DNA from: Lentisphaerota bacterium
GTDB taxonomy: Bacteria; Verrucomicrobiota; Kiritimatiellia; RFP12; UBA3636
Direction: 5' to 3'
NCBI GenBank assembly: GCA_012514445.1
Contig: JAAZAI010000037.1
Span: forward strand, 1-27,936
DNA length: 27,936 nucleotides
Positions 1 to 27,936 of the stretch are shown here, in pieces (the first letter of the stretch is position 1; each line of letters opens with the position of its first letter). A model generated the notes under the pieces. That model saw only the letters and a list, made by a program, of their open reading frames with translations, was not told the origin of the DNA and did not search any database. The position numbers were made by a program, and so were the translations under genes.

Positions 1-80
1 CTTCGCAATTTCCCTTCGCCTTGTTTCGTCCGTCGTGCGCTCCGCGCATGGGCGGCAATCGATCTTCAGGACTGTCACCG

Positions 81-110
81 ACTATAGCCCCCGCTTCGTC
101 AATTCGTCAA
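81..110 (-). promoter_or_regulatory. sigma70-type promoter pointing off the left edge
   Basis: Minus strand TTGACG-N18-TATAGT, downstream of the ptsP stop. Confidence 0.6.
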
Positions 111-199
111 GCGGAAGTTTCATTTGGAGGGTAATGACATCCGCAGGTGCGCGCGAAGCGGCGCTTCGGCTTGGCTGGAGCCTCCGCTGTTGCGGTGCG

Positions 200-2494
200 C
201 TAGCCGAACACGTCTGTTTCGAAGGCGTCGATGACGCCCTCGATGTCGGCGATGTAGTCGCAGGCGAGCAGGTCGCGGGCGTACTGTTCGCACTGCGCCA
301 CGGTGAAGCGGGAGATGAGCTGCTGCGCGGTCGGAATGTGGCTGGGTTCGAGGCTGAGCGTGCGCAGTCCGATGCCGACGAGGAAGGGGATGTAGCGCGG
401 CTCGCGGCCCATTTCGCCGCAGATGGAGACCGGCTTGCCGTGGCGGATGGCGGCCGCGGCGATGAGCTTGAGCGCGCGCAGCACGGCGGGGTGGTGGGTC
501 ACGGAGAGCTCGCTGACGTTCGGATTGCCCCGGTCCACGGCGAGCATGTACTGCACGAAGTCGTTCGTCCCGATCGAGAAGAAATCCGAGATCTCGGCGA
601 GCCGGTCGATGATGCCGACGACGGAGGGGATCTCGATCATCGTCCCGATCTTCGGCGCGATCACTTCGACGTCGCCCAGCTCGGCGTGCACGCTCTCGAT
701 GCAGGAGGCGACGTGGGCCTTGGCGGCTTCGAACTCCTCAAGCGAGGAGACCATGGGGAACATGATGGAGACGTCGCGCCGTCGGTGCTTCTGGATGGCG
801 CGCAGGATCGCGCGGAGCTGCTGGTCGAGGATGTACGGGTACTTGAGCGAGAAGCGGATGGAGCGCAGACCGAGCGCCGGATTCTCCTCCTGCGTCTTGA
901 AGAGGTAGGGGATGACCTTGTCGCCGCCGGCGTCGAGCGTGCGGAAGACGACGGGCTTGTCGGGCATGCGCTCGAGGATGCGCGAGTAGATGGCCTGCTG
1001 GTCCGCTTCGCCCGGCAGCGTCTGCCGCATGATGAACGGGAACTCGGTGCGGTACAGGCCGATGCCCTCGGCCTTCGCGTCGATCGCGCCGGCGATGTCG
1101 GCGATGATGTTGATGTTGGCGAGCAGCGTGATCCGGACGCCGTCCTGGGTGTGCGTCTGGTTCTGGATGCTGACGCCCGCGCGCTCCCCCCGCTCCGCCG
1201 CGAGCCGTTGCTCGTACTGCTTGAGCGTGTCGGCGCCGGGCCTCACGATGAAGCGTCCGTTCGCGCAGTCGATGATGACGAGTTCGCGGTCGGGGAGGGT
1301 GAGCAGATCGCGCTCGGGGACGATCATCATCGGGATCTTGAGCGAGCGCACGAGCAGCGTGACATGGGCGGTGCTGCCGCCGGAGACGAGGACGATGCCG
1401 CAGACGTTGCCCTGCGCGATGCGCAGCACGTCGTAGGGGAGCAGGCGCTCGGCGATCACGATGTGAGGCGCGGCGTCGCTGTTGTCGTCCGGCGAGGCCT
1501 GCGTGGCGCATTCGAGCAGGCGCACGGCGAGGTCCTCGACGTCCTGGGCCTTCTCCTTGATGTACTCCGTGTTGCTCTGGCGGAAGAACGCGATGAATTC
1601 GCGGCTGACGGAGCAGATGGCCTCGGCGACGGGGGTTCCGTCGGCGACGAGCTTCTCCATGCGGCCGATGAAGTTCTCGTCGTGGAGCATCATCGTCGTG
1701 GACTCGAAGAGCATCGAGGCGGCCTCGGGGAGCCGTTCGTCGAGCGTCTTCGAGATGGCGGCCATGCGCTTCTCGACGAGGGCGACGGTTTCGGGCAGGG
1801 AGCGCCGCGCCTCGGGGTAGGCGGCGACCTTCTCCGCGAGCAGGTCGCAGAGGCCGTTGGCGGAGAAGCGCCGGCATTCCGCCATGGCCCAGCCGTTGGA
1901 GACGGCGTTGCCGTTGAAGACGGTCTCCGCGCCGGTGAAGAACTTCCCGGGCTCGCTGTGGCGGCCGGCGGCGCCGCCGGCGATGAGCAGCGCGTTGGCG
2001 TTCTGGATCGCCGCGGCCAGCTCGGCGGCCTTGAGGCGCGCGGAGCTGATCTCCTCGGCCTGGAAGGGCGTGCCGCTCTTGCGCTGCATCGAGACGACGC
2101 CGATGCGCTCCTTGCCGCTGAGAAGCGGAATCGCGAGAAAGGTCTGCAGATGGTCGTCCGGGAAGTTGTGGTGCCGGATGTAGCCGGGCATCGTCGCCGC
2201 CGCCTCGGTGTAGATCGCGCGGCGCTCGGCGAGCGCGCGGCCGACGAGGCCCTCGCCGAGCTTCAGGACGATGGAGGCCTTGCCGAACATCTCGTAGCCG
2301 CGCGCCGCGCGCAGCGCCAGTTCGCGCGTCTCGTCGTCGTAGAGGTAGAGACCGCAGCGGTCGCAGCCGAACGATTCGTGGAAGGTGCCCGCCGCCTGGT
2401 CCAGAAACTGCCGCTTGGCATCCGGAGGCAAGGCTCCGCCTTCCGCGCCGGGCGCGGGGGCGGGCGATGTTGCTGGAGCGGCGGTCTTGTTCAT
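200..2494 (-). CDS. ptsP: GAF-domain phosphoenolpyruvate-protein phosphotransferase (EI-Ntr-like), 764 aa
   Basis: Start trimmed to MNKTAA (the ORF track runs upstream through the GT2 in another frame). N-terminal GAF (LYLYD..LKLGEGLVG..FLAIPL), phospho-His motif GGSTAH, LYRTEF, RTLDAGGDK, GTMIEIP, SIGTNDF, CGEM. Confidence 0.92.
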   Translation of the reverse strand: MNKTAAPATSPAPAPGAEGGALPPDAKRQFLDQAAGTFHESFGCDRCGLYLYDDETRELALRAARGYEMFGKASIVLKLGEGLVGRALAERRAIYTEAAATMPGYIRHHNFPDDHLQTFLAIPLLSGKERIGVVSMQRKSGTPFQAEEISSARLKAAELAAAIQNANALLIAGGAAGRHSEPGKFFTGAETVFNGNAVSNGWAMAECRRFSANGLCDLLAEKVAAYPEARRSLPETVALVEKRMAAISKTLDERLPEAASMLFESTTMMLHDENFIGRMEKLVADGTPVAEAICSVSREFIAFFRQSNTEYIKEKAQDVEDLAVRLLECATQASPDDNSDAAPHIVIAERLLPYDVLRIAQGNVCGIVLVSGGSTAHVTLLVRSLKIPMMIVPERDLLTLPDRELVIIDCANGRFIVRPGADTLKQYEQRLAAERGERAGVSIQNQTHTQDGVRITLLANINIIADIAGAIDAKAEGIGLYRTEFPFIMRQTLPGEADQQAIYSRILERMPDKPVVFRTLDAGGDKVIPYLFKTQEENPALGLRSIRFSLKYPYILDQQLRAILRAIQKHRRRDVSIMFPMVSSLEEFEAAKAHVASCIESVHAELGDVEVIAPKIGTMIEIPSVVGIIDRLAEISDFFSIGTNDFVQYMLAVDRGNPNVSELSVTHHPAVLRALKLIAAAAIRHGKPVSICGEMGREPRYIPFLVGIGLRTLSLEPSHIPTAQQLISRFTVAQCEQYARDLLACDYIADIEGVIDAFETDVFG

Positions 2495-2526
2495 GGTGTA
2501 AGGACGTGTCGGGGGCGACGCGGAGA

Positions 2527-3519
2527 TCAGGCGAACTCGGGCGACCGGGCGACTTCGCGGATGTCGTAGATCGCCTTGTTCTGCGAATCGTGGTAGGTGC
2601 GCGTGGTGAGCTCGGCGAGCAGGCCGAGCACGATGAACTGGAGCGCGAAGCCGAGGAACATCAGCGGGGTGATCACCCAGAACGGACGCTTCACGAGAAG
2701 CATGCCACCCCACCAGGGCGTGCTCATCACGCCGCAGACGGCGAGCAGCGCTTCGAGCCCCACGACGCCGGCCAGCAGCAGCGCGAACGCCGCGAAGTGA
2801 AGGCCGATCTTGCCGAACACCTGGATCGGACGCGTGCTGTACGTGAGCAGGAACTTGACCGTGAGCAGGTCGAGGACGACGCGCAGCGTGCGCGAGATGC
2901 CGTACTTCGAGGTGCCGAACTGCCGGGCGTGGTGGTTGACGGGGATCTCCGTGACGGTGCCGCCGACCCAGCGGCAGAGCGCGGGGATGAAGCGGTGCAT
3001 CTCGCCGTAGAGGCGCACCTGCCCGATGATGTCGCGGCGGTAGGCCTTCAGCGAGCAACCGTAGTCGTGGAGCTGCACGCCCGTGAGCTTGCCGATCAGG
3101 CGGTTGGCCAGCATCGAGGGGAGCTTGCGGTTGATGAATGCGTCCTGCCGGTTCTTGCGCCAGCCGCTGACGACGTCGTACCCCTCGTCGAGCTTCGCGA
3201 GCAGCGCGGGGATGTCCGCGGGGTCGTTCTGGAGGTCGGCGTCGAGCGTGACGAGCACCGCGCCGTCGGACTCGGCGATTCCCGCGCTCATCGCGGCGGT
3301 CTGCCCGTAGTTGCGGCGGAACTTGACGAGCTTGAGGTTCGGGTAGCGATTCGCCTGCTCGTTCATCACCGCCCAGGACTTGTCCGTGCTGCCGTCGTCC
3401 ACGAGGACGATCTCGTAGCTCTTGCCGAGCTTCGAGAGGACGTCGTGGAGCTTGGCGCACAGATGGGGCAGGCTCTCCTCCTCGTTGTAGACGGCGACGG
3501 CGATGCTCAGATCATGCAT
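2527..3519 (-). CDS. GT2 polyprenyl-phosphate glycosyltransferase (ArnC/DPM1-like) with C-terminal TM helices
   Basis: VYNEEES, VDDGSTD, RNYGQTAA, DADLQNDP (DxD), SGWRKNRQD, GEMHRFIP, GTSKYG, two hydrophobic C-terminal segments. Confidence 0.9.
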   Translation of the reverse strand: MHDLSIAVAVYNEEESLPHLCAKLHDVLSKLGKSYEIVLVDDGSTDKSWAVMNEQANRYPNLKLVKFRRNYGQTAAMSAGIAESDGAVLVTLDADLQNDPADIPALLAKLDEGYDVVSGWRKNRQDAFINRKLPSMLANRLIGKLTGVQLHDYGCSLKAYRRDIIGQVRLYGEMHRFIPALCRWVGGTVTEIPVNHHARQFGTSKYGISRTLRVVLDLLTVKFLLTYSTRPIQVFGKIGLHFAAFALLLAGVVGLEALLAVCGVMSTPWWGGMLLVKRPFWVITPLMFLGFALQFIVLGLLAELTTRTYHDSQNKAIYDIREVARSPEFA

Positions 3520-3553
3520 GGGGGTGGATCTCGGCGGGTTGGGCGGAAGGGTC

Positions 3554-5176
3554 TCAGGCGCGGCCGTTGACCTTGCGGTAGCGACGGACGAGCGCGTTGG
3601 TGGAGGCGTCGTGGGCGAGGCGGGGCTTCGCCTCGGCGGTCAGCTCGGGGGCGATGCCGGCGGCGAGGGCCTTGCCGAGCTGCACGCCCCACTGGTCGAA
3701 GGAGTACACGTTCCAGACCACGCCCTGAACGAACACCTTGTGCTCGTAGAGCGCGACGAGCGCGCCCAGGATCGCGGGGGTCAGCTTCTCGGCCAGGATC
3801 GTGTTCGTCGGACGGTCGCCCGTGAACGTCTTGTGCGGCACGAGAGCCTCCGGCACGCCCTCGGCGCGGACCTCCTCCGCCGTCCTGCCGAAGGCGAGCG
3901 CCTCGGTCTGGGCGAAGAAGTTGGCCATGAGGCCGTCGTGGTGCCCGCCGAGGGGGTTGTGCGACTTGCAGAAGCCGATGAAGTCGGCGGGGATCAGCTT
4001 CGTTCCCTGGTGGATGAGCTGGTAGAAGGCGTGCTGGCCGTTCGTGCCCGGCTCGCCCCAGATGACCGGCCCCGTCTCGTAAGCCACGCGGCGACCCTGG
4101 CGGTCGACGCCCTTGCCGTTGCTCTCCATGTCGAGCTGCTGCAGGTAGGCGGGGAAGCGGGCGAGGTACTGGTCGTAGGGGAGCACGGCGTGCGACTGCG
4201 CCCCCGCGAGGTTGTTGTACGCGATGCCGAGCATCGCGAGGATGACGGGCATGTTGCGCTCGAACGGCGCCTCCGCGAAGTGGCGGTCCATCGCGTGGTA
4301 TCCGTCGAGCAGCTCGCCGAAGCGCGCCGGGCCGATGGCGAGCATCAGCGGCAGGCCGATGGCCGAGGGCAGCGAGTAGCGGCCGCCCACCCAGTCCCAG
4401 AAGCCGAACATGTTCGCCGTGTCGATGCCGAACTTGGCGACCTCCTCGGCGTTCGTGGAGACGGCGACGAAGTGGCGCGCGACGGCCTTGGGGCTCTTGA
4501 GCTTCTTGAGCAGCCACGCGCGGGCCGTGCGGGCGTTGAGCATCGTCTCGAGCGTCGTGAACGTCTTCGAGGCGACGATGAACAGCGTCTCCTCGGGATC
4601 CATCCCGAACGTCTCCTCGGCGAAGTGCGTCGCGTCCACGTTCGAGACGAAGGCGAAGCGCAGCTTGCGGTCGGAGAAGGGCTTCAGCGCCTGGTACGCC
4701 ATCGCCGGCCCGAGGTCCGAGCCGCCGATGCCGATGTTGACGATGTTGCGGATGGGCTTGCCGGTGTGGCCCTTCCAGCTCCCGGAGCGAACCTTGCGGG
4801 AGAACGCGGCCATGCGCTTGAGGACGCGGTTGACCTCGGGCATGACGTCCTTGCCGTCGACGAACACGGGCGTGTTGGCGCGGTTTCGCAGCGCGGTGTG
4901 GAGCACGGGGCGGTTTTCGGTGGCGTTGATGCGCTCGCCGGCGAACATCGCCTGGATCTGCTCCTTCAGCCCGCAGGCCCGGGCGACGGCGAAGAGGTCC
5001 TCCATCGTCTTCTTCGAGACGAGGTTCTTGGAAAAATCGAGGAACAAACCTGCGGCTTCGACGGACATCGCCTTGGCGCGGCCGGGGTCGGCTTGGAATG
5101 CCTCGCGAAGCGTGGTTTTGCGGTCTTGTTTGAAGTCGGCGGCGGCCTGCCGCCATGCGGGAAGCTCGGTGAACAT
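3554..5176 (-). CDS. pgi: Glucose-6-phosphate isomerase, 540 aa
   Basis: [80 protein letters not shown]. Start at MFTELP. Confidence 0.97.
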
Positions 5177-5216
5177 GGGTATCGATCTCTGAGTTGTTGG
5201 GTGTAAAGCGAATGGA

Positions 5217-5245
5217 ATTAAACCAAAACCCCCGCCTGAAATCAA
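5217..5245 (-). promoter_or_regulatory. sigma70-type promoter of pgi
   Basis: TTGATT-N17-TTTAAT with TG at the extended -10 position, about 40 nt upstream of the ATG. Confidence 0.5.
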
Positions 5246-5282
5246 GAAATGACGTCGGGGCATCAGCGGGATCAAGCGGGTT

Positions 5283-5346
5283 GACTAGGCGTATGGGGAC
5301 TACGTGTAAAGGACTAAGTCCCCACGCTTAGTCTCCACGCTTAGTC
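5283..5346. repeat. Tandem plus inverted short repeat between rhlB and pgi
   Basis: CCACGCTTAGTC at 5322-5333 and 5335-5346. GACTAGGCGTATGGGGACT (5283-5301) is an imperfect inverted copy of 5317-5333. Confidence 0.8.
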
Positions 5347-5437
5347 GCAGCCTCGTGGCGCCCATGATCGCGGAAGATCAAAGAAAATTCACACGCAAAT
5401 CTCGGAAGCGCCTCGTTCTTCCACTGGCCCCGAGCGG

Positions 5438-7090
5438 CTAGCGGCGCCCGGGCTTGAGGGTGCTGCGACCGCGGCGGAAGCCCTGGTCGCGGCCTCCGCG
5501 GAAGCCGCCGCGCGCGCCGCCGCCATAGGCGCCGGCTCCGTCGGCGCGCGGCTTGCGCGGGACGATGTGCGAGGCCGCGGGCACGGTCTTGAAGAGGTGC
5601 TCCTCGGGCTGCTGGCAGTGCAGCGTCTCGCCGAGGAGCTTCTCCACCTCGGGGATGATGAACGACTCGTCCTCGCAGGCGAAGGAGATCGCCGTGCCCG
5701 TGGTGCCGGCGCGGCCCGTGCGCCCGATGCGGTGGATGTAGTCGTCGGCCTCGTAGGGGAAGTCGTAGTTGACCACGTAGGCGATGTCGTCGACGTGGAT
5801 GCCGCGGCCCGCGACGTCTGTCGCGACGACGATCTTCGTCTTGCCGGCGCGGAAGTCCTCGAGGATGCGCAGGCGCTTCTTCTGGTCGACGTCGCCGGAG
5901 AGCTGTTCGACGGCGATGTCGTGGCCGGCCAGTTCGCGGCAGAGGTCGTCGCAGTCGCGCTTGCGGTTGCGGAAGATCAGGAAGCGCTTGCCTTCGTTCT
6001 GCTTGAGGGTGTTGTAGAGGACGGTGAACTTCTCGCGCGCGGCGATCGGGTAGACGATCTGGGTGATCGTGTCCACGGTGCCGTGCTCGGCGTCGACGGA
6101 GACCTCGATGGGGTCGGGCATCCACTGCGTGGCGAGGCGCATGACGTCCGGCGTGAGGGTGGCGGAGAAGAGCATTGTCTGGCGCTTGTCCTTGGCCGGG
6201 AGTTCGCGGATGATGCGGCTCACGTCGGGGATGAAGCCCATGTCGAGCATGCGGTCCGCCTCGTCGATGACGAGCGTCTGGACGCCCTTGAGATCGATGG
6301 CGTGGGAGCGGATGAAGTCGATGAGGCGGCCGGGGGTGGCGGCGACGAGGTCGACGGGGCGTTCGGCGAGGCGGTCCTGCTGCGCGGCGTGGTCCATGCC
6401 GCCGTAGACGGCGACGCTGCGCAGGCCGGCGTGCCGGCCGAGTTCGTCGGCGTCCTTGACGATCTGGATGACGAGTTCGCGCGTGGGGGCGATGATGAGC
6501 GCGGTGGGGCGGCCGGGCTTCGACGGGCGCTCGGTCTTGTTTTTGAGCATCCGGTAGATGATGGCGATGAGGAACGCGGCGGTCTTGCCGGTGCCGGTCT
6601 GGGCCTTGCCGGCGACGTTGAACCCTTCCATCGTCTGCACGAGGGTGGCGGCCTGGATGGGGGAGCAGTATTTGAAGCCGGCGTCGTAGACGGCGTGGAG
6701 GATTTCCTCGGGCAGGTCGAAGTCCTGGAAGCGCTTCTTGCCCTCCTGGGGCTCGACGACGAAGACGGCGGGGTCCCAAGGCTCGGCGGGGACGGGCGCG
6801 GGCTTCTGGCGGGGCGGGCGTTCGGGCGACGGACGGCTGCGTTGGGCGTCGTCGCGGGGGCGGGGCTCGCGGCGCGGGGCGCGGGGGGCGTCGGAAGCGG
6901 AGCGGTCGCGACGCGTCGCGGGGGCCGCGGGTTTGCCGGTGCGCGGGGCGCCGGCGGCGGGTCGGTCGCGGCGTTCGTGCCGGCTGGGGGGCTTCGCGGA
7001 GCCGGGATTGGCGGCCGCCGCGGCGGCGGGAGCGGATTTCCCGCCCTTGATGCGGTCGGCGAGGGAGCGGATGAGTTTGAGCAGTGGCAT
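5438..7090 (-). CDS. rhlB: DEAD-box RNA helicase, RhlB-like with long N-terminal extension, 550 aa
   Basis: Q motif GFKYCSPIQ, AQTGTGKT, PTREL, TPGRL, DEAD, SAT, ARGIH, YIHRIGRTGRAG. FVVEPQEGK.RF.DF resembles Pseudomonas RhlB. SD AAGGA upstream of the ATG at 7090. Confidence 0.75.
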   Translation of the reverse strand: MPLLKLIRSLADRIKGGKSAPAAAAAANPGSAKPPSRHERRDRPAAGAPRTGKPAAPATRRDRSASDAPRAPRREPRPRDDAQRSRPSPERPPRQKPAPVPAEPWDPAVFVVEPQEGKKRFQDFDLPEEILHAVYDAGFKYCSPIQAATLVQTMEGFNVAGKAQTGTGKTAAFLIAIIYRMLKNKTERPSKPGRPTALIIAPTRELVIQIVKDADELGRHAGLRSVAVYGGMDHAAQQDRLAERPVDLVAATPGRLIDFIRSHAIDLKGVQTLVIDEADRMLDMGFIPDVSRIIRELPAKDKRQTMLFSATLTPDVMRLATQWMPDPIEVSVDAEHGTVDTITQIVYPIAAREKFTVLYNTLKQNEGKRFLIFRNRKRDCDDLCRELAGHDIAVEQLSGDVDQKKRLRILEDFRAGKTKIVVATDVAGRGIHVDDIAYVVNYDFPYEADDYIHRIGRTGRAGTTGTAISFACEDESFIIPEVEKLLGETLHCQQPEEHLFKTVPAASHIVPRKPRADGAGAYGGGARGGFRGGRDQGFRRGRSTLKPGRR

Positions 7091-7133
7091 GGGTTTCCTT
7101 GTGAGGCGGCCAACGGGGCGCCGCCAAAACCGA

Positions 7134-7161
7134 GCGGGCATCCCGTGTCCAGGATGCCCGC
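7134..7161 (-). terminator. GC-rich hairpin after rpsI (terminator or REP-like)
   Basis: GCGGGCATCC-N8-GGATGCCCGC perfect 10-bp stem followed on the minus strand by TCGGTTTT. Confidence 0.5.
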
Positions 7162-7183
7162 AGGGTGCATGAGCGTGAGACGC

Positions 7184-7576
7184 CTAGCGCTTGGAGAACT
7201 GGAAGCGCGCGCGGGCTCCGGGCTGGCCGGGCTTCTTGCGTTCCTTCATGCGCGAGTCGCGGGTGAGGCACCCGGCCGACTTGAGCGGGGCGCGCAGCGC
7301 CGCGTCCGCCAGGCACAGGGCCCGGGCGATCGCGTGGCGCACGGCGCCGGCCTGGCCGGAGAGACCGCCGCCCTTGACGAACGCGCGGATGTCGTACTTG
7401 TCCTCGACGCCGGCGATCTTCAGGGGCTGGAACATGTAGGTCCGGAGCGCTTCGCTCGGGAAGTAGGCGGCGGTTTCGCGGCGGTTGACCTCGAACTTGC
7501 CTTCGCCGTTGGCGATCTGGACGCGGGCGACCGCGGTCTTGCGCCGTCCGGTCGCGGATGAGATGATGTCTGCCAT
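7184..7576 (-). CDS. rpsI: 30S ribosomal protein S9
   Basis: ATGRRKTAVARV, GGGLSGQAGAVRHAIARAL, LTRDSRMKERKKPG, ends QFSKR. Confidence 0.98.
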   Translation of the reverse strand: MADIISSATGRRKTAVARVQIANGEGKFEVNRRETAAYFPSEALRTYMFQPLKIAGVEDKYDIRAFVKGGGLSGQAGAVRHAIARALCLADAALRAPLKSAGCLTRDSRMKERKKPGQPGARARFQFSKR

Positions 7577-7606
7577 GGTGGATCCTGGTCTTTCGGGTTT
7601 GGGGGA

Positions 7607-8029
7607 TTAGAGGGCCACGGGCTGCTGGGCCGCGTGCGGATGCTCGGGGCCGGCGTAGACCTTGAGGCGGCGCATCATCTCGCGGGCGAGCTTGTTGCCG
7701 GGCAGCATGCCCTCGACCGCCTTCTTGATGATCCAGTCCGGATGCTTCACGCGCATCTTCTCGACGCTGGTCTCGTAGAGGCCGCCGCGCCAGCGGGTGA
7801 AGTTCTGGTAGACCTTGTCCTGCTCCTTGGAGCCGGAGAACTTGATCTTGTCGGCGTTGACGACGACCACGAAGGCGCCGGTGTCGACCCACGGGGTGAA
7901 GGTCGGCTGGTCCTTGCCGCGGAGCGCGTTGGCGATCTGGACGGCCAGGCGGCCGACGATCTGGCCCTCGGCGTCGACCACCAGCCATCTGCGGTTCTCG
8001 CCGGGATCTTTGGGAACGAATGTTTTCAT
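7607..8029 (-). CDS. rplM: 50S ribosomal protein L13
   Basis: MKTF..RRWLVVDAEGQIVGRLA..LRGKDQPTFTPWVDTG..VEGMLP..LKVYAGPEHPHAAQQP. Confidence 0.98.
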   Translation of the reverse strand: MKTFVPKDPGENRRWLVVDAEGQIVGRLAVQIANALRGKDQPTFTPWVDTGAFVVVVNADKIKFSGSKEQDKVYQNFTRWRGGLYETSVEKMRVKHPDWIIKKAVEGMLPGNKLAREMMRRLKVYAGPEHPHAAQQPVAL

Positions 8030-8062
8030 CGGATTGTTGTGCTTGCTTCGAATGGGGTTTTG

Positions 8063-8092
8063 ATTATGCGATAAACGGAAGGGCGGCGTCAA
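8063..8092 (-). promoter_or_regulatory. sigma70-type promoter of rplM-rpsI
   Basis: TTGACG-N18-CATAAT, ending 33 nt upstream of the ATG. Confidence 0.65.
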
Positions 8093-8105
8093 TGCCAAAA
8101 GGAGC

Positions 8106-8948
8106 CTAGACACCGAGCTGGAAGCGGACGTAGCGGCGGATGACGGGGGTGTCGCCCGTCGCCTTGCCGACCTGGTCCATCAGCTTCTGGATCGAGAGCG
8201 CGCTGTCCTTGACGAAGACCTGGTCGACGAGGCAGACCTCGCTGTAGAACTTGTTCACCTTCCCGTCGATGATCTTCTCGAGGATGTTGGCGGGCTTGTT
8301 CTGGTCCTTCATCTGGTTTGCGTAGATCTCGCGCTCGGCGGCGACGACGTCCGCGGGGACTTGCGTGCGGTCGAGCCAGCGGGGGGACGACGCGGCGATC
8401 TGCAGCGTGAGGTCCTTGACCATCTCGACGAACGCCGCGTTCCCGGCCGTCTCGGCCTTCGTGCAGCCGACCTCGACGATGACGCCGACCTTGCCGCCCA
8501 TGTGGATGTAGGAGGCGAGGCGTCCGGCGCCCTGGAGCGCGTAGACGGCGCTGCGGCGGATCTTGAGGTTCTCGCCGATCGCGGAGATCCGCGAGGCGAG
8601 CTCGTCCTTCAACGACTCGGCGACGTTCTCGCCGTCCGCGAGCGCGCGCTCGGCGACGGTGTCGACGAACTTGACGAAGTCCGCGTTGCGGGCGACGAAG
8701 TCGGTTTCGCAGTTGACCTCGACCATGGCGATCTTCGCGCCGTCGGCGGAGGCCTTGGCGGCGATGATGCCCTGGTTGGCGGCCTTCTCGGCGCGCTTGG
8801 CGGCGACGGCGATGCCGAGCTCGCGGAGGAGCTTCACGGCGGCGTCGAGGTCGCCGTCCGTCTGGACGAGGGCCTTCTTGCACTCCATCATGCTCACGCC
8901 GGTCATCCCGCGGAGCTTGTTCACATCCGATGCTGTAATCTGTGCCAT
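8106..8948 (-). CDS. tsf: Elongation factor Ts
   Basis: ITASDVNKLRGMTGVSMMECKKAL, EVNCETDFVARN, SYIHMGGKVGV, IIDGKVNKFYSEVCL, RYVRFQLG. Confidence 0.98.
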   Translation of the reverse strand: MAQITASDVNKLRGMTGVSMMECKKALVQTDGDLDAAVKLLRELGIAVAAKRAEKAANQGIIAAKASADGAKIAMVEVNCETDFVARNADFVKFVDTVAERALADGENVAESLKDELASRISAIGENLKIRRSAVYALQGAGRLASYIHMGGKVGVIVEVGCTKAETAGNAAFVEMVKDLTLQIAASSPRWLDRTQVPADVVAAEREIYANQMKDQNKPANILEKIIDGKVNKFYSEVCLVDQVFVKDSALSIQKLMDQVGKATGDTPVIRRYVRFQLGV

Positions 8949-8982
8949 TTTATACGTGTTTCCTTGAAGTTGGCGGCGCGGG

Positions 8983-9984
8983 CTACTGCGCCGGGGCTTC
9001 CGGGGCGGCTTCCGGGGCGGGGGCCGGCGCTTCGGCGGCGGGGGCTTCGGCGGCCTTCGCGCGGGCGGCGAGGGCCTCGGCGGCGGCGCGGGCCGTGTTG
9101 CGGCGGTTCTCGGACTGGCGGGCGCGCTTGTGCGCCTCGTCGTCGCCCTTGTCCGCGACGGTCGTGCGAGTGCGGGTCGTGCGGCGGGGCTTGTCGAGCG
9201 AATCGCCGGAGGCGTCCGCGGAGGCCCGGGCGGCCACGCGCTCGGCTTCGACGCGGCGCTGCTCTTCGGCGGCCTTGCGCGAATACGAGTCCGCGGCGTC
9301 CTTCGCCACGCGGGCCATGCAGTCCGCGACGAGCTTGATCGAGCGCATCGAATCGTCGTTGCCGGGGATCACGTAGTCCACCAGGTCGGGGTCGCAGTTG
9401 GTGTCGACGATCGCCACGATGGGGATGCCCAGGCGGCGGGCCTCGGCGACGGCGTTGGACTCGCATTGGAGGTCGACGATGAACACGGCGCCGGGAAGCT
9501 GGCTCATGTCGGCGACGCCGGAGAGGTTCCGCTCGAGCTTGTCGAGCTCGCGGCGCATGCTCGACGCCTCCTTCTTGTGGACGGAGAGCACGCCGGTGTT
9601 CTTCTCGGTGGTCTGGAGCTGGCGCATGCGGCGGATGCTCTGGCGGATCGTCTGCGCGTTGGTGAGCGTGCCGCCCAGCCAGCGGGTCGTGACGTTGAAC
9701 ATGCCGCAGGCGTCCGCGGCGGCGCGGACGACTTCCTGCGCCTGCTTCTTGGTCCCGACGAAGAGGATCTTCTTGCCTTCCTCGGCCACGCCCTTGACGA
9801 ACTTGAGGGCTTCCTCGAGCAGGTCGATGCTCTGCGTGATGTCGATGATGTGGATGCCGTTGCGCTTGTCGAAGATGTACTTCTTCATCTTCGGGTTCCA
9901 GCGCTTGGTCTGATGGCCGAAATGCATTCCGGCCGTCATGAGGTCTCGCACGGTGAGACCGGACAGGGAGACGTTTTCTGACAT
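8983..9984 (-). CDS. rpsB: 30S ribosomal protein S2 with long C-terminal tail
   Basis: [52 protein letters not shown] at 9984 has SD AGGTG 7 nt upstream. Confidence 0.98.
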
Positions 9985-10119
9985 GTGTTGCACCTTTTAT
10001 CGTTTGTAACGGCGCCGTTTCTGGCAACCGTCGCGGTGAATCCGCTTTGCCGGCGTCACCCGGCTTTCGCTTCGGAGCGCCTGCCATGCCCCGAAAGGAG
10101 TCCGGATGGCGCTCGTGAA
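9985..10119 (-). promoter_or_regulatory. Structured rpsB 5' leader (candidate S2 autoregulatory element)
   Basis: About 135-nt leader with stems GAGCGCC/GGCGCTC, GC-GAAA-GC and GGTGA/TCACC. rpsB leaders are known S2-regulated elements in E. coli. Confidence 0.45.
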
Positions 10120-10125
10120 CCGATA

Positions 10126-10154
10126 AAAATACCAAAGTCGCGCGGGCGATGCAA
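10126..10154 (-). promoter_or_regulatory. sigma70-type promoter of rpsB-tsf
   Basis: TTGCAT-N17-TATTTT with extended -10 TG. Confidence 0.5.
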
Positions 10155-10168
10155 GCGGAAAACGGCGA

Positions 10169-10198
10169 TTGACTCGCAGGCGCCCTCTGGGGTATAGT
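10169..10198 (+). promoter_or_regulatory. sigma70-type promoter of rpoZ-smpB-ribF
   Basis: TTGACT-N18-TATAGT, back to back with the rpsB promoter. Confidence 0.7.
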
Positions 10199-10248
10199 TT
10201 TCATTCATCTCAGCAACCCAAGCAGCCAGCACTCCAAGGTATCCCGAC

Positions 10249-10476
10249 ATGAATATTGCACTTCTCGAACAAGCCAAAGCCCGCGTCCCGAGCGTCCCGG
10301 TCCTCGTGAACATGGTCTCGATGCGCTTCCGCCAGCTCAACGAGGGGATGCGCCCGCTGGTCAAGCCCTTCCCGGAGGAGGACCGCCTCGATCTCGTCCT
10401 GCGCGAGATCGCCGAGGGCAAGCTCCAGTCCGAATACGATTTCGACGCGTTCGCCCGCGACAAGAAAGGCAACTAG
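10249..10476 (+). CDS. rpoZ: RNA polymerase omega subunit (PVC-type)
   Basis: LVNMVSMRFRQLNEGMRPLV..LDLVLREIAEGKL fits the omega core (L+..+S.R.RQL..G..PLV..AL.EI..GK). Confidence 0.8.
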   Translation: MNIALLEQAKARVPSVPVLVNMVSMRFRQLNEGMRPLVKPFPEEDRLDLVLREIAEGKLQSEYDFDAFARDKKGN

Positions 10477-10481
10477 CCGCC

Positions 10482-10976
10482 GTGGCCAGGGAGAACGCGC
10501 CGTCGCCGAAGCCCGGGCGCCAGTTCCTGGCACGCAACAGGAAGGCGCTCCACGACTTCGAAGTGCTCGAGAAGCTCGAGGCCGGCATCCAGCTCGTCGG
10601 CACCGAGGTCAAAGTCGTGCGGGACGGCAAGGCCGGCCTCGCCGGCGCCTTCGCCCACATCGACAAGCGCACGAACGAGGCCTTCCTCGACAACGTCACG
10701 ATTCCGCCCTACGACTTCGGCAACCGCTTCAACCACGACGCCCGCCGCACCCGCAAGCTGCTGATGCACCGCCGCGAGATCCTCAAGCTGCGCGCGTTCG
10801 TCGAGCAGAAGGGCCACACGCTCGTCCCTCTCAGCCTCTACATGGTGCACGGCCGGGTCAAGGTCGAGATCGGCGTCTGCAAGGGCAAGGCCGCCCATGA
10901 CAAGCGCGAGACGTTGCTGCGCCGCGAGTCGGATCGCGACGCCGAACGCGCCATCGCCCGGCACTATCGGGGCTGA
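10482..10976 (+). CDS. smpB: SsrA-binding protein
   Basis: NRKALHDFEVLEKLEAGIQLVGTEVK, NHDARRTRKLLMHRREI, CKGKAAHDKRE. Confidence 0.97.
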   Translation: MARENAPSPKPGRQFLARNRKALHDFEVLEKLEAGIQLVGTEVKVVRDGKAGLAGAFAHIDKRTNEAFLDNVTIPPYDFGNRFNHDARRTRKLLMHRREILKLRAFVEQKGHTLVPLSLYMVHGRVKVEIGVCKGKAAHDKRETLLRRESDRDAERAIARHYRG

Positions 10977-10979
10977 GCG

Positions 10980-11924
10980 ATGAACATTCTCGACTCGCCC
11001 TCCGCTCTCGCCGAAATCGCCCCCGGCATCGCCGTGGCGGCCGGCTTCTTCGACGGCGTCCACCTCGGCCACCAGGCGATCCTCGCCGAAACCTGCGCCC
11101 GCGCCCGCGCCGAGGGCTCGCAGGCCTGGGTGCTGACCTTCGAACCGCATCCGCTCGCCGTCCTCGCGCCGGAGCGGTGCCCGCCTCTGCTCACCCGCCT
11201 CGACCTGCGTCTCGAACGGCTCGCCGAGGCCGGCGTCGACGGCTGCCTGCTGCTGCCCTTCACGCCCGCGCTGGCGGCGCTTGCGGCGCCCGACTTCGTG
11301 CACCACGTCTTCGGCGGCTGGATGGACGGCGCCCGGCTCTGCACGGTCGTCTCCGGCGAAAACTGGCGCTTCGGCCGCGGCAAGGCGGGCGGTCTCGCGG
11401 CGATCGCCGCGATCGGCGGCGGCCGCATCCGGACGGTCCAGACCCCCATGGTCGCGCTCGGGGGCGAACGGGTCTGCAGCTCCGCGATCCGTCAGGCGAT
11501 CCTCAACGGCGACCTGCCGAAGGCCACCGCCATGCTGGGCCGGCCGTACGCGATCCGCGAGACGACCGTGGCGGGACGCGGCGTCGGCGGCAAGCTCGGC
11601 TTCGCCACCGCCAACATGCGTCCCGCCGCCGAAGTCCTCCCGCCGGTCGGCGTCTACGCCGTGGCGGCGTCCCGACGCGGCCACCCGGAGCAGGGCTGGA
11701 TGAAGGGGGTGGCCAACCTCGGCTTCTGCCCGACGTTCGATGACGCCGCCCTCATCGCGCCGGTCCTCGAAGTCCATCTCCTCGACTTCGCCGGCGATCT
11801 GCACGGCGAGACGCTCGACGTGCGCTTCCTGAGCCGCCTGCGCGACGAAATCCATTTCGACTCGCCGGAAGCCCTGATCCGTCAGATCCGGCTCGACGTC
11901 GAGGCGGTGCGTTCGCGCCCGTAG
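10980..11924 (+). CDS. ribF: Bifunctional riboflavin kinase/FAD synthetase
   Basis: GFFDGVHLGHQ, LTFEPHP, GENWRFG, CSSAIR, LGRPY, GFATAN, NLGFCPTF, EVHLLDFAGDLHG, LRDEIHF. Confidence 0.95.
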   Translation: MNILDSPSALAEIAPGIAVAAGFFDGVHLGHQAILAETCARARAEGSQAWVLTFEPHPLAVLAPERCPPLLTRLDLRLERLAEAGVDGCLLLPFTPALAALAAPDFVHHVFGGWMDGARLCTVVSGENWRFGRGKAGGLAAIAAIGGGRIRTVQTPMVALGGERVCSSAIRQAILNGDLPKATAMLGRPYAIRETTVAGRGVGGKLGFATANMRPAAEVLPPVGVYAVAASRRGHPEQGWMKGVANLGFCPTFDDAALIAPVLEVHLLDFAGDLHGETLDVRFLSRLRDEIHFDSPEALIRQIRLDVEAVRSRP

Positions 11925-13243
11925 GACAAGGCCAGGTCGATCACGGCGCAGAGCAGCGGCAGCAGCGTGAAGACGAACATGATCGCCAGCACGCCGCCGA
12001 GATGCCACGTGCCGTAGCCGGACCATTGCGGATACCGGTAGGCGAGGCGGATGAGCAGCGCTTCGAACAGGGCGATCGGCACGGTGTACCAGGCATACCG
12101 GAAGCGCCGGCAGGCGAGTTCGTGCGAGCCGAAGCAGCTCATCGCCATGCGCAGCCCCGCCGTCAGCGCCAGGATGCCGAAGTATTTCGTGTAGACGACG
12201 TAGGGCTTCCAGACGGCCGCGAAGCCGAAGGGGCGTCGGCCGAAGACCGTCGCGTCCGCCAGCGAAAAGAGCGGCTTGCCGATCCAGGTCAGCGCGAGCG
12301 CCGACACGATTCCGACGCCGATGCAGACCGCCATCGTCTGGACGAGCGTCCGGCGTGTCTTCTCGCCCTTTTCGTGGCGCTCGGCGACAAGCGGGAACAT
12401 CACGAAGATCATCGGCGAGAGGAAGTACGTGGTGATCTCCGAGAAGATCGACAGATGGTAGAAGGCCGCGGACTCGATCGCCGGCAGGCTGGGCAGCAGC
12501 AGCATCTCCATCGTTCCCCGGATGTTCCCCGCGACGGTCATGATGCCCAGCGGCACGAGATACGCCAGGAAGACCTTCCGATCCTCCTTCCAGTACGATT
12601 CGCAGCGGACTTTGCGGCCAAACGTGCGGATCAGGTCGATCGCCGAAAGGCCGATCGTCAGCAGAGGGCCCGTGCTCTGGCCGGCGAAATAGCCGGTGAG
12701 GCCGCGGATGGGCATCGCGACGAGCAGCGCGGCCAGGCGCAGCGGCGCGGAGAACAGGCCGATGGTCGAGTAGCTGCGGAACCGCTTCAGCGCGCGCATC
12801 GCCTCCGTGAAAATCGGCGTGACGGCGCCCAGAATGCTCGTGACGACGATCACTAGGGCGAGGCGTCCGTTCGTGATGCGCATGAGCGAGAAGGCCGACG
12901 GCATCACGAAGCGCGCCGCGACGAGCGTCAGCGGCGAAACGACGGCCGCGAAAATCGCAGCGTCGCGCAGCAGCGCCTTCACCTTGCCGTGCTCCCCGCG
13001 GGCCGCATGGGTGTTGAGCAGCTTGATGTACGGCGTGACCAGCAGCCCGATCGGCATGCCGAGGAGCGCGCCGATCTGCATGAGCGGCCGCAGCGAGCCC
13101 AGCTCCTCCATGGGCACGTAACGCGGCACCAGCCACACGCCGATGAAGGCGTTGATCACATCGCCGAAGCGCTGGACCAGGAAGATCATCAGCGTGTACC
13201 ACCAGAGGGGGCCGAGCTTCGTGCGGAGATCGCGGAGTTTCAT
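11882..13243 (-). CDS. MOP-superfamily oligosaccharide flippase-like membrane protein
   Basis: 453 aa, about 12 hydrophobic segments, Wzx-like layout (EELGSLRPLM, ESAAFYHLS, MFPLVAERHEKG). Convergent 43-nt overlap with ribF. Confidence 0.6.
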   Translation of the reverse strand: MKLRDLRTKLGPLWWYTLMIFLVQRFGDVINAFIGVWLVPRYVPMEELGSLRPLMQIGALLGMPIGLLVTPYIKLLNTHAARGEHGKVKALLRDAAIFAAVVSPLTLVAARFVMPSAFSLMRITNGRLALVIVVTSILGAVTPIFTEAMRALKRFRSYSTIGLFSAPLRLAALLVAMPIRGLTGYFAGQSTGPLLTIGLSAIDLIRTFGRKVRCESYWKEDRKVFLAYLVPLGIMTVAGNIRGTMEMLLLPSLPAIESAAFYHLSIFSEITTYFLSPMIFVMFPLVAERHEKGEKTRRTLVQTMAVCIGVGIVSALALTWIGKPLFSLADATVFGRRPFGFAAVWKPYVVYTKYFGILALTAGLRMAMSCFGSHELACRRFRYAWYTVPIALFEALLIRLAYRYPQWSGYGTWHLGGVLAIMFVFTLLPLLCAVIDLALSYGRERTASTSSRI

Positions 13244-13248
13244 GGAGG

Positions 13249-13438
13249 GAAATTTGAAATTAGAAACTTGAAATTTGGGCTTTGGGAACTTTGTCGCAAA
13301 CTTTGTCGCAAACTTTGTCGAAACTTGAAACTGGGGTGTGCGGGGTTCGGGGTGCGTGGGTGCGCGGATTACGATTACGATTACGATTACGATTAGGACT
13401 AGCGACTAGCGGCTAGCGGCTAGTGACTAGCGACTCGC
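13249..13438. repeat. Mosaic of five consecutive short tandem repeat blocks
   Basis: GAAA(T/C)T(T/A) x4 (13249-13276), AACTTTGTCGCA x3 (13287-13321), G-run block (13333-13360), GATTAC x4 plus GATTAG (13367-13396), GACTAGC-like x6 (13397-13438). Confidence 0.95.
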
Positions 13439-14712
13439 GACGCGGTGAGGGGGAGGTCGGGGTCGCGCGCGCCCATGGTGACGATCACGTCGCCGGGCGC
13501 GGCCATCGCCTGCAGGCGCCGGATTAGCGACGGGTGGTCCGGGAGCAGTTCGCAGGCGGCGCCGGCCGCCAGCAGGGCGTCCCGCAGCGCGTCCGAATGG
13601 ATCGTGCGCGCCGCCGTTCCGCCGGCGTCGAACACGGGCAGCAGGAACAGGACGTCGCCCGGGCGCAGCGTCTGCGCGAACATCGCGACGAGCTCGTCGA
13701 ACATCTTCGCGAGCGGACCGTACCCATGCGGCCGCCAGACCGCCAGCGTTCGCGTCGACCGCGCCTGGAGCGTGCGGAGCGCCGCCCGGATCTTCTCCGT
13801 GTTGTGGGCGTACTCGTCGACGACGCGCACGCCGTCGGCGCGCGTCCCGACGAGTTCCATCCGGCGCTTGATCCCGCGGAACGAGGCGAGCGCCCGCGCC
13901 GAGACGTCCGCCGGAACCCCGAGGATCTCCGCCATGCGCGCCGCCTGCCAGGCGTTGACGGCGTTGTGGCGGCCGGGCTGCGGCAGGGTCACGACCCTGC
14001 CGCGGAAATCGAAAGTGCAGCCCCAGTCGAGTTCCCGGGTCTCTGGGACGGGCTCGTCGTCGCGGCGCCCGTCGAGGCACGCGCCGGAGGCCTGCGCGAG
14101 AAACGCGTCGAAGAGCGCATGGGACGCCTCGAGGGTGAAGTGGTCCGCCGAGCAGTTCGAGACGAGGGCGTGCGCGGGGTGGAAGTTGAGCAGGGAGCGA
14201 TCGCTTTCGTCCGCCTCGATCACGCAGAGATCCCCGACGCCCCGCAGCACCGCGCCGGTGCGGGTTTCGGAGCACCAGTTGACGCACGCCGCGCCGTTGA
14301 CGACGGCGGGCTCGAGGCCGGCGACGTCGAGGATGTGCCCGAGCATCGCGGTGATCGTGGATTTGCCGCAGGTTCCCGTGACGGCGACGAGCGTGCGCCC
14401 GGCGAGGGCGGCGGCGAGGGCCTGCGAGCGGTGGAGCACGGGGACGCCGCGCGCGGCCGCCGCGGCGAGATCCGGGTTGTCCGGTTCGATCGCCGAGCTG
14501 GCGACGACGGCCGTCAAGCCGTCCGTGACGCCGGAGCCGTCCTGCGGATGGATCCGCGCGCCCTGGCGGCGCAGGACGTCGAGCACGGGCAGCGCGCGAC
14601 CCTGGTCGAGGAAGCGTTCGGACCCCGACACGGCGGCGCCCGTGTCGAGCAGGGCTTCCGCGAGCGCGGACATCCCGACGCCGCCGATGCCGATGAGGTG
14701 GTAGCTTTTCAT
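13420..14712 (-). CDS. Stand-alone MurC/Mpl-like Mur ligase, 430 aa
   Basis: HLIGIGGVGMSALA, SSAIEPDNP, VTGTCGKSTIT, IEADESDRS, PGRHNAVNA, FRGIKRRME, DEYAHN, TMGA. Confidence 0.8.
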   Translation of the reverse strand: MKSYHLIGIGGVGMSALAEALLDTGAAVSGSERFLDQGRALPVLDVLRRQGARIHPQDGSGVTDGLTAVVASSAIEPDNPDLAAAAARGVPVLHRSQALAAALAGRTLVAVTGTCGKSTITAMLGHILDVAGLEPAVVNGAACVNWCSETRTGAVLRGVGDLCVIEADESDRSLLNFHPAHALVSNCSADHFTLEASHALFDAFLAQASGACLDGRRDDEPVPETRELDWGCTFDFRGRVVTLPQPGRHNAVNAWQAARMAEILGVPADVSARALASFRGIKRRMELVGTRADGVRVVDEYAHNTEKIRAALRTLQARSTRTLAVWRPHGYGPLAKMFDELVAMFAQTLRPGDVLFLLPVFDAGGTAARTIHSDALRDALLAAGAACELLPDHPSLIRRLQAMAAPGDVIVTMGARDPDLPLTASRVASH

Positions 14713-14722
14713 GTCAAGCGGC

Positions 14723-14728
14723 ATTATA
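14723..14728 (-). promoter_or_regulatory. Perfect -10 box just upstream of the Mur ligase start
   Basis: TATAAT ends 10 nt before the ATG at 14712, no SD, ATGAAA at 17-nt spacing as a weak -35. Confidence 0.4.
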
Positions 14729-14834
14729 TCGCATCGTTCCATGCATTTCATCTCCAAAGACGCGTTGAAGCTTCCTTTCTGCCCGCGAAACGAGTACAAT
14801 CGACCCGAAAATCACAAAGACCGCGAGGAAGCGA

Positions 14835-15611
14835 ATGTCGGGAACGATCATCATCAAGACAGCGGAAGAGCTTGACATCATGCGCCAGGCGGGCCGGAAG
14901 GCCGCCGAGGTGCTGCGCATCGTGTGCGCGGCCGTGAAGCCCGGCGTGACCACGAAGGAACTCGACGACCTCGCCCGCGACACGATGGCGGCGCTCGGGG
15001 TGAAGAGCGCGTTCCTCGGCTACATGGGCTATCCGGCGCAGACTTGCATTTCCGTCAACGAAACCGTCATCCACGGCATCCCCGGCGACCGGAAGATCCA
15101 GGACGGCGACATCGTGAGCGTCGACGTGGGGGTGTGGCACGACGGCTTCGTCGGTGACAACGCGAAGACAGTCGCCGTCAACGTGGCGGATCCCGCGGTG
15201 CTGGGGCTTCTGGCGAACACGGAACGGGCGCTGATGGAGGCCGTCGCCGCGGCGAAGTCCGGCGCGAGGCTCGGCGACGTGTCGCACGCCGTCGAGCGGG
15301 TGGCGAACGCCAGCGGCATCTCGGTGGTTCGCGAATTCGTGGGCCACGGGTGCGGCCGCAGCATGCACGAGGAGCCGCAGATCCCGAACTACGGCTCGTC
15401 GGGACGCGGGCCGCTGCTCAAGCCCGGCATGGTGCTGTGCATCGAGCCGATGCTGAATCTGGGCTCGCGCCGCGTCCGCACGCTGAACGACGGCTGGACC
15501 GTCGTGACGTGCGATGGCAAACCGTCCGCGCATTTCGAACACATGATCGCGATCACCCCGGTCGGCGCCGAGATCTTGACGCCGCGCGAGCCGTCAGGCC
15601 CCGGGGCCTAG
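14835..15611 (+). CDS. map: Methionine aminopeptidase type I
   Basis: CISVNETVIHGIP, VDVG..DGFVGD, GHGCG, HEEP, IEPM, SAHFEH metal ligands. Confidence 0.96.
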   Translation: MSGTIIIKTAEELDIMRQAGRKAAEVLRIVCAAVKPGVTTKELDDLARDTMAALGVKSAFLGYMGYPAQTCISVNETVIHGIPGDRKIQDGDIVSVDVGVWHDGFVGDNAKTVAVNVADPAVLGLLANTERALMEAVAAAKSGARLGDVSHAVERVANASGISVVREFVGHGCGRSMHEEPQIPNYGSSGRGPLLKPGMVLCIEPMLNLGSRRVRTLNDGWTVVTCDGKPSAHFEHMIAITPVGAEILTPREPSGPGA

Positions 15612-15624
15612 CAGGAGGATGGAC

Positions 15625-16686
15625 ATGAAGAGGCGTTTTTACGTGGGATCGAACTGCGGCGACGCGAAGGCGGGGCTGCGGGTCTTCGAGATCAATTCCG
15701 ACACGGGCATGATCCGGCAGCTCGGCCAGGTCGACGACGCGGTGAATCCGATCTTTCTCGCCGCTTCGGCGAACGGCAAGTTCCTCTATGCCGCGCAGCA
15801 GGTGGCGCCCGGCGCGGAGGGCTGGACGGGAGGCGTCGCGGTCTACGCGGTCAAGGGCGTCAATCTCGAGAAGCTCGCGGAATACCCCTGCGCGCCGACC
15901 GTGCCCTGCCATCTGTCGCTTTCGCACAGCGGGCGGCAGCTCGTCTGGGCCGAGTACCGGAACGCCTGGACCGGCGTTTTCGCGGTCGGGCGCGACGGGC
16001 TGCTGGGAGGGCCGCAGGCGCGGATCCAGCACCAGGGGCATGGGCCGAATCCGGCCCGGCAGGAGGCGGCGCACTGCCACTGCGCGGTGACGACGCCGGG
16101 CGACGGCTGCATCTGCGTCTGCGATCTGGGCCTCGACCAGGTGGTCGTCTACGATGCCGAGGTGAAGGACGGCGCGCTGCATCGTGTCGAGGGCGCGGGC
16201 TTCCAGTCGGTGCCGGGCGCGGGGCCGCGCCACCTCGTCTTCCATCCCGCCGCGGATCTCGCGTTTCTCGTCACGGAGCTCGACAGCACGGTCGTCTCCC
16301 TGCGCCATCGCGGCGGCGGCGCGCTCGAGGCGATCGGGACGTACACGATGCTGCCGGGGGGGTACGCCGGCGAGACGAAGGCGGCGGCGATCAAGATTTC
16401 TCCGGACGGCCGCTGGGTGCTGGCCTCCAACCGCGGGCACGACAGCGTGGCGGCGTATTCGCTCGACGCGGCGACGGGCCGGCTCGAGCTCAAGGCGATC
16501 AGCAAGCTGGGCGGCGTCTTCCCGCGGGACTTCGAATTCACGCCGGACGGCAAGTTCATCGTGGTCGGCCACAAGCTCTCGAACGAAGTCGCCGTGTACG
16601 CCTTCGACGGCGCGGCGGGCGAGTTGAAGCAGACGGCCAACACGATTCCGATGATCAAGCCTCTCTGTTTCGTATTCGCGCGGTAG
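15625..16686 (+). CDS. pgl: Lactonase family beta-propeller (6-phosphogluconolactonase-like)
   Basis: NPIFLA, PCHLSLS, AHCH, DLGLDQV, GAGPRHLVFHP, LASNRGHDSVA, FPRDFEFTPDG. Start set at 15625 by GGAGG spacing. Confidence 0.8.
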   Translation: MKRRFYVGSNCGDAKAGLRVFEINSDTGMIRQLGQVDDAVNPIFLAASANGKFLYAAQQVAPGAEGWTGGVAVYAVKGVNLEKLAEYPCAPTVPCHLSLSHSGRQLVWAEYRNAWTGVFAVGRDGLLGGPQARIQHQGHGPNPARQEAAHCHCAVTTPGDGCICVCDLGLDQVVVYDAEVKDGALHRVEGAGFQSVPGAGPRHLVFHPAADLAFLVTELDSTVVSLRHRGGGALEAIGTYTMLPGGYAGETKAAAIKISPDGRWVLASNRGHDSVAAYSLDAATGRLELKAISKLGGVFPRDFEFTPDGKFIVVGHKLSNEVAVYAFDGAAGELKQTANTIPMIKPLCFVFAR

Positions 16687-16711
16687 CGCTCCCCATTCGA
16701 AAGGGCAGACC

Positions 16712-17851
16712 ATGAACGCTTTTGAAATCGATTCCGCCATTCCGGCGGGCAACATCGTCGTCGACCGCATCGAGGGCGACGACGTCCACCTGCACCAGGA
16801 CCTCCGCGACACGCAGGGATTCTGGTTCTACTGGTGCTTCAGAGTCCGCGGGGCCCAAGGGCGCCGACTCACGTTCCATTTCACGAACGGCAGCCCCGTG
16901 GGCGTGCGCGGCGCCGCCGTCTCCCTCGACGCCGGCGTCACCTGGAAATGGCAGGGTGCGGACGCCGCCACCGACAAGTCCTTCGTGTTCGTCTTCGGCC
17001 CCGAGGACCGGGACGTGCGCTTCTCCATGGGCATGCCCTACACGCAGGCCAACTGGGGGCGATTCCTCGTCTCGGTCGGCCCTCATCCGCTCCTGCGTCC
17101 GATGACCTTGTGCCGAAGTCGCAAGGGCCGGGTGGTCGAGATGGCCTACCTCGGCAAGCCGAGCGGCAAGGTGGCCGTGCGCGCGGCCGTCGCCTGCCGC
17201 CACCACTGCTGCGAGATGATGGCCAACGACGTTCTGGAGGGGCTCATCGAGGCGACGCTCTTCGATCCCGCCTGCCATTGGATGCGCGAAAACGCGGGGC
17301 TCATGGTGTTTCCATTCGTGGACAAGGACGGCGTCGAGGACGGTGACCAAGGCAAGAACCGGACCCCGCGCGACCATGGGCGCGACTACAACGACCCGCA
17401 GATCCACCCGGAGACCGCGGCCATCCGCGCGCTCCTGCCGATGTGGGGCGGGGGGCTCCTGCGCGCCGCGATCGATCTGCATTGCCCGTACATCCGAGGC
17501 GAATGGAACGAGCACATCTACCAAGTGGGCGCCGAATCGCCGGCCGCATGGTCCGAGCAGCGGCGCTTTGGCGCGATGCTGGCCGCCTGCCGGCGCGGTC
17601 CTCTGCCCTATGATCCGGCCAAGGACCTAGCCAGCGGCCAAGCTTGGAACACGGGCGCGAACTACCAGGGCGGCATCGGCTTCCGCCGTTGGGCGGGGGG
17701 CATCACCGGGATTCGCCTGGCGACCGGCTTCGAAATCCCCTACGCGAACGCGGCGGGAGTCGAAGTCAACGCCGAAACCGCGCGCGCCTTCGGTCGCGAC
17801 CTCGCCGAGGCGCTCGGACAGCATCTCAAGGAGTCTGTTGATCCGACGTGA
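16712..17851 (+). CDS. M14 zinc carboxypeptidase-like protein with N-terminal beta domain
   Basis: N-terminus (GNIVV..DLRD..WFYWCFRV) typical of cytosolic carboxypeptidase N domains. Zn ligands in RHHCCE (HxxE) and IDLHCP, plus GKNR. Confidence 0.75.
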   Translation: MNAFEIDSAIPAGNIVVDRIEGDDVHLHQDLRDTQGFWFYWCFRVRGAQGRRLTFHFTNGSPVGVRGAAVSLDAGVTWKWQGADAATDKSFVFVFGPEDRDVRFSMGMPYTQANWGRFLVSVGPHPLLRPMTLCRSRKGRVVEMAYLGKPSGKVAVRAAVACRHHCCEMMANDVLEGLIEATLFDPACHWMRENAGLMVFPFVDKDGVEDGDQGKNRTPRDHGRDYNDPQIHPETAAIRALLPMWGGGLLRAAIDLHCPYIRGEWNEHIYQVGAESPAAWSEQRRFGAMLAACRRGPLPYDPAKDLASGQAWNTGANYQGGIGFRRWAGGITGIRLATGFEIPYANAAGVEVNAETARAFGRDLAEALGQHLKESVDPT

Positions 17852-17855
17852 AAGT

Positions 17856-17872
17856 TTGGCATCTAAAATGCT
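17856..17872 (+). promoter_or_regulatory. sigma54-like -24/-12 promoter
   Basis: TTGGCATCTAAAATGCT: GG (17858-9) and GC (17870-1) with exact 10-nt spacing, directly after the M14 stop and 46 nt before the next ATG. Confidence 0.5.
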
Positions 17873-17917
17873 AAACTCAGCCATCGGGTATTCAGAATGT
17901 CATCAGGGAGGAGGGCG

Positions 17918-18772
17918 ATGGAGGCGAAGCATATCAAAGCCGTTGTCACGGTTCTTTTGGCGCTTGTGGCTTCGATCGCGTTGCGGGCTGAAGATCTCGT
18001 CGGATACCGGGTCTCGACCGATTGCGTCCAGGATTGGAACGTGCTGATCAACGGCAATCTTGTCGTTCGGCATCGTCCGACCGGTTTCGGCCGTTGCTTC
18101 TACAGCGGCAACCTCAACCGCATCGTCTCGGGAGGCACGAACACCGCCGAGCTGGTGAGCGTGCCCGGGCAGAATCCGGGGCACGAACCCGAGCCGGGCG
18201 GTTGTATGAGGCTCGAAATACGCTTCCTAGGAGATTATCGGGGAGAGAGCGAGTACGAACAGTTGGACACGCTGTTGAAATTCAACGGTTCCGTGAGCAC
18301 GAATCTTCTGTTCGTCGTGGGGCGGACGGTTCCCCCGATTGTCGGCGGGGCCGTCGCGCCGCAAGAGTCAATCGGCATCTCCACAGGACGGCTCGTCTCG
18401 ATCGGTTTCCTCCTGTACGCGCTGTTCATCAATCTCTACGGCTTTTTCATGGTCGTGAACGACCGCGCCGCCACGAAACGCCTTCGACCCCGACTTTCGT
18501 CTTCCGCCTTTTTGTGGAACGCGATCCTGGGCGGCGGCATCGGCCAGTTGATCGCCATGGTGATCAAACGGCACAACACGGACAAACCGGTCTTCACCGT
18601 CGGCATCCCGGCGCTGGTGCTGCTCCAGATCGCCATCGTCATCGTCATCGCCGCCCGTGGCTTCGATCTGGTGCCGGGCATCGCGGAGCCCGTTCGGCGC
18701 ATCGGCGCGTCGATCAAGGGGTTCGGCGACGGTTGGGCGAAGTTCGGCCGCACGCTGAAACGCTCTGAATGA
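17918..18772 (+). CDS. Signal peptide, unknown extracytoplasmic domain and C-terminal DUF1294 membrane domain
   Basis: SD GGAGGAG before ATG 17918. C-terminus INLYGFFMVVNDR..LGGGIGQLIAM..RHNTDK matches the DUF1294 pattern (INL..F..DK..GG..G..RHKT.K). Confidence 0.7.
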   Translation: MEAKHIKAVVTVLLALVASIALRAEDLVGYRVSTDCVQDWNVLINGNLVVRHRPTGFGRCFYSGNLNRIVSGGTNTAELVSVPGQNPGHEPEPGGCMRLEIRFLGDYRGESEYEQLDTLLKFNGSVSTNLLFVVGRTVPPIVGGAVAPQESIGISTGRLVSIGFLLYALFINLYGFFMVVNDRAATKRLRPRLSSSAFLWNAILGGGIGQLIAMVIKRHNTDKPVFTVGIPALVLLQIAIVIVIAARGFDLVPGIAEPVRRIGASIKGFGDGWAKFGRTLKRSE

Positions 18773-20052
18773 AGGCGGACTCGAACCTTGTCGACGTTCT
18801 CGTTGTCGGCGGTGGCGTCGCGGGTGTCTGCGCTGCGATCCAGGCCGGGAAGGCCGGCGCGCGCACGATGCTTGTGGAGAAGTCCTCTCGTCTCGGCGGG
18901 ACCTTGACCAATGGCGGCATCGCCAAGCCCGGGCTCTTTCACGCCTGGGGACGGCAGGTCATCGACGGCATCGGCTGGAGCCTCGTGGCGAAGACGCTCG
19001 ACGAAGGCGGCGGCAGGATGCCCGACTTCGCCAACCTCTCGTTGCCGCACTGGGCGCACCAGCCCGACATCAGCGGGCCGCTGTTCGCGGCGCTTTGCGA
19101 CGAAGCCGTTGTCGCGGCCGGCGTCGACCTGCGGCTCCACACGATGGTCGCCGGCATGCAACGCGCACGCGGCGCCTGGCGCGTCGGGCTCTGCGGGAAG
19201 GAGGGCCTCGGCGAGATCCGGGCATCGATCGTCGTCGACTGCACGGGCGATGCGAACGTCGCGGCGCTCGCGGGCGCGAAGCTGCGCACGCCCGCCGTCT
19301 GCCAGCCCGCCACGTTGAGCTTCCGCCTCGGCGGCTACGATCTGGCGGACCTCGACGAGGCGGCGCTCAACGCCGCCTACCGCGAGGCCGTGAAGTCGGG
19401 CGTCCTGCAGGCGGAGGACGCCTGCTGGCACATCGAAAACCCCACGGTGGCCGGGCTGCTGCGCCAGCGCGGCAGCAACGCGAACCACATCGTGGCGGAC
19501 GCCTCCGCGCGCACCAGCGTCGGTCGAACGAAACTCGAGGTGGCGGGGCGCGCCTCGGTGCGCCGGCTCGTGCGCTGGCTGAGAACACAGCCAGGGCTCG
19601 GAAACGCCCAGGTCGAGTGCGTCTGCCCCGAGATCGGTGTGCGCGAAACTGCGACGGTCGTGGGGCTCGAGACGATCACCGGGGAGGACTACGTGTCCGG
19701 GCGCATCTGGCCGGAGGCCGTCTGTCACGCCTTCTATCCCGTCGACATCCACGGTCTGGACACCGCCACGTGGAAGCAGACCTTCCTCGCGCCGGGCAGT
19801 GTCCCCACCGTGCCACGCGGCGCGCTGGTGGCGATGGGGCGCCCGGGGCTGCTGATGGCCGGGCGCATCCTTTCGAGCGACCGCGCCGCGAACAGCGCGC
19901 TGCGCGTTCAGGCGACGTGCATGGCCACGGGGCAGGCGGCGGGCGCGCTCGCCGCGCTGGCGGTCAAGCGGGGCCTCGATCCCGCGGTCGTGCCGATGCG
20001 GGACTTGCGCGCGTTGCTGCGCCGTCATGGCGCAATCGTGCCGACCCGGTAG
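18769..20052 (+). CDS. FAD-dependent oxidoreductase (FAD_oxidored family)
   Basis: DVLVVGGGVAGVCAAIQA..LVEK..LGG, VDCTGDANVA, GVRET, RVQATCMATGQAAG. ATGA overlap with the upstream gene. Confidence 0.9.
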   Translation: MKADSNLVDVLVVGGGVAGVCAAIQAGKAGARTMLVEKSSRLGGTLTNGGIAKPGLFHAWGRQVIDGIGWSLVAKTLDEGGGRMPDFANLSLPHWAHQPDISGPLFAALCDEAVVAAGVDLRLHTMVAGMQRARGAWRVGLCGKEGLGEIRASIVVDCTGDANVAALAGAKLRTPAVCQPATLSFRLGGYDLADLDEAALNAAYREAVKSGVLQAEDACWHIENPTVAGLLRQRGSNANHIVADASARTSVGRTKLEVAGRASVRRLVRWLRTQPGLGNAQVECVCPEIGVRETATVVGLETITGEDYVSGRIWPEAVCHAFYPVDIHGLDTATWKQTFLAPGSVPTVPRGALVAMGRPGLLMAGRILSSDRAANSALRVQATCMATGQAAGALAALAVKRGLDPAVVPMRDLRALLRRHGAIVPTR

Positions 20053-20097
20053 CGGGGTTCTGTGCTCAGGAAACAGTGTTCAGGAAAATTTTGGAAT

Positions 20098-21561
20098 ATG
20101 ACAGCAAAAGGATGGATGGCGATGACGACGTTGGCAGCGGCTTGCTGGACGGCAAAGGGTGAAGGCTGGAGGACTTACGAGCAGACTTTGACGCTGACTT
20201 TCGAGAGCGAGGCGCAGGCGCGGGACGCCGCGGTGACGGCGCTGCCGCTGCCGGTCGGCAAGAAGGTCGCGTTCTCGACCCGCTGGGACGACAGTTCGCC
20301 CGAGGCCGTGGCCGTGGCCAAGGCCGCCGTGCTCGCCGAATACGGCTACAAGGGCACGTTCTTCCTGAACAAGGTGGATCCGGCGTATGGCGAGAACGTC
20401 ATCCGCAAGTTTCTCGCGAAAGGCTGCTCCGCCGGCGCGCACACGGCCACGCATCCGTTCCTGCCCAGGATCGACCACAACGCGATGTTCCAGGAGGTCC
20501 TCGCCAACCGCATCGCCATCGAATCGTGCGGCGACACGTGCGTCTCGACCTTTACGCTGCCGTACCGCGCCTTCACCTCCGAGACTGATCCGGACCGGCC
20601 CCGCGCCATCGGCGAATGTCTCGTCCGGGCGGGCTTGAACGGGGGCCCCGAGCACTTCGCGGACTCCGCCACGAAGTTCGGACGCAGTCCGCGGGAATGG
20701 ATCGGCGCGCTCGAGTTTTCGATCGACGACCGGAATCCGCAGCTCGACAAGTTCGAGGCGAACATCGCTCGGGGACTGAAGGCCATCGCCGGGAATTCAC
20801 TGGAATGCGGTCCGCACCTTGCGCTCGGCACGCACAACTGGCAGCCCGATCTGAAGGCGTTCGGCGAGATCATCGGGACCCAGGCGAACCATCCGGACTG
20901 GTGGTATTGCAACGCCAACGAATACGTGGCATATCGGCTCCAGATGTTCAACACGGCCATCGTGAAGAAAGGCTCCTCCGGCAAGACCGCCATTTTCGCC
21001 ATCGCGCGCCCGGAGCCCTTCGAACTGGGCGACTGCGTGCCGTTGGCGCTGCGCGCCTCCGCCGGAGCGCGCGGGGCGGTCGTCGACGGCCAGACGCTGA
21101 CGCTCGACGCCGCCCGCGATTTCACGCTCCCGCATGCGGCCGCTCGCCAGCTCCCCGACAGGATCGGGGCCGTCCATAACGAGGACAATGCGGAAGGCGA
21201 GGGCGCCCTGAAGGCGGATTCCACGCTCCCCGCGCTCCAGGCCGCGCTGCACGTCGACCTCGCGCGAAACGCGCTGGACCTCCAGATCAAAAACGTCTCG
21301 CAGGAATCGCTCGGTCCCCTGCATCTGACGTTCCGTCTCCCGCTGAAATGGAAACGGGGCGTCGTGAAAGGGGATCTCGCGAGCCTCAAACCCGGCGAGA
21401 TCAGGAAAATTCCGCTCGCCTTGGGCGATGTCGAGACGGATGCGCGCTACGAAGCCGGCACGTACTACTTTGCCGCGCAATGCGACTACGGCGATGCCGC
21501 GGGCGCCGCGCGGTTGCACGCCACCGCGTCGGTCGCGGCGCAGGTCCGCACGATTGAGTAG
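20098..21561 (+). CDS. Exported polysaccharide deacetylase (CE4/NodB-like) with C-terminal beta domain
   Basis: Signal-like N-terminus, motif 1 variant TRWDDS, YKGTFFL, metal-binding HTATH, LGTH. Confidence 0.7.
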   Translation: MTAKGWMAMTTLAAACWTAKGEGWRTYEQTLTLTFESEAQARDAAVTALPLPVGKKVAFSTRWDDSSPEAVAVAKAAVLAEYGYKGTFFLNKVDPAYGENVIRKFLAKGCSAGAHTATHPFLPRIDHNAMFQEVLANRIAIESCGDTCVSTFTLPYRAFTSETDPDRPRAIGECLVRAGLNGGPEHFADSATKFGRSPREWIGALEFSIDDRNPQLDKFEANIARGLKAIAGNSLECGPHLALGTHNWQPDLKAFGEIIGTQANHPDWWYCNANEYVAYRLQMFNTAIVKKGSSGKTAIFAIARPEPFELGDCVPLALRASAGARGAVVDGQTLTLDAARDFTLPHAAARQLPDRIGAVHNEDNAEGEGALKADSTLPALQAALHVDLARNALDLQIKNVSQESLGPLHLTFRLPLKWKRGVVKGDLASLKPGEIRKIPLALGDVETDARYEAGTYYFAAQCDYGDAAGAARLHATASVAAQVRTIE

Positions 21562-21601
21562 GACAATCCAAGGTCTGAAAAGGCCCGAACAAAGGAACGA
21601 T

Positions 21602-22480
21602 ATGAAGAAGTGGATGTATGGAATATCGGCGGCCGCGGCCGCAATGGTGGTCGTCGGATGTGCGCATGTGCAGTCGCCGGAGGCGAAGAAGCCGGCCGGG
21701 CCGCTCAAGGTGCTGGCCGTGGGCAACAGTTTCTCCAACAACGCCACCCGGCAGCTCCCGGCGCTGGCCACCGCCGCAGGCAAGGACTTGAAGGTCGTCC
21801 GGGCGTCGATCGGCGGGTGCGACTTCGAACGACATGTGCGCCATGCGGAGGCGTATGCGGCCGATCCGGAATCGAAGGAAGGCCGGCCCTATGGCGGCAA
21901 GAGCCTGCAGGAGATGCTCAAGAGCGATGTCTGGGACGTGGTGACGATCCAGCAGGTGAGCCACAAGAGCTTCAAGCCCGAGACCTTCCATCCGCATGCG
22001 GACAAGCTGATCGCCATCATCCGCGACCACGCGCCCCAGGCGGAGATCGTCGTCCACCAGACCTGGGCCTACCGCGACGACCACAAGTTCTGGGGCAATA
22101 CGAACTTCAACACCGACGTCATGTACGCGGGACTCCGCAAGACCTACGACGACTTCGCGCGGGAAGCCGGATTCCGGCTGATTCCCAGCGGGGACGCCAT
22201 GGAGGCGGCCCGGCGCGATGCCGAGTGGGGGCCTTACTTCGCCGGCGAACCGCCCATGGCCCGCGCCGAGAAGGCGTTGCACGTCAACGACGCCTATCAC
22301 GCGAACGTGAAGGGCGAATACCTCCAGGGCTGCGTCTGGCTCGCCTTCCTCTTCAACGAGAAGACGTCCGGCAACACCTTCGTCCCCGAGGGCATGACGG
22401 CGGACGAAGCGGCCATCCTCCAGCGCATCGCCGACGAGGTCGTGATCGGGGGCGGTCGCCCCGAGCCGAAGACGAAGTAG
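21602..22480 (+). CDS. DUF4886/SGNH-like lipoprotein
   Basis: Lipobox VVGC, KVLAVGNSFS, IGGC, WDVVTIQQVSH, HQTWAY, YHAN. Confidence 0.7.
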   Translation: MKKWMYGISAAAAAMVVVGCAHVQSPEAKKPAGPLKVLAVGNSFSNNATRQLPALATAAGKDLKVVRASIGGCDFERHVRHAEAYAADPESKEGRPYGGKSLQEMLKSDVWDVVTIQQVSHKSFKPETFHPHADKLIAIIRDHAPQAEIVVHQTWAYRDDHKFWGNTNFNTDVMYAGLRKTYDDFAREAGFRLIPSGDAMEAARRDAEWGPYFAGEPPMARAEKALHVNDAYHANVKGEYLQGCVWLAFLFNEKTSGNTFVPEGMTADEAAILQRIADEVVIGGGRPEPKTK

Positions 22481-22511
22481 AGCGACCTGCTGGAAAGCTG
22501 AGGCGATCGCA

Positions 22512-22570
22512 TCGCCACGTCGCGGATCAGGTGCGGCTATTTGCCGTCGCCCTCATCTGGCTTGTTCTGC
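22512..22570 (-). mobile_element. Integron attC-like site 1 (59 bp, R' altered)
   Basis: GCAGAAC (R'') AAGCC AGATGAGG (L'') GCGACGGC-AAATA-GCCGCA CCTGATC (L') CGCGAC GTGGCGA (R'; GTG instead of GTT). Confidence 0.7.
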
Positions 22571-22882
22571 GATCTTGGTTCACCTTTCAGATATCCTAAT
22601 GAGGCGAGGAAGCGATCCATTTCGATTACCGTCTTGGTGTAGTTCTCATTGACTTGGGTCTCCGCCATTCCAGCCTCCGCCGAAAAAGAAGACGATGGCC
22701 GGGCGGTTGTCGGATTGCCTGTGTTCCTTGGAGTCGAAGATGTGAAGCATGAGCTTCGTCTCGCCAATCGTTTTGTACACCACGGACTGGTCTGGCGCGA
22801 TGCCCTTGACTTCCTGCGAAGATGCCGATGTTGCGCAGACGGACGCACACGTTGTAAGGGCAAGATATCTGATTGTGTCCAC
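22537..22882 (-). pseudogene. Alpha/beta hydrolase (esterase) with internal deletion and frameshift
   Basis: Signal peptide plus PDQSVVYKTIG..RPAIVFFFGGGWNGGDPSQ* is joined out of frame at about 22648 to the typical C-terminus ENYTKTVIEMDRFLASLGYLKGEP. The GxSxG core is absent. Confidence 0.8.
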
Positions 22883-22948
22883 TTGATCCGTCAAGTTCTT
22901 CTCGATCACAGCGCCGACCTTCGGCAAGTCATTCTGAAGGCGGTTCGG

Positions 22949-22978
22949 ACTATAGGCCAGCCTTCCCATCCTCGTCAA
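22949..22978 (-). promoter_or_regulatory. sigma70-type promoter inside the hydrolase cassette
   Basis: TTGACG-N18-TATAGT, ending 66 nt upstream of the GTG start. Confidence 0.6.
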
Positions 22979-23103
22979 CAAGAAAGCTTAAAAATCCGCG
23001 GAACTGCGGAACCACAAGCGCCTCGTCGCCCCCATCGCCGCCGAGCCGGACTGCGAGAAGCAGCGCATGCGGTGGGAGAGTCTGGAGGGCCGGAAGTCGG
23101 AGA

Positions 23104-23160
23104 GGGAAGCGTTGGGTGCGGGCGCCGCTCTCAGCGGTAGCCTGTAACGCCGTGTTTGCC
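23104..23160 (-). mobile_element. Integron attC-like site 2 (57 bp, R' altered)
   Basis: GGCAAAC (R'') ACGGC GTTACAGG (L'') CTACCGCT-GAG-AGCGGCG CCCGCAC (L') CCAAC GCTTCCC (R'; GCT instead of GTT). Starts at the stop codon of the DUF6429 gene. Confidence 0.7.
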
Positions 23161-23411
23161 TAATTCTTGACTTCCATCCCGAAATGTTTCAGAAAAAGGG
23201 CTTCGGCTTTTTGAAACCTGTCTTCAGATAGGCATAAAGACTTAGTTTTTCCTTTTGGATCAGAAATAAGACCTTTTTCATGCAATCGATCCATGGTGTC
23301 CCAATCGAACGATTTCCAAGCCCGCGCTCCATATCCTTTTTCTCTGTGACAGACGACGAGATAAAGAAGAGCCAAGGTCATTTCGTCTACTTTGTCTTTG
23401 TCGAATTCCAT
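23160..23411 (-). CDS. DUF6429 family protein (cassette gene)
   Basis: MEFDKDKVDEMTLALLYL..RAWKSFDWDTMDRLHEKGLISDPKGKTKS matches the DUF6429 pattern. SD GAGGAG 8 nt before ATG 23411. AT-rich. Confidence 0.85.
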   Translation of the reverse strand: MEFDKDKVDEMTLALLYLVVCHREKGYGARAWKSFDWDTMDRLHEKGLISDPKGKTKSLCLSEDRFQKAEALFLKHFGMEVKN

Positions 23412-23451
23412 GTTCATGTCTCCTCAAAGGGCGAACAGGGTCTTGTGCTCC

Positions 23452-23682
23452 TCAGTCTTTCCTCAAGAACTCGGATTCCACCCTGATGTCGTTTCCGATC
23501 CCTCCAAACATGGGATCAATCAGTTCAGTCACATCGAGCACGCACAGACCGTTCCCATCGATCTCGGTCACGCGAAAGCGCTTGCCCAGGCAAGCACGGA
23601 TAACAGACCGCGAATCGGACGGCATGCTACTGACCCACTCAGGCATGCGGGTGAACGTTACGATATCTCCTGCCTTAATCAT
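23452..23682 (-). CDS. Small hypothetical protein, 76 aa, cassette-like
   Basis: MIKAGDIVTFTRMPEW..CLGKRFRVTEIDGNG..IRVESEFL: compact SH3-like beta pattern, AT-rich, co-oriented with the cassette genes. Confidence 0.65.
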   Translation of the reverse strand: MIKAGDIVTFTRMPEWVSSMPSDSRSVIRACLGKRFRVTEIDGNGLCVLDVTELIDPMFGGIGNDIRVESEFLRKD

Positions 23683-23850
23683 CTTCCGGTACAACCGTGG
23701 TCTTGAGCCTTCTTTGCACAATGGCTCCCTTGAGTAAAACGATCGTGAGTGTAGACTTCATCCCAGATCCAGTCAAGTCCAGAAAACATCTATTCAGTAT
23801 TGGGTCAGTCGCCGGGATGAGATCAGAGTCGGGGACGGGATTCCCCCATT

Positions 23851-23884
23851 GTTGTAATCTGGAAATCCTGTTCAAGATTATAAT
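23851..23884. repeat. 34-bp imperfect palindrome, copy 1
   Basis: GTTGTAATCTGGA-aatcctgt-TCAAGATTATAAT. Confidence 0.8.
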
Positions 23885-23986
23885 AAATGCTCGACGTAAT
23901 CGGTCTGTCGCCGGGGGTGGGCAGGTTCTCGCGAGGGTTCCGGAAACAAGACCCGGCCGCCACTTTGCACGGCGGTGTGCAGGGCG

Positions 23987-24051
23987 CTGGGACCGCGAGG
24001 CTCCGCACTCGCATTTTTCTACACGGCGGGTGCAGAGCCCCGCGTTCCCAG
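23987..24051. repeat. REP-like inverted doublet
   Basis: 26-bp arms 23987-24012 and 24026-24051 are reverse complements at 22/26 positions, with a 13-nt spacer. Confidence 0.75.
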
Positions 24052-24137
24052 GGGGCTCGACCTCGGCGGCTTCTTTCTCGGGGTGCTGTAGCCTCGCTCA
24101 GAGCGCGGCGCGAGTGACGTCGACGACACGCACGGCG

Positions 24138-24175
24138 GTTGTAATCTTGTCTCGAAGCATGTTCAAAATTATAAT
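24138..24175. repeat. 38-bp imperfect palindrome, copy 2, overlapping a promoter
   Basis: GTTGTAATCTTGT-ctcgaagcatgt-TCAAAATTATAAT. Confidence 0.8.
24147..24175 (+). promoter_or_regulatory. sigma70-type promoter facing the metallophosphoesterase gene
   Basis: TTGTCT-N17-TATAAT. Confidence 0.55.
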
Positions 24176-24357
24176 CCGGTGCGGCGGTGGCACTCGCGTG
24201 GTTCCTGTAATCTTGTCGAAATCGTGGAGATCTCCCGGTCGACATCGCGCCAGGATGCCGACACCGGCGACCGATTACTGCGCGCGCTTCCATTCTGGAC
24301 GGAACGCGGATTGAAATGGTATTGTTGAGTCGTTCTTTCCCTTCGAGGCTTCGATTC

Positions 24358-25251
24358 ATGATGAACAGACATGTCCTCTTGCTCGCGGCGTCCGCCGCGA
24401 TGTTCATGGGTTGCACGGGGCCGCGCGTCGGCGGCGATGGCGTCGGGCCGATCACGTTCGTGCAGATCTCGGATTCGCATTACGGAAATCCGCTTCACGC
24501 CTACCGCTTCCGCCAGGCCGCCGAGAAGATCAACGCGCTGCCTTTCGACGTGGCCGTCGTCGTGCATACCGGCGACTTCGCTTCGGACAACCTCCACATC
24601 GAGACGACCGGAGCCGGCGTGTCGAACCTGCTGTCGCTCATCGAGAAGCCGCTGCTCTGCGTGCCGGGGAATCACGATCTGCTCGCGAAGGGCGTCAACG
24701 CCGAGGCGCGGCTGGCGAAGTGCGTCGACGTCTATACGCGCTACATCGGCCCGCTGGGATCGGTCTACGAGACGAACGGCGTCGTGTTCATCACCGTCTA
24801 CACCGAACCCCTCCGGGAGCAGTCCCCTTCGGTCGCCGTGGCGGGCTTCGATCCGCTCTCCTGGCTCGAAGCTCAACTGGCGAAGGCCGGCGGCAAGCCG
24901 GTGTTCGTCTTCACCCACACGCCCGACGGCGAGGACTTCTACAACAACGAAGTCCACCCCGGGTGGCCGGAGCCGAACCGGAGCGCCTGGCGCCGCGCGC
25001 TGGCAGGGGGCAACGTCAAGGCGATCATCGCCGGGCACTACCACCGCGACGAATTGCAGCAGGACGAAGACGGCATTCCGCTTCACGTGGGCAACGCCAT
25101 CGCGGACTTCTGGGGCCGCCAGGCCTCCTTCCGCATCTACACCTACGAAGACGGCCGGCTGTCATTCCGGACCGTCTACATCGACGATCCCCCGCGGGAG
25201 ATCAATCTCAACCCCGACGGCATGATGGGGCCGCCCACGGTCGCCGAGTAG
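24358..25251 (+). CDS. Calcineurin-like metallophosphoesterase lipoprotein
   Basis: Lipobox FMGC, motifs SDSH, HTGD, PGNHD, FTH, GHYH. Confidence 0.88.
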   Translation: MMNRHVLLLAASAAMFMGCTGPRVGGDGVGPITFVQISDSHYGNPLHAYRFRQAAEKINALPFDVAVVVHTGDFASDNLHIETTGAGVSNLLSLIEKPLLCVPGNHDLLAKGVNAEARLAKCVDVYTRYIGPLGSVYETNGVVFITVYTEPLREQSPSVAVAGFDPLSWLEAQLAKAGGKPVFVFTHTPDGEDFYNNEVHPGWPEPNRSAWRRALAGGNVKAIIAGHYHRDELQQDEDGIPLHVGNAIADFWGRQASFRIYTYEDGRLSFRTVYIDDPPREINLNPDGMMGPPTVAE

Positions 25252-25252
25252 A

Positions 25253-25966
25253 TCACGCGAGGAGGGCGAGCGTCAGGTTCGCGGCGTTGAACGTCGCATG
25301 GGCGGCGATGCACACGAGCAGCGAACCGCTCCGGATGCGGACGATCGCCAGGACGGCGCCGAAGACGACGAGCGCGGGCACCACCGGCGCATGGAGGTGG
25401 AGCAGGCCGAAGTAGAGCGAGCTCAGCGCCACGGCGGCTGCCGCGCCGCGGCGGCGGCGCAGGGCCCCGAGCAGGATGTCGCGATAGAGGATCTCCTCGG
25501 CGGCGGGCGTCAGCGCGATGCTGATGAGGCCGGCGGCGATGGCGGCGGCCTTGCTCGTGCCCGGCAGCCGGAGCGATTCGATGACGGGCTGCGCTTCCGG
25601 CGGCAGGCCGGTGGCCCATTGCAGAAGCATCCCCGTCAGGTAGGCGAGGCCGAGCGTCGCGGGCAGCGACGCCAGCCCGATGCAAAGGCCGCGGACGACG
25701 TCGCGCAGCGGATCGCCCGATCCGAGCAGCGCACGGAGCGACGCCCGCGTCTCGACTTGTCGCCGGAAGAACAAGGCGGCGGCGAACGCGGGCATGATCA
25801 GCATGGCGACGGCGTGCGCCGCCGTGATGGGCTGGGGAGTCGCCGGCGCCGAGCCGAGAAGCCCCGAGACGACGCCTCCGGAGACGCAGAGCAGGCCGAA
25901 GGCCAGGACCATCAGCGCGTCGGCGTCCGTCCCGCGCGACGGCTCCAAGGCGGCGCGCGGGCTCAT
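25253..25966 (-). CDS. CPBP (Abi/Rce1-like) intramembrane glutamic endopeptidase
   Basis: AEEILYRD, YFGLLH, AHATFN motifs, multipass. ATGA overlap with the upstream gene. Confidence 0.88.
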   Translation of the reverse strand: MSPRAALEPSRGTDADALMVLAFGLLCVSGGVVSGLLGSAPATPQPITAAHAVAMLIMPAFAAALFFRRQVETRASLRALLGSGDPLRDVVRGLCIGLASLPATLGLAYLTGMLLQWATGLPPEAQPVIESLRLPGTSKAAAIAAGLISIALTPAAEEILYRDILLGALRRRRGAAAAVALSSLYFGLLHLHAPVVPALVVFGAVLAIVRIRSGSLLVCIAAHATFNAANLTLALLA

Positions 25967-27339
25967 TTCACGATCCGGATCGCCTTGATCTCCGGGACCG
26001 CCTCGCGGAGTTCGGGCCGCAACATGAAGACGATGTTGAGCGACCACAGGCGCCGGAGCATGTGGAGGGGCAGCAGCAGGAGCGTGCCAAACAGCGGCTG
26101 GATGATGAGCATCGCGATGGCGAGATAGGCCGTCAGGCCGAAGATGACGCCGACGCCCATGAGCAACGTCATCAGGACCGCGAAGACGCCGGCCAGCATC
26201 GCGAGATAGCGGATCAGCCAGAGTCCCGAGATGCGCAGGGCCGCGAACAAGGCCGCGACGAACTTTCGGTTTTCGAGCACGACGAGCGGCACCACGAAGT
26301 CGTGGACGTAGCCCATCAGCAGGGCGTCGCCCAGCCAGAAGAGCAGCGCGCAGCCGATGATTTGCGTCAGCAGTTCGATCGGAACCGCGACGTCGAGGGG
26401 CACGGCGGCCAGCGCGCGGATCGCGGCGACGACGAAGGCGAGCTGCGCCGCCTTGACGACGAGGCGGATGCAGAAGAGACCGCGAAAGAGCGTCCTCGCC
26501 GCCGCGTCGCCTTCGATCCACGTGGCGAACAGCGGACTGTCCGGCACGTAGAGGCGGGTGAAGAACATGACGAAGCCCCGCGCGCTGAACCAGACGCCGA
26601 TGGCGAAGACGAAGAAGAGCACCGCGCCGGCCGCCGCGAGTCCGCCGTAGTCCTGCGTGCTGCCGAACCACTTCAGCATCGCGATCGAGGATTCCCGCGC
26701 GGCGGTGCCGAAAAGGTTCAGCGCCTCGACGTTCGTAATTCTTTCGGGGCCTTCCGCCGTCATCGCGGCGAAGACGTCCTGGAGCTTGAAGACACCGGAT
26801 TCGGCGACCTCCTGGAGTCCGAGGCGTTCGATGCGCTGTTCGTCGCCGCCGCTTCGTCCGGACGGGGCGAGGAAGGCGAGGGGGTTCTGCCGGTAGAGCA
26901 GGGTGAACATGATGCAGAGCGCGAAGAGGAACCAGCGCCGGAAGGAGAACTCCGAGAAGAGGACCCGATGGGTTTCGCGCCAGCCCGTCGCGAGCGCCTC
27001 CAGGCATTTGACCGCGGGCCGGCCGCCATCGGGTTTCGCGGCGGTGACTCCGGGAACGGCGAAGGGCGATGCGATGGGGACGATTTCGATGGCGATGGGT
27101 TCGCGCGGTCGGTGGACGGCGGGCGTGTCGCCGGGCGGCGGCAGCGGGGGCGGGGAGGGCTCCGGCCTGGGGAAGAGCGACTCGAACGTCGAGGCTTTTC
27201 GCCATTCCGAACCCGAGCCCGAAGACCAGACAAAGTCCTCGGGGCCGAACTTCCCTCCCGCGGCGGATTCGCGCAGCTCGTCCCAGGTGAGCGGGCCGGT
27301 GGGGACGGCGTTGACGGAAAAATACCAGGCGACGCTCAT
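25963..27339 (-). CDS. GYF_2/DUF4339-domain multipass membrane protein
   Basis: WYFSV..GPLTWDEL..G..EDFVWSSG..W, Pro-rich linker, then several TM helices. ATGA overlap with cvpA. Confidence 0.78.
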   Translation of the reverse strand: MSVAWYFSVNAVPTGPLTWDELRESAAGGKFGPEDFVWSSGSGSEWRKASTFESLFPRPEPSPPPLPPPGDTPAVHRPREPIAIEIVPIASPFAVPGVTAAKPDGGRPAVKCLEALATGWRETHRVLFSEFSFRRWFLFALCIMFTLLYRQNPLAFLAPSGRSGGDEQRIERLGLQEVAESGVFKLQDVFAAMTAEGPERITNVEALNLFGTAARESSIAMLKWFGSTQDYGGLAAAGAVLFFVFAIGVWFSARGFVMFFTRLYVPDSPLFATWIEGDAAARTLFRGLFCIRLVVKAAQLAFVVAAIRALAAVPLDVAVPIELLTQIIGCALLFWLGDALLMGYVHDFVVPLVVLENRKFVAALFAALRISGLWLIRYLAMLAGVFAVLMTLLMGVGVIFGLTAYLAIAMLIIQPLFGTLLLLPLHMLRRLWSLNIVFMLRPELREAVPEIKAIRIVK

Positions 27340-27863
27340 TGTTCTGGGAAATCCAACTCGACGCGCGCGGCCATGCGCTCGCGATAATGCTCGATCAGCG
27401 GCTTGGTGCATCGACCGGTGATCGACCGTTCGAAAACGATCTCGTGGAGGCTCTCGCTCGGCACGGAATAGAGGAAGAACAGCCCCACGACGATCGCGAG
27501 GACGGTCGTCGCGATCGCCATCGCGGCGCCGACGATGGCGTCCGCGGGCTGGCCGACGAGGATGCGGATGAACTTCTTCGAGAGCCAGTGGACGAGCACG
27601 CCGGCGACGGCGGCCGCGGCGATCGCGCCGACCATGGCGAGAATACTCCAGGGGATCTCCTCGCCGTCGAAGACGTGCGTCTTGAGCAGGGGATAGAGCA
27701 GGCGCACGACGACCACGCCGGTGCCGAGGGCCAGCAGCCGGGCGCATTCGCCGGCCATGCCGCGCACCGAACCCGCGATGCAGAAGACGATGACCAGCAC
27801 GGCGGCGGCGATGTCGATGCACGCGGCCGCGTTGAGGTTGTCGAGCAAGGCGAGAGCGGTCAT
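27336..27863 (-). CDS. cvpA: CvpA family protein
   Basis: IDI..RGMAGE..DAIVGA..SIT pattern with four TM helices, SD GGAG. Confidence 0.72.
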   Translation of the reverse strand: MTALALLDNLNAAACIDIAAAVLVIVFCIAGSVRGMAGECARLLALGTGVVVVRLLYPLLKTHVFDGEEIPWSILAMVGAIAAAAVAGVLVHWLSKKFIRILVGQPADAIVGAAMAIATTVLAIVVGLFFLYSVPSESLHEIVFERSITGRCTKPLIEHYRERMAARVELDFPEQ

Positions 27864-27875
27864 GGATGTCGTCTC

Positions 27876-27935
27876 CTAGCGCCCCAGGCCGCGCGGGTCG
27901 TCCGGGAACACGGTCCGGAAGCGCGCCAGGGCGAG
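27876..27935 (-). CDS. 3' end of an unidentified upstream gene (partial)
   Basis: ...LALARFRTVFPDDPRGLGR* in host-like codons, stop adjacent to the cvpA SD. Confidence 0.5.
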   Translation of the reverse strand, partial: LALARFRTVFPDDPRGLGR

Positions 27936-27936
27936 A

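Follow-up and report, generated by a model that had tools for sequence, protein, structure and literature searches.

A low-GC island in the window

The window, which is the whole stretch of 27,936 nucleotides that was analyzed, belongs to a Kiritimatiellia metagenome-assembled genome (G000) of 652 contigs with an estimated completeness of 92%. We found a low-GC island of ~1.3 kb at about 22510-23790, which was bordered by a DUF4886 gene on one side and by a MITE and a metallophosphoesterase gene on the other. On the minus strand, the order was an attI-like head, the orphan gene p89, the DUF6429 cassette, a 90-nt relic and an esterase pseudogene, with p89, DUF6429 and the esterase all co-oriented behind the promoter of the head. 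The two genes that the preliminary description treated as foreign, co-oriented cassettes (DUF6429 and the esterase) were indeed found on the same strand, and their GC content was 42-55%, compared with 65-75% in the flanks. Rfam and tRNA scans of the whole window gave no matches. The features of the region are as follows:

23695..23786, minus strand: attI-like head, ~92 nt, ending in ...ACGG|TT with the G at 23695
23452..23721, minus strand: orphan gene p89, 76-89 aa, in the first position behind the attI-like head
23430..23436, minus strand: 5' boundary of the DUF6429 cassette, a G|TTCCGC-type core that here reads G|TTCGCC, placed by the start of homology
23160..23417, minus strand: DUF6429 gene, 85 aa, former integron cassette ORF (Pfam PF20008, E 4e-27)
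23098..23161, minus strand: decayed attC of the DUF6429 cassette (attC2), from homology and model alignment
23013..23106, plus strand: ~90-nt GC-rich relic, the 3' end of a small gene whose full form lies downstream of a large serine recombinase
22995..23012, minus strand: tandem GTTCCGC-A-GTTCCGC, proposed earlier as the 5' boundary of the esterase cassette
22537..22981, minus strand: alpha/beta-hydrolase (esterase) pseudogene, N-terminal part 22981..22649 and C-terminal part 22647..22540 in another frame
22513..22571, minus strand: attC1 as proposed earlier, an R''-like GCAGAAC, a ...GAC spacer and a G (22520) followed by TGGCGA
23797..24284, no strand: repeat-rich right border, from sequence and comparison with relatives
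23797-23816, right border: solo TIR-like 20-mer
23851-23884, right border: palindromic promoter-like motif
23896-24280, right border: MITE-like repeat of ~385 bp with TIRs GTAATCGGTC/GACCGATTAC

An 85-bp mini version of the right-border repeat was present at the orthologous spot of G001, a genome of the same genus.

The esterase gene has decayed. In an alignment with a 285-aa esterase from G137, residues 1-111 of the ORF covered residues 1-78 of the homologue and the C-terminal piece covered its last ~25 residues, so that ~176 codons were deleted, among them the stretch in which the catalytic residues of the intact homologue are located. The best non-self representative showed 49% identity, and an esterase structure (PDB 7bfn) matched residues 67-111. 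A promoter scan revealed a sigma-70-like promoter of the esterase's own at 22978..22949. The tandem GTTCCGC repeat also formed a 5-bp hairpin followed by TTTTT, with a terminator-like match at 23010..22995. Homologues of the esterase at five loci of the order (L028-L032) were considered as cassettes and rejected, as they had no flanking attCs.

The DNA between the two units (about 23013-23106) proved to be a relic of a serine-recombinase-linked gene and not conserved chromosome. Further copies were found in both genomes, on contigs C558 and C385 of G000 and on C91 and C283 of G001. The full relic gene is a 129-aa ORF beside a 394-aa serine recombinase in L156, and relic copies were also found upstream of a Fic-domain gene in L151 and C558. 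In addition, the esterase segment was bracketed by direct repeats of 11 nt, namely CGCCACGTCGC (22513-22523) and CGCCTCGTCGC (23020-23030), which overlapped the R' proposed for attC1.

One explanation of such a region is that a cassette-derived DUF6429 gene on a piece of foreign DNA was combined with unrelated fragments (the esterase remnant, the relic of the serine-recombinase element and MITEs) by illegitimate or microhomology recombination and by deletions, the motifs around the esterase being coincidental and no integrase having acted at the locus. The mosaic structure of the island with its broken pieces, the bracketing repeat, the hairpin with its T-run and the esterase's own promoter-like site all point in this direction. 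We nevertheless consider this explanation unlikely. The G|TT junction of the head and the base-precise DUF6429 boundary, both described below, are signatures of integrase-type crossover, and the co-orientation of the three genes behind the head promoter also argues against it.

Cassette origin of the DUF6429 gene

The DUF6429 gene showed 86% DNA identity to a cassette in L033 and L034, a metagenomic attC array with six attCs of 28-79 bits and fold z-scores of -2.3 to -7.9. The homology with this sister cassette began exactly at G|TTCGCC (23436) and ran through the stop codon (TAG-GCRAAC, R'') and L''. In L033, the heptamer GTTCGCC forms the R' of the attC in front of the cassette and perfectly complements the cassette's own R'' GGCGAAC; likewise, the opening R' was a perfect 7/7 complement of the own R'' in each of the five cassettes of this array that follow an attC. 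Non-cassette homologues of DUF6429 from other phyla had neither flank in common. Judged by its sequence, the DUF6429 gene is therefore demonstrably a real former integron cassette, with the exact G|TT boundary and the R'' over the stop codon seen in its homologue within a bona fide array, and its designation as a cassette in the preliminary description was correct.

No cassette homologue in a bona fide array was found for the esterase or p89. We also considered whether DUF6429 is a typical cassette gene and rejected this: an attC was next to the gene at 0 of 80 genomic loci, and the attC matches present at 2 of the 80 did not adjoin it.

Boundary motifs and the two proposed attC sites

Every motif quoted in the preliminary description was present, in each case on the minus strand of the sequence:

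22571..22565, minus strand: R'' GCAGAAC of attC1
22520..22514, minus strand: G|TGGCGA of attC1
23161..23155, minus strand: R'' GGCAAAC of attC2
23111..23105, minus strand: G|CTTCCC of attC2
23004..22998 and 23012..23006, minus strand: GTTCCGC, twice
23436..23430, minus strand: GTTCGCC

The single mismatch reported for each pair of boundary and R'' was also confirmed (GTTCGCC against GGCAAAC, 6/7; GTTCCGC against GCAGAAC, 6/7). In both units, the 5' end fell at the TT of a G|TTRRRY core complementary to the unit's own R''. When up to one mismatch between GTTNNNN and NNNNAAC was allowed, such a pair surrounded 3.2% of 9,487 ORFs in this genome by chance. Two adjacent pairs are thus unlikely to be accidental, with a rate of ~0.1% provided that both ORFs are independent. 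The DUF6429 pair also has separate confirmation from the cassette homologous to it. For the combination of unrelated fragments, the rate of a single pair is a point in favor and the adjacent double pair a point against.

Neither site was recognizable as an attC by fold or by covariance model. The exact spans, which had been described as attC-like folds, folded no better than their dinucleotide shuffles, with z-scores of -0.76 for attC1 and about 0 (-0.13) for attC2. The covariance models R1 and R2, which were built here and run with filters off, gave less than 2 bits for attC1 and 4.8 bits for attC2 (E 1.6 in a 1.4-kb search) and revealed no significant attC anywhere in the window; thus, no imperfect palindrome of the form R''-L''-loop-L'-R' was detectable by a structure-aware model. 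Real attCs scored 22-79 bits with these models, which rest on few sites from two sources and differ from the IntegronFinder model. As a natural control, an attC that was ended at its R' G by the end of its contig still scored 28 bits, which supports the reach of the models.

The most that attC1 can represent is an attC of the esterase segment in an advanced state of decay. Its R'' lies inside the tail of the ORF and is a 6/7 complement of the GTTCCGC upstream of the esterase ORF, and its GAC-G spacing equals the GAC-GTT spacing of real attCs. The 11-mer CGCCACGTCGC at its end also agrees with the first bases of the 90-nt relic family.

More was preserved in attC2. Its R'' GGCAAAC overlaps the DUF6429 stop codon, and its L'' GGCGTT-AC-AGGC pairs with L' GCC..AACGCT; an attC of the window's type has R'' GGCAAAC and L'' GGCGTTACAGGC. 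In the 4.8-bit model alignment, the L-box pairs were kept and the R box was broken. No R' was found at the expected spacing in the homology- and model-based alignments, and the G previously assigned to R' fell inside L' in these alignments. Two other architectures were tried. A long attC of ~150 nt spanning 23161..22998 was rejected with a fold z-score of +0.64. An attC2 split by the 90-nt relic, with GTTCCGC at 23012 as its R', is plausible, yet 25 in-silico joins gave z-scores of -1.4 to +0.9 and no support.

The negative fold and covariance tests of both sites would agree with purely accidental motifs and a locus in which nothing derives from an integron. This is highly improbable, as a homologous cassette occupies a real array with the same exact boundaries and the head is a cassette junction in several genomes.

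The attI-like head and the origin of the island

The attI-like head contained a sigma-70-like promoter (TTGACT-17-TACACT, 23776..23748, from the promoter scan), a ribosome-binding site (AAGGGAG) and a TTG start codon at 23721. Seven copies in G000, G009 and G019 were conserved up to AACACTG|TT and then diverged, which corresponds to the conserved left arm and variable right-hand cassettes of an attI. At least three full copies were present in G000, as were two partial ones on C299 (also with attCs) and C355, and G009 had three copies. Four copies were followed by attCs in the same orientation, and the R'' of the first downstream attC exactly complemented the bases that follow the G in three copies and was one base off in a fourth. 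In G019 (C101), a truncated intI, namely a divergent IntI C-terminal remnant, was found 100 nt upstream of the head, and C617 of G000 was 93% identical to this head locus. The head was never seen beside an intact intI, and where relatives have a full-length intI, the adjoining DNA contained no head and no sequence from the rest of the island. We also considered the head as a VCR-like conserved attC; this was rejected, as ~120-nt stretches around three copies reached only -9 to -10 kcal/mol and formed no long hairpin. Overall, by sequence comparison, the 92-nt head behaves like an attI with a Pc and may be bound and recombined by an integrase.

For p89, only near-identical proteins of the same species were found as homologues. 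Its stop codon is 16 nt from G|TTCGCC, and 34 nt separate its ORF from the DUF6429 ORF. No attC or R'' was recognizable after p89, and the R'' of a p89 cassette (GGTACAAC-like) was absent from the island. The 3' end of p89 was considered as the site of a concealed attC, which was rejected, as this region gave fold z-scores of 0.0 and 0.4 and no covariance-model match.

In agreement with the preliminary description, no integron integrase gene was found in the window, where none adjoins the array, or in the assembled genome; the best TIGR02249 match scored 79.6 bits, compared with a cut-off of 265. Of the 151 genomes of the order, 21 had IntI proteins that scored above the curated cut-off, and G001 was among them. 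Elsewhere in G000, attCs were found on contigs C147, C299, C357, C479 and C617, of which C147 (three sites) and C299 (two) qualify as clusters of attCs lacking an integrase (CALINs). On G000 contigs other than that of the island, attC clusters were found beside toxin-antitoxin-like genes.

The empty sites that had been predicted were not found. The whole island was missing from G001, and with it the DNA supposed to have been the target. In contigs of four runs (four studies) and in additional metagenome contigs, one of which was newly found and colinear with the window, the island was present without change; none of these contigs contained an excision product or a joint of precise loss, and no junction at the predicted G was seen in relatives or in the population. 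The only population joints were 23258/23264->23519 and an insertion at 23833/23848. The former corresponds to a deletion of 255-260 bp (23264-23518) with 5-bp microhomology and with end points other than those predicted, and its segregation in the population is a further point in favor of microhomology recombination among unrelated fragments. The claim that the cassettes are non-excisable was partly upheld: since no excision product was found in the contigs of the four runs, the DUF6429 cassette is plausibly locked in, but insertion at a secondary site as the cause was unsupported.

According to that proposal, IntI acted in trans and joined the attC of one or both cassettes to a non-att (attG-type) site. 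The left junction would then read G|TT... and the right one attC...G|target, a loss of the R' core that would make excision impossible. Experiments have established this mechanism, genomes commonly contain isolated cassettes, and IntI exists in the genus. At this locus, the 5' junction of DUF6429 is base-precise against non-attC DNA, exactly as predicted; the esterase segment has GAC-G at real-attC spacing followed by non-TT bases; and the DNA between the two units is not cassette DNA. However, no empty site was found in G001, in the contigs of the four runs or in the other contigs. Such an insertion should retain the whole attC as far as the R' G, with a target of GWT-like core after it, whereas attC2 had no G at the R' position and the predicted target triplets, GCT and GTG, each matched the published GWT consensus of non-att sites at 2/3 positions. 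Furthermore, neither site was detectable, whereas an attC without only the TT of R' still reached 28 bits, and an attI-like head, which offers a canonical entry point, was present upstream. We regard independent insertion at secondary sites as improbable.

Because an attI-like head lies directly upstream, an ordinary array that has since decayed is the simpler explanation. We consider it probable, with moderate confidence, that the island is what is left of a small cassette array, integrase-less and decayed, that was fixed by decay. The deletion that segregates in the population and the relic from the serine-recombinase element count as signs of decay, as do the lesions of the esterase. The sequences show that DUF6429 originated as a cassette, that the head behaves as a cassette junction, that the genes have decayed and that attCs are undetectable; how the events were ordered, and that p89 and the esterase were cassettes, we infer. 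Ordinary recombination by IntI would have inserted the cassettes at the head, at this locus or in a donor. During subsequent decay, the attC after p89 would have disappeared, the attC of DUF6429 would have kept R'', L'' and L' and lost R', and the esterase would have suffered its internal deletion and frameshift, with its attC surviving at the motif level only. With the recombination sites rotted and no integrase at hand, the genes would be fixed, and since decay accounts for this fixation, a crossover at a secondary site is unnecessary.

Several observations are at odds with a decayed array. No attC, R'' or fold signal precedes the DUF6429 cassette, where a plain array would have an attC, and clean loss of an attC must be assumed. 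The 90-nt relic between the attC2 remnant and the esterase requires an additional insertion and deletion, and its removal in silico did not produce a significant fold. For the esterase, a promoter-like site of its own was found, the repeat taken as its 5' boundary also forms a terminator-like hairpin, and no cassette homologue was found. The head has not been seen beside an intact intI, and the intI-adjacent regions of relatives are dissimilar. Finally, the covariance models are our own and were derived from few sites of two sources.

The locus offers a natural example of captured genes becoming permanent residents of a chromosome. The origin of one cassette can be proven to the base and its attC is half-way through decay, while its neighbors are eroding by deletions that still segregate in wastewater, digester, soil and gut populations. 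These results also extend integron-type gene capture to Kiritimatiellia and reveal a conserved attI-like head that carries a promoter and recurs at several loci of a genome.

Integron cassettes located away from any integron, such as CALINs, SALINs and attG insertions, have already been described, and the mechanism put forward in the preliminary description is therefore not new. CALINs were described with IntegronFinder (PMC4889954), as summarized in bioRxiv 10.1101/2022.09.11.507474; in that summary, their origin is proposed to be integrase loss or the rearrangement of part of an array. The island resembles them in its co-oriented, small, foreign cassette-type genes with no intI nearby. It differs in that CALINs require at least two detectable attCs within a few kb, whereas the island has none with the models built here, and in that it keeps an attI-like head with a promoter, which is outside the CALIN definition.

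SALINs and attG insertions are isolated cassettes that have entered a genome outside att sites (Loot et al., bioRxiv 10.1101/2022.09.11.507474), with the aadB cassette in RSF1010 and pRAY as classic secondary-site cases, and domestication of inserted cassettes via attC loss by replication slippage has been proposed (bioRxiv 10.1101/2022.09.11.507474). The island shares with SALINs a base-precise 5' junction against non-att DNA and the absence of a nearby integrase. In contrast, a SALIN requires a single detectable attC, and here there is none; there is also no empty site, the targets deviate from GWT, and a canonical-looking entry site lies upstream of the island genes.

The joining of p89 and DUF6429 without an attC, with 34 nt between the ORFs, agrees with what has been described after attC loss in class 1 integrons. 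In the class 1 cases the integrase is present, whereas in the island the attC would have been lost from an array that has no integrase.

An integron platform consists of Pc and attI, and attI can contain short translated leaders, such as ORF-11 of class 1 integrons. The head differs from such a platform in that it is multi-copy per genome, only a truncated intI lies beside the one informative copy, and it has no similarity to the regions adjacent to full-length intI genes of relatives. It is similar in that a sigma-70-like promoter, a ribosome-binding site and a start codon are followed by ...AAC-ACT-G|TT and then by varied cassettes. If the head is functional, the picture of one capture site per integron would change. 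We tentatively suggest, as a possibility, that the head is a portable Pc and attI module, present in several copies per genome, each with different cassettes, and dependent on an integrase in trans that is single or now lost. In such a 'distributed integron', satellite capture sites would be scattered around the chromosome and served by that integrase, and the island would be one decayed satellite.

Genomic setting of the island

The locus lies on contig C240, one of the 652 contigs of a 3.27-Mb genome (92% complete) that is fragmentary, is estimated to be 5% contaminated and may hold contigs from more than one organism. One flanking protein showed 81% identity to a protein labelled "Kiritimatiellia bacterium" at NCBI, the single labelled relative behind the taxon name, and near-identical DNA was found in runs from wastewater, terrestrial and pig-gut metagenomes (at least eight studies). 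The island has a GC content of 42-55% compared with 65-75% in its flanks, where the neighbouring genes are as follows:

Neighbours of the island
ends 22480, + strand, DUF4886/GDSL-like gene (left)
24316-25251, + strand, metallophosphoesterase gene (right)

In G001, a genome of the same genus, only about 180 bp separate the two neighbours, and the island DNA (about 22510 to about 23890) was absent from this orthologous spot; similarity to G001 ended near 22505-22512 and restarted near 24265. A MITE-like repeat of ~385 bp (23896-24284), bounded by GTAATCGGTC and GACCGATTAC, has many copies in the genome at 80-95% identity (C336, C197, C627, C337, C149, C484, C87 and others), and the orthologous spot of G001 holds an 85-bp mini version. 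Its palindromic core of ~70 nt (about 23978-24050), much more abundant with a summed contig depth of about 1000 vs about 10-20 in the flanks, was also present in other genera of the order, partly in tandem. A palindromic promoter-like motif, TTGTAATCTnGAA...TTCnAGATTATAAT, was located at 23851-23884 and 24138-24175 and in at least nine more genome copies; it was found on C551 and C518 (two each), C151, C3, C274, C253 and C210.

The island recurred at 98-100% identity in thirteen further contigs and in Logan contigs of four runs from four studies, with only two structural variants: a deletion of 23264-23518 and an extra element of ~134-148 nt at 23833/23848. The latter, which comes from other samples, contains a relative of the promoter-like palindrome. 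The deletion (255-260 bp, 5-bp microhomology), seen in six metagenome contigs, removes the 3' end of the orphan ORF p89 together with the 5' half of the DUF6429 gene, fusing p89 to the DUF6429 tail; run X4 holds deleted and full forms together. The joints predicted for cassette loss were found in none of the thirteen contigs or the Logan contigs of the four runs, a comparison made on assembled contigs, where rare variants stay hidden.

The DUF6429 gene and the attI-like head

The preliminary description had proposed two integron cassettes, the second of which encodes an 85-aa protein of the DUF6429 family, widespread across phyla. The DUF6429 gene of two metagenome contigs, L033 and L034, showed 86% DNA identity over window 23436..23150. 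L033 is a textbook cassette array: its six attCs are accompanied by small genes that share one orientation, a RelB/YafQ pair among them, and in all five cassettes preceded by an attC the opening R' perfectly complements the cassette's own R''.

R' and R'' pairs in the L033 array
GTTGGGGC and GCCCCAAC
GTTCGCC and GGCGAAC
GTTCGGC and GCCGAAC
GTTGGCC and GGCCAAC
GTTGTGTGC and GCACACAAC

The similarity between the window and L033 starts exactly at GTTCGCC, which in L033 is the R' of the attC before the cassette, and this confirms the left boundary proposed at 23436; upstream of it the two are unrelated. The match extends through the gene, across R'' (TAG-GCRAAC, overlapped by the stop codon) and on through L'' before fading. 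Seven DUF6429 genes from other phyla have neither of these flanks, and this result and the exact L033 boundary together show that the window gene descends from the cassette form. Among 80 genomic DUF6429 loci, attC matches were found at two, adjoining the gene in neither.

The third co-oriented ORF, p89 (23721..23452, minus strand), whose relatives are near-identical same-species proteins only, is preceded by a conserved element, the head:

23786..23695, - strand, attI-like head of ~92 nt upstream of p89

The head recurs on C370 and C617 of the genome, and two further genomes hold it, G009 with three copies and G019 with one; partial copies lie on C299 and C355. Conservation among the seven full copies runs from TTTTCTGGACTTGACTG to ...AACACTG/TT (ACGG/TT in the window) and breaks off directly after TT. 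Four copies have same-orientation attCs downstream (21-44 bits); the post-G bases are perfectly complemented by the R'' of the first attC in three, and the fourth is one mismatch off.

Perfect pairs of head post-G bases and R''
TTCGCA and TGCGAA
TTCGACA and TGTCGAA
TTAGACGGC and GCCGTCTAA

The head carries TTGACT-17-TAnACT, then AAGGGAG and a TTG or GTG start codon, and we read it as a putative Pc+attI head. This ribosome-binding site and start are conserved within all seven copies (window 23719-23732, minus strand), and in the window translation from this start would extend p89 in frame by 13 residues. The internal start is reminiscent of ORF-11, the translated leader in attI1. The head showed no hairpin fold.

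On contig C101 of G019 (L140 415-612, minus strand), the head has a 65-aa ORF 100 nt upstream that points away from it; this remnant of an integron integrase C-terminus shows 55-59% identity to the C-terminus of the full-length IntI proteins of most relatives. Positions 1-248 of C617 are 93% identical to this locus, and the contig ends just before the IntI remnant. IntI is common in this lineage: of the 151 genomes of the order, 21 have one that passes the curated cut-off, G001 among them (364 bits).

The attC-like sites and the esterase segment

All heptamers quoted for the two proposed sites, attC1 (22513..22571) after the esterase segment and attC2 (23098..23161) after the DUF6429 gene, were found in place. 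The folds described as attC-like were not upheld: the exact 58- and 57-nt spans gave fold-energy z scores of -0.76 and -0.13, no better than dinucleotide shuffles, and attCs of the genuine L033 array gave -2.3 to -7.9. Two home-made covariance models with few training sites, R1 (five L033 sites) and R2 (17 sites, some from this genome), reported neither site over the whole window with filters off. In a restricted 1.4-kb search, attC2 was the top match, yet with 4.8 bits (E 1.6), and attC1 was unreported, i.e. under 2 bits. The models were not blind, since R1 gave 53-79 bits on the array's own sites and 12-47 bits on sites elsewhere in the genome, and an attC ended by a contig end exactly at the R' G still scored 28 bits. 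The attC2 remnant retains covarying L-box pairing (window GGCGTT...AACGCT vs L033 GGCAT...ATGCC). By model alignment R' should start 3 nt past L', where the sequence reads CTCTCC, with no G, and the G previously assigned to R' (23111) falls within L' by homology and model alignment.

Detectable attCs were observed beside small genes on other low-GC islets of the genome, which are integrase-less cassette clusters dispersed among GC-rich native genes; C299 and C617 also carry toxin-antitoxin-like pairs (RelE/ParE-like, PIN-like and HicAB-like by eye).

attC sites on low-GC islets
C147, 288-350, 662-738 and 1560-1622
C299, 2619-2695 and 3037-3095
C617, 652-766
C357 and C479, attC-bearing islets

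The "gene" of the first proposed cassette proved to be a pseudogene. Compared with alpha/beta-hydrolase esterases of ~285 aa, ORF 22981..22646 covers their N-terminal 78 residues with its residues 1-111, and the last ~25 esterase residues (...DRFLASLGYLKGEP) are encoded in a second frame (22647..22540); the about 176 missing codons between them include, in the intact homologue, the GGSAGG nucleophile region. The nearest non-self representative showed 49% identity to a query of the two pieces joined with X at the break. A promoter-like site lies inside the esterase ORF, and the tandem GTTCCGC-A-GTTCCGC also makes a terminator-like hairpin with TTTTT behind it. Motif pairs (GTTNNNN at most 60 nt upstream of an ORF and a complementary NNNNAAC within 45 nt of the stop, at most one mismatch) occurred at 306 of 9,487 ORFs of the genome (3.2%), perfect pairs at 0.34%; given this chance frequency, the esterase pair is suggestive of a cassette, not proof.

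The tandem adjoins a GC-rich stretch (23013-23106) that recurs on C558, on C385 and in G001. The copy on G001 contig C283 forms the 3' end of a 129-aa ORF after a 394-aa large serine recombinase, and elsewhere the copies precede a Fic-domain gene. The DNA between the units is thus not conserved chromosome but what is left, on the opposite strand, of another mobile element. The module of this family comprises the large serine recombinase and the 129-aa protein with a LAPDIQEAIL motif.

Relic-family loci
L156 (G001 contig C283), 1495-3073
C558, 1254-2838
L151 (G001 contig C91)

The 11-mer at 22513-22523 (CGCCACGTCGC), which overlaps the proposed R' of attC1, equals the first 11 nt of this family; its twin at 23020-23030 (CGCCTCGTCGC) differs by one base, and this direct repeat brackets the esterase segment.

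Origin of the locus

The simplest account is a small, integrase-less, decayed array in the order head, p89, DUF6429 cassette and possibly esterase cassette, whose genes would have been fixed because their recombination sites were ruined. This account requires p89 to have lost its attC. Losses of this kind have been documented in fused cassettes (PMC4670013), and slippage has been proposed as a route (bioRxiv 10.1101/2022.09.11.507474). Cassette insertion at secondary (non-att) sites, as first proposed, draws its strongest support from the precise 5' junction of the DUF6429 gene, which abuts DNA without an attC, and we consider it unlikely. Secondary-site insertion (attG, GWT) and isolated cassettes are established phenomena (bioRxiv 10.1101/2022.09.11.507474); thus, even if that proposal were right, the locus would show a mechanism that is already known at work in nature, not a new one.
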